60,994 nt of DNA, taken from the NCBI GenBank assembly GCA_035310325.1, contig DATGEH010000204.1, positions 1-60,994 of the forward strand. The letters are read 5' to 3'. This document shows, in pieces, positions 1 to 60,994 of the stretch (positions are counted from its first letter, which is position 1; each line of letters opens with the position of its first letter). The position numbers and the translations under genes were made by a program. The notes beneath the pieces were generated by a model. That model worked only from the letters and a program-made list of their open reading frames with translations, searched no databases and was not told the origin of the DNA. The stretch comes from Gaiellaceae bacterium. Lineage in GTDB: Bacteria > Actinomycetota > Thermoleophilia > Gaiellales > Gaiellaceae.

Positions 1-1
1 G

Positions 2-355
2 ATGGCCGGCGGCGGCACCGCGGCGAACCGTGCGCGGAGCGAATGGCTGTGCGCACGTGTCTACTCCGAGCTCGGCAGAGCGGAACCGGCGCTCCACCAC
101 GCACGGCGCTGCCTCGAGCTCGTCGCGCAGAACCCGGACGCGATGGAGGATTGGGATCTTCCCGGGGCCTACGAGGCCCTCGCCCGCGCGCATGCGGTGG
201 CGGGCGACGGAGCGGAGGCGGAGCGCTACCGCGACCTCGGGCTCGAGGCCGTTTCACGGGTCGCCGATGCCCACGACGCGGAGCACATCGAGAAGGATTT
301 GAGAGGTATCCGGGTTCCGTCCGCGAACGTTGGTAGAACAGACCGGCCAGGTTGA
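2..355 (+). CDS. C-terminal part of a TPR-like helical protein (5-prime end outside window)
   Basis: The ORF runs in from the window edge. It has a helical Ala/Leu/Arg-rich repeat character and ends just before the hairpin at 421-445. Confidence 0.4.
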   Translation: MAGGGTAANRARSEWLCARVYSELGRAEPALHHARRCLELVAQNPDAMEDWDLPGAYEALARAHAVAGDGAEAERYRDLGLEAVSRVADAHDAEHIEKDLRGIRVPSANVGRTDRPG

Positions 356-420
356 AAGCACTCTGACGGGCGATTCCGGGCCAAGGTGCTAACCGGACCG
401 CCGACCGGGCCACGTTTTCC

Positions 421-445
421 GCGACCAGGTCTCCGACCTGGTCGC
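421..445. terminator. Perfect 10-bp stem / 5-nt loop hairpin between convergent genes
   Basis: gcgaccaggt-ctccg-acctggtcgc, followed on + by agcctttct. It lies between the stop at 355 (+) and the stop at 453 (-). Confidence 0.6.
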
Positions 446-452
446 AGCCTTT

Positions 453-1694
453 CTAGGTCAGCGCAAGCGCGTCTTCGCTGACGCGCACGTGCCTCAGCGG
501 CGAGCGGAGCAGCGGGATGAACGACAGCGCGGTGCCGATCGCGCCGATGAGCAGCGCGTGCCGCAGACCGATGCTCGCACCGAGCGCTCCGCCGATCAGG
601 CCGCCGAAGGGGATGACGCCCCAGACGACGAAGCGCCGCGACGCGTTCGCACGCCCGAGCATCCGGTCCGGCGTGATCGTCTGGTAGAGGCTGATCCCGT
701 TGATGTTCCCGCCGATCGCGGTGTACCCGTACACGAGGCGTGCGATGAGAATGAACGGGATCGCGTAGCCGCCCCGTGCGAACGGGATGAGCAGGCTCGA
801 GAAGCCGTTGACGGCACCGAGCGCGATGATCGTCGGGCCGACGCCGATGCGGCGTGCGACCCGCGTCGCCGTCAACGCGCCGATCAGCGTCCCGATGTTC
901 GCGAGCGAGAAGACCAGCCCGATCGTTGCCGCGTGGAGATGGAGGTCGCGAACGGCGAACACGAGGAAGATCGAGAAGATCAGGATCGAGAAGAAGTTGT
1001 TCAGGGCGACCCAGAGCATCATCGACCGCAGGATCGGATTCCCGACGACATAGCGCAGTCCCTCCGCGATCTCGACACGCATGCGTCGCCGCGCCTCGAC
1101 GACCTTCTCCTCGACTCGGCGGATGCCTCCGAGCAGCAGCGCCGATCCGACGAAGCTCACCGCGTCGACGGCGATCGCATACGGCGCGGTGATCGCGCCG
1201 ACGAGGACCCCGGCGAGGCCCGGCCCGGCGAGTGCGGCGCCGGAGTTCGTCGTCTCGAGCTTCGAGTTCGCGTCGCCGAGCTCGTGCCGCTCGACGATGC
1301 TCGGCAGGATCGTCTGGTACGAGACGTCGAAGAAGACTGTGAGCGTTCCGGCCGTAAAGCCGACGACGAAGAGCTGCGCGAGCGTCAGCCCGCCGAATGC
1401 ATAGACGATCGGGATCGATCCGAGAGCGATTGCTCGGCCCCAGTCGGCGCCGATCATCAGCGGCCGGCGGCGGAGCCGGTCGACCCAAACTCCGGCCGGA
1501 AGTGCGAAGAGCACGAACGGGAGGACGTCCACGACGTTGAGCGCCGCAACTTGGAAGGTGCTGGCATGGACGACGAAGATCGCAGCGAGCGGCAGTGCGA
1601 GCCCGGTTACCTGGCTGCCGAGCTGGCTGACGCTCTGCGCGCTCCATAGGTGCAGGAAGTCGCGGTTTCGCCAGAGCGGGCCGCGCGGCCTCAA
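453..1694 (-). CDS. MFS transporter (EntS/MFS_3-like exporter)
   Basis: This is the C-terminal 413 codons of the 805-aa track ORF and is multi-TM (LWRNRDFLHLWSAQSVSQLG...). The proposed TTG start at 1694 overlaps the upstream TGA (TTGA). The start is uncertain. Confidence 0.75.
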   Translation of the reverse strand: MRPRGPLWRNRDFLHLWSAQSVSQLGSQVTGLALPLAAIFVVHASTFQVAALNVVDVLPFVLFALPAGVWVDRLRRRPLMIGADWGRAIALGSIPIVYAFGGLTLAQLFVVGFTAGTLTVFFDVSYQTILPSIVERHELGDANSKLETTNSGAALAGPGLAGVLVGAITAPYAIAVDAVSFVGSALLLGGIRRVEEKVVEARRRMRVEIAEGLRYVVGNPILRSMMLWVALNNFFSILIFSIFLVFAVRDLHLHAATIGLVFSLANIGTLIGALTATRVARRIGVGPTIIALGAVNGFSSLLIPFARGGYAIPFILIARLVYGYTAIGGNINGISLYQTITPDRMLGRANASRRFVVWGVIPFGGLIGGALGASIGLRHALLIGAIGTALSFIPLLRSPLRHVRVSEDALALT

Positions 1695-2950
1695 AGGAGC
1701 GCTTCGAACCGGGCGTTGTCGTCGAACGGGCCGATGAGCGCGAGGCGCAGCCGCTCGCCGGCGATGACGTCTTGTGCGACGCGCGCAACATCTTCCGCCG
1801 TCACGGCGGAGACGCCTGCGAGGACTTCTTCCGGATCGGGTGCGCGCTGTTCGAGAACCTCCTTGCGGAGCCCGAACATGATCAGGCCTTGCGGGCTCTC
1901 GAGCTGGAGGACGAAGCGGCCCTTCGCAAAGCTCCGCGCCTTCTCCAGCTCGTCCGCCGGAACGGATTCGGCCGCGATCTTCTTCAGCTCGGCGGCGATC
2001 GTGCTCACCGCTTCGTCGATTCGGTTGATGTCGACCCCCGCCTGCGCATACAACGACCCCGCATCGGTGTAGCTGTGGTTCGTGCCGAACACGTAATACG
2101 CGAGGCCGCGCCGCTCGCGTACTTCGGTGAAGAGTCGCGACGACATCCCGCCGCCGAGCACGGTCGCGAGCAACTGCAGCGCGTACCGGTCGGGATGCTC
2201 GAGCGGATAACTCGGCACGCCGAGGATGACGTGTGCCTGATCGGATTGCTTCGTGAAGACCTTCACGCGGCCGTTCGCGTACGGCAGGACCGGAGCGGGA
2301 TCGCCGGTATCCCCCGGCGCGAGGCCGCCCAGCAGCTCCTGTGCGCGCTCCACCGCGTCGTCGCCGATCCGGCCGGCGATGCCGACGACCATGCGCGACG
2401 GGTGATACCAGCGGTCGAGGTACGACATGAACGTCTCGCGTGTCGCCGCGCGCACCGTCTCCTTGCGGCCGATGATGTCCCAGCCGAGCGGCTGGTCGCC
2501 GTAGAGGAGATCCTCGTACACGCCGCCGATGTAGTCGCGCGGCGTGTCGAAGTACATGTTCATCTCCTCGACGATCACGCCTTTCTCGCGGTCGATCTCG
2601 TCGGCGTCGAAGCGCGAGTTGCGCAGCATGTCGACGAGCACGTCGAGCGCGACGTCGCGATGCTCGGCTGCACACTTGACGTAGTACGCCGTCGACTCCT
2701 TGCCGGTGAAGGCATTGAACTCGCCGCCGATCGCGTCGATCTCGCCGGCGATGTCGCGCGCGGTGGGGCGCCGTTCCGTTCCCTTGAAGAACATGTGCTC
2801 GGAGAAGTGCGCGATCCCGTTCGTCTCCGGCGTCTCGTACCGCGAGCCGGCGGCGAGCATGACCATGCACGTGACCGACTGCGCATGGTCGAGGTTCGCC
2901 GTGAGGACGCGGAGGCCGTTGTCGAGGACGGTGCGCTCGAACGTGCTCAT
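1691..2950 (-). CDS. M16-family zinc peptidase (insulinase-like)
   Basis: HxxEH zinc motif (GIAHFSEHMFFKG). 419-aa ORF whose ATG overlaps the upstream stop (ATGA). Confidence 0.85.
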   Translation of the reverse strand: MSTFERTVLDNGLRVLTANLDHAQSVTCMVMLAAGSRYETPETNGIAHFSEHMFFKGTERRPTARDIAGEIDAIGGEFNAFTGKESTAYYVKCAAEHRDVALDVLVDMLRNSRFDADEIDREKGVIVEEMNMYFDTPRDYIGGVYEDLLYGDQPLGWDIIGRKETVRAATRETFMSYLDRWYHPSRMVVGIAGRIGDDAVERAQELLGGLAPGDTGDPAPVLPYANGRVKVFTKQSDQAHVILGVPSYPLEHPDRYALQLLATVLGGGMSSRLFTEVRERRGLAYYVFGTNHSYTDAGSLYAQAGVDINRIDEAVSTIAAELKKIAAESVPADELEKARSFAKGRFVLQLESPQGLIMFGLRKEVLEQRAPDPEEVLAGVSAVTAEDVARVAQDVIAGERLRLALIGPFDDNARFEALL

Positions 2951-3330
2951 GCGCTCAGCCGTTTTCGCCAGCGGTCGGGGATCTCCGCGCTCTTCGCATT
3001 CGCGTAGTCGTAGCCGACGAGCACGCTCTTCGCCTCGGCGACGAGCCGCCCGTCGGCGCGGAGCTCGTACTCGAGCTCGAAGCTCTTCGTCCCGAGCCGG
3101 GACGGTCGGACGCCGATCTCGACGACCTCGCCGACCGAGAGCGGCGAGCGGAAGTCGATCTCCGTGCGCGCGAGGATCACGTCTTCCAGCGGCATCTGCT
3201 CGTCACGGCCGAACCACGCGAGCCGGGCCTGTTCGAGGTACGTCGAGTACACGGCGTTGTTGACGTGGCCCATGCCGTCGAGGTCGTTGAAGCGGACGGT
3301 CTCGCGATGCACGAACGGAAACCCTTCCAT
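2947..3330 (-). CDS. Hotdog-fold acyl-CoA thioesterase (4HBT/YbgC-like)
   Basis: MEGFPFVHRETVRFNDLDGMGHVNNAVYSTYLEQAR, 127 aa. The ATG at 3330 shares one nt with the upstream TGA. Confidence 0.8.
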   Translation of the reverse strand: MEGFPFVHRETVRFNDLDGMGHVNNAVYSTYLEQARLAWFGRDEQMPLEDVILARTEIDFRSPLSVGEVVEIGVRPSRLGTKSFELEYELRADGRLVAEAKSVLVGYDYANAKSAEIPDRWRKRLSA

Positions 3331-4286
3331 CAGACGCCGGCGAGGATCTCGGTTTCCTTCTCGCGCGTGAGCGTCGGGCGCTGCTCGCCCGCCTCGAGGC
3401 TCCACGCGAGCGTGTCGCGCGCGGTCTCCTCGAGCGGGCGGAACGTGATGCCCGCCGCGAGCGCGCGGGAGATGTCGGCCTGCAGGATTCCGGCGTGCTC
3501 GTCGCCCGGAAGCCAGAGCGGCAGCTCCATCCACGGGCCGACGCCGGCGTCGAGCAGCGTCTGGTCGCCGACCCACACGAGGTTGCCGCCGCCGCTGCGC
3601 TCGAGCGTCTCGCCGAGCGTCAGCGGCTCGGCGGGGCCGGTGGCATTGAAGATCCCGCCGGTCCGCGTCTCGGCGAGCCGGACGAGGAAGGCGCCGAGGT
3701 CGCGCGCGTCGATGAGCTGCACGCGCTGCGACGGCGAGCCGGGCGCGAGCACGTCGCCGCCTTCGGCGAGGCGGCGCGGCCAGTACGTGAAGCGGTCGGT
3801 GGGATCGTGCGGCCCGACGATGAGGCCCGCGCGCGCGATCGACGCACGGTCGCCGAAGACGTCGAGCACGGCGCGCTCGGAGCCGGCCTTCAGCCCGCCG
3901 TACTGCTCTGCATCGAACTCGTCCGGCTCCGGGTCCGGCGGATCGAAGAGCGGCGAGCCCTCGTGGATCGGCTGCGACGTGTCCGAGTACACGGAGATCG
4001 TCGACACGAAGACGTAGTGCACGACGGAGTCGACGAGGGCCTCAGCACGCCGGCGCGTGTGTCGCGGCAGCTGCGTCGGGTCGAGGTCGACCGCGGCGTC
4101 CCACTCGCGTCCGCGCAACGCATCGAGGTCGCCGGTGAGGTCGCCGCGCAGCTTCTCGACGTTCGGGTAGAGGTCGGGGTTCGTCTGGCCGCGGTTGAAG
4201 AGCGTGACGTCGTGGCCTGCGGCGAGCGCGGCATCCACGACGCCGCGGCCGAGGAACTTCGTCCCCCCAAGGACGAGGAGTCTCAC
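3330..4286 (-). CDS. NAD(P)-dependent epimerase/dehydratase family protein
   Basis: Rossmann N-terminus (V)RLLVLGGTKFLGRGVV. The GTG start at 4286 overlaps the upstream TGA (GTGA). Confidence 0.75.
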   Translation of the reverse strand: MRLLVLGGTKFLGRGVVDAALAAGHDVTLFNRGQTNPDLYPNVEKLRGDLTGDLDALRGREWDAAVDLDPTQLPRHTRRRAEALVDSVVHYVFVSTISVYSDTSQPIHEGSPLFDPPDPEPDEFDAEQYGGLKAGSERAVLDVFGDRASIARAGLIVGPHDPTDRFTYWPRRLAEGGDVLAPGSPSQRVQLIDARDLGAFLVRLAETRTGGIFNATGPAEPLTLGETLERSGGGNLVWVGDQTLLDAGVGPWMELPLWLPGDEHAGILQADISRALAAGITFRPLEETARDTLAWSLEAGEQRPTLTREKETEILAGV

Positions 4287-5584
4287 GCGGCGTAGCGCTC
4301 GACGACGCGGGCGACGGCCTCGGCGCCGAAGCGAATCGCGTCCGCAGGCACGCGCTCGTCCGCGGCGTGCACGAGCTTGAGGAAGTCGACGTCGTCGGGC
4401 AGGTTGAGCGGAAGGAACCCGTAGGTCTGGATGCCGAGCTTCGCGAAGAAGCGCCCGTCGGTGACCCCGACCTGGAGCAGCGGCACCGGAATCGCATCCG
4501 GGTCGAGCTCGCGCAGGACGTCGTAGAGCAGCGGCAACTGCGACAGGTCGGAGTGCGCGGGGTACGGGTCGTGGCGCACGACCTCGAGCTCGAGCGCCGG
4601 GCCGACGAGATCGCCGATCTCGCCGATCACGTCGTCCGGCCCGTAGCCCGGCAGCGAGCGCGCGTCGAGCTCGAGCTCGATCTCCGACGGGATGACGTTG
4701 ATCTTGCTGCCCCCGTGCACGATCGTCGCGGTCACCGTGTTCCGCAGCGCGCGGTCGAGCATGCGCAGCTTCGGGCTCGGCGCGCGGAGCGCGATCTCGG
4801 CGAGGCGCGGCTCCAGCAGCGAGCGCAGGAACAGCGCCTGCGCACCGCTCGATGCTTCGGCCATCCCCTCGATCCACGCGCGCGCGACCGGCGTGACGTG
4901 GACGGGAAGCCGTCCGGAGTCGAGTTTCGCGAGGATGCGGCCGGCCTTGGACATGGCGCTCCCGCTCACGCCGAGCGCCGCGTGGCCACCTGGGCCGCGC
5001 ACGCGGCCGCGCAGCCAGCAGATCTGCTTCTCGGCGACCTGGATCGGATAGAAGCTCTTGCCTCCGAGCTGCATGCGCGCGCCGCCGAACTCCCCGAGCG
5101 AGTGGCGCACGCCCTCGAAGAGGTCTGCGTGCTCGTCGGCGAGGAAGCGCGCGCCGAAGTCGCCGCCGTTCTCCTCGTCGCTCAAGACGGCGAGGATGAG
5201 GTCGCCGCGCGGCTTCAGCTCTCCGCGCGCGGCGCGCAGGAACGCATCGACGAGCATCGCGACGCCGCCCTTCATGTCGAGTGCGCCGCGGCCCCAGACC
5301 CAGCCGTCGACGAGCTCGCCGCCGAACGGATCGCGTGACCACTCCTGCCCGACGGTCGTGACGACGTCGACGTGGCCGTAGAGCAGCAGCGGCGGAGCCT
5401 CGCCCGCGCCCTGCACGCGCGCGATGAGGTTCGGCCTCGCGTCGTCCTTCGCGACGATGCGCGTCTGGACGCCGGCCTCCTCGACGAGCCGCTGCACGTG
5501 CGCGATGCATGCGGTCTCGTTGCCCGGCGGGTTCGTCGTGTCGAACCGAATGAGGTCCTGCAGGAGCTCGACGACGTCGGTCAC
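4283..5584 (-). CDS. M20-family metallopeptidase (dipeptidase/deacylase-like)
   Basis: Motifs LLLYGHVDVV and GRGALDMKGG. The GTG start at 5584 overlaps the upstream stop (GTGA). Confidence 0.8.
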   Translation of the reverse strand: MTDVVELLQDLIRFDTTNPPGNETACIAHVQRLVEEAGVQTRIVAKDDARPNLIARVQGAGEAPPLLLYGHVDVVTTVGQEWSRDPFGGELVDGWVWGRGALDMKGGVAMLVDAFLRAARGELKPRGDLILAVLSDEENGGDFGARFLADEHADLFEGVRHSLGEFGGARMQLGGKSFYPIQVAEKQICWLRGRVRGPGGHAALGVSGSAMSKAGRILAKLDSGRLPVHVTPVARAWIEGMAEASSGAQALFLRSLLEPRLAEIALRAPSPKLRMLDRALRNTVTATIVHGGSKINVIPSEIELELDARSLPGYGPDDVIGEIGDLVGPALELEVVRHDPYPAHSDLSQLPLLYDVLRELDPDAIPVPLLQVGVTDGRFFAKLGIQTYGFLPLNLPDDVDFLKLVHAADERVPADAIRFGAEAVARVVERYAA

Positions 5585-6720
5585 AGTTCCTCCAAGGCGG
5601 TGAGCAGCCGGTCGATCTCGTCGGCGGTGTTGTAGTGGACGAAGCCCGCGCGCACGACGCCCTCGGGGGCGAGCCCGAGCGCCTGCATCACCTCGACGGC
5701 GTAATAGTCGCCTTCCCACACGGCGATGTCGCGCGCGCCCAGCTTCTCGGCGACGCTGCGGGGCGTCAGTCCGTCGACCCGGAACGCGAACGTCGGCACG
5801 CGGCCCTCCATGGTCGGCAGGCCGTACAGCGTGCAGCGGTCGGGCAGCCCCTCGAGGAAGCGCTTGCCGAGCGCGTGCTCCTGTGCCTGGATGGCCGGCC
5901 ACCCGACGGAGTCGATGTATTCGGTCGCGGCGACGAAGCCGGCGAGCAGCTCATGCTGCAGCGTGCCGTTCTCGTACGGATGGTCGGATGGGCGCACCTT
6001 GTACGTGCGCCACGAGTCGGTCAGCTCGGCCCGCACGAACGCGAGGCCCATGTGCGGCCCGAAGAACTTGTACGGCGAGCAGAGCAGGACGTCGGCGCCG
6101 AGCTCTGCGACGTCGAGCGGCCGGTGCGGCGCCGAGTGCACGGCGTCGCACCACGCGAGCGCGCCTGCTTCGTGTGCGAGGTCGACGAGCTGCTTTGCGT
6201 CGGTCAGCGTGCCCAGCGCATTCGATGCGAGCGGGAACGCGACGACGCGCGTCCGCTCGGTCAGCTTCGCCTGCAGGTCGTCGAGGTCGAGCGTCGTGTC
6301 GTCGTTCAGCTCGACGAAGCGCACGTGTAGATCGAGATCGTGCGCGAGCTCGAGCCAGGGCGCGACGTTGCCGTCGTGGTCGAGCCGGGTGACGAGGACC
6401 TCGTCTCCGGCAGAGAGCGTGCGCCCGACTGTACGCGTAAGCGCGAAGTTGAGCGTCGTCATGCTCGGCCCGAAGGTCGTCTCCGCCGGAGAGCAGCCGA
6501 GAAACGCTGCGGCCGCGATGCGAGCATCCGCGATCAATGCATCGGTCGCGCGGCTGTTGCCGAATGCGCCTCCGACGTTCGAGTTCGATTTCCGCAGATA
6601 GCCGGCGACCGCGGTGATGACGGAATCGGGGCACTGCGTCCCGGCGGGCGCGTCGAGGAATGCGGTCGGCACCTGCAGGGCGCTGAATTGCGCGCGGACG
6701 TCAAGGGCGAGCGTGCTCAC
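5581..6720 (-). CDS. Class V aminotransferase / cysteine desulfurase-like PLP enzyme
   Basis: 379 aa with a PLP-lysine region CSPYKFFGPHMG. SufS/CsdA-like overall pattern. Confidence 0.75.
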   Translation of the reverse strand: MSTLALDVRAQFSALQVPTAFLDAPAGTQCPDSVITAVAGYLRKSNSNVGGAFGNSRATDALIADARIAAAAFLGCSPAETTFGPSMTTLNFALTRTVGRTLSAGDEVLVTRLDHDGNVAPWLELAHDLDLHVRFVELNDDTTLDLDDLQAKLTERTRVVAFPLASNALGTLTDAKQLVDLAHEAGALAWCDAVHSAPHRPLDVAELGADVLLCSPYKFFGPHMGLAFVRAELTDSWRTYKVRPSDHPYENGTLQHELLAGFVAATEYIDSVGWPAIQAQEHALGKRFLEGLPDRCTLYGLPTMEGRVPTFAFRVDGLTPRSVAEKLGARDIAVWEGDYYAVEVMQALGLAPEGVVRAGFVHYNTADEIDRLLTALEEL

Positions 6721-6737
6721 GGTTCGGACCCTACCCT

Positions 6738-7037
6738 GTGGCCGTGAGCACTCTGACGCCTCCCAGGGAGCGGCTCGATCGTGGGCACGGAACCGGCATC
6801 GGCCGCCCGTGGAACGTCATCGTTCTGAACGACGACCACAACACGTTCGACGGTGTTGCGTCGGCGCTCTCCTCCGTGCTCCCAGGCGTGTCATACGACA
6901 AGGGCATGGCGCTCGCGAACCAGATCCACAACACGGGGCTTGCGATCGTGTGGACCGGCGAGCAGGAGCAGGCCGAGCTCTACTGGGAGCAGCTGCGCGG
7001 ACACGGGCTCACGCTCGCGCCGCTCGAGGCCGGCTAG
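6738..7037 (+). CDS. clpS: ATP-dependent Clp protease adaptor ClpS
   Basis: WNVIVLNDDHNTFDGVASALSSVLP...ANQIHNTGLAIVWTG is the typical ClpS core. An alternative start is the GTG at 6744. Confidence 0.85.
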   Translation: MAVSTLTPPRERLDRGHGTGIGRPWNVIVLNDDHNTFDGVASALSSVLPGVSYDKGMALANQIHNTGLAIVWTGEQEQAELYWEQLRGHGLTLAPLEAG

Positions 7038-7414
7038 GTCACCGTCCAGCAGTAGCTCGGCTTGGCGGTGAGCGAGGCGCCGACGAAGCAGTCTCGCTCC
7101 GCCTTCGCGAGCAGCTCCGCCGGGTCGCCGGGTACCGGCACGAGCTGGACGTCGAGCGCGACCGCCGCCTCGACGATCGCATAGCGCCCGTCGCTTTCCC
7201 GCTTCGCCACGTGCGCGTTTGCAGAACCCGTGGCCGACGCGACCTCGATGCCTGCGCGCTTCGCGTGGAAGCGGAGGCTCTCGAGCGAGCAGCGCACGAG
7301 ACCTGCGAGCAGAAGGTGCTCGGGCGTCCACGCCGGCGCCGGCCCGAGGGCGGTCCCGTCCTCGGTGCGCAGCGAGCCGTCCGGCGCGAGATCGACGGTG
7401 AAATCCTGCTGCAC
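7034..7414 (-). CDS. OsmC/Ohr-family peroxiredoxin-like protein
   Basis: 126 aa with two conserved Cys contexts (LVRCSLESL, ERDCFVGASL). Confidence 0.7.
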   Translation of the reverse strand: MQQDFTVDLAPDGSLRTEDGTALGPAPAWTPEHLLLAGLVRCSLESLRFHAKRAGIEVASATGSANAHVAKRESDGRYAIVEAAVALDVQLVPVPGDPAELLAKAERDCFVGASLTAKPSYCWTVT

Positions 7415-7455
7415 GGCCCCATGATGCCGTCCGGACCGGCCCCTAGGCTCCGGGT

Positions 7456-7659
7456 GTGCGTCGCCTCAGGACGCTGTCCGAAGACGAGTGCTACGCCCGT
7501 TGCTATCGGGGGTGGGAGCCGACGGTGACGGTCGTGAAGCTCGAGCCGCGACGGCCCCGCTACCCGACGACCGTGACCGGCGAGGAGCTGCGCCACCTCC
7601 TCGAAGAACGGATCGACGCCCGCCTGCCCGAGGACGACCTCGGCGCCGAAGCCGCGTAG
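7456..7659 (+). CDS. Hypothetical small protein (67 aa)
   Basis: The ORF fills an otherwise empty gap. No recognisable motif. Confidence 0.35.
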   Translation: MRRLRTLSEDECYARCYRGWEPTVTVVKLEPRRPRYPTTVTGEELRHLLEERIDARLPEDDLGAEAA

Positions 7660-7702
7660 CAGCGCCGTCCCGGACGTTCTCGCGCCGCCCGGGCTGCGCG
7701 TC

Positions 7703-8158
7703 GTGTTCTGCGGGATCAATCCCGGCCGCGTGTCGGCGGAGGCGCACGCTCACTTCGCGAATCCGCGCAACGATTTCTGGCGGCTCTTGCATGCAGCGCG
7801 CTTCACGTCGCGCCTGTACGAACCGAGCGAGCAGTTCGAGCTGCTGAAGGAAGGCATCGGCGTCACGAACGCGGCCGCGCGCACGACGCCGGGCTCAGGC
7901 GATCTCCGCAAGGGCGACTTCGACCGCGCGCATCTCGAGCGGATCGCGCGCGAGCTGAAGCCCGGCTGGATCGCGTTCGTCGGCAAGGAGGCGTACCGCG
8001 GCACGTTCGGCGAGCGGCCGGAGCTCGGGGTGCAGGAGCGCAGGCTCGCCGACACGCGGCTCTTCGTGCTCCCGTCGACGTCGCCGGCGAACGCTGCCGT
8101 GCCGTGGAGCGAACGGCTGCGCTGGTTCCGGGAGTTGGCAGCCCGAGGAGCCGCGTAA
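7703..8158 (+). CDS. mug: G/U mismatch-specific uracil-DNA glycosylase (Mug/TDG family)
   Basis: FCGINPG...FANPRNDFW...LPSTSPAN motifs. In-frame family-like residues (PDVLAPPGLRVV) lie upstream of the first canonical start, so the start is uncertain. Confidence 0.8.
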   Translation: MFCGINPGRVSAEAHAHFANPRNDFWRLLHAARFTSRLYEPSEQFELLKEGIGVTNAAARTTPGSGDLRKGDFDRAHLERIARELKPGWIAFVGKEAYRGTFGERPELGVQERRLADTRLFVLPSTSPANAAVPWSERLRWFRELAARGAA

Positions 8159-8168
8159 CCTCTCGCGC

Positions 8169-8585
8169 ATGAGCGATGCACTCGAAGGATCCTGTCTCTG
8201 CGGCGCGGTGCGCATCGAGCTCTCGGGAGAGCCGTACCGCGTCGGCATCTGCCATTGCCTCGACTGCCGCAAGAAGTCGGGCGGGATCTTCACGAGCTGG
8301 GCGATCTATCCGCTGAATCAGGTCAAGGTCACGGGCGAGACGGCCACCTACGGGCTGCGGGGCGACTATGCGCGGCACTTCTGCGCGGCGTGCGGCTCGC
8401 CGATCTACGAGACGCAGGCTGGATCGGACGAGGCGGAGGTGTTCCTGGGGGTGCTCGACGAGCCGAACCGGCTGACACCGACATACGAGCTCAGGACGGT
8501 GCGGCGGGAAGCATGGCTTCCTCCGCTTCCGCTCGCGCGGCACTACACGGCCAACAGAGAAGGCAGCGGCCGCACCGAGTCCTGA
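8169..8585 (+). CDS. GFA/CENP-V family zinc protein (glutathione-dependent formaldehyde-activating-like)
   Basis: Cys clusters CLCGAV, CHCLDCRK and FCAACGSP. Confidence 0.75.
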   Translation: MSDALEGSCLCGAVRIELSGEPYRVGICHCLDCRKKSGGIFTSWAIYPLNQVKVTGETATYGLRGDYARHFCAACGSPIYETQAGSDEAEVFLGVLDEPNRLTPTYELRTVRREAWLPPLPLARHYTANREGSGRTES

Positions 8586-8599
8586 GTTGCTCGACGTGT

Positions 8600-10177
8600 C
8601 TAGCTGCGCCAGCGGTTCGTGATCGGCGTGCGCCGGTCGCGGCCGAACGCCTTCGGACGCAGCCGCACGCCGGGCGGCGCCTGCCGCCGCTTGTACTCCG
8701 CACGGTCGATGAGCGCGACCGCGCGCTCGACGACGTCGGGGTCGAATCCGTCCGCGGACAGCTCTTCGAGCGTGCGGTCCTCCTCGACGTACGCCTCGAG
8801 CACCTGGTCGAGCGCGGGGTAGGGCGGCAGCGAATCTGCGTCGAGCTGGTCGGCGCGCAGCTCCGCGCTCGGTGCGCGGTCGATGATCGACTGCGGAATC
8901 GTCCCGAGGTGCTTGGCGAGACGGAAGACGTCGGTCTTGTAGACGTCCTTCAGCAGCGCGAAGCCGCCGGCCATGTCGCCGTAGAGCGTCGCGTAACCGA
9001 CGGAAAGCTCCGACTTGTTCCCGGTCGCGACGAGGAGCCAGCCGAACTTGTTCGACAGCGCCATGAGCAGCGTGCCGCGGATGCGGGCCTGCAGGTTCTC
9101 CTCGGTCAGGTCGGGCTCTCGGCCCGCGAACGATTGCGCGAGTGCCTCGAGGAACGTCTCCACCATCGGCTCGATCGCGATCTCGCGGAAGTCGCAGCCG
9201 AGATCCTCGGCGAGCCGGCGCGCGTCTGCCCGCGTGCCTTCGGACGAGAACCGCGACGGCATCGACACGCAGTGCACGCGGTCGGCTCCGAGCGCCTCGA
9301 CGGCGAGCGCGGCGACGAGCGCGGAGTCGATGCCTCCGCTCACGCCGACGAGCACGTGCGCGAAGCCGTTCTTGCGCACGTAGTCGCGCAGGCCGAGGAC
9401 GAGCGCGCGTCGCATCTGCTCTAGCTCGTCCGCGAACGGTTCGACTGCGCCGGGCGAGCCGATGTCGACGACGAGCAACGCCTCCTCGAAGCCGGGAGCG
9501 CGCGCGATCACGTCGCCGCCGGCGTCGATCACGGCCGAGTGCCCGTCGAAGAGCAGCTCGTCCTGGCCGCCGACGGTGTTGCAGAACGCGACGAAGACGT
9601 TGTTCTCGCGCGCGCGGCCGCGGAACATCTCCTCCCGCGTGTGCTCCTTGCCGACGTCGAACGGCGAGGCGGAGATGTTGACGAGCAGCCGCGCGCCCGC
9701 TCGTGCCAGCTCCTCCGTCGGGGGTCCCGGCTGCCACATGTCCTCGCACACGGTGACGCCGACCGGCGTGCCGCCGAGCTCGAGCACGAGGACGTCGTCG
9801 CCCGGTGCGAAGTAGCGCACCTCGTCGAAGACGCCGTAGTTCGGCAGCAGCTGCTTGCGCACGCGCGCCTGCACCTCGCCGTCGGCGCACACGGCGGCGA
9901 CGTTGTAGAGACGGCCGCCGTCGGCGTGCGGGGCGCCGACGATCGCGGCGATCCCGCGTGCCTCCCGCGCAATCTGCTCGAGCGACTCCTCGGCGACGCG
10001 GACGAAGCCGGGGCGGAGCAGGAGGTCCTCGGGCGGGTACCCGGTGACGGCGAGCTCGGGGAAGACGGCGAGGTCGGCGCCCGCCGCCTTCGCCTCCGCC
10101 AGGCGGTCGAGGATGAGCGACCGGTTGCCGGCCAGGTCGCCGACGGTCGGATCGATCTGGGCGAGCGCGATCCTCAT
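8600..10177 (-). CDS. nadE: Glutamine-dependent NAD+ synthetase
   Basis: N-terminal CN-hydrolase domain plus a C-terminal PP-loop (VGVSGGIDSALVA). 525 aa. Confidence 0.9.
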   Translation of the reverse strand: MRIALAQIDPTVGDLAGNRSLILDRLAEAKAAGADLAVFPELAVTGYPPEDLLLRPGFVRVAEESLEQIAREARGIAAIVGAPHADGGRLYNVAAVCADGEVQARVRKQLLPNYGVFDEVRYFAPGDDVLVLELGGTPVGVTVCEDMWQPGPPTEELARAGARLLVNISASPFDVGKEHTREEMFRGRARENNVFVAFCNTVGGQDELLFDGHSAVIDAGGDVIARAPGFEEALLVVDIGSPGAVEPFADELEQMRRALVLGLRDYVRKNGFAHVLVGVSGGIDSALVAALAVEALGADRVHCVSMPSRFSSEGTRADARRLAEDLGCDFREIAIEPMVETFLEALAQSFAGREPDLTEENLQARIRGTLLMALSNKFGWLLVATGNKSELSVGYATLYGDMAGGFALLKDVYKTDVFRLAKHLGTIPQSIIDRAPSAELRADQLDADSLPPYPALDQVLEAYVEEDRTLEELSADGFDPDVVERAVALIDRAEYKRRQAPPGVRLRPKAFGRDRRTPITNRWRS

Positions 10178-10187
10178 CGGTTTAAGA

Positions 10188-12056
10188 CTAGCAGTCGAAA
10201 ACTGCCGAAGCGATCTCGGCGAGCGACTCGGGGTTCTCGACCGACGACAGGTCGCCGGGATCCTCGCCGACCGCGGTGGCGCGCACGGCGCGGCGGACGA
10301 TCTTCGCCGAGCGCGTCTTCGGGAGCGCCGGCACCCACACGATTCGCTCGGGCTTGAACGCCTTGCCGAGCGCGTCCGTCACCGCGGCCGCGACGCGCGC
10401 GTCGTCCTCCTCCGCGCCCGGCGACACGACGCAGAAGATCCACGCCGTCTCGCCCTTCACCGCATGCGGCACGCCGACCGCGGCCGCCTCCGCGACGATG
10501 CCGCTCGCGATCGCCGCCGACTCGAGCTCGGCCGGCCCGATGCGCTTGCCGGCGATGTTCAACGTGTCGTCGCTGCGCCCGTGCAGGAACCAGTAGCCGT
10601 CGGCGTCGACCGATGCCCAGTCGCCGTGCGTCCATACGCCGGGGAAGCGCGACCAGTACGTCTCGAGGTACCGCGCGTCGTCGCCCCAGACGCCGCGCGT
10701 CATCCCCGGCCACGGCCGCCGGCACACGAGCTCGCCGACCTCCCCGCGCACGGGGTTGCCGGACGCGTCGACCACGTCCATGTCCTGCCCGAGCGCGGGG
10801 AAGCCGAGCGCGACCGGTTTGACCGGCTCGGTTATGCACGTCGACAAGAAGCACGCGCCCACCTCGGTGCCGCCGGAGATGTTCACGATCGGGACGCGCG
10901 AGCCGCCGGCCTGCTCGAACAGCCAGCGGTACGGGTCGGGATTCCACGGCTCGCCGGTCGTGCAGAACGCACGCAACGACGACATGTCCGCCGTCGGGAC
11001 GCCCTTGGGAATGAGTGCACGCACGAGCGTCGGCGAGAGGCCGAGCATGTTCACGCGCTCCGTCTCGACGAGCTTCCACAGCCGGTCGTCCGGCCAGTCG
11101 GGCGCTCCCTCGGCGAAGACGATCGTCGCGCCGACCGCACCGCCGCCGACGACGGTCCACGGGCCCATGATCCAGCCCATGTCGGTGGCGAAGTGGATGC
11201 GGTCTCCCGCGTTCACGTTCGTCTGGTACGCGGTCTCGCGCGCGATCGAGACGAGGAAGCCGCCCTGCACGTGCAGCGCGCCCTTTGGTCTCCCGGTCGT
11301 CCCCGACGTGTACGCGAGCAGGTACGGCGCCTCCGAGTCGACCTCGAGCGGCGCGAGCGTGCCCGGCTGCTTCGTCACGCTGTCGGGCCACGCGCGCGTC
11401 GCGCGGTTCCACTCGATCACGTGCTCGACGGGCCCCGCTTCGTCGAGCGTCGCGCGCATGTCGATGCGCTTCCCGCGGCGCAGCGACCAGTCGGCGCAGA
11501 TCGCGACCTTGGCCTGCGAGTCCTCGAGCCGGGACGCGATCGCCGGCGCAGCGAAGCCCGAGAAGATCGGGACCTGTACCGCGCCCATGTGCGCGCACGC
11601 GTGCGATGCGATCGCGACCGCCGGGCACATCGGCATGAAGATCGCCACGCGGTCGCCTGCGCGCACGCCGAGCTCGACGAGCGCTTCCGCGAGCTGCGTC
11701 GCCTGCCGCGAGGCCTCGTTCCACGTCAGCGACTCGCGCGCGCCATCTTCGTACAGCCCGACGAGCGCCTCGTCGTCGCTCGCCCAACGATGCAGGCACA
11801 CGCGCGCGAGGTTGAGCTTTCCGCCGACGAACCACGTCGTCCACTCCGGCCCGCGCGAGTCGTCGAAGACGGTATCCCAGGGATGCGAGAACTCGATTCC
11901 GAGGTCCTCGACGACCGCCGGCCAGAAGCGTTCCGGCTCCTCGACCGAGATCCGGTGCAGGGCGTGGAAGCCGTCGGCGCCGAGCCGTCGCGCGAGCCGC
12001 GTGACGTTCGCCTGCTCGACGAAGCCGGGGGGTGGCGCCCAGATGAAGTCGCTCAT
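10188..12056 (-). CDS. AMP-forming acyl-CoA synthetase (acetate/propionate-CoA ligase family)
   Basis: YTSGTTGRPKG AMP-binding motif. ATG at 12056 (MSDFIWAPPPGF...). This is the C-terminal 622 codons of the 1133-aa track ORF. Confidence 0.8.
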   Translation of the reverse strand: MSDFIWAPPPGFVEQANVTRLARRLGADGFHALHRISVEEPERFWPAVVEDLGIEFSHPWDTVFDDSRGPEWTTWFVGGKLNLARVCLHRWASDDEALVGLYEDGARESLTWNEASRQATQLAEALVELGVRAGDRVAIFMPMCPAVAIASHACAHMGAVQVPIFSGFAAPAIASRLEDSQAKVAICADWSLRRGKRIDMRATLDEAGPVEHVIEWNRATRAWPDSVTKQPGTLAPLEVDSEAPYLLAYTSGTTGRPKGALHVQGGFLVSIARETAYQTNVNAGDRIHFATDMGWIMGPWTVVGGGAVGATIVFAEGAPDWPDDRLWKLVETERVNMLGLSPTLVRALIPKGVPTADMSSLRAFCTTGEPWNPDPYRWLFEQAGGSRVPIVNISGGTEVGACFLSTCITEPVKPVALGFPALGQDMDVVDASGNPVRGEVGELVCRRPWPGMTRGVWGDDARYLETYWSRFPGVWTHGDWASVDADGYWFLHGRSDDTLNIAGKRIGPAELESAAIASGIVAEAAAVGVPHAVKGETAWIFCVVSPGAEEDDARVAAAVTDALGKAFKPERIVWVPALPKTRSAKIVRRAVRATAVGEDPGDLSSVENPESLAEIASAVFDC

Positions 12057-12101
12057 GCTAGTCTCTACTAACTTAGTGACTGCTAACAGAGGGGAGTTGG
12101 T

Positions 12102-13544
12102 GTGAAAGCACGCATTTTCGCGGAGGAGAACAAGAAGTGGTGGACGTTGGCGGCCGTCTCGTTCGGCCTGTTCATGATCATGCTCGACAACACGATCGTG
12201 AACGTGGCCCTGCCGACGATCGAGCGCTCGCTGCACCTGAAGATTTCCGAGCTCGAATGGGTCGTGACGGGCTACGCCCTGACCTTCGGCGCGCTCATGC
12301 TCACGGGCGGAAAGCTCGCCGACCTGCTCGGCCGGCGCACCGTTTTCGTCGGCGGCCTCGTCATCTTCACGCTCTCGTCGCTGGCCTGCGGTCTCGCGGG
12401 TAGCGCGAGCGTGCTGATCGGAGCGCGCGTCGTCCAGGGCATCGGCGCGGCGCTCATGAACCCGTCGACGCTGTCGATCATCACCGTCACGTTCCCGCCG
12501 AAGCAGCGCGGGACGGCGATCGGGATCTGGGCCGGCATCTCGGCGCTCGCACTTGCCATCGGCCCGCTCACGGGCGGCTTGATCGTCGAGCGCATCAACT
12601 GGAACTGGATCTTCTTCATCAACGTCCCGATCGGCGTGCTCGCGATTCTCGCCGCGTTCGCGTTCATTCCAGAGTCGCGCGACATGTCGGCCGAGCAGAA
12701 GCCTGACGTCGCGGGACAGATCGTCTCCGCACTCGGTCTCTTCGCGCTCAGCTACGGCCTCATCGAGGCGAACAACTACGGCTGGACGTCGGGCCGCATC
12801 CTCGGTTCGTTCGCGCTCGCGGTCGTGTCGCTCGCGACGTTCGTGGTGCTCGAGCTGCGCCAGCGGCTGCCGATGCTCGATCTGAGCTTGTTCCGTAACC
12901 GGGGCTTCGCCGGCGCGAACGCCGTCATGGGCCTCGTCGGGCTCGCGATGTTCGGCATCTTCTTCTACGTCTCGCTCTACCTCCAGCAGGTGCTCGGCTT
13001 CTCGCCGATCGAGGCGGGCGCCGCCTTCCTGCCCTGGACGGTGCTGATCATCCTGCTCGCGCCCGTCGCCGGGAAGCTCTCCGACCGGCTCGGGCCGCGC
13101 CGCTTCGTGACGACCGGCATGGCGATCGTCGCCACGTCGATGTTCGTCTTCTCGCGGTTCGGCGTCGGGGCGAGCTACTGGGACCTGCTGCCGGGGATGA
13201 TCCTCGGCGGCCTCGGCATGTCGATCGCGATGGCACCGACCACCGCGGCCGCGATGAGCTCGGTACGGCCCGACAAGGCCGGCGTCGGCTCGGCGGTGCT
13301 GAACAGCATGCGCCAGGTCGGCGGCTCGCTCGGGATCGCGATCATGGGCGCGATCGTCGCGTCGGCGCTCTCCAGCGGCCTCGCCGCCGGGCATTCGCGG
13401 CCGGTTGCGTTCGTCAACGGGTACCACCATGCCCTCGAGGTGTCGGCTTTCATCGCGCTCGCGGGCGCGGTGATCGCGTTCACGACGCTCGGTGGCGTTC
13501 GTGTGCGTCACGAGGCGCCCGTTGTCGCGTCGGAGCCGGCGTGA
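12102..13544 (+). CDS. MFS drug-efflux transporter, DHA2 (EmrB/QacA, 14-TM) type
   Basis: LDNTIVNVALPTI motif. 480 aa, multi-TM. Confidence 0.85.
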   Translation: MKARIFAEENKKWWTLAAVSFGLFMIMLDNTIVNVALPTIERSLHLKISELEWVVTGYALTFGALMLTGGKLADLLGRRTVFVGGLVIFTLSSLACGLAGSASVLIGARVVQGIGAALMNPSTLSIITVTFPPKQRGTAIGIWAGISALALAIGPLTGGLIVERINWNWIFFINVPIGVLAILAAFAFIPESRDMSAEQKPDVAGQIVSALGLFALSYGLIEANNYGWTSGRILGSFALAVVSLATFVVLELRQRLPMLDLSLFRNRGFAGANAVMGLVGLAMFGIFFYVSLYLQQVLGFSPIEAGAAFLPWTVLIILLAPVAGKLSDRLGPRRFVTTGMAIVATSMFVFSRFGVGASYWDLLPGMILGGLGMSIAMAPTTAAAMSSVRPDKAGVGSAVLNSMRQVGGSLGIAIMGAIVASALSSGLAAGHSRPVAFVNGYHHALEVSAFIALAGAVIAFTTLGGVRVRHEAPVVASEPA

Positions 13545-14137
13545 GCGTCGCACCCACACGACTTCCTGCAGCGGAGCGCCGTCTCGCACTCGTCGAGACG
13601 GCGCTCCGCGTGTTCTCCGAGGGCAGCTATCGCGGGACGACCACCGCGGAGATCGCGCGCGCCGCAGGCGTGAGCGAGCCGATCCTGTACCGCCACTTCG
13701 CGTCCAAGCGCGATCTGTACATCGCCGCGCTCGATCATGTGTGGGAGAAGGCGAAGGGCCTGTGGGAGGCGAAGCTGCTCGGCGCGACGACCGTCAGCCA
13801 GGGTCTGGACGACGTCGGCCGCGGTCACTTCTCCGTGCGCGACTGCAAGTTCCAGCTCGCCGAGCTGTGGGTGCAGGCGTTGAGCGAGGCGGGAGACGAC
13901 CTCGAGCTGCGGAAGCATCTCCGCCGGCACATGCGCGAAGTGCACGACTTTCTCGCCGACGTCATTCGGCGCGGGCAGGCCGAGGGGTCGCTCGCGCAGG
14001 GCCGCGACGCCGACGCGGAGGCGTGGATCTTCCTCTCGGGCGGGATCTTCGGGATGGTCGGCCGCCGCATCGGTCTGCTCGACGACACCGACGTCGCCGC
14101 CATCCGCGCCGCCCGGCTCGAGTGGATGAAGGCGTAA
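13541..14137 (+). CDS. TetR-family transcriptional regulator
   Basis: HTH TTTAEIARAAGVSEPILYRHFASKRDL. The GTG overlaps the MFS stop (GTGA), so it is co-operonic with the pump. Confidence 0.85.
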   Translation: MSVAPTRLPAAERRLALVETALRVFSEGSYRGTTTAEIARAAGVSEPILYRHFASKRDLYIAALDHVWEKAKGLWEAKLLGATTVSQGLDDVGRGHFSVRDCKFQLAELWVQALSEAGDDLELRKHLRRHMREVHDFLADVIRRGQAEGSLAQGRDADAEAWIFLSGGIFGMVGRRIGLLDDTDVAAIRAARLEWMKA

Positions 14138-14248
14138 CGGCGGGGTCAGACCCCGCTGCGCGGTAAAGGCGGGGTCAGACCCCTGCGCAGCGGAAAGGCG
14201 GGGTCAGACCCCGCGCAGCGAACGGCGGGGTCTGACCCCGCGCAGCGG
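14136..14248. repeat. Four tandem ~28-nt units, each carrying the palindrome GGGGTC(A/T)GACCCC
   Basis: Units start near 14136, 14165, 14194 and 14221: AA(A/C)GGCGGGGTCWGACCCC..GCGCAGCGG. There are no spacers between units. Confidence 0.9.
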
Positions 14249-14251
14249 CAC

Positions 14252-14424
14252 GGCGGAAAGAGAAAGGCCCCGGCTGCGGCTCCGGGGCCTTTCTGAGAGG
14301 CGCGCCCATCGTGTGCGGCTCCGGAGATTCGGCTCTGCGGCTCAGCCGCATCTCCGTTCTACCGCCGGATGTGCCGGCGCGCCCCCTGCGAACCTGAGCC
14401 TGGCGTCGGCCGCGGTTGCAAGGT
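14252..14424 (-). ncRNA. Candidate stand-alone small RNA (~170 nt), family unknown
   Basis: Bounded by a near-consensus promoter (14431-14459) and a hairpin with a T-rich tail (14261-14294) on the minus strand. It contains internal pairing (two GGCGCGCC copies, GGAGAT/ATCTCC, GCGGC-TGA-GCCGC) and no credible ORF. Confidence 0.5.
14261..14294 (-). terminator. Intrinsic terminator hairpin (13-bp stem, 8-nt loop)
   Basis: agaaaggccccgg-ctgcggct-ccggggcctttct. On the minus strand the stem runs into TTTCTCTTTCC; on the plus strand it is followed by gagagg. Confidence 0.7.
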
Positions 14425-14430
14425 GGCCCC

Positions 14431-14459
14431 ACTATACGAGCCTTGTCCGATCGAGTCAA
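14431..14459 (-). promoter_or_regulatory. Sigma-70/SigA-type promoter TTGACT-N17-TATAGT
   Basis: Minus-strand -35 at 14459-14454 and -10 at 14436-14431, with exactly 17 nt between them. Confidence 0.6.
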
Positions 14460-14590
14460 GTGGCTCGGTCAAGTAGTCCTCGCTGCGCACGGTTGACCGC
14501 CAATCGCGGCTATTCATAACCCTTTTGGGTGATGGCCGGAGTGGCCGGCTTGATCTTTGGTGAAGCGTAGGGTTGACTTCCCTTGAGCCT

Positions 14591-15931
14591 ATGAATCACG
14601 ACGCCGCCCTTCGCCGCCAGGCTGTCCCGACCTCGCTCGGGCTCGGCGAGCGCCTGCGCCAGCTCCGCATCGCTGCCGGGCTGACCCAGACCGAGCTCGC
14701 GGGCGACCGCTGCTCGAAGGAATACGTGTCGCAGATCGAGCGCGGGAAGACGCGTCCGACGCGAGAGACGATCGAGTGGCTCGCGGTCCGGCTCGGCGTC
14801 GACGCAGGCTTCCTCGCGAACGGCGTCGCCACCGACGAGCGCGCGCGGCTCGACGCCGGCCTCACCCGCGCCGAGGCGCTGCTCGAAGTTCCCCGCAACG
14901 AAGATGCAGCGGAAGCGTTCGCGACGCTCATAGCGTCGGCGCGAGCGACGGGCCTGCAAGACCTGCTGGTGCGCGCATTGCGTGGCGCGGGTCGCGCGCA
15001 GATGCGCATCGGCGGGCTCCGCCAGGCGCTCGACCTCCTGAACGAGGCGCGCGGAATCGCCGAAGCCGAGACCTTCTCCGATGTCGAACGCGCCGAGGTG
15101 CTCCTCACGCTCGGCGTCTGCCGGTATCAGCTGAACAGCACGCAGACCGCGATCGGGCTGCTGAACGAGGCGCTCGCGCTCGCCGACCGGGCAGAGCTTC
15201 CGTCCGACTCGCTGCGTTCCCAGATTCTGTCGTGGCGGTCCCGCTGCTGGCGCCGCCAGCGCGACTACGAGGCCGCGCGGGAGGACATCGAGCGCGCATT
15301 GCAGCTCGCCGAGGACGCCGCCGATCCCGCGACGATCGGAGCCGCGTACTTCCAGGCGTCGCTCGTCGCCGACCGCGAAGGGCACTGGGTGCTCGCGCGC
15401 ACATACGCCGAGCGCGCCCGCTCGGCGTACGAAGAGCTCTCCGACCGCGTCTTCGTCGGCCAGCTGACGAACAACCTCGGCGCGATGAACTTCCTGCTCG
15501 GCAAGACCGACGAGGCGATCGCGCTGCTCAAGGAGGCGTTCGCCATCGCGCTCGAGACCGGTCGCGACACCGATGCCGGCCGCGCGGTCTCGTCCCTCGC
15601 GCAGGTGCATCTGCGCACCGGGAATGTCGAGCAGGCGGAGGAGCAGGCGCGCCATGCGCTGCGGCTCCTCGACGGCCGCGAGGACTATCTCGACGAGATC
15701 GGCAGCGTGCAGCTGGTGCTCGGCCGCGCGCTGCTCGAGCAGGGCCGGCTCGACGAGGCGGAGGAAGCCCTGGCGGCGGGCGAGGCGAGCTACGAACAGC
15801 TCGGCTCGGCGAGCCATCGCGCGGTGGCATGGATCGCGCGCGGCGATCTCGCGGCTCGGCGCGGCGATGACAGGCTTTCGGCGCAGCTCTACCGGAACGC
15901 TGCAGAGGCGTTGCAGGACGTCAGGTTCTAG
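14591..15931 (+). CDS. XRE-family HTH regulator with a long TPR-like C-terminal domain
   Basis: HTH LGERLRQLRIAAGLTQTELAG..YVSQIERGKTRPT followed by ~370 aa of helical repeats. The ATG at 14591 is preferred over the TTG at 14573. Confidence 0.8.
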   Translation: MNHDAALRRQAVPTSLGLGERLRQLRIAAGLTQTELAGDRCSKEYVSQIERGKTRPTRETIEWLAVRLGVDAGFLANGVATDERARLDAGLTRAEALLEVPRNEDAAEAFATLIASARATGLQDLLVRALRGAGRAQMRIGGLRQALDLLNEARGIAEAETFSDVERAEVLLTLGVCRYQLNSTQTAIGLLNEALALADRAELPSDSLRSQILSWRSRCWRRQRDYEAAREDIERALQLAEDAADPATIGAAYFQASLVADREGHWVLARTYAERARSAYEELSDRVFVGQLTNNLGAMNFLLGKTDEAIALLKEAFAIALETGRDTDAGRAVSSLAQVHLRTGNVEQAEEQARHALRLLDGREDYLDEIGSVQLVLGRALLEQGRLDEAEEALAAGEASYEQLGSASHRAVAWIARGDLAARRGDDRLSAQLYRNAAEALQDVRF

Positions 15932-15950
15932 GCGAGAGGAGGTGAACGAC

Positions 15951-16061
15951 GTGAAGAAGAAGTTGATGATGATTTTGCTGGCGGCAGTCGTGATCGCGAT
16001 CGCGGTCGCGAGGGCGCACGGCATCGAGCCGGCAGGCTTGAGCGACGGCGGGTACTTCTAG
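15951..16061 (+). CDS. Unannotated 36-codon ORF: signal-peptide-like pro-peptide MKKKLMMILLAAVVIAIAVARAHGIEPAGLSDGGYF
   Basis: GGAGG lies 8 nt upstream of the GTG. 33 of 36 codons end in G/C. It starts 20 nt after the regulator stop and is followed by a hairpin. Confidence 0.55.
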   Translation: MKKKLMMILLAAVVIAIAVARAHGIEPAGLSDGGYF

Positions 16062-16073
16062 TCGGTCGTTTGC

Positions 16074-16109
16074 GGACTGAGCGCGCTGCGGTCCTGTGAC
16101 GCTCAGTCC
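16074..16109. terminator. Hairpin with 10-bp stem and 16-nt loop between convergent genes
   Basis: ggactgagcg...cgctcagtcc, with no clear T-tail. Confidence 0.45.
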
Positions 16110-16140
16110 GGCGGGTAGGGGAAAAGATCTGCGGTGTTGT

Positions 16141-16848
16141 CTACGCGCCGCTTAGCGGCACGTCGCCGTTCTTCGAGCCTGCGCGCTCGATGACGACCTG
16201 CGGGACCCGCGCGTGCGGGCTGAGCCGCAGGAGCATGCGCACGATTTCGGCGCAGTCCTCGGGCTGGATCATCTCGTCGCCGGGAATGCCCGACCACTCG
16301 GCCATCGGCGTGTCGACGAATCCGGGGCAGATCGCGACGGCGCGGACTCCGTCCGCGTCGAGCTCCTCGTTGAGCGACCGCGTGAGCGAGATCACCGCCG
16401 CCTTCGTCGCGCCGTAGGCGGCGAGCCCCGGCGTCGGCAGTGTGCCGGCGATCGATGCGAGATTCACGATCCAGCCGTGCGACTCGCGCAGCGCGGGGAT
16501 TGCGGCCTGCGTCATGAGAAAGAGGCCGCGCAGGTTGACGCCGAGCTGCAGGTCGAGGTGCTTGGCGGGAATGTCCTCGACGCGACCGCCGATGCCGATC
16601 CCGGCGGAGTTGACGAGCATGTCGAGCCGGCCGAAGCGCTCGCGGTGCGCTGCGACGAGGGCCACGCACGAGTCGGCGTCGGAGACGTCGGCCGCGACGG
16701 CGAACGCCCCGAGCTCCTTTGCCGCAGCCTCGACCTTCTCCGCGCGGCGCGAGGCGAGCGTCAGCGCGAAGCCTTCGTCTCGCAGCATGCGCGCCAGCGC
16801 GAGCCCGATGCCCGACGACCCGCCTGTGACCAGCGCCGCGCGTTCCAT
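16141..16848 (-). CDS. Short-chain dehydrogenase/reductase (classical SDR)
   Basis: TGGSSGIG cofactor motif and YGATKAA (YxxxK). The ATG at 16848 (MERAALVTGG) is preferred over 16878. Confidence 0.85.
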   Translation of the reverse strand: MERAALVTGGSSGIGLALARMLRDEGFALTLASRRAEKVEAAAKELGAFAVAADVSDADSCVALVAAHRERFGRLDMLVNSAGIGIGGRVEDIPAKHLDLQLGVNLRGLFLMTQAAIPALRESHGWIVNLASIAGTLPTPGLAAYGATKAAVISLTRSLNEELDADGVRAVAICPGFVDTPMAEWSGIPGDEMIQPEDCAEIVRMLLRLSPHARVPQVVIERAGSKNGDVPLSGA

Positions 16849-16868
16849 CCCGCGTACAGTAAATCGCA

Positions 16869-17864
16869 GTGGAGGCAACGCTCACCGGATTGACCGCCGG
16901 CGGCGGCTGCGCCGCGAAGTACTCGGCCGCCCGGCTGGAGGAGCTGCTGAAGGGATTCGTCCCCGTCGAGGCCGAGAACCTGCTGGTCGGCCTCTCGCCG
17001 GCCGACGACGCCGCCGTGTACAAGCTCGACGACGAGCGCGCGCTCGTCTTCACGGTCGACTTCTTCCCGCCCCTCGTCGACGACCCGGCGGTCTTCGGCC
17101 GCATTGCCGCGACGAACGCGCTGAACGACGTGTTCGCGATGGGCGGCGTGCCGCTCCTCGCACTCTCGATCGCGGCGTTTCCGGAGGAGTTGCCGACAAG
17201 CGTGCTCGCGGCGGTCTTCTCCGCGGCCGACGAGCAGGTGCGCGCCGCAGGCGCGCTCCTTGCGGGCGGGCACACGATTCGCGACGCGGAGCCGAAGTAC
17301 GGGCTCGCCGTGGTAGGCACGGTGCATCCGAACGGCATCTGGCCGAAGGCGGGCGCACGCGCAGGCGACGCGCTCCTCCTGACGAAACCGCTCGGCACCG
17401 GGCTCGTGCTCGCCGGCAAGGCCGACGACGACGAGGCCGTGCGGTGGATGACGACGCTCAATGCCGCCGCCGCCGACGCACTGCGTCCGTTCAGTCCCAA
17501 CGCGGTCACCGACGTCACCGGCTTCGGGCTCTTCGGGCATGCGCACGAGATCGCAGAACGCAGCGGCGTGCGCGTTCTCATCGACAGCGCTGCGCTGCCC
17601 GCGCTCGAGGGTGCCGTCGAGCTCGCGCGGGCAGGCGTGCGGACCGGGGGCGATCCTCGCAACCGCGAGTTCGCTCCCGTCGAAGCCGACGGCGTCGCAG
17701 AGGAGCTGCTCGCGCTCGGCTACGACGCGCAGACCGCAGGCGGCATGCTCATCTCGCTGCCGGCGGAGAAGGCGCTGTCGCTCGAGGCGGAGTTCCGCGC
17801 GCGCGACCTCTTCATTCGCCGCATCGGCTCGGTCGAAGAAGGGACCGGCATTGTCGTCCGTTAG
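16869..17864 (+). CDS. selD: Selenide, water dikinase (selenophosphate synthetase), Cys-type
   Basis: N-terminal LTAGGGCAAKYS (Cys/Lys catalytic motif) and an AIR-synthase-like body. 331 aa. Confidence 0.8.
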   Translation: MEATLTGLTAGGGCAAKYSAARLEELLKGFVPVEAENLLVGLSPADDAAVYKLDDERALVFTVDFFPPLVDDPAVFGRIAATNALNDVFAMGGVPLLALSIAAFPEELPTSVLAAVFSAADEQVRAAGALLAGGHTIRDAEPKYGLAVVGTVHPNGIWPKAGARAGDALLLTKPLGTGLVLAGKADDDEAVRWMTTLNAAAADALRPFSPNAVTDVTGFGLFGHAHEIAERSGVRVLIDSAALPALEGAVELARAGVRTGGDPRNREFAPVEADGVAEELLALGYDAQTAGGMLISLPAEKALSLEAEFRARDLFIRRIGSVEEGTGIVVR

Positions 17865-18747
17865 CCTCCCGAGGCGGTTCGCGTTCGAGCTGACGCCCGA
17901 GCAATTCGTGTGGGTCGCGCGCGCAGCCGTCGCCTGCCTCATCGGCATCGTCGCCACCGGCGCGACGGTGCGGCTCACCGGCTCGGGGCTCGGTTGCCCG
18001 CACTGGCCCACGTGCACGACCGCGCATGCACTGCCGCACGGCTACCACTCCGACATCGAGTTTGCGAACCGCGTCGTGTCGGCGGTGACGATCTTCGCCA
18101 CTCTCGCGCTCGCCGTCGTGGCGTTTCGCACGCCGCGGGCTCCTCGCCGTCTCGCCCTGGCCGTCTTCCTGGGGACGCTCGCGCAGGCGCCGCTCGGCGC
18201 GGTCACCGTGTACTACGACCTCAACCCGTACCTCGTCATCTCGCACCTCCTCCTGTCGCTGACCGTGCTCGGGCTCGGCGTGTTGACGCTGCTGTTCGCG
18301 CACGACGGCGGAGCGTCGTTGCCGGCGATCGCGCGCGCCGGAGGCGCGGCTCTGCTGGTCGCGATCGCCGTCCTCGTCGTCACCGGCACGCTGTCGACGG
18401 CCGCCGGTCGCTTCCCCGGAAGCAACGGGGTGACGGTCGTGCGCCGGCTCGGCAACTTCCACGACGCCGTCTGGCTGCACGTGCGCGCGGTCGCCGCGTT
18501 CGGGATCCTCTTCCTGCTCCTCGCTGCCTGGGCGTGGACGCGGCGGCACGCGTGGCCGTGGCTCGTGCGCGGCTGCGCAGGGTTGCTCGCGATCCTGCTC
18601 GTCCAGATGGGGCTCGGCGAGCTCCAGTACCGGACGTACGGCACGGTGCCGTGGTGGGTCGTCGTCCTCCACGTGGCGCTCGCCGCGGCGCTGTTCGGCT
18701 GGACGGTCGGCCTCGTCGCGCGTCTATGGCGACCCGTGGAGCACTAG
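17851..18747 (+). CDS. ctaA: Heme A synthase (COX15/CtaA family)
   Basis: GSGLGCPHWPTC motif, multi-TM. The proposed TTG start at 17851 overlaps the end of selD. The start is uncertain. Confidence 0.75.
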   Translation: MSSVSLPRRFAFELTPEQFVWVARAAVACLIGIVATGATVRLTGSGLGCPHWPTCTTAHALPHGYHSDIEFANRVVSAVTIFATLALAVVAFRTPRAPRRLALAVFLGTLAQAPLGAVTVYYDLNPYLVISHLLLSLTVLGLGVLTLLFAHDGGASLPAIARAGGAALLVAIAVLVVTGTLSTAAGRFPGSNGVTVVRRLGNFHDAVWLHVRAVAAFGILFLLLAAWAWTRRHAWPWLVRGCAGLLAILLVQMGLGELQYRTYGTVPWWVVVLHVALAAALFGWTVGLVARLWRPVEH

Positions 18748-18756
18748 ACTCGGTCG

Positions 18757-19647
18757 ATGGCTGAGCTGAGCGTCTCGTTCAGGCCGGAGCTCAGGAACCC
18801 GGTGCTGATCTGCGCGTTCCGGGGCTGGAACGACGGCGGACAGGGCGCATCGCTGAGCGGCGGCTACCTCGCGAAGCTCTGGAGCGCGGAGCGCTTCGCC
18901 GAGATCGACTGCGAAGGCTTCTACGACTTCCAGGCGACGCGGCCGCACGTGTCGCTCGTCGAAGGAATGACGCGCCGGATCGACTGGCCCGAGAACGCGT
19001 TCTTCCATGCGGAGATCCCCGGTGCCGATCGCGACGCGGTGCTGCTCCTCGGCGTCGAGCCGAGCCTGCGCTGGAAGACGTTCACCGGCCTCGTGCTCGG
19101 ACTTGCGAAGGAGCTCGGCGTCGAGATGGTGATCACCTTCGGTTCGCTGCTCGCCGACGTACCGCACACGCGGCCGGCCCCGGTGACCGGAGCGGCGACC
19201 GATCCGGAGCTCGTGGAGAAGCTCGGTCTCGAGCCGTCGCGCTACGAGGGGCCGACGGGCATCGTCGGCGTCGTGCACGACGCGTGCCGCGAGGCATCCA
19301 TCCCGTCCGTCAGCCTCTGGTCGGCGGTGCCGCACTACGTGTCGCTCGCACCGAGCCCGCGCGCCGCGCTCGCGCTCGTCCGCCGGTTCGGAGAGCTGTT
19401 GAACGTCGAGATCGACCTCACCGAGCTCGAGCAGGCATCCGAGGAATACAGCGAGCAGGTGACCGAGGCCGTGTCGACGGACGCGGAGACCTCGAGCTAC
19501 GTCGAGGAGCTCGAGCGCCGCGTCGACATGCTCGCGGAGGAAGACGACCTGCCGTCCGGCGAGACGCTTGCCGCGGAGCTCACGCGCTTCCTGCGCGAGC
19601 GGGACGAAGAGGACGAGGACGACGGCCCGGAGGGGCCGGCCGTCTAG
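18757..19647 (+). CDS. PAC2-family (proteasome assembly chaperone-like) protein
   Basis: NPVLICAFRGWNDGGQGAS...YEGPTGIVGVVHDA...PHYV pattern with an acidic C-terminal tail. Confidence 0.75.
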   Translation: MAELSVSFRPELRNPVLICAFRGWNDGGQGASLSGGYLAKLWSAERFAEIDCEGFYDFQATRPHVSLVEGMTRRIDWPENAFFHAEIPGADRDAVLLLGVEPSLRWKTFTGLVLGLAKELGVEMVITFGSLLADVPHTRPAPVTGAATDPELVEKLGLEPSRYEGPTGIVGVVHDACREASIPSVSLWSAVPHYVSLAPSPRAALALVRRFGELLNVEIDLTELEQASEEYSEQVTEAVSTDAETSSYVEELERRVDMLAEEDDLPSGETLAAELTRFLRERDEEDEDDGPEGPAV

Positions 19648-22163
19648 CTTTCCGCTGCGGGCGGCGGCGCGTCGCCCGCAGGCTTGCGCCGTCGCCGGCG
19701 CCGCTTCGGTCTCGGCGTGTCACCGTCGGCTCTCTCGGCTGTAGCCGGGGCGCCCTCGACGGGTGCAGTGCCCGGCTTCCTCTTCCGGCGGCGCCGCCGT
19801 CTGTTCCTGCTCGACTGCTGCTTCGGCGCGGGGAGGTTCTCGGAGAGCGCGAGCGCGACCTCCTGGATCGTGCCGAGCTGCTCGCGTGCCTCCTCGAGCA
19901 GCTTGGTCGCACGCGGCGTGTAGCCCTCGGCGGACGCGAGCAGCGCGGCGCCGACCTGCGGCGGCAGCTCCAGCGCCGTGCGCACCAGCTTCGCGGCGTT
20001 CTCCTCGTGTCGGTGACCGCGCGAGTTCGCGAGCGCGCCGAGCAGCCGCTTCGCCTCCGGATAGTCCGTCGACGCGCGCCGGTCCTGCGCCTTGCGCGAC
20101 GCGCGCGCGAGCTTCCACGTCCAGCGTGCGAGGATCTGCTCGGGCGCGTCCGGCTTCCCGTCCGCGATCGCGCGCAGAAGGATGCGGATGCCCGCGAGGC
20201 GCTCCTTTTCCCACGGCGGCGCCTGGGTCACCAGCGTGACGAGATCGTCGAAGTCGGCGCGCTCGACGGGCATCGAGACGCGATCCTGCAGCGCCATCAT
20301 GCGCAGGCGCCGGTTGGGGTTCTCGGCGGCGCAGCTCGTCAGGAACTGTTCGAGCGCGCCCTTCGTCGCACGTCCTTCGGTGAGCTTCTGCACGAACGAC
20401 GCTCGTTCGTCGAAACGGATCTGTCGGCCCGCGATCGTCGCCCAGTAGCGCTGCTCGTCGTCGTCGAGGAACCGCGGGTCGACGCGCTGCCACTCGCGCT
20501 GGATGACGGCGATGCGGCGACGAACGTCGGGCGTGACGGGAACGAGCCACGGCGCCGGCGTGAGGCGCCGGCGCGCCCGGCGTTGCGACCGGCGGCGCGG
20601 CGCGGGAGTGACGCGTGCGCCCTCACGATAAAAGTCTGCGTCGAGCAACGAATGGAGTGACACGACGCGCTCGTTGTGCGTCGCTCCCTTGGGGACGAAG
20701 TCGACGACTATGCCTGCTTCCTTGCGCGGGTGCATGCGCATGATGCGCCCGATGCGCTGCTGATACACGCGCTTCGACGCCGTCGGCGCAAGGTGCATGC
20801 ACACCGTCGCCCGCGGCGAGTTCCAGCCTTCCGCGAGCAGCTGTGCGTTGATCAACACGTTGATCTCGCCGCGCTCGTATGCCGCCAGCGTCTCCGCGAG
20901 GCGCACCGGCGGCGTGCGGCCGGAGACCGCCTCCGCTTTCAGGCCGGTGGCGCGGAACTCCTGCGCGAGGTTGTAGGCGTGGTCGACGCCTGCCGCGTAG
21001 ACGATGCCCGGCGTGTTGTCGAAGCGATCGCGGTAGAGGCTCGCGGCCGCCTGGTTCAGCGCCTGATGGTCGAGCGTCTTGGCAAGGATTTCCTGATCGA
21101 AGTCTCCGCCGACGATCGGCACCGAGTTGATGGCGGCGACGGGCGGAACGCGCAGGCAGCGAAGCGGCGCGATCAGGCCACGGCGCGCCGCGTCCTGCAG
21201 CGGTAGATCGTCGACCGAGGCGGGAAAGACGTCGGAGACCTGCTTCGCGATCAGCTGCTCGGTCGCCGTCATGCCGATGTAGAGGGGCTCTGGGAACGAG
21301 CGGATCGCGGCCGACGTCTTCTCGCCGAGCGCGGTGTGCGCCTCGTCGCAGATGACGAGCTGGTATGCGTTGCGGCTGATCGTGTCGACGTGTCGCGCGA
21401 ACCACGCGTACGTCTGGATCGTCAGCGGGTTGTCCTTCGGCGGTTCCTTGCCCGTTTCGATCGCCTCGGTGAAGCGGTCGCCGTACCCCTCGGTAGTCAG
21501 GTCGCGCGTGAACTGCGAGACGAGCAGGCGGCGATGCGTGAGGATCAGGACGCCGAGCGTACGGGCAGCATCGACGAACCCGGCTGCCGCGATCGTCTTG
21601 CCGGATGCGGTGGGGTGGCGGAAGCGGTAGCGGCGCACTGCGCCGGGGTCCTGCTCCGGCGAGAGCTCCTCCGGCTCGGACTCCTCGTCCTCGCCGTCGA
21701 CGGTGACGACGAGCGTTGCGTCCTCGTCCTCCTCCTCTTGCTCGACCTCTTCGAGCTCGACCGCGCTCAAGGTGGCGTGCCCGTTGCCGTTCTGCTCATC
21801 GGTGCGCTGCGTCGCGGCGATCAGCTCGGTGAGCATCCCCGCGAGCGCGTCGACCTGGTGGCGCCGCAGCGAGGTGCCGGCAGCCGTCGTCGCGTCGGGA
21901 TCGGCGAGGACGCGCTCGAGCCCCAGCATGAGGCCGTAGCGGACCTTCCATTGCGGGCTCGGCTTCTTCTCGCCTGCGTCGATCTCCGCGAGCGCGTCGT
22001 CGAGTGCGCGCCGTCTCGCGGTGCCGGGCGCGAGCGATTCCTCGGGATTCTCCTCCGCACGCAGGAAGGGCTCGCCCGCCCACGCTTCGGCGCGGGTTGC
22101 TGCGGCGGCCAGAGGGTGCACCGCCTCGGAAAGGATCGTCGGCTGGTGGATGGCTTCCTGCAT
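19644..22163 (-). CDS. SF2 DEAD/DEAH-box helicase with a long C-terminal extension and an Arg/Lys-rich tail
   Basis: Motif I TASGKT, motif II ICDEAH, motif VI QRIGRIMR. The C-terminus carries RRRRRRKRK and KRRRRRRK. Its stop overlaps the PAC2 stop in CTAG. Confidence 0.8.
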   Translation of the reverse strand: MQEAIHQPTILSEAVHPLAAAATRAEAWAGEPFLRAEENPEESLAPGTARRRALDDALAEIDAGEKKPSPQWKVRYGLMLGLERVLADPDATTAAGTSLRRHQVDALAGMLTELIAATQRTDEQNGNGHATLSAVELEEVEQEEEDEDATLVVTVDGEDEESEPEELSPEQDPGAVRRYRFRHPTASGKTIAAAGFVDAARTLGVLILTHRRLLVSQFTRDLTTEGYGDRFTEAIETGKEPPKDNPLTIQTYAWFARHVDTISRNAYQLVICDEAHTALGEKTSAAIRSFPEPLYIGMTATEQLIAKQVSDVFPASVDDLPLQDAARRGLIAPLRCLRVPPVAAINSVPIVGGDFDQEILAKTLDHQALNQAAASLYRDRFDNTPGIVYAAGVDHAYNLAQEFRATGLKAEAVSGRTPPVRLAETLAAYERGEINVLINAQLLAEGWNSPRATVCMHLAPTASKRVYQQRIGRIMRMHPRKEAGIVVDFVPKGATHNERVVSLHSLLDADFYREGARVTPAPRRRSQRRARRRLTPAPWLVPVTPDVRRRIAVIQREWQRVDPRFLDDDEQRYWATIAGRQIRFDERASFVQKLTEGRATKGALEQFLTSCAAENPNRRLRMMALQDRVSMPVERADFDDLVTLVTQAPPWEKERLAGIRILLRAIADGKPDAPEQILARWTWKLARASRKAQDRRASTDYPEAKRLLGALANSRGHRHEENAAKLVRTALELPPQVGAALLASAEGYTPRATKLLEEAREQLGTIQEVALALSENLPAPKQQSSRNRRRRRRKRKPGTAPVEGAPATAERADGDTPRPKRRRRRRKPAGDAPPPAAES

Positions 22164-22267
22164 GTGCGCAGCACATTCGTGTGCTGCAACCTTCGAGAGG
22201 TGCGGATTCGCCTGAGTCCCCTGGGGCGGATCGCGCGCCTAGAAGTGTAGCCGCCCGGCCGGAAGCG

Positions 22268-22855
22268 TCAACCGCCCAGGCCGCCGAAAACGGCGAAGGG
22301 ATTGCCCGGGGCGACCTCGTACACGAGCTCTCCGCCGGGCTCGACCTCGCCGTGGAGTCGCTCGGCGAGCGCCGCTGCGTCCTCCCGCGTCCCGCAGCCG
22401 GCGATGACGTAGTCGAACGTGCGGGCGGGCTTGTAGCCCTCCGCCTCGAGCTTTGCGGCGAGCGCGTTCGCCTCCGCGCGCGAAGTGCATTGCACGCGCA
22501 CCTCCCACGGCGCGTAGCCGCGGTCGAGCTCCTCCTCTTCCCACGACTCGCCCTTCGGCTCGTCGTCCCAGCGTTCCTCGTTCTCGAGCCAGTGCTCGAC
22601 GCGGCTCTCGTGCCCTTCGATCCCGAGCTCGCGCAGCTCGGCCGCGATCACCGCGTGCGCCTTGTCGGCCGCAGGCCACGACGAGGCGTAGACGAACAGC
22701 TCGTTGCCGTCGCGGGACACGGCAAGGCGCTCGTGCTCGAGCTCTTGCGCGAGCTCGCGCGCTTCCGCGCCGAGCTCGAGCCCCAGCCGCTCGAACAGCC
22801 CACTCGCATGCTCCTCCTCCGCGAGCTCGATATGGATGCGCCAGTCGTCGGCCAT
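22268..22855 (-). CDS. Hypothetical acidic protein with an internal two-fold repeat
   Basis: 195 aa with two similar ~70-aa halves (W-x-I/V-x-I/V ... A..LA..LE...). No known motif recognised. Confidence 0.5.
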   Translation of the reverse strand: MADDWRIHIELAEEEHASGLFERLGLELGAEARELAQELEHERLAVSRDGNELFVYASSWPAADKAHAVIAAELRELGIEGHESRVEHWLENEERWDDEPKGESWEEEELDRGYAPWEVRVQCTSRAEANALAAKLEAEGYKPARTFDYVIAGCGTREDAAALAERLHGEVEPGGELVYEVAPGNPFAVFGGLGG

Positions 22856-22879
22856 GGCTCTAGCTTAGAGTCCAAGCGG

Positions 22880-24232
22880 ATGGAGCCGGACTACGCTCGC
22901 ATCGAAGAGGACGCGGTGCGGATCCTCGACCTCCTCTGCCGGCAGCCGAGCGTGTCGGCGGAGGGCCGCGCACTGGACGAGACGGCCGAGCTCGTCGAGG
23001 AGCTGCTCGCCGGCGCCGGATTCGAGACGAAGCAGCTCCGCGCCGACGACGGTGCAGCCGCCGTGTACGGCGACCAGCCCGGCGCGAGCGAGTACACGCT
23101 GCTCCTCTACAACCATTACGACGTTCAGCCGGTCGACCCGATCGAGCTGTGGGACTCGCCGCCGTTCGAGCCGACGCAGCGGGACGGCAAGCTCTATGCG
23201 CGCGGCACGTGCGACAACAAGGGCGAGCTCGCGGTCCGCCTTGCGGTGATCCGCGCGCTGCGCGAGAACGGCGGCCTGCCGATTCGCGTGCGCTGGATCG
23301 TCGAAGGCGAAGAGGAGATCGGCAGCACGAACTTCGACGAGATCGTGCGCAGGAACACGGAGATCTTGCGCGCGGACGGCTCGCTGTGGGAAGGCGGCTC
23401 CGCGCGGCTCTCGGACGGGCGGCCCGAGCTCGGCCTCGGCTTCAAGGGCGCACTCGGCATTCGGCTCGACGTGAAGCTGCTCGCGACCGACGCGCACTCG
23501 TCGCTCGCCGTCGTCGCGCCGAGCGCCGCGTGGCGCCTCGTCGAGGCGCTGTCGAGCATCCGCGGTCCCGACGGGAGATGCCGGATCCCCGGTTTCTACG
23601 AGGCTGCGCGTGCGCCGACCGACGCCGAAAAGCGCGCGCTCGCCGAGGCGAGCTCCGCCGAGGAGGGCGAGCTGCGCGAGCTGCTCGGGCTCGACGAGTT
23701 CGTCGACGGGCTCACCGGGCCGGCGCTGTGGGAGCGCGCGGCGTACACGCCGACGTCGAACATCGCCGGCATCGCCACCGGGTACAGCGGCCCCGGCATC
23801 AAGACGGTGCTGCCGAAGGAAGCGAGCGCGTGGATGGACTTCCGGCTCGTCCCCGGCCAGCATCCCGACGAGATCCTCACGGCGCTACGCGCACACCTCG
23901 GGCGCGAAGGCTTCGGCGACGTCGAGGTGACGCCGCTCGTCAGCGCGCTTCCCGCGACAACGCCGATCGAGCATCCGTTCGTGCAGCGGGTCGTGCGTGT
24001 TGCCGAGGCGGTCACGGGTGCACGCGCATCGATCTTCCCGCTCGGCCCCGCGACGCTGCCGATCATCGCCTCGCTCCAGCGGCATCTCGGCGTGCCCGGG
24101 CTCTCGGCCCCGGACAATCCGACCTATTCGGGGTCCGGCGCGCATGCGCCGAACGAGCACATCCGCCTCGAGGACGTCGGGCCCGCCGTGCGCTTCACGT
24201 ACGCGCTGCTGCAGGATCTCGCGGCCGCGTAA
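22880..24232 (+). CDS. M20-family dipeptidase-like metallopeptidase
   Basis: LLLYNHYDVQPV, ARGTCDNKG, EGEEEIGS. The ATG at 22880 is in frame inside the 742-aa track ORF. Confidence 0.8.
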   Translation: MEPDYARIEEDAVRILDLLCRQPSVSAEGRALDETAELVEELLAGAGFETKQLRADDGAAAVYGDQPGASEYTLLLYNHYDVQPVDPIELWDSPPFEPTQRDGKLYARGTCDNKGELAVRLAVIRALRENGGLPIRVRWIVEGEEEIGSTNFDEIVRRNTEILRADGSLWEGGSARLSDGRPELGLGFKGALGIRLDVKLLATDAHSSLAVVAPSAAWRLVEALSSIRGPDGRCRIPGFYEAARAPTDAEKRALAEASSAEEGELRELLGLDEFVDGLTGPALWERAAYTPTSNIAGIATGYSGPGIKTVLPKEASAWMDFRLVPGQHPDEILTALRAHLGREGFGDVEVTPLVSALPATTPIEHPFVQRVVRVAEAVTGARASIFPLGPATLPIIASLQRHLGVPGLSAPDNPTYSGSGAHAPNEHIRLEDVGPAVRFTYALLQDLAAA

Positions 24233-25982
24233 CGACTCCGCTCTGGAAGAGCGGCCAGCCGGCCCCGAGGATCAGGCACGCGTCGACGTCGGCGGGATCG
24301 TCGACGACGCCCTCGGCGAGCAGGTGGCGCACCTCGTCGGCAAGCGCGTCGAGCGCGTCGTCGCGGATCTGCTCGAGCGAGCGTCTTGCTGCGCCGGCCG
24401 GTTCGAGTGGGAACCGGTCCGGCCACGCGGCGTGCATCGTCTCGAGCACGTGCTGGGCGACCTGTTCGCCCACGAGCTGCAGCAGGATCGACGGTGCCAT
24501 CGGCATCCCGAGCGAGAGGATCGCCTCGTCGGTCTCCTCTACGGTGCTGCCGCCGGCGAGCGCGTCGCGGAGGACGCACGTCATGCGCGTCATCAGGCGA
24601 TTGACGACGAAGCCCGGCGCGTCGCGCACGACCACGCCGCGCTTTCCGAGCTTCGCCACCACATCCCACGCGGTGGCGAGCTGCTCGTCGGTGGTGTCTG
24701 GTGTGCGCACGATCTCGACGAGCGGCATGACGGCAACGGGGTTGAAGAAGTGGAGGCCGACGTTCGCGCCCATCGCCTCGACCGAGAGCGACGACGTGTT
24801 CGTCGCAAGGATCGCTTCCGGGGCGATCTCGCGCACGGCGGCGAAGACCTCGCGCTTCACGTCGAGCTCCTCGAAGACGGCCTCGAGCACGAGGTCGCAC
24901 CCGGCGAACTGATCCCAGCCGGTGCCTCCGTCGACGACGGCGGCCGGCAGCTCGCCGCGGATTGCGGCGACGGCGGCGTCGACCCGTGCCGCGTCGATGT
25001 CGCGCAGCACGATCGGGACCTTCAGCCGGCGCGCGAACAGGGTCGCGAGCTGCGTGGCCATCAGGCCGGCGCCGACGATGCCGACCTTCGCCACCGCGCG
25101 CGGCTGCACGCCGGGAAGGTTCGGCGGCCGCTTGGTGCGCCGCTCGACAACGGTGAACCCGTACACCGAGTTCTGCGCCTGCGGGCTGACGAGCAGCTCG
25201 CGCATCGCGGCCTCTTCGGCTGCGTAGCCTTCGTCGAGCGTCCAGTCGCGCGCGCCTGCGATGAGATCGAGGGCGACGTACGGCGCGCGGGTGGCGCCGT
25301 GCACGGCGTCGTCGATGCGCGCGCGGGTCTTGCGCACAACCGTCTCCAGCTCGGACCAGTCGGGCGCCGGACGCGAGACTTCGCCTGTGTGCTCGATCGA
25401 GGCCTCGACGAAGCCGTCGGGCTCGAGCAGCGCGTCCGCGATGCCGAGCTCGACCGCTTCCGCCGCCTTCAGAAGCCTGTTCTGGCGCAACGGGTTGAGC
25501 ACGATTACCTTTATGGCAGCCTCCGGACCGATCAGCCTCGGAAGCAGCTGCGTGCCGCCCCAGCCCGGGATGATCGAGAGCGCGACCTCGGGGAAGCCGA
25601 CATGGCGCACGCCTGCCGCGATCGTGCGAACGGAGCAATGCAGCGCGAGCTCGAGCCCGCCGCCGAGACACGCGCCGTTGATCGCCGCCACGGTCGGGAA
25701 CGGCAGCGCGCGGATCCTGCCGAACAGATCGTGCCCCGCGCGGATGCCCGTGCCGGCGTCCGCGGAGGTGAACTCGTCGATGTCGGCGCCGACGCAGAAG
25801 ACGCCCGGCTTGCCGGTGAAGACGGCTGCGCTCCAGTCGCCGCTCTCGAGCTCGGCGAGCACCTCGGTCGCCGACTCGAACGCGGAACGCCCGAACGTCG
25901 TCGGTGCGTCCACGCCGTTGTCGAGCGTTACGAGCGCGACCGAGCCACGGCGCTCGAGAGTGAAGGTCGTCGCGGCGCCCAT
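24195..25982 (-). CDS. Bifunctional enoyl-CoA hydratase / 3-hydroxyacyl-CoA dehydrogenase (FadB-like)
   Basis: N-terminal crotonase (FCVGADI...NGACLGGGLELAL) plus a Rossmann VGIVGAGLMA and 3HCDH C-terminal region. ATG at 25982. Confidence 0.8.
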   Translation of the reverse strand: MGAATTFTLERRGSVALVTLDNGVDAPTTFGRSAFESATEVLAELESGDWSAAVFTGKPGVFCVGADIDEFTSADAGTGIRAGHDLFGRIRALPFPTVAAINGACLGGGLELALHCSVRTIAAGVRHVGFPEVALSIIPGWGGTQLLPRLIGPEAAIKVIVLNPLRQNRLLKAAEAVELGIADALLEPDGFVEASIEHTGEVSRPAPDWSELETVVRKTRARIDDAVHGATRAPYVALDLIAGARDWTLDEGYAAEEAAMRELLVSPQAQNSVYGFTVVERRTKRPPNLPGVQPRAVAKVGIVGAGLMATQLATLFARRLKVPIVLRDIDAARVDAAVAAIRGELPAAVVDGGTGWDQFAGCDLVLEAVFEELDVKREVFAAVREIAPEAILATNTSSLSVEAMGANVGLHFFNPVAVMPLVEIVRTPDTTDEQLATAWDVVAKLGKRGVVVRDAPGFVVNRLMTRMTCVLRDALAGGSTVEETDEAILSLGMPMAPSILLQLVGEQVAQHVLETMHAAWPDRFPLEPAGAARRSLEQIRDDALDALADEVRHLLAEGVVDDPADVDACLILGAGWPLFQSGVVTRPRDPAAART

Positions 25983-26006
25983 TCGGGTGCAACCATACTT
26001 CCCGTC

Positions 26007-26642
26007 ATGACGTGGGCCGAACGCGCCCAGGCGGCGGTCGAGCGCTATCGCGCCGGCGAGTCGCGCGACCTCGACCAGCGCCAGTTGACACAGCTCGGCA
26101 ACGCGGCGTGGGCAGCCGGCCTCTGCTGCTTGATGGACGGGCGCCGCGGTGACGCCGCCGAGTGGCTGCGCCGCGCCGCCGACCGCTACCGCGAGAGCTG
26201 GGATGCCGGTGCGCCGGCCGACTCGTGGGGCCGGCCGATCGCTGCGATGAAGGCGCTCCTGCTCGCCGGCGACGACGCGGGCGCGGCTGCGCAGTGGGCC
26301 CTCGACGCCGGCGCGGAGAAGTCGGAGTCGCCGATCGGCCGCTACGCGGCGACGCTCGCGCTGCTCGTGCTGGGTCGCGAGCACGACGCGCTCCACGTCG
26401 CGGGCACGCTGCGTGAGCGCGACGACTTCCCGCGCGATGTCGCCGACGCCCTCGCCGAGCTTGCCGCCGGAGAGAATCGGGTCGAGTACGCCGTGGCGGT
26501 CGAGAGCATCCTCGACTCGTTCGAGCAGCGAACGGACTTCCTCGAGGACGTCCCGGTCGCCGACACCGTGCTCGTCTTGCAGGCGCTCGCCGCGCCGCGC
26601 GGATTGGCGATCGATCTCCCCGCGTCGCCGCTACTGCCGTGA
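26007..26642 (+). CDS. Hypothetical helical protein (211 aa)
   Basis: The ATG at 26007 lies inside the 881-aa track ORF. Coding-like composition, no motif recognised. Confidence 0.45.
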   Translation: MTWAERAQAAVERYRAGESRDLDQRQLTQLGNAAWAAGLCCLMDGRRGDAAEWLRRAADRYRESWDAGAPADSWGRPIAAMKALLLAGDDAGAAAQWALDAGAEKSESPIGRYAATLALLVLGREHDALHVAGTLRERDDFPRDVADALAELAAGENRVEYAVAVESILDSFEQRTDFLEDVPVADTVLVLQALAAPRGLAIDLPASPLLP

Positions 26643-26647
26643 GCGGC

Positions 26648-26685
26648 GGGGTCAGACACCGAGACATGTCCGGGTGTCTGACCCC
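26648..26685. repeat. Hairpin copy of the GGGGTCAGAC repeat family
   Basis: ggggtcagacacc-gagacatgtccg-ggtgtctgacccc. It shares GGCGGGGTCAGAC with the 14136-14248 array and lies between convergent genes. Confidence 0.8.
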
Positions 26686-26694
26686 GTCGTTCGC

Positions 26695-27339
26695 CTAGAG
26701 CCTTGCGGCGGCCGCCGCGTCGAGCACGACGATCGTCTCCTCGCCGCGCACGAGGCTGCCCGGGGTGGCGCGCGACGGTTCGTCCGCGAATGCTCGCCGC
26801 ACCGCGTTCGCCTTGATCGCACCGGTCACGAGGAAGACAACGGTGCGAGCCCCGCAGAGCACGGGCAGCGTCAGCGTGATCCGGTCGACGAACGGGTCGA
26901 GCTTTGCCTCGGTGCCGATCGCGCGCCGTTCGGTCTCGTCGAGCGACGGCTCGTCCGGGAAGAGCGACGCGACGTGGCCGTCGGGGCCGAGGCCGAGCAG
27001 CACGAAGTCGAAGCGATCGACGCCGGCGAGCTCCTCCTCGTACGCAGCCGCACCGGCATCGCGGCCGAGCTCGCCGCGCATCCGGTGGACGGCGCGGACC
27101 GCGACGCGATCGAGCAGCGTCTCCTGCACGAGCTTGTAGTTCGAGAGGTCGTCGACGGGGAAGACGCAGCGTTCGTCGCTCCACCAGATCTCGGCGTCGC
27201 TCCAGTCCGGCGTCGCCAGCTCGTAGGCGCGACGCGGGCTCGACCCGCCCGTCAGCACCACATGACCCGACGCGCCGGCAAGCCGTTCGGCGACGTCGCC
27301 GGCCGGATCGCCGGAGACGACGATCTCGGGCCTGCTCAC
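26695..27339 (-). CDS. pgl: 6-phosphogluconolactonase
   Basis: GLGPDGHVASLFP and LTGGSSP motifs. 214 aa. Confidence 0.8.
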   Translation of the reverse strand: MSRPEIVVSGDPAGDVAERLAGASGHVVLTGGSSPRRAYELATPDWSDAEIWWSDERCVFPVDDLSNYKLVQETLLDRVAVRAVHRMRGELGRDAGAAAYEEELAGVDRFDFVLLGLGPDGHVASLFPDEPSLDETERRAIGTEAKLDPFVDRITLTLPVLCGARTVVFLVTGAIKANAVRRAFADEPSRATPGSLVRGEETIVVLDAAAAARL

Positions 27340-28145
27340 TCCCTTCCGCCCGCGAGCTCGCGCGCTCGCGTCATCGCCGCCTGGATCGCGTTCAGGAACG
27401 CGCCCCGCACTCCGGCGATCTCGAGCTCGCGAATGGCCGCGATGGTCGTTCCCCCGGGCGAGGTCACCGATTCGCGCAGCTCCACGGGATGCATGCCCTG
27501 GTCGCGCAGCTGCGTGGCCGTCCCGAGCATGGTCTGCACCACGAGCGTCGTCGACGTCTCCCGCGGGAGCGAGAGCAGGATGCCCGCCTCGATCATCGTC
27601 TCCGCCAGCAGCGCGAAGTACGCGGGGCCGGAGCCGGAGAGCGCGGTGACAGCGTCCATCGCTTCCTCGGGCACGCGTACCACGCGTCCGAGATGCGCGA
27701 GCACAGCCTCGGCTGCCGCAAGCTGCTGCTCGTTCGCGTGCGCGCCGGGACAGACGGCGGCGATGCCCTCGTGCACGACCGCCGGCGCGTTCGGCATTGC
27801 CCGCACAACAGGCACTCCCTCGCCGATGCGCGCTTCGATGAACGAGGTCGGGATGGCGGCGGCGACGGACAGTACGGTTTGCGCGGGCGTGAGGAGGCCG
27901 CCGACTTCCTCGAGCAAGGCCGAGATGTCCTGCGGCTTCACGGCGACGACGACGACCGCGGCGCCGCGGATGGCGTCCGCGTTGGCCGTCGTCGCGTCGA
28001 CTCCATACCGCTTCTGCAGCTCGTCCACTCGCTCGGGCCGCCGGGAAGTGACCACGACATTCGTGCGGCCCGCGGTGATGAGGCCGGCGAGAAGGGCCTC
28101 GCCGAGCCTTCCGCCGCCGAGGATCGCGAGCCGCTGCTCCGCCAT
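27336..28145 (-). CDS. proC: Pyrroline-5-carboxylate reductase
   Basis: ILGGGRLGEAL Rossmann, SPGGTTIAA region, 269 aa. Its stop overlaps the pgl start. Confidence 0.85.
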   Translation of the reverse strand: MAEQRLAILGGGRLGEALLAGLITAGRTNVVVTSRRPERVDELQKRYGVDATTANADAIRGAAVVVVAVKPQDISALLEEVGGLLTPAQTVLSVAAAIPTSFIEARIGEGVPVVRAMPNAPAVVHEGIAAVCPGAHANEQQLAAAEAVLAHLGRVVRVPEEAMDAVTALSGSGPAYFALLAETMIEAGILLSLPRETSTTLVVQTMLGTATQLRDQGMHPVELRESVTSPGGTTIAAIRELEIAGVRGAFLNAIQAAMTRARELAGGRE

Positions 28146-28158
28146 CTGCGGAGTCTGC

Positions 28159-29019
28159 CTACGCTGCGAGTGTTGCGCCGGCGGGGATGAGGCCCCGGCC
28201 GTAGCCCACGAGGAGGTACGCGCTCGCGAGCCCGGCCCATTCGCCGTACCGCGCGAGCAGCTCTTCCGTCTCCGCGCCTTCGACCTCGCGGCCGAGCTGT
28301 GCCCGCAGGAGCTTGATCAGCCCGAGGTCGCCGACGAGCCCGCGGTCGTAGCGGCCGAGCCCTTCGAGGCAGACGACGCCGACCGACCACGGCCCCAGCC
28401 CGCGCTCGCGCCCGAGGCGCGACATGACGACGGCGCTCGGCTGGTCGTGCAGACGCTCGAGCTCGAGCGAGCGGCAGATGGAGACGAGCGCTGCCGCGCG
28501 GCGCGCATGCAGGCCGAGCGCGCGCAGGCGAGCCGGCGCGAGCACGCCGAGGTCGGCGGTCGTCGGCGACACGTGCAGTCGACTCGGGCCGGCGGCGCAC
28601 AGCGTCCGCACGATCGTCTGCTCCAGGCGGCGTGCACGCTTCGACTCGATCAGCTGCCCGCAGAACGCGCGCAGGAGCGCATGCGCGACGGTCGGCACGC
28701 GCAACGGGCGCAGGCCGCGCAGCTCCCGCGATGCGCGGCCGAGCAGCGCGTCGTCACGGACGTGGACGAGAAAGTCGGAGTGATCGTCGTCGAGCGCGAG
28801 GATCCAGCGCAGTCGCTCGGCGCCTACCGCGGAATCGGCCCGAATCGTCACCGTTCCATTCGGCGACTGCCGCGCGGCCGCCATTTCGACGCCCCCGTCG
28901 ACTGCGAGCGCCTGCGTCAGCACGCCGTCGCGAAACGTCCTGGTCGCATCGCTCGCGATCCGTGCCGACAGGGCGAGCGAGTACGGCCCGCGTGGCGTGA
29001 CCGCGAGCTCGACGCTCAA
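28159..29019 (-). CDS. HhH-GPD DNA glycosylase (AlkA-like 3-methyladenine glycosylase II)
   Basis: HhH region LGPWSVGVV followed by GDLGL. The proposed TTG start at 29019 overlaps the TGA of the upstream regulator (TTGA). The start is uncertain. Confidence 0.65.
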   Translation of the reverse strand: MSVELAVTPRGPYSLALSARIASDATRTFRDGVLTQALAVDGGVEMAAARQSPNGTVTIRADSAVGAERLRWILALDDDHSDFLVHVRDDALLGRASRELRGLRPLRVPTVAHALLRAFCGQLIESKRARRLEQTIVRTLCAAGPSRLHVSPTTADLGVLAPARLRALGLHARRAAALVSICRSLELERLHDQPSAVVMSRLGRERGLGPWSVGVVCLEGLGRYDRGLVGDLGLIKLLRAQLGREVEGAETEELLARYGEWAGLASAYLLVGYGRGLIPAGATLAA

Positions 29020-30335
29020 CGCTCGGCGTGCGCTTCTACCCGCGTCGCGCGCAGCATGAGCTCCGTCGCGCGATCGAGGATCTCGGCCGCCTCGTGGTCG
29101 CGGCCGATCTTCTGGAGGAGGTGACCCCACGAGCGGCACGTCTGCGCCGCCTCGCGCAGGAGCCCCTGATGCTCGTGCAGCTGCGCCGATCGGCGGTACG
29201 ACTCCTCCGCGCCCTCGTCGCCGGAAAGGGCAAGGGCGTTGGCGCGTGCGGCGAGCGCATAGCCCTCGTCGGCCGGGCTCAGCCCTTCGATGGCGAGGGC
29301 GCGCTCTGCGAACAGCCGCGCGTTCTCGCCATCGCCGCGGGCGGCCGCAATCCGTGAACGTAGGATCTTCATCTCGGCGCGATCCTCGACGGACGGCGCG
29401 GCGCCGAACAGTTTCGTCGCGTTGTTCAGATGCAACTCCGTCGCATCGGCGTCCTCGCGCGTGATGGTGATCCGCGCTGCGAGGAGATGCGCGCGGGCGA
29501 GGTGGAAGGAGTCGTCGGTTGCCTCGAGCAGCGCGATCGCCCGGCGCACGTTCGCAAGGGCGACGCTCTCGCGACCCTCCTTGTGCGCGAGCCTTGCCAT
29601 CGACCAGTACAGGCGAACGCGCATGTAGGGGTCGTTCGTGTCCTTCACGAGCTCGAGCGCGTGCTCGACCACCGCTTCGGCCCCCGCGAGATCACCGCTG
29701 TCGGTGAGCGCATAGCTCAGCAGCGTCGCGTACCGGGCTGCCAGCGTGGGCTCGCCTGCGTCCTCGGAGCCCTGCACGCAGCGCTCGAGCAGAATCGCGG
29801 CTTCGCGCACGCGGCCGTCGCCGGCGTATGCGCGGCCCAGGGCCGTGTAGATCTCGAAATGCTCGACGGGACGGAAGGGCTCGTCCGCGACTGCTGCCTC
29901 GAGCAGCGAGGTGGCGCGGTCGAACTGGCCGCGCTCCTGCGCGAGCGCGGCGAGAGCGGCCCGCGCGCGTGCGGCGGCTGCGAGGTCGGCGGCAGCGAGG
30001 GCGTCGGCGAGGACGGCTTCGAGCCCCGTGTCGATGCCCTCGGTTTCGCCGAGACGTACGGCAAGCTCGAGCTCGGAGAGACGCAGCTCGCGCGCCTCCG
30101 CGGAGTCGAGGCTCGAGCCGGTTTCGAGGTAGTCGGCGGTGACGCCGAGCTTCACCGCAAGCTTGCGCAGCGCCTTGACGGAGGGCTGGCGCGTCCCGGC
30201 TTCGATGCGGGAGATATACGCGTACGAAACACCCGGAGCAGCAAGCTCACGCTGTGACAGACCCCGCTCTAGCCGCAGTCGCTTGAGTCGCTGCCCGATC
30301 GTCTCGCCCGCGGCAGGCGATTGGTCGGAAGCCAT
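29016..30335 (-). CDS. XRE-family HTH regulator with a long TPR-like C-terminal domain (paralog-like to 14591-15931)
   Basis: HTH IGQRLKRLRLERGLSQRELAA..YAYISRIEAGTRQPS followed by ~370 aa of helical repeats. 439 aa. Confidence 0.8.
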   Translation of the reverse strand: MASDQSPAAGETIGQRLKRLRLERGLSQRELAAPGVSYAYISRIEAGTRQPSVKALRKLAVKLGVTADYLETGSSLDSAEARELRLSELELAVRLGETEGIDTGLEAVLADALAAADLAAAARARAALAALAQERGQFDRATSLLEAAVADEPFRPVEHFEIYTALGRAYAGDGRVREAAILLERCVQGSEDAGEPTLAARYATLLSYALTDSGDLAGAEAVVEHALELVKDTNDPYMRVRLYWSMARLAHKEGRESVALANVRRAIALLEATDDSFHLARAHLLAARITITREDADATELHLNNATKLFGAAPSVEDRAEMKILRSRIAAARGDGENARLFAERALAIEGLSPADEGYALAARANALALSGDEGAEESYRRSAQLHEHQGLLREAAQTCRSWGHLLQKIGRDHEAAEILDRATELMLRATRVEAHAER

Positions 30336-30444
30336 TCGCCAGCGATTCTGAACCCTTTGGGGAGATTCGTCAATGGAACCTCCGCCGTCTTGTCAACTCC
30401 TCATGCTTCCTAGTTGACCTGCGTCAGCTGGAAAGGAGGGAAAA

Positions 30445-30543
30445 GTGCGCCGCTACGTCCTGTACGCGAAGCTCGTGACGATCGTGCTCGTTCTGAGCGC
30501 GATCGCGATCTTCATCGCCGAGGCCCCTTGGGGCCCGGACTGA
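30445..30543 (+). CDS. Unannotated 32-codon ORF: hydrophobic pro-peptide MRRYVLYAKLVTIVLVLSAIAIFIAEAPWGPD
   Basis: GGAGG lies 5 nt upstream of the GTG. 30 of 32 codons end in G/C. It is divergent from the regulator at 30335 and followed by a hairpin. Confidence 0.5.
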   Translation: MRRYVLYAKLVTIVLVLSAIAIFIAEAPWGPD

Positions 30544-30553
30544 GCCTCCTGAC

Positions 30554-30589
30554 CAGCGGGCGGGCGCCGGTGACGGCATCCGCCCGCTG
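30554..30589 (+). terminator. Hairpin with 10-bp stem and 16-nt loop after the mini-ORF (terminator or attenuator)
   Basis: cagcgggcgg...ccgcccgctg, no T-tail. It sits 15 nt before the next ATG. Confidence 0.4.
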
Positions 30590-30604
30590 TACCCTCCCGC
30601 GCCA

Positions 30605-32026
30605 ATGACGGTCGTCGAGCTGGCTGTCTACGCGCTGCTCCTGGCCGTTGCTGCCGCCGCAGTCTGGCGTCGGCCGCTCGTCGCCCTCTACCTCTTCGTC
30701 GTCGGCCTCGCGCTGCACAACGCCGCGATGGCCGCGCTCTACGCCGCCGGCGTGCGCGGGAGCACCCTCACCGCGATCACGGCGTGGAAGGAGATCCTTC
30801 TCGCTGTCGCCCTCGCGCGCGTGATACGAGATGCGGTCCGCGAGCGGCGTCTTCCGTTCCGCCCTGGGATCGTCGATGCGCTCGCGCTCGCCTTCGCATT
30901 CCTCGCGTGCGTATACGCGCTCATCCCGCAGTCGGCGCTCGGCGGGCTCGCCGATCGGCATGCCGTCGCGCTCGGGCTTCGCCACGACGTCTTACCGGTC
31001 GGCGCGTTCTTCCTCGGCCGTGCGCTCGTCGTCGGCCGCGACGACGTGCGCCGGATCGCGTGGACGCTGCTCGGCACCGCCGCCTTCGTCGCGACGCTCG
31101 GGATCGTCGACGTCTACGCGGTGCCGATCGGCTGGTGGCGGACGAACGGCGTCGTCGACTACTTCCACAAGCACCTCGGCTACCACTACAACGGCACCGG
31201 CGGGCTGCCGGAGAACTTCATCTACAACGTCGGCGGCGACAAGCCGTTCCTCCGCCGCCTCGTGTCGACCTTCCTCAGCCCGCTCGCGTCGGGCTACCTC
31301 ATGGTCGTCGCGCTGCTGCTCGCGCCGCGTCGGCGCATCGCGATTCCGCTCGCGGTCGTCGCGTTCGCGGGCCTGCTGTTCACGTTCTCGCGCTCGTCGC
31401 TCGTCGCGCTCGCCGGCGGGCTCGTCGTGCTCGGCGTTCTGCGCCGCCGCACACCCGAGCTCGCGGCAGCGGTCGTCGTCATCGCGATCGCCGTCGGCTG
31501 GGCGCACGTGTTCCCGAAGATCGCGCCGACGGGCCGCTTCACGAAGGCCGACCTCACGTTCCAGCATCAACACGCGGGCAACTCGACCGCGAGCTTCTCC
31601 GCGACGAGCTCGAGCGAGCCGTCGCTGCACGAGCACTGGCTGGCGCTCAAGGACGGCATCCGCACGATGATTCATCACCCGCAGGGCTATGGGCTCGGCA
31701 ATGTCGGACAGACCGCGTCGCGCACGGGCACGCCGCTGAAGGCGGGTGAGTCGAACTACACCGAGCTCGGCGTCGAGCTCGGCGTGCTCGGCGCGCTGCT
31801 GTGGGCCGCGTGGGGGCTCGCGGTGCTCTGGGGGCTCGTGCGGGCGCGGGCGGCGACGATGACGGCGGCGTTCGCCGCGATCCTCGCCCTCGCGGTGCAG
31901 ACGGATGTCATCGGCGACCCGTGGGTCGCGTACGTCGTCTGGGGCCTCGCCGGCGCACTCCTCTTGAAGACGCGTCCGCAGGAGCGTCTTGCGGGTGCGG
32001 CAGCGCCCACCGTACCGTTGTCCTGA
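30605..32026 (+). CDS. O-antigen ligase/polymerase-like (Wzy_C family) membrane protein
   Basis: 473 aa, polytopic, with an FTFSRSSLVALAGG-type region and a large loop. Confidence 0.65.
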   Translation: MTVVELAVYALLLAVAAAAVWRRPLVALYLFVVGLALHNAAMAALYAAGVRGSTLTAITAWKEILLAVALARVIRDAVRERRLPFRPGIVDALALAFAFLACVYALIPQSALGGLADRHAVALGLRHDVLPVGAFFLGRALVVGRDDVRRIAWTLLGTAAFVATLGIVDVYAVPIGWWRTNGVVDYFHKHLGYHYNGTGGLPENFIYNVGGDKPFLRRLVSTFLSPLASGYLMVVALLLAPRRRIAIPLAVVAFAGLLFTFSRSSLVALAGGLVVLGVLRRRTPELAAAVVVIAIAVGWAHVFPKIAPTGRFTKADLTFQHQHAGNSTASFSATSSSEPSLHEHWLALKDGIRTMIHHPQGYGLGNVGQTASRTGTPLKAGESNYTELGVELGVLGALLWAAWGLAVLWGLVRARAATMTAAFAAILALAVQTDVIGDPWVAYVVWGLAGALLLKTRPQERLAGAAAPTVPLS

Positions 32027-32482
32027 GTGACAACAGCACGATTGCTCTTCCTCGCCGCGCTCGCGGCTGGGCTGCTCGCGGTCTTTCTCGCCGTGCGCCC
32101 GCACCGGGCGCCCGTCCTGCCGCGCACCGCAGGCGTCGCGAGCGCGGCGGTGACCCAGGCGAACATTCGCGCAACGATCTGCCGCGCCGGCTGGACGAAG
32201 ACGATTCGTCCTCCCGTCGCGTACACGAATGCGCTCAAGCTGAAGCAAATGCGCCAGTACGGCGAGCGCGGGGCGCCGTCGGCGTATCAGGAGGACCACC
32301 TGATCAGCCTCGAGCTCGGCGGCGATCCGACCGACCCGCGCAACCTTTGGCCGGAGCCGTATCCGCGTGCGGCTTCGATGGATCAGATCGAGAACGAGCT
32401 GAACCACGCGGTCTGCGCAGGGAAGCTCTCGCTGCAGGCGGCGCAGGCCGAGGAGTCGAAGATCAAGCACACGCGGGGGTAA
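32027..32482 (+). CDS. Membrane-anchored/secreted HNH-like (beta-beta-alpha-Me) nuclease-fold protein
   Basis: N-terminal hydrophobic anchor. YQEDHLISLELGGDPTDPRNLWPEP resembles an HNH core. The GTG directly follows the upstream TGA. Confidence 0.5.
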   Translation: MTTARLLFLAALAAGLLAVFLAVRPHRAPVLPRTAGVASAAVTQANIRATICRAGWTKTIRPPVAYTNALKLKQMRQYGERGAPSAYQEDHLISLELGGDPTDPRNLWPEPYPRAASMDQIENELNHAVCAGKLSLQAAQAEESKIKHTRG

Positions 32483-32492
32483 CCTTCGCCGC

Positions 32493-32969
32493 ATGGCGAT
32501 CGACCCGCGCGTGGACATCGGGCACGTCCACCTCAAGGTGTCGGACCTCGACCGCGCGCTCGACTTCTACGTCGGCGTGCTCGGCTTCGACGTCTTCCTC
32601 CGTCACGGCGACGAGGCGGCCTTCATCTCCGCCGGCGGCTATCACCATCACATCGGCCTGAACACGTGGGAGTCGAAAGGCGCGCCCCCGGCGCCGCGCA
32701 ACACGACCGGCCTGTACCACACCGCGATCCGTTATCCCGACCGCAAGGCACTCGCCGACGCGCTCCGGCGCGTGACCGAGGCAGGCATCCCGCTCGACGG
32801 CGCCAGCGACCACGGCGTCTCGGTCGCGCTCTATCTCCGCGACCCCGACCAGAACGGCGTCGAGCTCTACTACGACAAGCCTGAGAAGGACTGGCCCCGC
32901 GACGCGGACGGCAAGCCGACGATGTGGACCAAGCCCGCCGACGTCCAGGCGCTTCTGGCCGAGGCCTAG
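32493..32969 (+). CDS. VOC/glyoxalase-family protein (extradiol dioxygenase-like)
   Basis: IGHVHLKVSDLDRALDFYVGVLGF...HHIGLN...SVALYLRDPDQNGVELY. Confidence 0.75.
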   Translation: MAIDPRVDIGHVHLKVSDLDRALDFYVGVLGFDVFLRHGDEAAFISAGGYHHHIGLNTWESKGAPPAPRNTTGLYHTAIRYPDRKALADALRRVTEAGIPLDGASDHGVSVALYLRDPDQNGVELYYDKPEKDWPRDADGKPTMWTKPADVQALLAEA

Positions 32970-33027
32970 CTAAGGGTTTTCCCAGATCACGAAGCAGGCT
33001 CGGATTCGCTACAACTGACGGAAGCCC

Positions 33028-34878
33028 ATGGCCAAGCCGGTTGAGCAGCTCTCTCAGGTGATCGTCCGCTTTGCGGGCGACTCCGGCGACGGGATGCAGC
33101 TCACGGGCTCGCAATTCACGTCCGAGACGGCGCTGCTCGGCAACGACATCTCGACGCTTCCGGACTTTCCGGCGGAGATTCGCGCGCCGGCCGGCTCGCT
33201 GCCCGGCGTCTCCGGCTTCCAGCTCCATTTCGCCGACTTCGACATCCTCACGCCCGGCGACGAGCCGAACGTGCTCGTGGCGATGAACCCGGCGGCGTTG
33301 AAGACGAACATCAAGGATCTGCCGAAAGGCGGCACGCTCATCGTCGACAGCGATGCGTTCAAGGACCGGAACCTCCAGAAGGCCGGCTACGCGGCGAACC
33401 CGCTCGAGGACGGCTCGCTCTCCGAGTACCAGGTGCACGAAGTGCCGCTCACCTCGCTCACCGTCGGCGCGCTGAAGGGAATCGAGGGCGTCACACCCCG
33501 CGAGGCGGAACGCTCGAAGAACATGTTCGCGCTCGGGCTGATGTCGTGGCTGTACGGCCGCCCGATCGAGCCGACGATCGAGTTCCTGCAGGCGAAGTTC
33601 GGCGCAAAGCGGCCGGAGATCGCAGATGCGAACGTGAAGGCGCTGCAGGCGGGCTACGCGTTCGGCGAGACGACGGAGACGTTCGCGGTCACGTACGAAG
33701 TCAAGCCGGCGAAGCTCAAGCCCGGCCTCTACCGCAACATCACGGGCAACCAGGCGTTGTCACTCGGGCTCGTCGCGGCGGCGCGGCAGTCGGGGCTGCC
33801 GCTCTTCCTCGGCGCGTATCCGATCACGCCGGCGAGCGCGATCCTCGAGGAGCTCGCGGGCTACAAGAACTTCGGCGTGCGCACGTTCCAGGCGGAAGAC
33901 GAGATCGCCGCCGCCGGTGCCGCCGTCGGCGCTGCGTTCGGCGGCTCGCTCGGCGTGACGACGTCGGCCGGCCCCGGCATCGTGCTGAAGGCGGAGACGG
34001 TCGGCCTCGCGGTGATGCTCGAGCTCCCGCTCGTCATCTGCGACGTCCAGCGTGCGGGCCCGTCCACCGGCATGCCGACGAAGCCGGAGCAGGGCGACCT
34101 CCTGATGGTGCTGTTCGGGCGCAACTCGGAGTCGCCGGTCCCTGTGGTCGCGGCGCGCTCGCCGTCGGACTGCTTCGACGCGGCGATCGAGGCGTGTCGC
34201 ATCGCGCTGAAGTACCGCACGCCCGTCTACCTGCTCTCCGATGCATATCTCGCGAATGGATCCGAGCCGTGGCTGCTGCCAGAGGTCGAGTCGCTGCCCG
34301 ACATCTCGACGACGTTCGCGACCGAGGCGAACGCCGACGGCGAGTTCCACCCGTACCTGCGCGACGAGCAGACGCTCGCGCGGCCGTGGGCGATTCCCGG
34401 AACCCCTGGCCTCGAGCACCGCATCGGCGGGCTCGAGAAGGCCGACGGCACGGGGAACATCTCGTACGACCCCGACAACCACGACCTGATGACGCGCCTG
34501 CGCGCGCAGAAGGTGGCGGGCATCGCGGGCGACATACCCGAGCTGGAGGTCGACGACCCCGACGGCGACGCCAAGGTGCTCGTCCTCGGCTGGGGCGGGA
34601 CGTACGGCCCGATCGCTGCGGCGTGCCGGCGTGTCCGCCGGGACGGCGGCAAGGTGGCGCAGGCGCACCTCAGGCACCTCAATCCGTTTCCGCGCAACAC
34701 CGCTGAGGTGCTGAAGCGCTACGAGCGCGTCCTCATTCCGGAGATGAACCTCGGCCAGCTGCTCAAGCTCGTGCGCGCCGAGTTCCTCGTCGACGCCGTC
34801 GGCTACAACCGCGTGAGCGGGCTGCCGTTGCGCGCGACCGAGGTTGCAGGCGCGATCAATGCGCTGGTGGAGCGATGA
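33028..34878 (+). CDS. korA: 2-oxoglutarate:ferredoxin oxidoreductase, alpha subunit
   Basis: 616 aa with the gamma/alpha-domain fusion pattern typical of actinobacterial KorA. Coupled to korB by ATGA. Confidence 0.8.
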   Translation: MAKPVEQLSQVIVRFAGDSGDGMQLTGSQFTSETALLGNDISTLPDFPAEIRAPAGSLPGVSGFQLHFADFDILTPGDEPNVLVAMNPAALKTNIKDLPKGGTLIVDSDAFKDRNLQKAGYAANPLEDGSLSEYQVHEVPLTSLTVGALKGIEGVTPREAERSKNMFALGLMSWLYGRPIEPTIEFLQAKFGAKRPEIADANVKALQAGYAFGETTETFAVTYEVKPAKLKPGLYRNITGNQALSLGLVAAARQSGLPLFLGAYPITPASAILEELAGYKNFGVRTFQAEDEIAAAGAAVGAAFGGSLGVTTSAGPGIVLKAETVGLAVMLELPLVICDVQRAGPSTGMPTKPEQGDLLMVLFGRNSESPVPVVAARSPSDCFDAAIEACRIALKYRTPVYLLSDAYLANGSEPWLLPEVESLPDISTTFATEANADGEFHPYLRDEQTLARPWAIPGTPGLEHRIGGLEKADGTGNISYDPDNHDLMTRLRAQKVAGIAGDIPELEVDDPDGDAKVLVLGWGGTYGPIAAACRRVRRDGGKVAQAHLRHLNPFPRNTAEVLKRYERVLIPEMNLGQLLKLVRAEFLVDAVGYNRVSGLPLRATEVAGAINALVER

Positions 34879-35891
34879 GCAACGGAAACGGGCACAAGCT
34901 GACGTTGACGGCGAAGGACTACCGCACCGACCAAGAGGTGCGCTGGTGCCCGGGCTGCGGCGACTACGCGATCCTCGCGGCGATGCAGGCGTTCATGCCG
35001 GAGCTCGGCATCGAGCGCGAGAACACCGTCTTCGTGTCGGGCATCGGCTGCGCTGCGCGCTTCCCGTACTACATGAATACGTACGGGATGCACTCGATTC
35101 ACGGCCGCGCGCCCGCGATCGCGACCGGGCTCGCCGTGACGCGACCGGATCTCTCCGTGTGGGTCGCGACCGGCGACGGCGACGCGCTCTCGATCGGCGG
35201 CAACCACCTCATTCATGCGCTGCGCCGCAACGTCAACTTCAAGATCCTCCTCTTCAACAACCGCATCTACGGATTGACCAAGGGGCAGTACTCGCCGACG
35301 AGCGAGCTCGGCAAGGTGACGAAGTCGACGCCGATGGGCTCGCTCGACTGGCCCTTCAATCCGCTGTCGCTCGCGATCGGCGCGGAGGCGACGTTCGTCG
35401 CGCGCGCGGTCGACACCGACAAGGCGGGAATGACCGACGTGCTGCGCGCGGCGGCCGAGCATCGCGGCAGCGCGTTCGTCGAGATCTTCCAGAACTGCCC
35501 GATCTTCAACGACGAGGCGTTCGACTTCGTGCGCGACGACAAGGAAGGCATCAACCGCATCGCGCTGCGCGACGGCGAGCCGATTCGCTGGGGCAAGGAC
35601 CTGCAGAAGGCGCTGCGCCAGCGGTCGGACGGGTCGATCGAGGATTGCGCCGCCGACGACGCCGGCGTGCTCGTCCACGACGCGAAGCACGAGAGTGCGG
35701 CGCTCGCGTTCGCGCTCTCACGCGTGACGCAGGAGACGCACGGCGGCACGCCGATCGGCGTCTTCCGCGACGTCGAGCGCCCGGTCTACGACGACCTCAT
35801 GGCCGAGCAGCTTGCCGCGGCGACGGAGAAGCGGGGCGAGGGCGACCTCGCCGCGCTGCTGCACAGCGGCGAGACCTGGACGATCGCCTAG
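34875..35891 (+). CDS. korB: 2-oxoglutarate:ferredoxin oxidoreductase, beta (TPP-binding) subunit
   Basis: WCPGCGDYAIL and GDGD..SIGGNH TPP-binding motifs. 338 aa. Confidence 0.85.
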   Translation: MSNGNGHKLTLTAKDYRTDQEVRWCPGCGDYAILAAMQAFMPELGIERENTVFVSGIGCAARFPYYMNTYGMHSIHGRAPAIATGLAVTRPDLSVWVATGDGDALSIGGNHLIHALRRNVNFKILLFNNRIYGLTKGQYSPTSELGKVTKSTPMGSLDWPFNPLSLAIGAEATFVARAVDTDKAGMTDVLRAAAEHRGSAFVEIFQNCPIFNDEAFDFVRDDKEGINRIALRDGEPIRWGKDLQKALRQRSDGSIEDCAADDAGVLVHDAKHESAALAFALSRVTQETHGGTPIGVFRDVERPVYDDLMAEQLAAATEKRGEGDLAALLHSGETWTIA

Positions 35892-36244
35892 GCGCTCTGA
35901 AGCTCGACTGCCGGCTCGGCCGGCGCGAGCGCCTGTTCGATCTCGCGCTCGAGCTCGCTCCGGCGGAACGGCTTCATGATGTAGCCGCCCGTGCCGAGCT
36001 CGCGGGTCTCCGCGTTCGGGGGAACGATGCTCACGCAGAGGATGGGGAGCTGCGGGAGCCGCCCGCGCAGGCCTTGGGCTTGCCGCAAGCCCAGGCGCGA
36101 AGACGGCTCCAGCAGCATCAGATCGGGCAACTCGCCTCCAGCCAGCTCACGCTGGCCGATCGGTCGATGACCGAGCCGCAGGACGAGGAGCTCGAGCAAC
36201 GACCACGTACCTGGATCCGGTTCAGCGATCAGGATGGTGGCCAT
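35888..36244 (-). CDS. Single-domain atypical receiver protein lacking the phospho-acceptor Asp
   Basis: MATILIAEPDPG...PDLMLLEPSS (Glu where the acceptor Asp is expected)...CVSIV...IMKPF. 118 aa. Confidence 0.6.
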   Translation of the reverse strand: MATILIAEPDPGTWSLLELLVLRLGHRPIGQRELAGGELPDLMLLEPSSRLGLRQAQGLRGRLPQLPILCVSIVPPNAETRELGTGGYIMKPFRRSELEREIEQALAPAEPAVELQSA

Positions 36245-36302
36245 CGCGTAAAGAGTCGTCCTCGAACGAGGGATCGCCGGATGGTCGTGGTATGAAGTAG
36301 GT

Positions 36303-37001
36303 ATGAGCGATCCGCGCATCCTCGTCGCCGACGACGAAGAGGACATCCGCAACCTCGTCCGCACCCTGCTCGAGAAGACCGGCGCCGCCGTCCACGACGC
36401 CGCGGACGGGCGGGAGGCGCTGCGGGAGTTCCACGACTGGCGGCCCGACCTCGTCCTGCTGGACATCGCGATGCCGGAGCTCGACGGCTGGCAGGTGCTG
36501 GAGCGCATTCGCGACCTCTCGGACGTGCCGGTCCTCATGCTCACTGCCCGCGGCGACGAGCTCGAACGGGTGCGCGGGCTCCAGAGCGGCGCCGACGACT
36601 ATGTCGTCAAGCCGTTCGGCCGGCAGGAGCTCGTCGCGCGTGTGGAGGCGCTGCTGCGACGCGCGGGCCGAGTTGCGGACGATGAGGCACTCGAGACGTA
36701 CGCCGACGGCTACCTCACGATCGACTATCCGCAGCGTCGCGTCATTGTCGGCGACCGTGACGTGCGCCTGACGCCGCTCGAGTTCCGGCTGCTCTCGACC
36801 TTCGTGCGCAACCCGCGTCAGGTGCTGAGCCGCGATCAGCTGCTGGACCTCGTCTGGGGCGACACGTACGGCGTCGGTGGCGACCAGGTGAAGCTCTACA
36901 TCGGATATCTGCGCCGCAAGCTCGATCCCGCCGCGGCCGACTCGACGCCGATCGAGACGGTGCGCGGCTTCGGCTACCGCTACGCCCCGCCCGACGCCTG
37001 A
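36303..37001 (+). CDS. OmpR/PhoB-family response regulator
   Basis: Receiver domain (ILVADDEEDI, DLVLLDIAMPELDG, VVKPF) plus a winged-helix C-terminus (LTPLEFRLL...VRGFGYR). Confidence 0.9.
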   Translation: MSDPRILVADDEEDIRNLVRTLLEKTGAAVHDAADGREALREFHDWRPDLVLLDIAMPELDGWQVLERIRDLSDVPVLMLTARGDELERVRGLQSGADDYVVKPFGRQELVARVEALLRRAGRVADDEALETYADGYLTIDYPQRRVIVGDRDVRLTPLEFRLLSTFVRNPRQVLSRDQLLDLVWGDTYGVGGDQVKLYIGYLRRKLDPAAADSTPIETVRGFGYRYAPPDA

Positions 37002-37369
37002 CGCTTCACGAGCTCGCTGACGCTTTCCGACAGCTTCGTCGGCGAGAACGGCTTGCGCACGTACGCATCGGCGCCGCCCTCGAAGCCGCGCCGCACGTCG
37101 GCCTCCTGCGCGCGCGCCGTCAGCAGCACGACGATCATCCCGCGTAGCTCGGCGTCGGCGCGGATGCCTCGCAGCACCTCGAGCCCGTCGATTCCGGGCA
37201 GGCCGAGATCGAGGATGGCGATGCTCGGCTTTTGCTCGCGCGCGAGCTCGAGCCCCTCCTCGCCGTCTCTCGCCTCGATGACGTCGTAGCCGTCGAGCCG
37301 CAGCCGCTTGGTCACGAGCGAGAGGATGTCTTCGTCGTCCTCGACGACGAGCACGGTCCGGCTCGTCAT
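36980..37369 (-). CDS. Single-domain CheY-like response regulator
   Basis: VLVVEDDEDI, SIAILDLGLPGIDG, YVRKPF. 129 aa. The ATG overlaps the stop of the upstream kinase remnant (ATGA). Confidence 0.85.
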   Translation of the reverse strand: MTSRTVLVVEDDEDILSLVTKRLRLDGYDVIEARDGEEGLELAREQKPSIAILDLGLPGIDGLEVLRGIRADAELRGMIVVLLTARAQEADVRRGFEGGADAYVRKPFSPTKLSESVSELVKRQASGGA

Positions 37370-38564
37370 GCCACGAGCTCCGCGGGGTCGGGACCGACGT
37401 TCGCGTCCGCGCGCAGCGGCAGCGTGATGCGGAACGTCGTCCCGCCGCCGTCGGGCGAGAACGCGGAGATGGGCCCGCCGTGCGCTTCGGCAATCGCGCG
37501 TGCGATGAAGAGCCCGAGGCCGGTACCGGGGATCTGCTCATTCACCGCCGTCGAGGTACGGAAGAAGCGGTCGAAGACCCGCTCCGCGTCTCCTTTGGGA
37601 AGGCCGATGCCCGTATCGCTCACGTCGACCACGGCGCCCTCCGACGAGCCCAGCACCCGCACGTCGACGCGGCCCCCCGCGTGCGTGAACTTGAGTGCGT
37701 TCGAGATGAGGTTGTCCAAGAGCTGGAAGAGCCTCCGCGCGCATGCGCGACGACGAGCGCGGCCGGGACCGTGAGCAGCGCACCCGCGAGCACGGCGACC
37801 CGCGATCTGCCCACGAGCACCGCCGGCGCGCGCCGCGGCACAGTCAGTTGCTTCATCGAGGGATGCAGCGCTGCAGCACCCCAGAAGACGTACGACATCA
37901 TCCAGGTGAGGTCGATCCAGCTGCCCTCCTGGTAGCTGGTGCTCGAGAGGCCGACGACTTCATCGCCGACGAGCTGGGCCACGAAGCCGGCGACCAGCAG
38001 CATGAACGCGGGCGTGCGCCATGCGGGCGAGACGAAGAAGCTCGCATACCCACCGAGCAGCACGATGTCCATCGCCGGATAGAGGCCGTACACGATCTTC
38101 TGCTCGGTGGTGCCGCCGCCATGGATCGCGGGCTGCATGACGAAGATCCATTGGAAGACGGCGAACGCGAGCGTGACGATCCCCGCGTCCACGAGGGCGC
38201 CACTTCTGTAGTGGCCCTCGGAGGCGACGAGCAGGAGCACCACCGACAGGGCGAACAGCGGGTACGCGCTGAGGTAGAGGCCGTCCGCCACCGAGGGCGA
38301 CGTCGCATTCGGGTGGAAGTCGAAGACAGCGTCGCCGGCGACGAACAGCGCGTTGCCGGCCGCGAATACCAGCCACGGCAGCACCGGCCGCGGCCGGTGC
38401 GTACGGATTCCCCAGACGATTCCGAAGAACGCGAGGCCGCCGAGCGTGTCGTAGATCGCCGCCTGCGCGGTCCCCCCGGGCGCGAACAGGTAATAGAGCG
38501 CCCCGGCCGCGGTCCCGCCGACGAGGAAGAGCGCAGCTGGCCTGGATTCACGGGACAGGGCCAC
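37366..38564 (-). pseudogene. Disrupted sensor histidine kinase: polytopic membrane domain joined out of frame to a HATPase_c domain, with no DHp/His-box
   Basis: Frame A (GTG at 38564 to about 37745) is ~270 aa of TM helices. Frame B (from about 37740) reads RRLFQLLDNLISNALKF (N-box), DTGIG (G1) and GTGLGL (G2). No H-box is present in any frame between them. Confidence 0.6.
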
Positions 38565-38574
38565 GGCTGTTCGT

Positions 38575-39411
38575 TCACTGTAGCCCCGGATCTCCCAAGA
38601 AATCGAGGATCGCGGCCGCGAGCTCGGCCGGTCGGTCCTCTTGCAGGAAGTGGCCGGCGCCTGCGAGCAGGACGGGGCCCTGCGCGGCGCGCAGCAGCTC
38701 GACGAACCGCTCGGCGACCGGCGGCAGCAGCACGCCGTCCTCCGCGCCCCAGACGACGAGCGCGGGCTTGTCGAAGTCGCGCAGAGCGTCGCGGACGCGC
38801 AGCATCGCCGCCGCGTTCGGATGGTCCGGCTCCGTCGGGACGAGCTCGGGGAACGCGAGTGCACCGGCCTTCGACTCGGGTGTGGGGAACGGCGCGTCGT
38901 ACGCCGCGCGCACCTCGTCGGACAAGCCCTGGGCGGTACCCGCAGCCACCAGCCGCCCGATGTCGAGTGCTCCGCCCGCCTTGCGCACCGCCTCGCGGAA
39001 GCGCAGCCACGTCTCGCCGGGCGCGCCGACGCCGATGCCGGTGTCGAGGACGACGAGCCGCGCGATCCGCGCCTCGTGCTCGACGGCGACCCGCAGGCCG
39101 ATCGGCCCGCCCCAGTCGTGGACGACGAGCGTGAGCCCGTGCAGGTCGAGCTCCTCGACGAGCTGCGCGATCGAAGCGACGTGGCGGTCGTACGAGTACC
39201 AGCCGATGTCTTCGGGCTTATCCGAGCGGCCGAAGCCGATCAGGTCGGGCGCGATCGCGCGGTAGCCCGCGGCGACGAGCGGCGGGATGACGTTGCGCCA
39301 GAGATACGACGACGTCGGCTCGCCGTGCAGCAACAGCACCGGGTCGCCCGCGCCTTCGTCGACGACGTGCATGTGCAGTCCGTCGAACTCCACGGGCGCA
39401 TCATCGCGCAT
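38575..39411 (-). CDS. Alpha/beta hydrolase (haloalkane dehalogenase-like)
   Basis: HGEPTSSYLWRN and VVHDWGG nucleophile elbow. ATG at 39411; the GTG at 39453 is an alternative. Confidence 0.8.
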   Translation of the reverse strand: MRDDAPVEFDGLHMHVVDEGAGDPVLLLHGEPTSSYLWRNVIPPLVAAGYRAIAPDLIGFGRSDKPEDIGWYSYDRHVASIAQLVEELDLHGLTLVVHDWGGPIGLRVAVEHEARIARLVVLDTGIGVGAPGETWLRFREAVRKAGGALDIGRLVAAGTAQGLSDEVRAAYDAPFPTPESKAGALAFPELVPTEPDHPNAAAMLRVRDALRDFDKPALVVWGAEDGVLLPPVAERFVELLRAAQGPVLLAGAGHFLQEDRPAELAAAILDFLGDPGLQ

Positions 39412-39468
39412 GGAGTGGGGCCGGACGGGCTGCGGCCGTCCGCCCGGCCCCACAGTGAAGACGCCGGC

Positions 39469-40713
39469 CTAGGGTGAAACTTGCGGCTTCAGCGCCGCTT
39501 CCGCGATCGCCTGCCGGCTGCGTCTCAGGAGCGCGCTCGCTGCCGCCGCCGTCCCGGCCAGGCCGACGACTCCGGCGACGGTGAACGCGAGCTCGGTGCC
39601 CCCGCGCGCGCACAGCCAGCCGGCCATCAGCCCTGCAAGCGCGGCGGTGCCGTTGAACGCGTAGAAGTAGATCCCGATGATCCGTCCGCGCAGATGGTCG
39701 GGTGCGGCCAGCTGCATGCTCGCGTTCGAGTTCGCCGACCACACCGTGAAGCCGGCGCCGACGGCGAACAGCAGCACCGCAGACAGCCAGGGGGTCTGCA
39801 CCGGCGCGAGCACGAGCTCTGCGCTCGTGAACGCTGCGGCACCGAAGACCATGACCTTGAGCGATGCGCGCCCGAGCGACGCCGCGATCAGCGACCCAGC
39901 CAGCGCGCCTGCCCCGAACGTGGCGGAGAGGAGCGCGTACACCCACTCGTGCGTGTGCAGTGTCTTGTACGCGAGCACGGGCAGCGTGACGTTGAAGTTG
40001 AAGCAGAACGTGCTCAGCACGACGGTGAGCCCGAGGACGCCGAGCATCCGCCGCCGCGATAGGGCGTAGGCGAGTCCTTCGCGCGTGCCCTTCAGGATCG
40101 ACGGCCGTTCGAAGCGCTCGAGCGGGAAGAAGTCACGCGTGCGCATCGCGTAGAGGCCGAGCAGCACGGCGAGGAAGCTGATCGCGTTGATGAGGAAGCA
40201 CACGCCTGCCCCGGCGAAACCGAGGACGATGCCTGCGGCCGACGGCCCGAAGATGCGCGACGCATTGAACAGGCTCGAGTTGAGGGCGATTGCGTTAGGC
40301 AGCGACTCGCGGCCGACCATCCGGTACGTGAGCTGCTGGCGCGAAGGGACATCGAGAACGAGCACGAGCCCGTTCATGAACGCGATCGAGTAGAGCATCC
40401 ACGGCTGAGCGAAGCCGGCAAGGACGATCCACGCGAGCACGCTCGCGTTCACGAGCTGCGCCCACTGCGTTCCGAGCACCAGACGGCGTGCGTCGAGGCG
40501 GTCGGTGATGACGCCGGCGAAGAGGCCGAAGACCATGAACGGCGTGAACTGCGCAAGCGCCATCAGGCCGACGTCGAACGACGAGTTCGTCAGCTGGAGG
40601 ACGTACCAGCCGAGGGCGATGCGCTGCATCCAGGAGCCGGTCTGCGAGACCGTCTGCCCGGCGAAGAACAACCTGTAGTTCCGATAGCGGAAGCTCGAGA
40701 ACGTGCGCTTCAT
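39469..40713 (-). CDS. MFS transporter (MFS_3/EntS-like exporter)
   Basis: MKRTFSSFRYRNYRLFFAGQTVSQTGSWMQ..., 414 aa, multi-TM. The ATG overlaps the upstream MarR stop (ATGA). Confidence 0.8.
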   Translation of the reverse strand: MKRTFSSFRYRNYRLFFAGQTVSQTGSWMQRIALGWYVLQLTNSSFDVGLMALAQFTPFMVFGLFAGVITDRLDARRLVLGTQWAQLVNASVLAWIVLAGFAQPWMLYSIAFMNGLVLVLDVPSRQQLTYRMVGRESLPNAIALNSSLFNASRIFGPSAAGIVLGFAGAGVCFLINAISFLAVLLGLYAMRTRDFFPLERFERPSILKGTREGLAYALSRRRMLGVLGLTVVLSTFCFNFNVTLPVLAYKTLHTHEWVYALLSATFGAGALAGSLIAASLGRASLKVMVFGAAAFTSAELVLAPVQTPWLSAVLLFAVGAGFTVWSANSNASMQLAAPDHLRGRIIGIYFYAFNGTAALAGLMAGWLCARGGTELAFTVAGVVGLAGTAAAASALLRRSRQAIAEAALKPQVSP

Positions 40714-41155
40714 CGCGCGTTCTCGTCCGGCAGCACGCGCATGAGCGGCTCGACGGCCGCCTCGATTGCGGCGCGCTCGTCCTCGTCGAGCTCGCGCAGC
40801 CGCGAGGCGAGCCAGGCGGTGCGCCGCGAGCGGACACGCCGGAGCACGCGCCGGCCCTCGTCGGTGAGATCGAGGCCGACGCGCCGGCGATCGTCCTCGC
40901 TCTGCGTGCGCGTGACGAGCCCGTCGCGCTCGAGCCGGTCGACGTGCTTCGTCAGTGCCGGCGGCGAGACCCGCTCCTGCGCCGCCAGCTCGCCGACGCC
41001 TATGCCCGGCGCGTACTTGATCGATACGAGGAGGGAGACCTGCGCCGGCGAGACGCCCTCGGCGCGGCCTCGCGGCGAAGCTCCCGGGAGATGCGCAGCA
41101 GGGCGGGGCGAAGGGCGTCCGCAAGCGCCACTGCGTCAGTCTCGAGTGCCGGCAT
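40710..41155 (-). pseudogene. MarR-family regulator with an apparent 1-nt frameshift
   Basis: The ATG frame gives MPALETDAVALADALRPALLRISRELRRE. The wHTH body (GVSPAQVSLLVSIKYAPGIGVGELAAQERVSPPALTKHVDRLERDGLVTRT...) is in another frame. The span is 446 nt, one short of a multiple of three. The shift is near 41055-41075. Confidence 0.65.
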
Positions 41156-41176
41156 ATCGTTAACCTGGTTAACGAT
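41156..41176. promoter_or_regulatory. Perfect palindrome ATCGTTAAC-ctg-GTTAACGAT abutting the MarR start (candidate operator)
   Basis: 9-bp arms with a 3-nt centre, AT-rich relative to the surroundings, immediately 5-prime of the ATG at 41155. Confidence 0.6.
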
Positions 41177-41186
41177 AGCAGGCCGG

Positions 41187-41540
41187 TTACCGTCTGGAGA
41201 CGACCTCCGAGTTCACGACGGCGCCGGAGGGGAGCGGGTTCGCAGCCAGCTGGTTCTGCCAGAGATATGCCTCCGACTGGAAGCTCGCGAGCACGCCGAT
41301 CCCGCGGCGCGACTGGTTGTCGCGGTCGCGTGAAGGGACGTGGTTCACGATGCGGTCGCCGATCTTCAGCACGCCGCGTGAGATGTCCTCGAGGCCGGCG
41401 ACCATGCGGAGCGCGGTCGTCTTCCCACAGCCCGAGGGGCCGACGAGGACCATGAACTCGCCGTCCTTGATGTCGAGATCGAGGCCGTTCACAGCCGTCG
41501 TTCCGTCGGGATACGTCTTCGTCACCCCGTCGAACGTCAC
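41187..41540 (-). pseudogene. Remnant of a MalK/UgpC-type ABC ATPase (N-terminal ~75 aa only)
   Basis: Walker A region [21 protein letters not shown]...SRDRD parallels the intact gene at 58577-59734. The sequence then degenerates, with no Q-loop continuation, signature motif or Walker B. Confidence 0.7.
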
Positions 41541-41587
41541 TCCGACGATCCGCTCCCCCCCGAGTCGATGTCCCGGCGAGGATCCTA

Positions 41588-42163
41588 CTAACCGCTGATC
41601 TGCGGCGCACCGCCGGTGTCGAAGTCACCCGGAGGCGGCTCGATCCTGATCGCGTCGCGACCCGTTCGCCGGCGGATCTCGAGCAGCACGCCGACGACGA
41701 TCGTCCCGATCGCGAGCCCGAGCGTCCAGTGCGTGATGCTCGTCACCGTCGCCTGCGCGATGTGCTCCCACTCGCCCCGCGAGCTGAGATTCGAAGGGTC
41801 GGAGTCCTTTAGAAAGTCCATTCCGAGTGGGAAGCGGCGCTCGTGCCGTGCAAGCCAGCCGTTCGAGATGCCCGGCAAGACGAGGCAGCAGACGATGCCC
41901 GCCACTGCGGGAACGTAGATGCCGCGGCGCTTGAGCGCGAGGCCGGCGATGCCCCCAATGAGGACGATCCCCGGCACGATCAGCGCCGCGAGATAGACCT
42001 TCACCTCGGTCGGCGTCGTGCTCGGCCCTTCGTGCTTTCCGACGACGTGCGGCCGGTCGAGCGCGAGCGACGAAGCCATCAGGGCGGCGAAGTAGAGCGG
42101 CACCGCGATGAGACCACCGACTGCGAGCGGCGCCCGCGTCTCGAGAGTGCGCCAGAGCTTCAC
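41588..42163 (-). CDS. Hypothetical integral membrane protein (about 4 TM)
   Basis: The GTG at 42163 overlaps the upstream ATPase stop (GTGA). 191 aa with hydrophobic segments. Confidence 0.55.
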
Positions 42164-42912
42164 ATGCGCCCCGCTTCGATGATCCGCGCGAGGAACTCTC
42201 GTGTGCGCGGCTCTGTCGGCTGCGTGAAGATCTGCTCGGGTGTCCCCTGCTCGCAGATGACGCCTGCATCGAGGAAGCACACCTTGTTCGCAACCTCGCG
42301 CGCGAAGCTCATCTCGTGCGTCGCGATGATCATCGTCATCCCGACCTCGGTGAGCGAGCGCACGAGATTCAGCACCTCCGAGACGAGCTGGGGATCGAGC
42401 GCAGACGTGATCTCGTCGAGCAGGAGCAGTTTCGGATTCATCGCGAGCGCTCTCGCGATCGCCACGCGTTGCTGCTGCCCGCCCGAGAGGCGGTCCGGAT
42501 ATTCGTGCGCCTTGTCCTCGAGCCCGATCCTTTGCAACAGCTCCATCGCTGTCGCACGTGCACGCTTCGGATCGAGGTCGCGAACCTTGCGCGGTGCGAG
42601 CGCGACATTCTGCAGCACCGTCATGTGCGGGAAGAGGTTGTACGCCTGGAAGACGATTCCGATCTTGCGACGCAGTGCATTCACGTCGACGGCACCGTTC
42701 GTGATCGTCTGACCGTCGACGACGATCTCGCCTTCGTCGACCTTCTCGAGCAGGTTGACGCAGCGGAGGAGCGTCGACTTGCCGGAGCCCGAGGCGCCGA
42801 TCAGGCACACGACGTTGTGCTCGTCGACGTCGAGATCGACCTTGCGCAGCACTTCGAGGTCCCCGAAGCGCTTCGTCACCCCGCTGAGCGAGACAAAATG
42901 GCCTGTGGTCAT
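42160..42912 (-). CDS. Polar amino-acid ABC transporter ATP-binding protein (GlnQ-like)
   Basis: Walker A GASGSGKST, signature LSGGQQQRVAIARAL, Walker B LLLLDE. 250 aa. Confidence 0.9.
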   Translation of the reverse strand: MTTGHFVSLSGVTKRFGDLEVLRKVDLDVDEHNVVCLIGASGSGKSTLLRCVNLLEKVDEGEIVVDGQTITNGAVDVNALRRKIGIVFQAYNLFPHMTVLQNVALAPRKVRDLDPKRARATAMELLQRIGLEDKAHEYPDRLSGGQQQRVAIARALAMNPKLLLLDEITSALDPQLVSEVLNLVRSLTEVGMTMIIATHEMSFAREVANKVCFLDAGVICEQGTPEQIFTQPTEPRTREFLARIIEAGRM

Positions 42913-43616
42913 ACCATCGCCGCGCGCTCGCGCAGCTCGCGCGCCTTGATCAGGTGATCGGTGTAGCGGGCAAGCGGAATCGTGAGGAAGATGAAGAACA
43001 CGGCGCCTACGAGGAACCCGGTGAAATTGAAGTAGCTGCTCGCGAAGTTCTGGCCCTGTGCAGCAGCCTCCGTCACGCCGATGGCGCCGATGATTGCGGT
43101 GTCCTTCTGGAGGCCGATGAAATCGTTGAGGAGCGGCGGCACGACGCGGCGGATCGCCTGTGGGAGCACGACGTAGCGCAGTGCCTGTCCGTAGCTGAGG
43201 CCGAGCGAGCGCGCGGCCATGCGCTGGCTCCCGTGCACCGACTCGATTCCCGCGCGGTACACCTCGGTGACGTATGCCGTGTAGACGACGGTGAGTGCGA
43301 CGATCCCGTAGACCTCGTTCGAATAGTTCGAGATCCCCGCGTAGCGCAGTCCCGGGATCCCGAGGATGAACGCGTACGCGACGATCGTCAGCGGAGTGCC
43401 GCGAAAAAAGTCCGTGTAGAGGATCGCCAGGCCGCGGAACGGCTTTGCGCCGCGGCCCGGCAATCCCCGCACGATCGCCATGAGCAAGGCGAGTACGAGC
43501 ACCAGGGCTTCCGCGATCACCATCATGTGGACGTTGATCAGGAAGCCCGACCACACGTCCGGCAGGACCTGCCGAAAGTAGAACGGGTCGGCAAAGTCCT
43601 GCAGGACGCGGTGCAC
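42909..43616 (-). CDS. Amino-acid ABC transporter permease
   Basis: EAA-like region ESVHGSQRMAARSLGLSYGQALRYVVLPQA. The GTG at 43616 has AGGAAAG upstream. The start is uncertain. Confidence 0.8.
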   Translation of the reverse strand: MHRVLQDFADPFYFRQVLPDVWSGFLINVHMMVIAEALVLVLALLMAIVRGLPGRGAKPFRGLAILYTDFFRGTPLTIVAYAFILGIPGLRYAGISNYSNEVYGIVALTVVYTAYVTEVYRAGIESVHGSQRMAARSLGLSYGQALRYVVLPQAIRRVVPPLLNDFIGLQKDTAIIGAIGVTEAAAQGQNFASSYFNFTGFLVGAVFFIFLTIPLARYTDHLIKARELRERAAMV

Positions 43617-43629
43617 GGCGTCTTTCCTA

Positions 43630-44433
43630 CTACTTGAGCACTGGGATCTTCGACACGTCGATCGCGAACCACTTCTTCTGCAGCTTCCCGATCGTTCCGT
43701 TTGCGTTGAGCGCATTGATCGCGGCCGAGACCGAAGCGGTCAGCTTCGAACCCTTCGAGAGCACGCCGCCGTACTGCTCGTGCGTCTCGATCTGGCCGGC
43801 GATCGGCCCATAGGCCGACGGCTTCGTCTTCTTCTGCGACGCGATGATCGGCACGTCCATCACAAACGCGTCGCAGCGGCCGGCCTGGACGGCGGCGAAC
43901 GCGGCGGCGGTCGTGTTGTAGATCTGGATGTGTGCTGCGTGCAGCTTGTGCTGCAGGTAGTCGAGGCCCGTCGTCGTCGACTGGGCGCACAGCTTCAGTG
44001 CCTTCAGCTGCGCGAGGCTGGTCGGCGACTTGCCGCCAACCTTCATCAACACGCCCTGGTTTGCGTTGAAGTACGACGAGGTGAAGTCGACCGCCTTCGC
44101 GCGCGCGGGCGTGATCGTCGACTCCTCGAAGGCGAAGTCGAACGGCTTGGTGCCCGGGCGGAAGAGGGTGTCGAACGGGATGTTGATCCAGCTGATGTTG
44201 GCCGCCGAGATGCCGAGCTTCGCCGCGATGTCCTTGGCGAGGTCGATCTCGAAGCCGTGCGGGTTGATCACGCTGTTGCCCCGAAGAGTGCCGACCTGGA
44301 AGCCGACAGCCGGTGGGTTGAGACCCACGGTCAGATGACCGGGCTTGAGCGTCGGTGCTGCCGCCTGCCTGGCCGACGCAGCCGGAATCGCGACGAGTGC
44401 CGCGACGGCGACGGCGAGGAGAAGACGCTTCAC
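43630..44433 (-). CDS. Amino-acid ABC transporter substrate-binding protein
   Basis: Signal peptide MKRLLLAVAVAALVAIPAASA, SBP_bac_3-like body, AGGAGGG SD upstream. Confidence 0.8.
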   Translation of the reverse strand: MKRLLLAVAVAALVAIPAASARQAAAPTLKPGHLTVGLNPPAVGFQVGTLRGNSVINPHGFEIDLAKDIAAKLGISAANISWINIPFDTLFRPGTKPFDFAFEESTITPARAKAVDFTSSYFNANQGVLMKVGGKSPTSLAQLKALKLCAQSTTTGLDYLQHKLHAAHIQIYNTTAAAFAAVQAGRCDAFVMDVPIIASQKKTKPSAYGPIAGQIETHEQYGGVLSKGSKLTASVSAAINALNANGTIGKLQKKWFAIDVSKIPVLK

Positions 44434-44535
44434 GGGTAACCCTCCTGTCAGTTTGGAACCGGAAGAGCCGAATCTATCGCTCTAGAGCGCTCCGTGTGAG
44501 CTGTTGGAAGTGGCCGATGAGCTGCTCGCTCCGGC

Positions 44536-45507
44536 TCATGAGGTTTCCGTGCGCGAGCCCGCCGGAGGCCATCCCCGGTGGACGCCCTCGACGAGTGCCT
44601 TGTCCTCGCTGCCGACCTGGGCGTCGAACGCCATCAGCTCGTCGATCCACGCCTGGCTGACGCCCGGCGCGAAGAAGTAGTCGAGGAACCGGTACGTCCG
44701 CTCGGCAGTGACCGGGACGACCGGCCCGATGGAGACATTCGGGTGGCCGGGGAAGATGTTCACGGTCAGGTTGGGCCACAGGAAGTGGAACTGGCTGCGG
44801 GGCAGCTCGCCTTCGATCGTGACGCTGTCGCGGACGAGGCCGCGCTGGCTCGAGAGCGGGCCTTCGGTCGAGAGCGCATACGACTCCGGCGAGACGTCGA
44901 TGATCGCGGAGAAGCCCGGGTGTGCGACCTGGCAGTGGTAGCACTCGAGGAAGTTCTCGCACACGATCTTCCAGTTCGCGTCGATCTCCGCCTCCCAGCG
45001 CGTGTAATGGGTGAGGTCGCCGACGTCGGGACCGAGCTCGGCGACCTGCGCGGGCATCGATCCGAGCGCATCTGCGAGCGGCTCGGCGTCTCTGTCAGCG
45101 TTGACGAACACGAACGGGCCCCACGTGCCGACCGAGACGGGGACGAGACCGAGCTCGTCTTGGTGGAAGTCCTCTTCCTCGTTCGCGCGCGGCGCGGCGC
45201 GCAGCGAGCCGTCGAGCCCGTATGTCCACGCGTGGTACGGGCACTGGATCGTCTCGCGCTTGCCGGCGCCTGCGGCGACCGGGAAGCCACGATGGCGGCA
45301 GACGTTGAGGAATGCGCGTACTTCGTCGTCGCGCGCGCGTGTGACGATGACCGGGGTGCGCCCTGCGCGCGTCGTGAAGAAGGTGCCGGGCTCCGGCAGC
45401 TCGCCAAGGTGCCCGGCGTACTGCCACGCGGAGCGGAAGATCTTCTCCTGCTCGCGTCGTAATACCTCGGGATCGGAGTACCAGCTGTACGGGAGGGTGG
45501 ATTCCAC
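44536..45507 (-). CDS. Rieske [2Fe-2S] aromatic-ring-hydroxylating oxygenase alpha subunit, with C-terminal tail shifted into another frame
   Basis: CRHRG...CPYHAW Rieske motif and ENFLECYHCQVAHP catalytic region. The family-like tail MASGGLAHGNLMSRSEQLIGHFQQL continues in another frame to 44474. Confidence 0.75.
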   Translation of the reverse strand: MESTLPYSWYSDPEVLRREQEKIFRSAWQYAGHLGELPEPGTFFTTRAGRTPVIVTRARDDEVRAFLNVCRHRGFPVAAGAGKRETIQCPYHAWTYGLDGSLRAAPRANEEEDFHQDELGLVPVSVGTWGPFVFVNADRDAEPLADALGSMPAQVAELGPDVGDLTHYTRWEAEIDANWKIVCENFLECYHCQVAHPGFSAIIDVSPESYALSTEGPLSSQRGLVRDSVTIEGELPRSQFHFLWPNLTVNIFPGHPNVSIGPVVPVTAERTYRFLDYFFAPGVSQAWIDELMAFDAQVGSEDKALVEGVHRGWPPAGSRTETS

Positions 45508-45522
45508 GGTAGGAATCTACTC

Positions 45523-46476
45523 GTGCGCGCGATGGTGCTCGACCGGCCGGGGGAACCGCTGCAGCTGCGGGAGTTGCCCGCGCCTACGCCGTCCGAAGGA
45601 CAGGTGCTGCTGCGCGTGCGCGCCTGTGCGATCTGCCGCACCGACCTGCACGTCGTCGACGGCGAGCTGCCGCATCCGAAGCTGCCGCTCGTTCCCGGCC
45701 ACCAGATCGTGGGGGAGAGCCACGACGGCCGCCGGCTCGGTGTGCCGTGGCTCGGCTCGACCGACGGCACGTGCCGCTACTGCACGACCGGACGCGAGAA
45801 CCTCTGCGACAACGCGCGCTTCACGGGCTACGACCTCGACGGCGGCTACGCCGAGTACGTCGTCGCCGACGAGCGCTTCTGCTTCGAGCTTCCCGACGGG
45901 TACGACGACGTACAGGCGGCACCGCTGCTCTGCGCCGGCCTGATCGGCTATCGCTCGCTCCGCTTCACGGGGGACGCGGAGCGTCTCGGGCTGTACGGCT
46001 TCGGCGCGTCCGCACACATCGTCGCGCAGGTGGCGCGCCATCAGGGCCGACGCCTGTTCGGCTTCGCGCGCCCGGGAGACGACGCGGCGCGCGCGTTTGC
46101 GCTCGAGCTCGGCTGCGAATGGGCGGGTTGGTCCGACGAGCTGCCGCCGGAGCAGATCGACGCGGCGATCGTGTTCGCGCCCGTCGGTGCCCTCGTCCCC
46201 GCGGCGTTGCGCGCGCTCGCGAAGGGCGGCGTCGTGGTGTGCGCAGGAATCCACATGACCGACATCCCGGGCTTCCCGTACGAGCTTCTGTGGGAGGAGC
46301 GGGTCGTGCGCTCGGTGGCGAACCTCACACGTCGCGACGGCGACGAGTTCCTCGCGCTCGCGCCGCAGGTGCCGGTCCGGACCGAAGTGGAGGTCTTCGA
46401 CCTCGAGCAGGCGAACGACGCGCTCGACCGCCTCCGCGCGGGTGACGTTCGCGGCTCGGCCGTACTGCGCTTGTAG
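45523..46476 (+). CDS. Zinc-dependent alcohol dehydrogenase (MDR family)
   Basis: CAICRTDLHVV, VPGHQIVG and the structural-zinc Cys cluster CRYCTTGRENLC. 317 aa. Confidence 0.85.
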   Translation: MRAMVLDRPGEPLQLRELPAPTPSEGQVLLRVRACAICRTDLHVVDGELPHPKLPLVPGHQIVGESHDGRRLGVPWLGSTDGTCRYCTTGRENLCDNARFTGYDLDGGYAEYVVADERFCFELPDGYDDVQAAPLLCAGLIGYRSLRFTGDAERLGLYGFGASAHIVAQVARHQGRRLFGFARPGDDAARAFALELGCEWAGWSDELPPEQIDAAIVFAPVGALVPAALRALAKGGVVVCAGIHMTDIPGFPYELLWEERVVRSVANLTRRDGDEFLALAPQVPVRTEVEVFDLEQANDALDRLRAGDVRGSAVLRL

Positions 46477-46548
46477 GCTCTCGCCATCGCCACTCCTCCC
46501 TTCGAGAGCTTCTTCGCCTACCGCCGCTTCTTCTCGGTCGCGCAGCTC

Positions 46549-48288
46549 ATGCCCGACGGCGAGAGCGTCCTCTTCTCGACCAACCGATCCGGCCAGTTCA
46601 ACCTCTGGCGCGTCGGCGTCGAGGGCGGCGAACCCGAGCAGCTGACGCACTTCACCGACAACTCGGTGCGCGGGGTCGCCGTGCGGACCGACGGCGCCAT
46701 CCTCGTCCAGGCCGACCGCGACGGCGACGAGTTCCACCAGCTCTATCTGCTCCCCGCCGGCGGCGGCGAGCTCGAGCAGCTCACCGACCGCGAACAGGTC
46801 CAGCACGAGATCTCCGGCGGCGCGTGGGCCAAGGACGGAAAGAACTTCGTCTTCTCGGCCAACCTGCGGAAGCCCACCGACGGCGAGGTCTTCCTCTGGG
46901 ACGGAAGCGCGGCCGAGCCGCGCTATCTCTTCGGCGAGGGGAAGTACGCGTTCGCCATGGGCTTCTCGCCCGACGGCTCGACCGTGCTGGCGATCGACGC
47001 GCGCTCGAACACCGACTTCTCGCTCCACACGATCGACGTCGAGTCCGGCGACGCGACCGAGCTGACGCCGCACGACGGAGAGGCGAAGTACTTCCCCGGC
47101 CCGTGGGCGGCGGACGGCTCCGGTGTCTACGTTCTCACCGACGAGGGGCGCGAGTTCACCGGCCTTGCGTTCAAGCCGCTCGACGGCCCGCTCGAGTGGA
47201 TCGAAACGCCGGGGCGCGAGATCGAGGAGATCGCCGGCTCGAAGGACGGTCGCGTCGTCGCCTGGGTCGAGAACGACGACGGCTGGGCCGTTCTCCGCAT
47301 TCGGGACGTCGAATGCAACGTCGACCTGCCGGCGCCGAAGTTGCCGAAGGGCACGACGTCGTACCTCGGCTCCGGCATCTCCGTCTCGGCCGACGGCTCA
47401 CGCGTCGCGCTCGTCTGGGATCAGCCGACACGCCCCGCCGAAGTCTTCGTCGTCGAGACGGCGACGGGGGACGCGCGCGCGGTCACCGAGAGCAGGGAGC
47501 CGGCGCTCACCGAGCTCGACCTGCAGGCGCCCGACCTCATCCGTTACGAGAGCTTCGACGGCCGCATGATCCCGGCGTGGCTGTACAGGCCGGCCGGCAA
47601 CGGCCGTTCGCCGTTCGCCGTTCTCATCCACGGCGGCCCGGAGTCGCAGGAGAAGACGATGTACCGCCCGTACATCCAGTACCTGCTCTCCCGCGGGATC
47701 GGCGTGCTCGCGACCAACATCCGCGGCTCCACCGGGTACGGCAAGACATACCAGAAGCTCATCCACCACGACTGGGGAGGCGGCGACCTCGAGGACTGGC
47801 GTCACGCGGCCGAGTGGCTGAAGGCGCAGCCGTTCGTCGACGGCGACCGGCTTGCCGTCTTCGGCGGCTCGTACGGGGGATTCGCGACGCTCACCTGCGT
47901 CACGCGGCTGCCGGAGTACTGGCGCGCGGCCGTCGACATCTTCGGCCCTTCGAACCTCGTGACGTTCGCGCGCGCCGTGCCGCCGCAGTGGCTGCGCTTC
48001 ATGGCGCAATGGGTCGGAGACGCCGAGACGGAGCAGGACTTCCTGCTCGAGCGCTCGCCGATCACGTACGTCGACCAGGTGCGCGCGCCGCTGCTCGTCA
48101 TCCAGGGCGCCAAGGACCCGCGCGTCGTCAAGCCCGAGTCTGACCAGATGGTCGAGCGGCTCCGCGAGCTCGGCCGCGACGTCGAATACGTCGTCTTCGA
48201 CGACGAAGGCCACGGCTTCACGCGCTACCCGAACGAGGTCCGGGCGTACCGGCTGACGTGCGAGTGGCTCGAGCGAAATCTTTCCTAG
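46549..48288 (+). CDS. S9-family serine peptidase (acylaminoacyl-peptidase / prolyl oligopeptidase type)
   Basis: Beta-propeller N-half, GGSYGG nucleophile motif, C-terminal DDEGHGF. Family-like residues continue in frame upstream to 46477 without a canonical start. Confidence 0.8.
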
Positions 48289-49253
48289 CCGCGCACAAGC
48301 GGCTCGTCGCCGCGGCGCAGCTCGCCATCCTCGTCGTCTTCCTCGGCTCGGTCGGCTGGGCCGTGCGCGGGTCGTTCCACGCCGCCGGCAGGGACCTGCG
48401 GGACGCCGATCCGTGGTACTTCGTCTTCGCCTGCCTCGCGGTCGCCGCGTACTACCTCGTCTTCGTCGTCGGCTGGATCTGGATCCTGCGCGAGTGGGGC
48501 TACGAGGTGTCGTATCCGGGTGCGCTGCGCGCCGAGATGGTGTCGATGCTCGCGAAGTACGTTCCCGGCGGCGTATGGACGCCGGCTGCGCGGGTCGTCG
48601 CGATGCGGCGTGTGGGCGTCACCGACGGCGCACTCGTCACCGCGGCGATGCTGCTCGAGGCGGGGCTGTCGGCGGTGTCGGGCGTCATCGTGCTCGTGAT
48701 CTCGCTCGCGTGGGTGAGCGGCGTCGACGCGCCGATCGCGCCGCTCGTCGCGTTCGGCGTGGTCATCGCGGTGCTCGTGCAACCGCGCGTGTTTCGGCCG
48801 CTGTCGTCGCGGATCTTGCGGCGCTTTGGTCGCGACGCGCTGCCGCCGGTGCGGGGGCGGACGATGGCGATGCTGCTCACGTTCTACTGCGGGACATGGG
48901 TTGTCGGCGGCACCGGCCTGTGGCTGCTGCTGCGCTCGGTGCACGCGCATCCGCGCGTGTCGACGATCGTGTTCCTCGGCGGGACTGCGGCAGCCGGAGC
49001 GATCGTTGCCGTGCTCGCGGTGTTCGCGCCGTCGGGTCTCGGCGCGAGGGAGGCGTCGATGTACGGGATGATCCTCGCCATCGCGCCGCAGGGCGCGGCG
49101 CTGGGCGCAACTGTGCTGAACCGCGTCGCGATCACGCTCGTCGAGGCGCTGCTGTTCGCGATCGGCTCGCTTGTCCTGCGTCAGGTGAGCGTGCGGCCGA
49201 CCGCCTCGCGCCAGCCGGCGACGAGCGCGGACACGTCGGCGCCCGGCTCATAG
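48258..49253 (+). CDS. Lysylphosphatidylglycerol-synthase-TM-region / flippase-like membrane protein (UPF0104)
   Basis: Polytopic, 331 aa, with an MLAKYVPGGVWTPAAR-type motif. The start is uncertain (GTG at 48258 or 48264). Confidence 0.6.
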   Translation: MRVARAKSFLAAHKRLVAAAQLAILVVFLGSVGWAVRGSFHAAGRDLRDADPWYFVFACLAVAAYYLVFVVGWIWILREWGYEVSYPGALRAEMVSMLAKYVPGGVWTPAARVVAMRRVGVTDGALVTAAMLLEAGLSAVSGVIVLVISLAWVSGVDAPIAPLVAFGVVIAVLVQPRVFRPLSSRILRRFGRDALPPVRGRTMAMLLTFYCGTWVVGGTGLWLLLRSVHAHPRVSTIVFLGGTAAAGAIVAVLAVFAPSGLGAREASMYGMILAIAPQGAALGATVLNRVAITLVEALLFAIGSLVLRQVSVRPTASRQPATSADTSAPGS

Positions 49254-50539
49254 CGCGCGGCCGGAGCTCGGGGCGGAGCATCGGGGCGGATGAGGGCGGC
49301 CGCGCCGAGCGCCGTCATCTCCCGCTCGGCCGCCACTTCGACCGGGATCTGCAGCGCGTCGGCGAGGAACTGCATGAGGAAGCCGTTCGCGGTCGCTCCG
49401 CCGTCCGCGCCGAGCACTGCGGGCCGGTTGGGTAGCGCGTCCACGACGTCGAGCACCTGGTAGGCGATCGACTCGAGCGCGGCGCGGACGAGGTGCTCGC
49501 GCCGCGTCCCGGTCGACAGGCCGGAGACGAGCCCGCGCGCGTCCGGCGCCCAGTGCGGCGAGCCGAGGCCTGTCAGGGCGGGGACGAAGTAGACGCCTTC
49601 CGTCGAGTCGACCGAGCGGGCGAGCGCCTCGCTGTCGGCGGCATCGCCGAAGAGGCCCAGCTTGTCGCGCAGCCACTGGAGCGCCGCGCCGGCGACGAAC
49701 ACCGATCCCTCGAGCGCGTACCCGCCGCCCGCGGCCGCGGTGCGCACGAGGCCGTGGGGCGGCGGGGAGCAGTCGTCACCGGTGCCGACGAGCAGGAACG
49801 CGCCGGTGCCGAGCGTGACCTTCGCGCCGCCGTGCGCGAAGAGCGCGGCCTGCTGGTCGCCGGCGAGCGCTGCGACCGGCACGGTTGCCCCGAGTAATTT
49901 GCCCTCGCCGTACGCATGCGCGGATGGGTGCACCTCGGGCAGGAGCGCCGCGTCGACGCCGAAGACTGCGAGCAGCTCGTCGTCCCAGCGGAGCGTTGCG
50001 AGATCGAGCAGGAGCGTGCGCGACGCGTTCGTCGCATCGGTCGCGTGCACCGCGCCGTTCGTCAGCTTCCAGAGCAGCCACGTGTCGACCGTCCCGAAGG
50101 CGAGCCCGTTCCGCCGGCCGTTCTCGCGCAGGATCCACTCGAGCTTCGTCGCGGAGAAGTACGGGTCGCACGTCAGTCCGGTGCGATTGCGGATCAGGTC
50201 GGCCGGCAGCTCGCGGCAGCGCTCCGCCGTGCGTCGGTCTTGCCACACGATCGCCGGGTACACCGGCCTGCCGGTGCGCCGGTCCCAGACGAGCGTCGTC
50301 TCGCGCTGGTTCGCGATTCCGAACGCGTCGAGCTCGTGCGGGGCGATGCCTGCAGCGGCCAGCGCGATCTCCGCCGCGCGCTCGACGCTCGACCACAGCT
50401 CCTCCGGATCCTGTTCGACCCAGCCCGGCCGCGGCGTCCGCAGCGAGACCCCGACATAGCCGCGGCCGTGCACGACGAGCTCGTCGTCGACGACGAGGCA
50501 CGTCGTTCCGGTCGTTCCCTGGTCGGCTGCGAGGAGCAT
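49181..50539 (-). CDS. glpK: Glycerol kinase (FGGY family)
   Basis: AADQGTTGT, IVWQDRRTA, DPYFSATKLEW. 452 aa, somewhat short for the family. Confidence 0.75.
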   Translation of the reverse strand: MLLAADQGTTGTTCLVVDDELVVHGRGYVGVSLRTPRPGWVEQDPEELWSSVERAAEIALAAAGIAPHELDAFGIANQRETTLVWDRRTGRPVYPAIVWQDRRTAERCRELPADLIRNRTGLTCDPYFSATKLEWILRENGRRNGLAFGTVDTWLLWKLTNGAVHATDATNASRTLLLDLATLRWDDELLAVFGVDAALLPEVHPSAHAYGEGKLLGATVPVAALAGDQQAALFAHGGAKVTLGTGAFLLVGTGDDCSPPPHGLVRTAAAGGGYALEGSVFVAGAALQWLRDKLGLFGDAADSEALARSVDSTEGVYFVPALTGLGSPHWAPDARGLVSGLSTGTRREHLVRAALESIAYQVLDVVDALPNRPAVLGADGGATANGFLMQFLADALQIPVEVAAEREMTALGAAALIRPDAPPRAPAARYEPGADVSALVAGWREAVGRTLT

Positions 50540-50610
50540 GCTTGACAGCGGAGACTCGCATGTGAAAGGGTGACCGAGTCAAACCCGGTGGCTCTTCGGA
50601 GCGGCCGGGT

Positions 50611-51036
50611 TTGGCGTTTAATGGGGTTGTGGCGGAGCGCCCCGAAGTCCTTTTCGTGTGTGTGCACAACGCGGGGCGCAGCCAGATGGCGGCCGGCCTG
50701 CTCAAGCTGCGCTCGCATGGCGCTGTGCTCGTCCGGTCGGCGGGCAGCGCGCCCGCGGAGGAGATCAACCCGGTTGTCGTCGAGGCGATGGGCGAGCTCG
50801 GCATCGACCTGAGCGAGGAGTTTCCGAAGCCGCTCGCCGACGACGACGTCCGGCATTCGGACGTCGTCATCACGATGGGATGCGGCGACGCGTGTCCGGT
50901 CTATCCCGGCAAGCGGTACGAGGATTGGGATCTCGAGGATCCGGCCGGCAAGGATCTCGACACGGTGCGCAGGATCAGGGACGAGATCGACGCGAAGGTC
51001 CAGCGTCTCGCAGCGGAGCTGTTCACAGCGTCCTGA
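50611..51036 (+). CDS. arsC: Arsenate reductase / LMW phosphotyrosine phosphatase family (thioredoxin-coupled ArsC type)
   Basis: P-loop VCVHNAGRS (CX5R) and downstream Cys residues in ITMGCGDACP. 141 aa. Confidence 0.75.
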   Translation: MAFNGVVAERPEVLFVCVHNAGRSQMAAGLLKLRSHGAVLVRSAGSAPAEEINPVVVEAMGELGIDLSEEFPKPLADDDVRHSDVVITMGCGDACPVYPGKRYEDWDLEDPAGKDLDTVRRIRDEIDAKVQRLAAELFTAS

Positions 51037-51060
51037 CCTGCGCGCCCTACGCTCGAACAG

Positions 51061-51462
51061 ATGATTCCGCTCGCCCTCGCGGTGCTCGCGCTCGTGCCGC
51101 TTCCCGGCATCCGCACGCCGACGGGGAACATCTCGTGCTTCTACGTGCCGGGCGGCAGCTCGCTCCTGTGCGACATCAAGCAGGTGAGCTACCTGAAGCA
51201 GATTCAGCGGCAGTGCATGGCACGTTCGGGCCTCGACTGGCACGGCTTCGCGCTCAACGCGACGCGGAAGGGCGACTTCGTCTGCTCGGGCGGGATCCTC
51301 TACAACTCGAACAAGAACTACCCGAAGTACACGACGCTTCCCTACGGGAAGGCATGGAAGTTCAGCGTGTACACGTGCACGTCGCGCGTCACGGGGCTCA
51401 CGTGCGTCTCGCGCACCGGCCACGGTCTCTTCCTCTCCCGCCAGAGCTGGCGCGGCTGGTAA
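51061..51462 (+). CDS. Hypothetical secreted Cys-rich protein
   Basis: N-terminal signal-like MIPLALAVLALVPLPG, eight Cys, repeated G(L/F)TC motif. 133 aa. Confidence 0.5.
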   Translation: MIPLALAVLALVPLPGIRTPTGNISCFYVPGGSSLLCDIKQVSYLKQIQRQCMARSGLDWHGFALNATRKGDFVCSGGILYNSNKNYPKYTTLPYGKAWKFSVYTCTSRVTGLTCVSRTGHGLFLSRQSWRGW

Positions 51463-52494
51463 TCAGCTGACCGCTACGCGCACGCGCTGTACGGCGTTGT
51501 TGCAGTAGCCGCCCTCGTTCCATGCGCCTTCGTCCGGTTGCGTGCGTCCGCTCGCGTCGGTTGCGCGGCACGACAGAACGTGCTCGCCCGGCGTCGCGTC
51601 CCAGCGGAAGCTCCAGCCGCGCCACGCGAACTCGGACACCGGCTCGGCAAGCGTTGCGTGGCCCCACGTGCGTCCGCCGTCGGTGCTCACCTCGACGTGC
51701 TCGATCGCACCGTGGCCCGACCACGCGCGCCCTTCGAGCATGCACGGTCCGGCGGCGAGCGTTCGCGCCCGCGTGAGGAAGTCGGGGATGCCGGGCGGCA
51801 CGAGCAGGGAGCGCGGAAGCATGCGCGAGACCGGCGTGTCCTCGTCGAGGTGGTAGGCGACCGTCTGCTGCCAGCCGTCGAACGGCGTGTCCGCAACGGT
51901 GATCGAACGGAGCCACTTCACGTGCGTCATCCCGTACCAGCCGGGAACGACGAGCCGGAGCGGGAAGCCGTGCTGTGGCGGAAGCGGCTGGCCGTTGATC
52001 GCATAGACGAGGAGCACTTCGTCGCGCAGCGCGTCGGCGAGCGGGAGCGCGCGCGCATAGTCGTGCTCGACGTCGCCCTGCACGCCCCGGTCGAGCCCGG
52101 TGAAGACGACGTCGACGGCGTCGGAGCTCGCGCCCGCCTCGGCCAGCAGCGGCGCAAGCGGGGTGCCCGTCCACTCCGCGGTGCCGACGGCTTCGAGCAG
52201 CCAGGGCTGGTTCACGACGTGCGGCTCGAGGAACGCACGACCGTTCCCGGCGCACTCGAGCGTGACGGCGAGCGTGCGGGCTGGGCGCGCCTTCAGGTCG
52301 TCGAGCGTGAGCGTGAGCGGCGTCTCGACGAGCCCGTCGATCGCAAGCCGCCATGTGCGCATGTCGACGTGCGGGATGTCGAAGTGGATGAGCAGGTAGT
52401 GGAGCCCGATCGGCGTGATGTCGTGCCGCAGCGCCTCGAGCGGAAGCGCGTGGTTGCGCGCCGCGAGCTGCAGCTCGTCGAGGGTGAGGCCCAC
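51463..52494 (-). CDS. Sulfite-oxidase-family molybdopterin oxidoreductase
   Basis: ECAGNGR Mo-ligand Cys motif, LVVPGWYG and a C-terminal dimerisation domain. 343 aa. Confidence 0.8.
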   Translation of the reverse strand: MGLTLDELQLAARNHALPLEALRHDITPIGLHYLLIHFDIPHVDMRTWRLAIDGLVETPLTLTLDDLKARPARTLAVTLECAGNGRAFLEPHVVNQPWLLEAVGTAEWTGTPLAPLLAEAGASSDAVDVVFTGLDRGVQGDVEHDYARALPLADALRDEVLLVYAINGQPLPPQHGFPLRLVVPGWYGMTHVKWLRSITVADTPFDGWQQTVAYHLDEDTPVSRMLPRSLLVPPGIPDFLTRARTLAAGPCMLEGRAWSGHGAIEHVEVSTDGGRTWGHATLAEPVSEFAWRGWSFRWDATPGEHVLSCRATDASGRTQPDEGAWNEGGYCNNAVQRVRVAVS

Positions 52495-52522
52495 GCGGGG
52501 AGCCTAGAAGACAGCCAAGCCC

Positions 52523-53236
52523 TCAGGTTGGAGTGATCGATCCGAAGACCCCGTGAACCGCAACCTCTGACGCGCCGTGCCAGCGGTGCGGGCCGGCGGC
52601 GAAGAGAAGCGTCGTGCGGGCGCCGCTCTGCCCACCGGTTCCGAAGGCGATGCCCCAGACACCGGGAACGGCCACCGGCAACCGTGCGGCGAGCGTCCAG
52701 CTCCGGCCGTGACGTGCGTACGCATTGATACGGCCGGTGCCGAAGTTCGCTACGAGGAGGTCGCCGCCGAGCCGGCCGAAGCCGCGCGGCGCCAGCGCGA
52801 GACCCCACGGCTCGTCGAGTCGACGCATCGCGCCGACGCGGGCGACGAGCCGCCCGTCGGAGTCGAATTCGTCGACGTAACCGCCGGTGGGTGCGTCGTT
52901 GCCGTTCACCGGCGCGCGCCACGCATACGTCACGAAGACGCGGCCGCCCGTCGCCGCGATGCCGAACGGTGCGTACCACGTCGGGATCGAACGGTCGAGG
53001 AACGCGTGACGGAGGATCCTGCGCCACTTCCCGTCGAAGACGTCGACACGCCCATTGTGGAAGTCGGTGACGTACAGCCTCCCGCCGGCGAGCGCGAGGC
53101 CGCGGAAGACGGCGCCCGAACCCGATGCATCGACAGCCACCTCGGCCTCTGTCGACCAGCCGTGCGGGACGGTCGGCGACCAGCCGCGGATCATCCCGTC
53201 TTCGCAGGTCGCCGCGACGATCGGCGTCGGCGTCAA
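52523..53236 (-). pseudogene. 5-prime-truncated TIGR03118-family (beta-propeller) gene
   Basis: It matches only the C-terminal two-thirds of the family pattern (...EDGMIRGW...YVTDFHNGRVDVFD...PWGLALAP..FG...LLVANFGTGRINAY...GLFGSI-like end). The signal peptide and first ~120-150 aa are absent. Confidence 0.55.
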
Positions 53237-53366
53237 GATCCCGGCGCTGCTCTGGGTCGGAATCGGGCTGAGCCTGTTCGGGGGCGCGCTGCTCGCGGCC
53301 GCGGGGCTGATGTTCGCCGCCCGCTCGCGGAGCTACCGCCGCGTGGGGCGACAGCAGCCTGAAGAG

Positions 53367-53449
53367 AACGGGAGCGACGGCACTCGAACCCGCGTCAGCC
53401 ACTCGAAAGAGAACCGCGTGTAGTGGATGGTCTCGGGCCACGTCGCTCC
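53367..53449 (-). other. tRNA-like remnant (acceptor and T-arm-like ends, no anticodon arm)
   Basis: Minus strand: GGAGCGA...GCGGGTTCGAGTGCCGTCGCTCCC. The 7-8 bp acceptor pairing is intact, but the T-stem has mismatches and no anticodon stem-loop can be drawn. Confidence 0.5.
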
Positions 53450-53459
53450 GCGGGCGAGA

Positions 53460-54092
53460 ATGTCGGCGATGGCGACCGTCGTCGTTCTCGCCGGTGGGCC
53501 TGACCGTCCCGCCGTCATCGATCTGCCGCCTGGCGCGACGGTGATCGCCGCAGACGGCGGGGCCGAGCTGGCAGGGCCTATCGACCTGCTCGTGGGCGAC
53601 CTGGACTCGATCTCGGCGGAGACGCTGGCGGCCGTCGAGCACGTCGAGCGGCACGTAGTGGACAAGGACGCCACCGATCTCGAGCTCGCGCTTGCCGCGG
53701 CACTGCGGCTGCAGCCCGAGCGGATCCTCGTCGTCGGCAGCGCGGGTGGACGCCTCGACCACCTGCTCGGGTCGCTGCTCGTCCTCGCCGCCGATGCGTA
53801 TGCCGAGGTCCAGGTCGACGCGCAGATCGGCGTGGCTGCCGTGCATGTCGTCCGCCGCGGTCGCACGCTGCACGGCGAGCCCGGAGAGTTGATCTCGCTG
53901 TTCGCGGTCCACGGGCCGGCGAGCGGCGTGGTGACGGAGGGTCTCGTCTACCCGCTTCGCGCCGAGACGCTCGAGCCCGGCTCGAGCCGCGGCGTGTCGA
54001 ATGTGTTCGCCGCGCCCGAGGCGCGGATCGAGCTCGAGCGCGGCGTGTTGCTCGCCGTGCGCCCTAGCGGCAGCGCGACGGCAGCAGACTGA
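53460..54092 (+). CDS. thiN: Thiamine pyrophosphokinase
   Basis: GDLDS, DKDATDLELAL, GSAGGRLDH motifs. Start ATG at 53460 or 53469; the track start at 53427 overlaps the tRNA-like remnant. Confidence 0.75.
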   Translation: MSAMATVVVLAGGPDRPAVIDLPPGATVIAADGGAELAGPIDLLVGDLDSISAETLAAVEHVERHVVDKDATDLELALAAALRLQPERILVVGSAGGRLDHLLGSLLVLAADAYAEVQVDAQIGVAAVHVVRRGRTLHGEPGELISLFAVHGPASGVVTEGLVYPLRAETLEPGSSRGVSNVFAAPEARIELERGVLLAVRPSGSATAAD

Positions 54093-55041
54093 CGTCGACG
54101 ACCGACGCGGCAGGAATCGGGCGTTTCAGCAGCTGCCGTGCTCGCATCCAGTCGCCGAAGCGCTGCCACGCGGGGAGGCTGAGGCATCCGACGCCCTTCG
54201 GCCCTGTGAGCAGGCGCAGGGTTGCCGGCGTCGCGCGCGCAAGGAATCTCGGGTCGGAAGCGGTCACCTTCTTCAGGATGGCGAGCGCGCGCGCGGGGTG
54301 GCGGCGGGCGTCGTCGGTGCCGGCGAGGAACGCGCCGACGAACCGTTTGACCTCGGACCGGTAGGCGGGATCGTCGCGCAGGCGGTTCTTGTTCGCGACG
54401 AGGACGAGCTCGTCGTAGGTGGGGACTCCGGCGCGGTCGACCGGGATGACTGTGGGGTGGAGGCCGCGCAGCTGCAGCTGGATCCCCTCGACGTTGCGGT
54501 AGACGCCGAGCACGACGTCGACGCGGTGGGCGAGCAGCGCCGGCAGCAGGTTGTAGCCGACGGTGACGACCTTGACGTCCTTGCGCGTGAGCCCGACTCC
54601 GTGGAGAGCGGTGTCGAGTGTCGCGTAATCGGAGGGGACTCCGGTGATGCCGATCGTGCGTCCCTTCAGGTTGCGCAGCGACGTGACCTGCGGCTCGATC
54701 GCCATGAAGGAGTTGAGCGGATGCGGCACCACGGCGGCGACCGCGACGACGGGCAGCTTCTTGGCGGCGGCGAAGAAGAGCTCCTGCTCGTAGCTGACGG
54801 CGAGGTCGCTCCGGCCGACGCCGACGAGCTTGAGCGGTGCGGTCGGGTCGGACGGCGAGTGGATCGCGACGTCGAGGCCGGCCTGCGCGAAGAGGCCGGT
54901 GTCGCGTGCGTCGTAGAAGCCGACGTGGTCGGGGTTGGGCGTCCAATCGAGCGTCAGCGTCATCTTCTGCGAGCCCGCGAGTGCGGCGGGGACGAGAGCG
55001 ACGAGCGCTGCGAGTGCGGCGACGACGATGGTTCTAGGCAT
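54064..55041 (-). CDS. thiY: NMT1/THI5-like ABC substrate-binding protein (ThiY-like pyrimidine precursor binding)
   Basis: Signal peptide plus TLDWTPNPDHVGFY pattern. Last gene of a TPP-riboswitch-controlled operon. Confidence 0.65.
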   Translation of the reverse strand: MPRTIVVAALAALVALVPAALAGSQKMTLTLDWTPNPDHVGFYDARDTGLFAQAGLDVAIHSPSDPTAPLKLVGVGRSDLAVSYEQELFFAAAKKLPVVAVAAVVPHPLNSFMAIEPQVTSLRNLKGRTIGITGVPSDYATLDTALHGVGLTRKDVKVVTVGYNLLPALLAHRVDVVLGVYRNVEGIQLQLRGLHPTVIPVDRAGVPTYDELVLVANKNRLRDDPAYRSEVKRFVGAFLAGTDDARRHPARALAILKKVTASDPRFLARATPATLRLLTGPKGVGCLSLPAWQRFGDWMRARQLLKRPIPAASVVDVSLLPSRCR

Positions 55042-55786
55042 TGCGGGCCTCCGGCTGCCAGGGGACGACGAAACGCTCGGCGAGGGTGACGAGCGCGTAC
55101 AGCGCAAGCGCGAGCGCGCTCAGAGCGAGCACGGCCGCGAAGATGCGTGCGGTCTCGAGCGCGGGCTGGGCCTGGAGGATCACAAAGCCGAGCCCGGCGG
55201 AGGAACCGGCCCACTCGCCGAAGACGGCGCCGACCGCGGCGTAGGTTGCCGCGACGCGTGCGCCGGAGAAGATCGCCGGCAACGCGCCGGGCAGCTCGAC
55301 ACGGCGGAAGATCGCGAGCCGGCCGCCGTGCAGCGTCCGCATCATCCGCACCAGCTCCGGATCGGCGGAGCGGAGGCCGTCCACGGCGTTGACGACGATC
55401 GGGAAGAAGCAGACGACCGCGACCACGATGAGCTTCGGCTCGATCCCGTAGCCGAGCAGGATCGCCAGGATGGGCGCTAGCAGCACGGTCGGCACGGTCT
55501 GCGAGAGCACGAGGATCGGCAGCAGCGCCCTGCGGAGTGCGGTCGAGAAGTGGAGCACGACGGCGATCGCGACTGCGACGGCGACCGCCAGCAGGTAGCC
55601 GAGCGCCATCTCACGCACGGTCACGAGCGTCGCGCGGCCGAGCAGACCGGCGTCGTCCACGAGGGAGGACGCGACTGCGGTGGGCGCAGGGAAGAGGTAG
55701 TCCGGCACGTGCGCGGCGCGCACGACCAACTCCCAGACGCCCACCGCGGCTGCGAGGAGCGCGAGGGGTGGCCAGATCCGTCTCAT
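55034..55786 (-). CDS. thiX: ABC transporter permease (ThiX-like)
   Basis: 250 aa with 6 TM-like segments. The stop overlaps the thiY start and the start overlaps the thiZ stop. Confidence 0.65.
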   Translation of the reverse strand: MRRIWPPLALLAAAVGVWELVVRAAHVPDYLFPAPTAVASSLVDDAGLLGRATLVTVREMALGYLLAVAVAVAIAVVLHFSTALRRALLPILVLSQTVPTVLLAPILAILLGYGIEPKLIVVAVVCFFPIVVNAVDGLRSADPELVRMMRTLHGGRLAIFRRVELPGALPAIFSGARVAATYAAVGAVFGEWAGSSAGLGFVILQAQPALETARIFAAVLALSALALALYALVTLAERFVVPWQPEARNA

Positions 55787-56568
55787 CCGATCGCCTCCAG
55801 TGCCCGCTCGCGCAGCTCGACGAAGGCCGGGCTCGTCACGACTTCGCGTCGCGGCGCGTCACGCGAGACGTGCACGTTCAACTCCGCGGCTATCCGACCG
55901 TCGGCAAGCACGAGCACCCGCTCACAGAGGAGCAGGGCCTCCTCGACGTCGTGGGTGACGAGCAGCACCGTCCGCGGTTCCGCCCTCAGTGCTGCGCCGA
56001 GCCATTCCTGCAGTTCGGAGCGTGTGATCGCGTCGAGCGCGCCGAACGGCTCGTCCAAGAGCAGCACCGGTTTGTCGGCGAGCAGCGTGCGCAGGAACGC
56101 GACGCGCTGACGCATCCCGCCCGAGAGCTTCGCCGGCCGCAGCCGCTCAGCCCCTGCCAGGCCGAGCCGTGCGAAGAGCGGTGCCGCGCGATCGTGTGCC
56201 TCGCGTCGCGGGACTCCCGCGTTTTCGAGCGCGAGCGCCGCGTTGGCGAGCGCGCTCCGCCAGGGAAGAAGACAGTCGCGCTGCGGCATGAGCGCGCAGC
56301 GTGTAAGCCGATCGCCTGCAGCGGTCGCGTCGCCGACGGAGATCTCGCCGGCATCGGGTTCGTCGAGGCCTGCCACGAGCGAGAGCAGCGTCGACTTCCC
56401 GGCACCGCTCCTGCCCACGATGCCGACGCGTCCCTGTGCAGGGACGACTACGTCGAGGCCGTCGAGTGCGCGCTTCTCGCCGAACGCCCGGACGACCCCT
56501 TCTGCGACGACGCTGACTCCGCCCCCGCGGAGCGGTGCGGCGTTGACTTCGGCTATCGACGGCGACAA
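55783..56568 (-). CDS. thiZ: ABC transporter ATP-binding protein (ThiZ-like, NitT/TauT family)
   Basis: Walker A GRSGAGKST, signature LSGGMRQRVAFLR, Walker B LLLDEP. The TTG start at 56568 is immediately 3-prime of the riboswitch. Confidence 0.7.
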   Translation of the reverse strand: MSPSIAEVNAAPLRGGGVSVVAEGVVRAFGEKRALDGLDVVVPAQGRVGIVGRSGAGKSTLLSLVAGLDEPDAGEISVGDATAAGDRLTRCALMPQRDCLLPWRSALANAALALENAGVPRREAHDRAAPLFARLGLAGAERLRPAKLSGGMRQRVAFLRTLLADKPVLLLDEPFGALDAITRSELQEWLGAALRAEPRTVLLVTHDVEEALLLCERVLVLADGRIAAELNVHVSRDAPRREVVTSPAFVELRERALEAIG

Positions 56569-56571
56569 GCG

Positions 56572-56660
56572 GCTCCCTTCGCCGGCATGACCCGGATCAG
56601 GTTCGACGGGTACACGCTAGGAAGCGCTCTCTCAGCCCCTCGCATAGGGGCTCCCCGGTA
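56572..56660 (-). promoter_or_regulatory. TPP (THI-box) riboswitch
   Basis: Minus strand: CGGGGAGCCCCTATGCGAGGGGCTGAGAGAGCGCTTCCTAGCGTGTACCCGTCGAACCTGATCCGGGTCATGCCGGCGAAGGGAGCC. It contains the conserved CUGAGA, ACCUGAUCCGG.UAAUGCCGGCG.AGGGA-type core. Confidence 0.9.
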
Positions 56661-56734
56661 GTCGAAGCTTACCTCCGGGCTGTCCCAGCGAGGCGATCCT
56701 TGATTCGGAACGCCTCTCGCAGCGCGAAGAACTC

Positions 56735-56761
56735 AACGGGAGCGACGGGACTCGAGCCCGG
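56735..56761 (-). repeat. Second copy of the tRNA 3-prime-end-like sequence (T-arm plus acceptor 3-prime strand only)
   Basis: The plus strand AACGGGAGCGACGGGACTCGAGCCCGG matches 53367-53393 at 24 of 27 positions in the same orientation. No 5-prime acceptor partner is present. Confidence 0.55.
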
Positions 56762-56897
56762 GCTTTACGCCTCACGACGTCGAGATCCGATCAGGTGGTG
56801 CGATTGGTCACGACTCTCACCTTTTGCGGCGCTCTGCAAGGGTGAAGCGAATGAGATCCAATGCGGGTTGAGACGGGCTCAGCTCGGCCTTGCTCGC

Positions 56898-58571
56898 TCA
56901 GCCCCGCGGTTGATGGGTCGGGTCGGCTCGAAGCTCGCGGCGAAGGATCTTTCCGGTGGGAGTCTTGGGGAGCTCGTCGAGGATCTCGATCCGGCGCGGA
57001 TACTTGTACGCGGCCATCCGTTCCTTGCAGAACTCGATCAACTCGGCCTCCTCGGCGCTCTGCCCGGCCTTCAGGCTGATGAACGCCTTGACGCTCTCCC
57101 CGCGATAGTCGTCCGGGACGCCCACGACGGCGGCTTCTCGAACGGCGGGATGGGCGTAGAGGACGTCCTCGACCTCGCGGGGCCAGACCTTGTAGCCGGC
57201 TGCGTTGATCACGTCCTTCTTCCGGTCGACGACGTAGAACCAGCCCTCCCCGTCCATGAAGCCCACGTCGCCCGTGTAGAGAACGCCTCCGGGCATCGTC
57301 TGCCGGGTGTCGTCGGGCTTCTCCCAGTAGCCGGGGACGATCTGGGGGCCGCTGATCGCGATCTCCCCGGCGTCGCCGGGCGGGAGCTCCCGGTGGTCCT
57401 CGTCGACGATCGTCGACATCGTGTTGAAGACCGGGAGGCCGACCGCGAGGGCGCCCGAGGCGGGATCGACCGGCGCGCGCGTGCCGAACGGGACCATGTG
57501 CGACGGCGACGTCGTCTCGGTGAGCCCGTAGACGGAGTGGATGTACGTCCCGAAGCGCTGCTCGTACGCCTCCACCGTCGTCGGCGCGATCGGCGCTCCG
57601 CCGCTGTACAGCTTCGTGAACGACGAGAGGTCGCGCTCGTGCGCGGTGGGATGGTTCATCAGACCGATGAAAGCGGTGATCGACGCGACGGTGAACGTCG
57701 CCCGGTAGCGCTCGACCATCTCGACGAGGGTGTCGACGTCGAACCGGTAGAAGAGCACCAACGGCATCGGCACGAGCGTGGCGACGGCGACGTGCGCGAT
57801 CAGCCCGGTGATGTGGAACAGCGGGGCGACTCCGAGCACGACGTCGTCCTCGCCGAGCTGGATCCAGTCCCGGTACACCTGCGCGTTGAACGCGACGTTG
57901 CGATGGGTGTTCATCGCGCCCTTCGGCGGCCCCGTCGTTCCCGACGTATACGTCAGGAACGCGACGTCGTCGGGCCCGAGGACGACGGGACCGAGCTCCT
58001 GCCCGGCGTGCGCGAGCGCGAGCTCGAGCAGGTCGTGCGTCCCGGTCGACCGGCTCCGCCGCACCTCGGCGAGCAACGCCGGGAACGGCGCGTCGAGGAA
58101 GTCGAGCTCCGACGTCGTGACGACGACGCGGACCGGGGTGGCAGGGACGACGGCCGCCGCCACGTCCCGGTACAGCGTCTCGAGCGTGATGAGGGCGGCG
58201 GCGCCGGAGTCGTTCAGGGTGAACTCGAGCTCGCGCTGCTTGAGCATTGGATTCACCGGCACCATGATCGTGCCGAGCTTCCACGTCGCGAGCTGCGCCA
58301 GGACGAACTGCGGGATGTTCTGGACGTAGACGGCGACACGCTCCCCGCGCCGGATGCCGAGCTCGTACAGGCCGCGCGCCAGTCCGTCGGAGAGGCTGTC
58401 CGCGGCGCCGAACGTGATCGAGGAGTCGAAGTAGTGGATGAACGGCCGGTCCGCGCTGCGCTCGACGGCTGCCGCGAACATCTCGAGGGCGTTGGAGAAG
58501 CTCGGCGTGACGTCGCCGGGCAGCCCGGATTCGTACCGTTCGAGCCACGGGCGGTCCAGGTACGCGCTCAT
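56898..58571 (-). CDS. Long-chain fatty-acid-CoA ligase (FadD-type AMP-binding enzyme)
   Basis: YTSGTTGPPKG, GYWEKPD, TGDVG...DRKKD motifs. 557 aa. Confidence 0.85.
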   Translation of the reverse strand: MSAYLDRPWLERYESGLPGDVTPSFSNALEMFAAAVERSADRPFIHYFDSSITFGAADSLSDGLARGLYELGIRRGERVAVYVQNIPQFVLAQLATWKLGTIMVPVNPMLKQRELEFTLNDSGAAALITLETLYRDVAAAVVPATPVRVVVTTSELDFLDAPFPALLAEVRRSRSTGTHDLLELALAHAGQELGPVVLGPDDVAFLTYTSGTTGPPKGAMNTHRNVAFNAQVYRDWIQLGEDDVVLGVAPLFHITGLIAHVAVATLVPMPLVLFYRFDVDTLVEMVERYRATFTVASITAFIGLMNHPTAHERDLSSFTKLYSGGAPIAPTTVEAYEQRFGTYIHSVYGLTETTSPSHMVPFGTRAPVDPASGALAVGLPVFNTMSTIVDEDHRELPPGDAGEIAISGPQIVPGYWEKPDDTRQTMPGGVLYTGDVGFMDGEGWFYVVDRKKDVINAAGYKVWPREVEDVLYAHPAVREAAVVGVPDDYRGESVKAFISLKAGQSAEEAELIEFCKERMAAYKYPRRIEILDELPKTPTGKILRRELRADPTHQPRG

Positions 58572-58576
58572 GTGCC

Positions 58577-59734
58577 TTAGAGCAGGCTGTCTCCGGTTCG
58601 GCGGTCGAAGAAGTGCAGCCGGCTGGGATCGAGAGCGAGCCGCAGACGGCCGCCACGCTGCGCGCTCGAACGCGGGTCGATGCGCGCGTTGAAGAGCGCG
58701 CCCTCGTCGACGAGCATCGCTTCGTCGTTCTCGCGCGCCGCGCGCAGGTCGACGGCGTCGACGCGCGGCGCGTCGATTGGGAAGATCACGTGCGCGTCGG
58801 CGCCGAGGTCCTCGAGCACGCCGACCTCGACCTCGATCTGCGGCAGGCCCGGCTCGGCGAACGCGGCATCCTCGAAGCTCTCCGGCCGCAGTCCGAGGAT
58901 CACGCGCCCGTTATCGGCGCGGCGCGGGCGCCGCTTCGGATCGAGCGGGAGGGTGAAGCCGGCGAACGACACCGAATCGTCGGCGACGGCGGCCTCGACG
59001 AGGTTCATCGACGGCGAGCCGATGAATGCGGCCACGAACAGGTTCGCCGGCTCGCGATAGAGGGCCTGCGGCTCGCCGGCCTGCTGGATGCGCCCGTCGC
59101 GCATGACGGCCACCCGCTGGCCGAGCGTCATCGCCTCGATCTGGTCGTGCGTGACGTAGACGGTGGTCACGCCGAGCCGCTCGTGCAGCCGCGCGAGCTG
59201 CGCGCGCATGTCCACCCGGAGCTTGGCGTCCAGGTTCGACAGCGGCTCGTCCATGAGAAATGCCGCGGGCTCGCGCACGATCGCGCGGCCCATTGCGACG
59301 CGCTGTCGCTGCCCGCCCGAGAGCTGGGCCGGCTTCCGGTCCAGCAGCTCTTCGAGGCCGAGCATGCGCGCGACCTCGTCCACTCGGCGGCGGATCTCGC
59401 TCTTTTCCGTCTTCCGCATCCGCAGCCCGTAGCCGAGGTTCTCGCGCGTGCTCATGTGCGGATAGAGCGCGTAGCTCTGGAACACCATCGCCACGTCGCG
59501 GTCGCGCGGCGACACGTCGGTGACGTCTCCGCCGCCGATCTCGATGTGTCCGTCGGTGACGTCCTCGAGCCCGGCGATCATGCGCAGGAGCGTCGTCTTC
59601 CCGCAGCCCGACGGCCCGACGAGGACCATGAACTCTCCTTCGTCGACCGTCAGGTCCACGGCGTCCACAGCGACGACGGAGCCGAAGCGCTTCGTCACTC
59701 CGCTGAGCGCGATCCCGTGTCCGGCGGCGGTCAT
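58577..59734 (-). CDS. MalK/UgpC/MsiK-type ABC ATP-binding protein without adjacent permease or SBP
   Basis: [34 protein letters not shown], plus a C-terminal TOBE-like domain. The ATG at 59734 overlaps the upstream TGA. Confidence 0.85.
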   Translation of the reverse strand: MTAAGHGIALSGVTKRFGSVVAVDAVDLTVDEGEFMVLVGPSGCGKTTLLRMIAGLEDVTDGHIEIGGGDVTDVSPRDRDVAMVFQSYALYPHMSTRENLGYGLRMRKTEKSEIRRRVDEVARMLGLEELLDRKPAQLSGGQRQRVAMGRAIVREPAAFLMDEPLSNLDAKLRVDMRAQLARLHERLGVTTVYVTHDQIEAMTLGQRVAVMRDGRIQQAGEPQALYREPANLFVAAFIGSPSMNLVEAAVADDSVSFAGFTLPLDPKRRPRRADNGRVILGLRPESFEDAAFAEPGLPQIEVEVGVLEDLGADAHVIFPIDAPRVDAVDLRAARENDEAMLVDEGALFNARIDPRSSAQRGGRLRLALDPSRLHFFDRRTGDSLL

Positions 59735-60994
59735 TCGTACGGGGGTCGCACCGTGAGGACCGGGACGCCGAGCAGCTGCATCGCCACCGGCAGGCTCGGC
59801 ATGTCGTCGACCATCAGCGCGACCTGCTCGCCTCGTCCGACGAGCCCGCCGACATGATGCACCTTGAAGTCCTCGAGCCCCGGGGGCACGCCGTCGGCGC
59901 CGCCGAGGATGAGCTCGTCGTACGGCACGCCGTGCGCGGCGAGCCATGCTTCGGTCAGATCGCGCGCTGCCTCGTCGCGGGAGCTGACGATGACGATCCG
60001 GTAGTGCGGAGCGAGAAGCTGGACGAGCCGGCACGCCCCGGGGATCGGCATGTCGTTCTCGCACGCAAGCGAGTATGCGACCCAGTCCGTGTCCTCGCGC
60101 GGGTCCGCGATCAGGTGGTGGCGCGGGCTCGTGTCGCACAGGGTCGAGTCCAAGTCGATGCAGATCGTCCCCCGTTTCGGCGCCGACTCGATCGGAGCGC
60201 GGACGTCGTACCAGCGACCGTACTCGGCGATGACGCGGGTCGTGCCCGGCGGCGGCAGGAGCCGGAGCGGGTCCGCGCTGTGCAGCGGATAGAGCACGTC
60301 CGGCGTGACGAGCTGGACGAAGCGATGTAGGTCATGGGGTGTCGCGTGGCCGCTCGTCCCGATGGACGCGAACGGGATCTCGAGCCGCGCGAGCCACTGC
60401 TGGAGCAGGTCCCACGCCGGCTGAAACGGGCCGAGCGGCTCCCCGTTCGCGTGCAGGAAGATCGAGCCGACGCCGACGCGCAGCTCGAGCAGCACGTCGA
60501 GCCTCTCGGAGGCGATCTGGACGACGAAGCGGGACGGGTCGCTCCGCACCGCGTCGATCGCCGCGCCGTCGAGCTCTTCCACGCCCTGCATGCCCCAGGC
60601 ACGAAGGAACGATGCGATCGCCGGCGGCCACAGGATCGTGCGCCCGTGCTTCCGTGCGATGGTCGTGAACGACTCGACCCGTTCGATGTCGCGCGGGTAC
60701 AGCGTGAGCAGCACGAGCCCCGGAGTCCGCGCGAGCGCGTCGTCGAACGCGGCCTCGACCTCGCTCTCCGGCCGGAGGACGATACGTGGGTCGCCCGTGA
60801 GCGTCGTCCCCTCCATCACGAGCGCATGCGCTCCGCGTGCACGTTCCGCGAAGCGCTCCGTCAGCTCGGGATGGCGCCCGTGCAACCTGAGGTCGCCGCT
60901 GTAGGCGACGACGCCGGCGTCGGTGTGGACGAGGAAGCCGGAGGCGCCGGGGATGTCGTGGTCGACGGCGTACCGCTCGACGACGAACGGTCCC
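59731..60994 (-). CDS. MBL-fold (RNase J-like) hydrolase fused to a HAD/PNK-type phosphatase domain (5-prime end outside window)
   Basis: The reading frame is open to the window edge (..VDHDIPGASGFLVHTDAGVVAYSGDLRLHG..). The C-terminal ICIDLDSTLCDT (DxDxT) and IVSSR, MVDD motifs are HAD-like. Confidence 0.6.
   Translation of the reverse strand, partial: GPFVVERYAVDHDIPGASGFLVHTDAGVVAYSGDLRLHGRHPELTERFAERARGAHALVMEGTTLTGDPRIVLRPESEVEAAFDDALARTPGLVLLTLYPRDIERVESFTTIARKHGRTILWPPAIASFLRAWGMQGVEELDGAAIDAVRSDPSRFVVQIASERLDVLLELRVGVGSIFLHANGEPLGPFQPAWDLLQQWLARLEIPFASIGTSGHATPHDLHRFVQLVTPDVLYPLHSADPLRLLPPPGTTRVIAEYGRWYDVRAPIESAPKRGTICIDLDSTLCDTSPRHHLIADPREDTDWVAYSLACENDMPIPGACRLVQLLAPHYRIVIVSSRDEAARDLTEAWLAAHGVPYDELILGGADGVPPGLEDFKVHHVGGLVGRGEQVALMVDDMPSLPVAMQLLGVPVLTVRPPYE

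Follow-up and report, generated by a model that had tools for sequence, protein, structure and literature searches.

Gaiellaceae are abundant, largely uncultured soil Actinomycetota, and the 60,994-nucleotide stretch of Gaiellaceae DNA analysed here (the window) raises the question whether members of this family could signal with peptides. At locus A, a gene for a regulator with a helix-turn-helix (HTH) and TPR-like repeats is followed by a mini-ORF with the features of a small exported peptide, a layout that an earlier note had read as an RNPP/Rgg-like cassette. Peptide quorum sensing through TPR receptors is seen as a trait of Firmicutes and of their phages, and Actinomycetota are thought to use small-molecule signals, for example gamma-butyrolactones (PMC10075063). 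In the literature searched, we found no description of RRNPP-type peptide-receptor systems in Actinomycetota.

The regA-pepA pair

The regA gene (14591-15931, forward strand; ATG at 14591, TAG ending at 15931) encodes a cytoplasmic regulator of 446 aa, in which an XRE HTH spanning residues ~18-77 is followed by 18 helices (~9 TPR-like repeats). Pfam places HTH_31/HTH_3 at residues 18-73 (HTH_31, E = 1.8e-13) together with many TPR families (TPR_12, E = 6.4e-24), and the HTH-plus-TPR regulator proposed at 14591-15931 was thereby borne out on both the ORF and the domain level. The AlphaFold2 model of RegA has a pLDDT of 89.3. At E ≤ 1e-5 we found 6510 homologues, those bearing names being from Gaiellaceae, and public data already hold the exact RegA product as a called protein. 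Gene order around locus A is conserved (MFS-TetR-RegA-pepA-...-SDR-SelD-CtaA).

Co-directional with regA and separated from its stop codon by 19 nt, pepA (15951-16061, forward strand) runs from a GTG at 15951 to a TAG at 16061 and encodes a 36-aa pro-peptide or micro-protein, MKKKLMMILLAAVVIAIAVARAHGIEPAGLSDGGYF, with an MKKK N-terminus, a 16-residue hydrophobic core and a G-L-S-D-G-G-Y-F end. The description of this ORF in the earlier note, with a GGAGG Shine-Dalgarno site (15938-15942, forward strand) 8 nt 5' of the GTG, G/C in 33 of 36 third codon positions, a Lys-rich n-region and a hydrophobic core, was confirmed on the sequence. Of 80 related loci, nearly all have a GGAGG(TG)-type site ahead of the mini-ORF. 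Conservation of the mini-ORF beside orthologous regulators had been named beforehand as a check, and the outcome was clear: of 78 evaluable Gaiellaceae genomes at the species level, 75 have an intact pepA behind the orthologous regulator, itself 63-79% identical. All intact versions, with a family median length of 36 aa, are basic at the N-terminus, have ~18 residues of hydrophobic core and carry G-[MLF]-[SN]-D-G-G in the C-terminal part, and the G-x-x-D-G core shows no variation in 58 of 58 anchored sequences.

In pepA the conserved residues persist while their codons change synonymously, also within six-fold families, and ATG, GTG and TTG alternate as start codon. In pepA, as well as in pepB of locus B described below, each invariant column of Gly, Arg, Ser or Pro is encoded by 3-6 different codons, including AGC<->TCN serine switches. 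Since invariant columns are kept through varied codons and interchanging start codons, selection acts on the amino acids of both peptides. The whole-gene pN/pS of pepA (0.69) is uninformative, given a hypervariable linker and saturated substitutions, and the column-wise codon analysis was therefore used instead. By its pattern of conservation, pepA is a real, selected protein-coding gene tied to its regulator across the bacterial family. A protein-family search, with a 42-aa orthologue placed first in the query set, found the pepA family as 317 clusters in a set of 5.8 billion proteins, all called 'hypothetical' and without a Pfam match. Among 285 pairs of regulators at least 85% identical, the tail after the DGG core differs in 226; the co-variation of tail class with the regulator tree is inseparable from shared descent, so this comparison serves solely as evidence of a fast-evolving tail.

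A paralogous pair at locus B

A second, similarly built locus had been reported at 29016-30589. It exists, with a paralogous regulator and a conserved mini-peptide, but its mini-ORF is divergent from the regulator gene and not downstream of it. The regB gene (29016-30335, reverse strand) encodes an HTH-TPR regulator of 439 aa with 27% identity to RegA over 275 aa; it has 2839 homologues, and its AlphaFold2 model reaches a pLDDT of 90.3. The TPR families that Pfam finds in the two regulators include TPR_12, TPR_2, TPR_16 and TPR_1, and both are modelled as all-helical, soluble proteins with no membrane segment and with ~9 helix pairs behind the HTH.

Across a gap of 109 nt, pepB (30445-30543, forward strand) is led by AGGAGGG at 30434-30440 and encodes a 32-aa peptide, MRRYVLYAKLVTIVLVLSAIAIFIAEAPWGPD, the exact sequence of which is already a called gene in public data. 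Among metagenome loci with a RegB homologue (55-71% identity), pepB lies beside the regulator in 73 of 81, with a median length of 32 aa, and in 17 loci it is present in two or three tandem copies. Its P-W-G-P motif is near-invariant (P 73/73, W 73/73, G 72/73, P 73/73) and the codons vary synonymously. On these comparative grounds, pepB too is a real, selected coding gene, strictly linked to its own regulator family. It is followed by a hairpin (30554-30589, forward strand; -34.1 kcal/mol, z -3.5), a terminator or attenuator, and by a gene for an O-antigen-ligase-like membrane protein (30605-32026, forward strand; Pfam Wzy_C, E = 7.6e-11). Wzy_C and a 151-aa protein are always found 3' of pepB, Wzy_C adjoining it in 51 B loci, essentially all of those with enough sequence on that side. 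The Wzy_C gene is a candidate regulated gene of locus B. The synteny of the locus is conserved (6PGL-ProC-unknown-RegB / pepB-Wzy_C).

The 61-kb window was scanned for Shine-Dalgarno-led ORFs of 20-60 aa that combine a basic N-terminus with at least 14 consecutive uncharged residues, which gave 3 matches versus 0.13 expected in shuffles. The only intergenic ones were pepA and pepB, each adjoining an HTH-TPR gene. The layout of regulator plus mini-ORF exceeds chance.

Judged by gene order, both pairs are vertically inherited, single, syntenic core loci. A mobile-element reading was rejected on account of the conserved synteny at both of them. An arbitrium-like phage origin is unsupported, given that IMG/VR viral contigs gave just 4 HTH-level matches and no phage-borne cassette, and PHROGs matched at the HTH level only.

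Control regions and a candidate divergent small RNA

The inverted repeat CGGTCAA-N20-TTGACCG (14466-14499), regarded in the earlier note as a possible operator, lies between an sRNA promoter and regA. It is present and its columns are conserved, and GTCAA-N20/21-TTGAC recurs at a fixed distance, 105-141 nt 5' of regA, in 50 of 80 loci versus 0 shuffled controls; however, its TTGAC(C) hexamer arms could be back-to-back -35 boxes, and it is best described as a candidate operator and/or such a pair of boxes. The divergent regB-pepB control region (30368-30419) carries conserved CGTCAA ... CTTG(A/T)CAA ... TTGACC repeats, with conserved blocks across 75 loci. GTCAA-N(8-24)-TTGAC is found between regB and pepB in 49 of these 75 versus 0 shuffled controls, and a promoter-like TTGACG-17-CAGAAT is directed at regB.

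Divergent from regA we found a conserved, structured sRNA candidate of ~170 nt (14257-14428, reverse strand), a possible RegA target. Its promoter, TTGACT-17-TATAGT at 14459->14431, is conserved, its 3' end has a terminator hairpin and a U-rich tail, and its folding z-score is -4.7. Across 64 sequences, 94.8% of cells pair, with compensatory changes in 15 of 31 pairs, and covariation reaches 0.269, as against 0.146 for shuffled and ≤0.10 for slid controls. Rfam has no family that matches the sRNA, whether at the gathering threshold or at E ≤ 10.

Between pepA and the convergent SDR gene, a GC-rich hairpin (about 16073-16110) has the 10-bp stem, GGACTGAGCG/CGCTCAGTCC, that had been noticed before, but its -27.7 kcal/mol (z -1.4) is not exceptional at this GC content. 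It lacks a U tract, and comparable hairpins occur 3' of pepA in many related loci. It probably marks the end of the regA-pepA transcript; we give it no weight as a terminator, since its stability is not significantly above that of shuffles. This hairpin, and the position of pepB directly 5' of the strong hairpin and Wzy_C, would suit mini-ORFs that act mainly in cis, with pepB translation tuning the Wzy_C operon, pepA translation affecting regA mRNA stability or termination, and the peptides themselves immaterial. We regard this as highly improbable: the motifs are conserved at the amino-acid level through synonymous changes, which is unexpected if only translation matters, and pepA lies downstream of its partner gene, not upstream.

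Export features and the membrane alternative

Heuristics applied to 69 pepA and 73 pepB sequences put the N-region charge at +2 and the C-side charge at 0 to -1, with 17-18 uncharged residues in a row and a 19-residue hydropathy of 2.2-2.45. The C-terminus of both peptides is thus predicted to be extracytoplasmic, and, the regulators being soluble, a direct link between peptide and regulator needs release and import. The A-R-A signal-peptidase site proposed for pepA is not conserved: a strict AxA of any kind is present in 12 of 69 pepA sequences versus 47 of 73 pepB sequences, and the proposed 14-aa product is therefore a guess. The window contains no Opp genes for oligopeptide import, no processing protease or ABC context was found near either locus, and both loci are ringed by housekeeping and metabolic genes only. 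M16, M20 and S9 peptidases are encoded elsewhere in the window, unlinked to either locus.

The hydrophobic core of both peptides is long enough to serve as a stable membrane anchor, its uncharged length and hydropathy being well inside the membrane-helix range. Our main rival explanation, somewhat unlikely in our estimate, is that the two peptides stay in the membrane as stable single-pass micro-proteins and are not diffusible signals, merely co-expressed with or controlled by the regulator, with conserved extracytoplasmic tails that act on an envelope partner, while the TPR domain senses a small molecule (as in MalT domain III) or another protein. The missing conservation of the pepA signal-peptidase site, the vertical inheritance of the core loci and TPRs that resemble MalT domain III and AfsR/NsdA-type proteins at least as much as RRNPP receptors agree with such a role, and for pepB the constant presence of Wzy_C and the 151-aa protein 3' of it makes the polymerase/ligase-like Wzy_C protein the foremost candidate for this partner; pepB could then serve Wzy_C functionally. 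On the other hand, pepA has no enzyme partner, closing a two-gene regA-pepA unit in the window with a 3' neighbour that varies among species. The link between regulator and peptide outlasts the change in gene order between loci A and B, and links to other genes do not. Furthermore, conservation peaks at the extreme C-terminus with its free carboxylate, as in processed pheromones, and tandem duplication of the peptide gene would be unusual in a stoichiometric subunit.

Short peptides with a tightly conserved motif of Gly, Asp, Trp and Pro residues at the C-terminal end would also fit precursors of post-translationally modified peptides (RiPP-like or lipidated morphogen-like). Enzymes from elsewhere in the genome would then modify or recognise the motif, and the HTH-TPR protein would regulate the pathway. 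A sub-clade of pepA (18 of 69 sequences) carries a lipobox-like Cys (L-A-C or L-G-C), and NCBIfam gives a weak match to HaaT, a RiPP-associated TPR protein, but at 28 bits this is far under the cut-off of 1125. Radical-SAM, YcaO, lanthipeptide, peptidase or ABC-exporter genes are not conserved beside either locus, and the N-terminal part of the peptides resembles a signal or anchor and not a leader peptide, and we consider such precursors highly improbable.

Comparison with known regulator families

The RRNPP_detector signature comprises five criteria: a peptide of 10-100 aa, its secretion (a Sec signal called by SignalP, or SHP-like PptAB export), a receptor of 250-500 aa, TPRs, and adjacency of the two genes (PMC10075063). 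Both cassettes show four of these five, namely size, receptor length, TPRs and adjacency (PMC10075063): the peptides have 36 and 32 aa, the regulators 446 and 439 aa, TPRs are found in both by Pfam and AlphaFold2, and the genes are direct neighbours (19 nt apart at A, 109 nt at B; kept in 75/78 and 73/81).

The family comparison suggested in the earlier note gave no support at the profile level, as neither RNPP_C nor Rgg_C (TIGR01716/PF21259) matched RegA or RegB at E ≤ 0.1 in Pfam and NCBIfam, and we found no sequence-specific kinship between the C-terminal domain and these two families, NprR, AimR or Rap. When the PDB was searched by profile, PlcR, ComR and Rgg aligned in the HTH only, and RapJ had E = 0.31. 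At the fold level, Foldseek did give significant matches to Rap phi3T, RapJ, PlcR and Rap pLS20 (E 4e-7 to 1e-5, TM 0.49-0.67), the PlcR-PapR-DNA structure (3u3w) among them, but Rap and PlcR take ranks 21-45, next to MalT domain III and below LGN and designed consensus TPR proteins, and the best profile and fold matches of both regulators are such generic TPR superhelices. The RNPP/Rgg-like reading is thus partly supported: the conserved linked mini-ORF, the second pair and four of five signature criteria speak for it, and the regulators, with no RNPP_C/Rgg_C match and generic TPRs as best matches, do not.

The RRNPP/RRNPPA systems of Bacillota (PlcR-PapR, NprR-NprX, Rap-Phr, PrgX, AimR-AimP) likewise have a cytoplasmic receptor of 250-500 aa, in which an XRE HTH at the N-terminus is joined to a TPR superhelix; NprR, too, has 9 TPRs. 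They share with the Gaiellaceae pairs a propeptide with a basic N-terminus, a hydrophobic core and a short conserved motif at its C-terminal end, paralogous channels that each have a peptide of their own, and duplicated propeptide genes; pepA lies co-directionally downstream as in plcR-papR and aimR-aimP. The sRNA divergent from regA parallels AimR/aimX, aimX being a small RNA gene near aimR under AimR control. Unlike these systems, the Gaiellaceae pairs belong to Actinomycetota (Gaiellales), show no RNPP_C-type signal, are chromosomal, syntenic and core where RRNPP systems are often mobile, and have a family-wide peptide core motif and no conserved signal-peptidase site. The Rgg-SHP/ComR-XIP systems of streptococci resemble locus B in the very short pre-peptide (32 aa in pepB) with a positive N-terminus and a C-terminal active part, in a peptide gene divergent from an HTH-plus-helical-repeat regulator, and in conserved repeats at the promoter. 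In contrast, the C-terminus is hydrophobic in SHP and XIP but polar (Gly/Asp/Pro/Trp) in pepA and pepB, neither RegA nor RegB matches Rgg_C, and we know of no PptAB or Eep context in these Gaiellaceae genomes.

Actinobacterial TPR regulators (NsdA family, AfsR/MalT-type) are of the same phylum and provide the best, though weak, TPR similarities in NCBIfam and Pfam (AfsR TPR region, NsdA_fam_reg, TPR_MalT), and MalT domain III is a fold match. Nevertheless, scores stay under the curated cut-offs: for the NsdA family (NF053720), RegA reaches 31.8 and RegB 23 bits against 75, and for TPR_MalT they reach 44.4 and 41.3 bits against 45. Pfam shows only HTH and TPR families and no STAND ATPase (NB-ARC/AAA+) in RegA or RegB, which places them outside the AfsR/MalT type, and they lack a SARP domain. 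We know of no conserved adjacent mini-peptide gene in the NsdA, AfsR or MalT families.

Proposed explanation and significance

Our preferred reading, to which we give about an even chance on the strength of these comparisons, is that loci A and B are candidate RRNPP-like peptide-receptor systems in Actinomycetota. A cytoplasmic HTH-TPR regulator would be encoded beside a pre-peptide of 32-40 aa, whose basic N-terminus and core of ~17-18 residues would carry it into or across the membrane, N-in C-out. The conserved C-terminal part (G-[MLF]-[SN]-D-G-G plus 1-5 variable residues at A, x-[ED]-P-W-G-P-x at B) would be freed outside the cell and, after re-import, would occupy the TPR groove of its cognate regulator. 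Binding would alter the action of the regulator on the TTGAC-type repeats of its own control region. At locus A the likely outputs would be regA-pepA itself and the divergent sRNA; at locus B, the pepB-Wzy_C operon. We infer export, cleavage, re-import and peptide-TPR binding, and equally the target genes.

In favour of signalling, each regulator family has its own C-terminal motif, and the place of that motif at the extreme end of the peptide recalls known pheromones; Phr, PapR, AimP, SHP and XIP all lie at the extreme end of their propeptides (PMC10075063). Moreover, the tandem pepB copies and the fast-changing tail recall the propeptide multiplication and specificity drift of Rap-Phr-type systems (PMC9765709). 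Against signalling count the lack of a conserved pepA signal-peptidase site, a core that may anchor the peptide, and the lack of an importer or protease nearby. So do vertically inherited core loci with a family-wide motif, unlike many Firmicute systems. Many of the latter are mobile and split into pherotypes.

More tentatively still, Gaiellaceae may possibly run two orthogonal peptide-pheromone channels, 'DGG' and 'PWGP', with HTH-TPR receptors, the first directed at the sRNA (compare AimR-aimX) and the second at the Wzy_C envelope-polysaccharide operon; RRNPP logic would then have arisen or persisted outside Bacillota. Even if signalling fails, three new conserved elements are left, namely two unannotated micro-protein families (pepA with at least 317 clusters) and a structured sRNA. 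If the pairs do signal, RRNPP logic would reach a second phylum, in one of the most abundant uncultured soil lineages, with two concrete peptide families to synthesise and test, and this would offer a handle on Gaiellaceae gene regulation and possibly on their cultivation.

Regulator and mini-ORF at locus A

The regulator gene regA (ATG at 14591 to TAG at 15931, plus strand) encodes a 446-aa protein with a Pfam HTH_31/HTH_3 match at residues 18-73 and, beyond these, matches to many TPR families. Directly downstream on the same strand lies the mini-ORF pepA (GTG at 15951 to TAG at 16061; product MKKKLMMILLAAVVIAIAVARAHGIEPAGLSDGGYF), preceded by a GGAGG Shine-Dalgarno site at 15938-15942 and with G or C at the third position of 33 of its 36 codons. 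ORF bounds, GGAGG site, codon composition and the HTH-then-TPR build were all described correctly in the earlier note. Public data contain RegA as a called protein, but not pepA of the window. When the whole window was scanned for Shine-Dalgarno-led ORFs of 20-60 aa that have a basic N-terminus and contain 14 or more uncharged residues in a row, 3 matches were found versus 0.13 expected in shuffles, and pepA and pepB, the mini-ORF of locus B, were the only intergenic ones.

RegA has 6510 homologues at E<=1e-5, and every named one belongs to a MAG of Gaiellaceae, Gaiellales or Thermoleophilia. We compared 80 species-representative genome loci with regulators 63-79% identical to RegA, leaving out L067 (truncated regulator) and L077 (missed by the anchor motif). 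The mini-ORF proved to be conserved beside orthologous regulators, being intact on the same strand in 75 of the 78 evaluated loci, with a start 10-42 nt past the regulator stop, a GGAGG(TG) site ahead and a length of 32-43 aa; in the other three (L008, L057, L079) it is interrupted by a stop or frameshift. The family shares one architecture: an M-T-K-A-R start, about 18 uncharged residues as the core, a variable linker with many Gly, His, Pro and Lys residues, and a G-[MLF]-[SN]-D-G-G end with 1-5 further variable residues. The G, D and G of this motif are invariant in 58/58 anchored sequences. Past the DGG core, the residues are different in 226 of 285 pairings whose regulators are at least 85% identical. 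The codons used in conserved columns show selection at the protein level: the invariant Gly is GGC in 29 sequences, GGG in 27, GGT in 8 and GGA in 5, the Arg column uses six codons and the Ser column both AGY and TCN. Start codons likewise vary (ATG 16, GTG 21, TTG 29 sequences). A family profile retrieved 317 protein clusters, all 34-43-aa "hypothetical proteins" and none with a Pfam family. Judged from these sequence comparisons, pepA is a real gene; it is very probable that both mini-ORFs are genuine and linked in function to their regulators, and highly improbable that they are purely cis-acting ORFs.

A second cassette at locus B

The earlier note's second, similarly built locus was borne out: RegB (29016-30335, minus strand), a paralogue sharing 27% identity with RegA, has its own mini-ORF, pepB (30445-30543, AGGAGGG ahead), which is divergent from regB. 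RegB has 2839 homologues, and in a set of 80 metagenome loci (55-71% identity) plus the window a pepB-type ORF occurs in 73 of 81, with a median length of 32 aa. The consensus opens with M-S-R-x-x-L-Y-V-[KR], continues through a hydrophobic segment some 16 residues long and ends in L-G-x-[ED]-P-W-G-P-x, of which P-W-G-P is invariant despite synonymous changes. Two or three slightly differing tandem copies of pepB lie upstream of RegB, between regB and the Wzy_C gene, in 17 loci (L087, L088, L089, L093, L096, L097, L119, L121, L131, L134, L137, L140, L141, L142, L146, L147, L149). The pepB 5' leader contains a conserved hairpin, GAGTCCCTCGTTCGAGGGACT, in many B loci.

Regulator fold and peptide topology

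AlphaFold2 models of RegA and RegB (pLDDT 89.3 and 90.3) predict a five-helix HTH and, after it, about 18 helices that form nine TPR-like pairs, and neither protein has a membrane segment. The top Foldseek matches in the PDB were generic TPR superhelices, namely LGN/Pins, a binder of extended peptides, and designed consensus TPR proteins; PlcR-PapR7-DNA, Rap phi3T, RapJ, Rap pLS20 and MalT domain III ranked lower but were significant (E 4e-7 to 1e-5). In sequence profiles the TPR part matched LGN and the HTH alone DdrO, ComR, PlcR and SinR, while NsdA and AfsR matches fell far under the family cut-offs. The assignment to RNPP/Rgg families found significant PlcR and Rap fold matches on its side, but generic TPRs rank higher and Pfam/NCBIfam profiles gave no RNPP_C or Rgg_C match; the modelled fold therefore permits peptide binding without establishing RRNPP membership.

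Both peptides have an N-region charge of +2, a 19-residue hydropathy of 2.2-2.45 and a C-side charge of 0 to -1, which predict an N-in, C-out orientation. The conserved motif would therefore lie outside the cell and the receptor inside, as in RRNPP signalling logic. This arrangement is also compatible with a membrane micro-protein acting on the envelope, and it is possible, if rather unlikely, that the mini-ORFs encode such micro-proteins without a signalling role. The proposed A-R-A signal-peptidase-like site is not conserved, a strict AxA being present in only 12 of 69 pepA sequences. One pepA sub-clade (18/69; orthologues of L029-L061, e.g. L029 4338-4454) has a lipobox-like L-A-C or L-G-C whose Cys stands at the end of the hydrophobic core, a hint that the peptides of this clade alone are processed like lipoproteins.

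Control regions and a candidate sRNA

The inverted repeat CGGTCAA-N20-TTGACCG had been put forward as a possible operator. Its conservation was upheld, GTCAA-N20/21-TTGAC occurring at a fixed position in 50 of 80 A loci and in 0 shuffled controls; 49 of 75 B loci have a comparable pair, CGTCAA...CTTGACAA. The arms are TTGAC(C/A) hexamers and could serve as operator half-sites, as back-to-back -35 boxes or as both. A AACCCTTT(T)GGG(G/T)-like element also recurs immediately before the start codon in both regulator leaders (14519-14535, 30343-30355), and alignments show it only partly conserved. A tandem array of three ~29-nt repeats, GGCGGGGTCAGACCCC(T)GCGCAGCG (14168-14250), lies immediately downstream of the TetR gene; each unit contains a GGGGTC/GACCCC palindrome, and the repeats are not conserved in orthologous loci.

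The 450-nt TetR-RegA spacer harbours a candidate structured sRNA of about 170 nt (14257-14428, minus strand), divergent from regA and behind a near-consensus sigma-70 promoter, TTGACT-17-TATAGT (14431-14459, minus strand), with both hexamers conserved. Three stem-loop modules are predicted (folding z -4.7), the last an intrinsic terminator with a U-rich tail, and two loops contain an invariant GCCGCAG. The candidate is kept in 66 loci at 72-86% nucleotide identity, and an alignment of 64 sequences, in which 94.8% of cells are paired and compensatory changes affect 15 pairs, lends the putative structure strong covariation support. It matches no Rfam family; the window contains a single copy, and the B loci have none.

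Genomic context

Conserved synteny marks both loci as core regions rather than mobile cassettes. Gene order is MFS-TetR-[sRNA]-RegA-pepA-(0-2.5 kb variable)-SDR-SelD-CtaA-PAC2 at locus A, and at locus B 6PGL-ProC-unknown-RegB on one side with pepB-Wzy_C-151-aa protein on the other. A viral-contig search returned no relatives past HTH-level matches. Neither locus has a linked gene for a peptide importer, exporter or maturation enzyme, and it is very unlikely that the mini-ORFs are RiPP-type precursors.

In many species pepA and SDR are separated by an insert, at most ~2.5 kb long, that is absent from the window. It encodes a 532-aa UbiB/ABC1-kinase-like protein, assigned by motif reading, in L006, L009, L011, L015, L017, L018, L021, L027, L030, L034, L037, L038, L042, L045, L060, L071 and L078; a 1-Cys peroxiredoxin-like or rhodanese-like gene follows pepA elsewhere, alone (e.g. 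L001, L007, L012) or beside the kinase-like gene. The pepB 3' neighbours are always the Wzy_C (O-antigen-ligase-like) membrane protein and the conserved 151-aa protein (window 30605-32482; L081-L160), the latter with no Pfam match. MAG MFD10113.bin.2.175 holds two copies of the syntenic MFS-TetR-RegA-pepA region with differing peptides (L004, L019), the result of mixed binning or of a large duplication, and L015, which comes from a MAG labelled Acidobacteriota, is probably mis-binned. A TPP riboswitch (RF00059, 65.6 bits) lies at 56557-56667 (minus strand), upstream of the minus-strand ORF 55783-56568.

Relation to known peptide signalling systems

RRNPP_detector, with its five-point signature, was applied only to Firmicutes and viruses, and its authors state that Actinomycetota typically signal with small molecules (PMC10075063); a study of RRNPPA evolution likewise covers Firmicutes (PMC9765709). 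In the literature searched for Actinobacteria or Gaiella, we found no comparable case of RRNPP signalling or peptide quorum sensing. The RNPP/Rgg-type cassette proposed for locus A stands in part: both cassettes show four of the five signature points and may also have the fifth, secretion, but by homology RegA and RegB fall outside the known RRNPP receptor families. We give RRNPP-like peptide sensing by the pepA and pepB cassettes an even chance, and the cassettes merit experimental follow-up.

Follow-up and report, generated by a model that had tools for sequence, protein, structure and literature searches.

The DNA studied here (hereafter, the window) is the whole stretch of 60,994 nucleotides that was analysed from a Gaiellaceae bacterium. 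At the locus of interest, the following elements can be differentiated: (i) a regulator gene on the minus strand; (ii) a very short ORF (the mini-ORF) transcribed divergently from it; (iii) promoter-like boxes in the intergenic region between both; (iv) a hairpin downstream of the mini-ORF; and (v) two further genes, which encode a Wzy_C membrane protein and the protein p151, respectively. Their coordinates are given in Table 1.

Table 1. Position and description of the genes and sequence elements of the locus (window coordinates).
Feature	Position	Strand	Description
Regulator	29016..30335	-	XRE-type HTH + ~9 TPR-like repeats, candidate peptide receptor; 439 aa (Pfam)
Regulator promoter	30345..30373	-	-35 TTGACG, 17-nt spacer, -10 CAGAAT, 9 nt before ATG
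Peptide promoter, -35-like box	30390..30395	+	TTGTCA (consensus of relatives CTTGACA)
Inverted repeat	30392..30418	.	GTCAACT-N13-AGTTGAC, perfect, 7 bp; lineage-specific
Shine-Dalgarno (SD)	30435..30439	+	GGAGG, 5 nt 5' of the mini-ORF GTG
Mini-ORF	30445..30543	+	Form 1 PWGP peptide, 32 codons, MRRYVLYAKLVTIVLVLSAIAIFIAEAPWGPD; GTG start, TGA stop
Hairpin	30554..30589	+	GC-rich, 10 nt after the mini-ORF stop; terminator-like without U tract
TACCCT	30590..30595	+	-10-like TANNNT hexamer, 9 nt before the Wzy ATG (6-7 in most relatives)
Wzy_C gene	30605..32026	+	473-aa membrane protein resembling O-antigen ligases/polymerases; match to Pfam Wzy_C above cut-off (E=7.6e-11)
p151	32027..32482	+	151 aa, hydrophobic N-terminus, directly after the Wzy stop; syntenic in most loci

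The regulator and the elements around the mini-ORF

An HTH + TPR regulator had been predicted at this position, and both its coordinates and its Pfam domains agree with that prediction: HTH_3 (E=1.4e-13), HTH_31, TPR_MalT and several TPR families were matched, with no whole-family model of NCBIfam or Pfam above cut-off. The AF2 model (pLDDT 89.9) contains the HTH and 18 helices and no transmembrane segment. The regulator has more than 2800 homologues, of the Gaiellaceae type. PlcR is the top sequence match among solved structures that covers both the HTH and the TPR part (PDB profile, E=7.9e-9, over the HTH and the first TPRs), and the Rgg, RopB, NprR and AimR family models gave no match to the regulator in Pfam, NCBIfam and PDB profile searches. 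In a Foldseek search against the PDB, which is dominated by generic TPR superhelices, CTPR, LGN/Pins and OGT rank above Rap (21) and PlcR (23); since generic TPR proteins outrank Rap and PlcR, homology of the regulator to the RRNPPA receptors is not established. Conservation along the helices peaks clearly in the central repeats, where helix 236-252 has at least 90% identity in 10 of its 17 columns across all the peptide forms described below; the helix-by-helix alternation looked for in a concave-groove test is weak.

The intergenic region (30336-30444) comprises 109 nt. The regulator promoter is its sole sigma-70-like match (0 expected in shuffles), and the CGTCAA and ATTCTG/ATTGTG boxes of this promoter are conserved among relatives. 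On the side of the peptide gene, a promoter scan of the window recovered no canonical -10; an alignment of 26 intergenic regions shows CTTGACA-N17-TG-n-TTCGKT to be conserved at the majority of the Form 1 loci. The widely conserved elements of the region are GTCAA/TTGAC boxes and, from their back-to-back position at the two -35 elements, we infer a candidate operator region. The inverted repeat that had originally drawn attention is exact, but among the aligned intergenic regions it is found in the window and in one relative (L003) only, and hence it is not a conserved operator candidate. A CCCTTTGGGG-like motif near both regulators of the window (30351-30366 and 14518-14533) was also discarded, as it is not conserved in relatives.

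The hairpin is present where it had been described, but it folds better with 16-nt arms (88% complementary) and a 4-nt loop (-33.9 kcal/mol; z = -2.6 versus shuffles) than with the 10-bp stem and 16-nt loop first proposed. A scan for canonical terminators does not recognise it. When 30 homologous sequences were folded with RNAalifold, 13 pairs resulted, five of them with compensatory changes, and in relatives the hairpin lies 7-20 nt after the mini-ORF stop. The GE[MLFS]PWGP sub-clade keeps the ORF and lacks the hairpin.

In the majority of 83 loci, a TANNNT hexamer precedes the Wzy start with constant spacing; its sequence varies by clade (TACCCT, TACGCT, TACCGT, TACTGT or TAGTCT), and it is also present at two loci where the mini-ORF is absent (L070 and L077). 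The Wzy start codon has no SD. The hexamer thus appears to be the predicted promoter of a leaderless or near-leaderless Wzy mRNA. Since Wzy seems to own a promoter of this type, and the hairpin is missing in a whole sub-clade, the suggestion that the hairpin attenuates read-through into the Wzy_C gene is doubtful. Synteny between the Wzy_C gene and the regulator holds at the majority of the loci of Forms 1 and 3, which makes this gene a likely target of the regulator and its peptide. For p151, no Pfam or NCBIfam match was obtained.

The mini-ORF and its coupling to the regulator

Intact homologues of the mini-ORF, with a coding substitution pattern, are found at ~100 independent related loci. 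Three forms can be distinguished: (i) Form 1, to which the window copy belongs, of ~32 aa and with the C-terminal end (E/D)PWGP-x-stop; (ii) Form 2, of ~28 aa, with the C-terminal end PWGP-stop; and (iii) Form 3, of only 6 codons, M-x-P-W-G-x-stop. Form 3 occurs at 10 loci of one regulator clade, as the SD GGAAGGAGG plus ATG-x-CCN-TGG-GGN-x-stop. Forms 1 and 2 consist of an adjoining ORF of 28-36 aa whose N-region is basic and whose hydrophobic core spans ~15 residues (57 loci); the basic n-region, hydrophobic core and short C-terminal tail of the original prediction are therefore supported, and the tail is conserved. With respect to PWGP, there is R at -25, a conserved Y at -21, R/K at -19 and L at -11; the hydrophobic stretch ends four residues before PWGP; and small residues at -7 and -3 and an acidic one at -1 precede PWGP-x. 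The best-conserved section is the 5-residue tail rather than the hydrophobic helix. Rare core variants (PVGPF, PWPP, PWVPY) are found with divergent regulators, and tandem copies (2-3) are frequent.

The coordinates of the mini-ORF, the GGAGG 5 nt before its GTG and the count of G/C third codon positions (30 of 32) were verified. A strong SD precedes nearly all the homologues, the 6-codon versions included. Among 82 unique intact 32-codon homologues, PWGP is invariant and its codons vary synonymously; substitutions by codon position follow the order 3>1>2, and synonymous single-nucleotide codon differences outnumber the non-synonymous ones. A six-frame search of ~720 kb of related loci returned two PWG-stop matches off-site versus ~85 on-site. 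RF2-only TGA stops are strongly avoided among the homologues: TAG accounts for 93% of Form 1 and TAA for 7 of the 10 Form 3 copies, against a background of 59% TGA. The mini-ORF had been gene-called on two metagenome contigs. Neither Pfam nor NCBIfam has a model for this peptide or for that of locus A (see below), and a phmmer search of 1.84 billion representatives with the 32-aa peptide alone yielded three matches at E<1e-3; this query is too short for the number to be informative. By the way its sequence evolves, the mini-ORF is a genuine coding-type gene, conserved with its regulator.

Some other readings of the motif were discarded. An RNA or DNA motif is out, because CCN-TGG-GGN is always in frame with the SD and the start codon, with a stop nearby, and the remaining ORF evolves by coding-type substitutions. 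So is a sorting signal of the PEP-CTERM or sortase type, in which the order of elements is opposite to the basic-hydrophobic-motif order of this peptide. As a substrate for glycosylation by a Wzy_C/PglL-like enzyme, finally, the peptide has a terminal residue that is inconsistently Ser/Thr, and Forms 2 and 3 do not fit.

The coupling between mini-ORF and regulator was approached from both sides. Among the regulator-anchored loci, all of them from Gaiellaceae/Thermoleophilia (Actinomycetota) MAGs, 67 of the 77 assessable ones have a divergent mini-ORF homologue upstream. Conversely, when all metagenome contigs were scanned with the LG[ST]EPWGP subset of peptides, the regulator was found at 29 of 30 loci, and the contig of the sole exception holds just 11 bp upstream. 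The peptide forms and the flanking residues track the regulator clades, and the PWG(P) core is near-invariant across regulators down to 46% identity. At Form 2 loci, Wzy and p151 are absent, the downstream gene is a glyoxalase/VOC, and the mini-ORF is still beside the regulator. In the compared sequences, then, the mini-ORF is shown to be strictly coupled to the regulator, with which it co-diverges, independently of the downstream gene. The original prediction had been made to depend on the conservation of the ORF in relatives; it is indeed conserved there and tightly linked to the regulator.

The window contains a second pair, at locus A, which had also been announced and which is real and conserved. 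Its regulator is a paralogue with 27% identity to the one described above, and its propeptide-like ORF (15951-16061) ends in GLSDGGY[FW]. The geometry attributed to both loci is, however, not shared: at locus A, the peptide ORF is not divergent but follows its regulator on the same strand.

A proposed peptide ligand and its alternatives

Our preferred reading, for which we estimate a probability of about one half, is that the product of the mini-ORF is the cognate peptide ligand of the divergent XRE-HTH/TPR regulator, i.e., that this is an RRNPP/Rgg-SHP-like module in Actinomycetota, with a leaderless-peptide-like variant. The mechanism, which we infer in all its steps, would be as follows: (i) the regulator would bind the GTCAA/TTGAC boxes, with which both -35 elements, placed back to back, overlap; (ii) the peptide gene would have its own promoter and a strong SD, and its transcript would end mostly at the GC-rich hairpin; (iii) export of Forms 1 and 2 would be directed by their basic N-region together with the ~15-residue hydrophobic core, and a short C-terminal peptide with (E/D)-PWGP-x would be released; (iv) in Form 3, the hexapeptide M-x-PWG-x would be made directly, like leaderless communication peptides (LCPs); (v) the PWG-containing peptide would bind the conserved central TPR repeats and thereby switch the regulator; and (vi) the switched regulator would feed back on the peptide promoter and act on the adjoining Wzy_C/p151 surface-glycan genes.

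In favour of a peptide ligand are: (i) the 67/77 and 29/30 coupling and the persistence of the ORF beside the regulator in the Wzy-less Form 2; (ii) the fact that peptide forms and flanks follow the regulator clades, together with the coding selection on the ORF; (iii) the propeptide-like build, the HTH/~9-TPR receptor build, the PlcR match and the conserved central TPR helix; and (iv) the frequent tandem copies, the paralogous pair of locus A and the existing precedents for propeptides and ultrasmall ORFs. Actually, multiple propeptide genes have been reported in Rap systems (PMC9765709), and Rgg/SHP and RopB/LCP represent propeptide and ultrasmall-ORF variants inside one receptor family (PMC10518010).

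Other observations count against a peptide ligand, among them the Foldseek ranking given above. RRNPP pheromones usually diversify into pherotypes and, hence, the near-invariant PWG(P) core speaks against it. The same can be said of the oligopeptide permease (Opp), of which none was found in the 61-kb window; of Form 3, which is non-hydrophobic, unlike known LCPs, and for which no exporter is evident; and of the avoidance of TGA stops and the likeness of PWG-P to RAG-P arrest motifs, which hint at a translational role. Regarding the pro-peptide originally proposed, the genuine small gene paired with the regulator stands, but the hydrophobic part is dispensable, as it is missing in the Form 3 clade; in consequence, the signal-peptide/cleavage route cannot be the universal mechanism.

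That hint is taken furthest by a reading that we deem unlikely, in which the mini-ORF would be a cis-acting leader or ribosome-arrest peptide: PWG-P or PWG-x-stop would stall the ribosome at the stop codon or close to it, and formation of the adjoining hairpin and, with it, termination, read-through or promoter occlusion towards the downstream gene would be modulated. In each of the three forms, the stop is 1-2 codons away from the conserved motif, the 6-codon version keeps only SD, PWG and stop, a hairpin is conserved 7-20 nt past the stop, the stop-codon bias fits, and the terminal G-P resembles the RAG-P of SecM and the RAPG/RAPP arrest motifs (PMC10987492). But the downstream gene, the spacer and the SD masking depart from those published for monitoring substrates (PMC10987492), Wzy has a TANNNT -10 at leaderless distance even at loci without the mini-ORF, and a whole ORF-bearing sub-clade has no hairpin. 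Moreover, the ORF remains with the regulator despite a changed downstream gene, core variants such as PVGP, PWPP and PWVP are tolerated, and neither the tandem copies nor the conserved signal-like N-terminus are needed in a leader.

Markedly less probable still is a small single-pass membrane protein (N-in, C-out) that would be retained in the membrane with its EPWGPx tail outside; it would belong to the Wzy_C-like enzyme as a subunit, modulate this enzyme, or serve the regulator as a membrane tether or sensor. It would account for the positive-inside N-terminus, the hydrophobic stretch and the conserved Y -21, R/K -19 and L -11, and in Form 1 the ORF adjoins the gene of a polytopic membrane protein. 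Nevertheless, the Form 3 hexapeptide keeps PWG without any hydrophobic segment, Form 2 loci have neither Wzy nor p151, ~15 residues is the length of a signal peptide and short for a transmembrane helix, and the 5-residue tail is more conserved than the helix. The persistence of the ORF without Wzy and the existence of a hexapeptide form also weaken the original alternative of a small membrane protein leading the O-antigen-ligase gene. As for a chance ORF in GC-rich intergenic DNA, whose features would be compositional, it is true that high-GC genomes yield many spurious high-GC3 ORFs, with dozens in this region; but ~100 intact homologues, the coding substitution pattern, the SD, the fixed position and the scarcity of off-site PWG-stop matches leave it practically no room, and conservation refutes it.

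Returning to the peptide ligand, a broader and somewhat more tentative proposal is that Gaiellales hold genuine RRNPP-type peptide-receptor systems, the first outside Bacillota, consisting of a PWG-core family (propeptide or hexapeptide) that would control a Wzy-type surface-glycan gene and a paralogous GLSDGGY[F/W] family (locus A). Signalling through RRNPPA cytoplasmic receptors has been regarded as peculiar to Firmicutes, small molecules being the signals attributed to Actinomycetota (PMC10075063). If the proposal is true, the logic of receptor-peptide signalling would reach another phylum, in abundant, mostly uncultured soil Gaiellaceae, with two paralogous pairs in one genome, with propeptide and 6-codon variants, and with a new peptide 'code' (PWGP) tied to cell-surface glycan genes. 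If, instead, ribosome arrest were true, the 6-codon form, as a PWG leader whose stop is biased towards RF1, would be a novel case of a regulatory nascent peptide. In any case, anchoring on TPR regulators recovers ultrasmall ORFs that annotation misses.

Comparison with known systems

Within Actinomycetota, the NsdA family of Streptomyces (NCBIfam NF053720) also consists of TPR-like regulators and is the only named actinobacterial family that matches most of the regulator (residues 16-320); the regulator scores 23 bits against a cut-off of 75 and, hence, it is not a member. We know of no peptide partner described for NsdA.

Arrest peptides such as SecM, MifM, VemP and ApdA/ApdP/ApcA are likewise encoded by small ORFs upstream of another gene: their N-terminal part has a hydrophobic segment, their conserved C-terminal motif finishes with G-P, and a stem-loop separates the ORF from the gene that follows. 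Unlike these monitoring substrates, the mini-ORF is linked to the regulator and not to the downstream gene. Compared with the published description of monitoring substrates (PMC10987492), Forms 1 and 2 do carry a segment of signal or transmembrane type at the N-terminus, and their C-terminal sequence is conserved. By contrast, the ORF precedes a Wzy_C-like gene, or glyoxalase/VOC in Form 2, instead of a sec/yidC gene; the spacer is ~5 aa instead of >30 aa, the whole peptide having 28-36 aa; and, instead of a stem-loop that hides the downstream SD, there is a hairpin followed by TANNNT and the start codon.

With respect to RRNPPA systems, the regulator has the cytoplasmic receptor architecture (N-terminal HTH and C-terminal TPR-type domain, as judged by Pfam and AF2). 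An adjacent propeptide-like ORF is present in Forms 1 and 2, with a putative secretion signal judged by composition; Form 3 has no signal. In RRNPPA systems, a mature peptide of 5-10 aa is released from the cell, taken up again through Opp and bound in the TPR groove, which alters the activity of the receptor. These systems have been described as encoded by Bacillota (PMC10075063, PMC12700828) and their mobile elements, whereas all the loci studied here belong to Actinomycetota; in the literature searched, no actinobacterial example was found. PlcR/PapR and NprR/NprX have an HTH + TPR receptor, and the activity of the peptide resides in the last 5-8 residues of a secreted propeptide. NprR is similar to our regulator in size and repeat number. 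The likeness to PlcR is weak (profile E about 1e-8; unspecific fold search) and, in both systems, the receptor gene is followed by the propeptide gene on the same strand, which is the arrangement of locus A and not a divergent one.

The Rgg/SHP systems of streptococci share: (i) a cytoplasmic XRE-HTH + TPR-type receptor; (ii) a peptide gene of ~22-32 codons transcribed divergently from it; (iii) a peptide that is basic at its N-terminus and hydrophobic along its body, and that conserves an acidic residue as well as its C-terminal end; and (iv) target genes downstream of the peptide gene. Their peptides are processed by Eep/PptAB and imported by Opp. They differ from the module described here in belonging to Bacillota, in the size of the receptor (~285 aa versus ~440 aa and ~9 repeats here, with no Rgg_C-type match) and in the C-terminal motif, which is aliphatic instead of polar/aromatic (E-PWGP-x).

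RopB/SIP and other LCP systems (PMC10518010) have receptors that are not detectably orthologous to our regulator, which shows no match to the RopB clan of Rgg-like proteins, and their peptides are strongly hydrophobic and 8-10 aa long, whereas Form 3 has 6 aa (M-x-P-W-G-x) and is not hydrophobic. Both, nevertheless, are encoded by ultrasmall ORFs with a strong SD, located in the intergenic region between receptor and target and devoid of a leader. Furthermore, leaderless and propeptide clades coexist in the RopB/LCP receptor family, just as Form 3 stands beside Forms 1 and 2.

Locus B and conservation of the mini-ORF

Judging by the names that its homologues and related loci carry, the window (70% GC) comes from a Gaiellaceae-type actinobacterium (Thermoleophilia). 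At locus B, a regulator gene and a divergent 32-codon open reading frame (the mini-ORF) are separated by an intergenic region of 109 nt. The HTH and TPR build of the regulator, the coordinates and Shine-Dalgarno (SD) sequence of the mini-ORF and its G/C content at third codon positions (30/32) were all recovered as originally predicted, and the 32-aa ORF had already been gene-called on two metagenome contigs. Downstream of the regulator, a 286-aa gene (28159-29019, minus strand) gives a weak AlkA-like (DNA-3-methyladenine glycosylase 2) match (28 bits; cut-off 229); its 4-nt overlap with the regulator stop codon suggests co-transcription of both genes.

Features of loci B and A in the window
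Feature	Position	Strand	Description
Locus B regulator	29016-30335	-	439 aa; XRE-type HTH (HTH_3, E=1.4e-13), then TPR repeats
Regulator promoter	30373 to 30345	-	sigma-70-type, TTGACG-17-CAGAAT; sole match in region; 0 expected by chance
Peptide-strand -35-like box	30390-30395	+	TTGTCA; back-to-back with regulator promoter; consensus CTTGACA in relatives
Inverted repeat	30392-30418		GTCAACT-N13-AGTTGAC; exact match
Shine-Dalgarno	30435-30439	+	GGAGG; 5 nt before mini-ORF GTG
Mini-ORF	30445-30543	+	GTG start; reads MRRYVLYAKLVTIVLVLSAIAIFIAEAPWGPD
Post-ORF hairpin	30554-30589		16-nt arms, 4-nt loop; -33.9 kcal/mol, z = -2.6; no U tract
TANNNT hexamer	30590-30595	+	TACCCT; 9 nt before Wzy start
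Wzy_C (O-antigen-ligase-like) protein, Wzy	30605-32026	+	downstream of mini-ORF
151-aa protein, p151	32027-32482	+	downstream of Wzy; no family match
Locus A regulator	14573-15931		gene callers' 446-aa version starts at ATG 14591
Locus A small ORF	15951-16061	+	36 aa; 19 nt downstream of regulator, same strand; SD GAGGAGG; GC3 0.92; MKKKLMMILLAAVVIAIAVARAHGIEPAGLSDGGYF
Locus A hairpin	about 16076-16115		after 36-aa ORF

A search of GTDB species genomes with a regulator profile gave 80 loci, every one from a Gaiellaceae/Thermoleophilia MAG; 77 were assessable, and the remaining three, truncated, were left out. A homologous mini-ORF lies divergently upstream of the regulator in 67/77 loci; the absence from relatives that was to count against the original prediction is thus not what is seen, and a chance ORF is excluded by this conservation. 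In six-frame searches of ~720 kb of fetched DNA, PWG near a stop codon occurred at the mini-ORF position only, bar two chance matches. Among 82 unique intact sequences of the 32-codon class: (i) substitutions follow the codon-position order 3 > 1 > 2 (49872, 42530 and 27569, respectively); (ii) codons with a single-nucleotide difference are more often synonymous (20222) than non-synonymous (16945); and (iii) the P-W-G-P residues are invariant but their codons are not (CCC/CCG/CCT, GGC/GGG/GGT, CCG/CCC/CCA). Because of these patterns, the mini-ORF is, judging from its codons, a translated gene under purifying selection and no compositional artefact.

Peptide forms and coupling to the regulator

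Three forms of the peptide can be distinguished: (i) Form 1, the window's form, which accompanies regulators at least 54% identical to that of the window, is 31-36 aa long (PWG at residue 28 in 43/53 peptides) and consists of M-[LS]-R-x-x-[LF]-Y-V-[RK], ~15 hydrophobic residues and a C-terminal part that ends in P-W-G-P-x-stop and has small residues at -7 and -3 and an acidic one at -1 or -2, with a final residue that varies but is clade-specific; (ii) Form 2, of ~28 aa, ends in ...ALNASSPWGP-stop and accompanies regulators ~47-50% identical to the window's; and (iii) Form 3, found in 10 loci of a single regulator clade, consists of just six codons after a strong SD (GGAAGGAGG), M-[T/A/Y/W/H]-P-W-G-[S/C/A/E]-stop, with variable third positions in the Pro and Gly codons. 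Rare core variants are PWVPY (L026), PVGPF (L057) and PWPP (L063), and two or three tandem copies of the mini-ORF, each with its own SD, are frequent. PWG(P) appears to be the conserved active core of the peptide.

Two related loci are rearranged: L025 carries a segmental duplication (~1600-3900) that contains another copy of the peptide beside truncated pieces of Wzy and the regulator, and in L067 a 383-aa transposase-like ORF between regulator and Wzy breaks up the mini-ORF region. In the window, the protein encoded at 46549-48288 (plus strand), 16 kb from locus B, belongs to the S9 prolyl oligopeptidase family (Peptidase_S9, E=1e-42). Members of this family cleave short peptides behind proline residues, an activity that might conceivably extend to PWGP-x.

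In a neighbour-joining tree of 77 regulators, Forms 1, 2 and 3 fall into separate clades, and the residues flanking PWG track regulator sub-clades. Most Form 2 loci lack Wzy and p151 and still keep the mini-ORF beside the regulator; there, the next genes are those for glyoxalase/VOC and 2-oxoacid oxidoreductase that come after p151 in the window. As a reverse test, all metagenome contigs were scanned for [VLM]xLG[ST]EPWGP: 44 stretches matched and 30 loci were confirmed, with the regulator divergently upstream in 29/30 (the last has 11 bp of upstream sequence) and Wzy next wherever the contig leaves room to see it. Given the Form 2 loci without Wzy and these 29 peptide-anchored loci, the mini-ORF is genetically coupled to the regulator and not to Wzy.

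Promoters, hairpin and alternative roles of the mini-ORF

The regulator promoter is conserved among relatives, in which TG-n-TTCGKT is also conserved 17 nt after the CTTGACA -35 of the peptide strand. Several half-sites of the GTCA/TGAC type, which overlap the two -35 elements, are candidate operators, as are the GTCAA/TTGAC boxes. The 7-bp inverted repeat originally reported is exact, but only the window and its closest relative have it. Just before the mini-ORF SD, many relatives (L008, L015, L016, L021, L025, L027, L030, L040, L050) have a small conserved hairpin, GTCCCTCG-N3-CGAGGGAC, which is repeated before each tandem copy and absent from the window's shorter 5' region. A motif in the regulator promoter spacer (AACCCTTTGGGGAGAT, 30351-30366) resembles one upstream of the locus A regulator (AACCCTTTTGGGTGAT, 14518-14533); the likeness is probably coincidental, the motif not being conserved in most locus B relatives.

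The post-ORF hairpin exists, but folds differently from the 10-bp stem and 16-nt loop first described. RNAalifold (30 sequences) finds 13 conserved pairs, of which five show compensatory changes, and a basal stem that does not vary. The GE[MLFS]PWGP sub-clade has no such hairpin, and here ~26 nt separate the stop codon from the start of Wzy. Directly after the hairpin, in most of 83 loci, a TANNNT hexamer stands 6-7 nt before the Wzy start codon; it occurs in every clade and varies by clade (TACCCT, TACGCT, TACCGT, TACTGT, TAGTCT, TAATGT) with constant pattern and distance, and is present in L070 and L077, which lack both the mini-ORF and the hairpin. Wzy has no SD. In actinobacterial leaderless genes, a TANNNT -10 element ends 6-7 nt before the start codon, which is itself the transcription start. 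On these grounds, we infer for Wzy a leaderless-type promoter of its own; in that case, the main role of the hairpin would probably be to terminate or insulate the peptide transcript, and the suggested attenuation of read-through into Wzy is not favoured.

An arrest or leader peptide, acting through a translational mechanism, would fit the conserved motif near the stop codon, the hairpin after the ORF, the six-codon form, a G-P ending that recalls RAG-P/RAPG/RAPP, and a striking avoidance of TGA: the stop is TAG in 76/82 Form 1 ORFs (the window copy, with TGA at 30541-30543, is among the few exceptions) and TAA in 7/10 Form 3 ORFs, against 59% TGA, 35% TAG and 6% TAA in long ORFs of the same loci. 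Candidate causes of this avoidance are an exact C-terminus, high expression or RF1-linked termination. Against an arrest or leader peptide, the gene after the mini-ORF can be exchanged for another and apparently has its own promoter, one clade does without the hairpin, and variation in the core is tolerated. The mini-ORF also departs from the published criteria for monitoring substrates, as it has neither sec nor yidC as its downstream gene, no spacer >30 aa and no SD-masking stem-loop (PMC10987492). The other alternative, a small membrane protein, is contradicted by the hexapeptide form, by the loci without Wzy that keep the mini-ORF, and by a hydrophobic stretch of signal-peptide length. A regulator plus pro-peptide is the best-supported interpretation, with a probability of about one half, but the hydrophobic leader of the original prediction is not universal, as the Form 3 hexapeptide lacks it. 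Beyond genetic coupling, we infer every step: the peptide would be exported and cleaved, then taken up and bound by the regulator's TPR domain, and the system would control Wzy.

The candidate receptors and known systems

The AlphaFold2 model of the regulator (pLDDT 89.9) has an HTH and then 18 helices, in ~9 TPR-like repeats, with no membrane segment. In a profile search of PDB sequences, PlcR (2qfc) was the best match across the HTH and first TPRs (E=7.9e-9). In Foldseek, generic TPR superhelices dominate and do not stand apart from Rap (rank 21), PlcR (rank 23) or MalT domain III (rank 35), so that homology to receptors of RRNPPA, a Firmicutes-type peptide-receptor signalling family, is no more than possible. 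No curated family reaches its cut-off for the regulator, the nearest named actinobacterial one being NsdA (23 bits; cut-off 75). Conservation across the 77 regulators is greatest in the HTH and, within the TPR domain, in the central repeats. Helix 236-252 (pYmRVRLYWSmARlahk), with at least 90% identity in 10/17 columns across all three peptide forms, is suggestive of a conserved site matching the PWG core.

The locus A and locus B regulators are 27% identical. Of four locus A relatives examined (regulators 77-89% identical), three (L113, L115, L116) have an ORF with a signal-like N-terminus that always ends in GLSDGGY[F/W]-stop. The presence of two paralogous candidate receptors with different small peptides strengthens the receptor-ligand reading. 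Further upstream, after a TetR gene, GGCGGGGTCAGACCCCGC, a small palindrome, is repeated in four tandem REP-like copies (14140-14250); a strong palindromic hairpin resembling a bidirectional terminator, GGCCCCGG...CCGGGGCC, comes next, with T-rich runs on both flanks (14262-14296).

In RRNPPA systems, a small propeptide gene accompanies a cytoplasmic TPR receptor next to it, and the mature signal has 5-8 residues; published descriptions place the family in Bacillota and the mobile elements of these bacteria (PMC10518010, PMC10075063, PMC12700828). No report of an RRNPPA-type system in Actinomycetota, nor of the PWGP motif, was found in the literature searched; the module would be RRNPP-like, would extend such systems to a new phylum and would bring a new peptide code as well as a hexapeptide variant. 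The receptor-then-propeptide order of locus A is the canonical one of PlcR/PapR or NprR/NprX, and Rap systems, too, can have multiple propeptide genes (PMC9765709). In the Rgg/RopB family, 22-aa SHP propeptides serve some clades, whereas others use "leaderless communication peptides" of 8-10 aa, from SD-bearing ultrasmall ORFs between receptor and target gene (PMC10518010). Locus B shares the Rgg/RopB layout of receptor, divergent peptide ORF and target gene, and that dichotomy between propeptide and leaderless peptide is matched here by Forms 1 and 2 versus Form 3.
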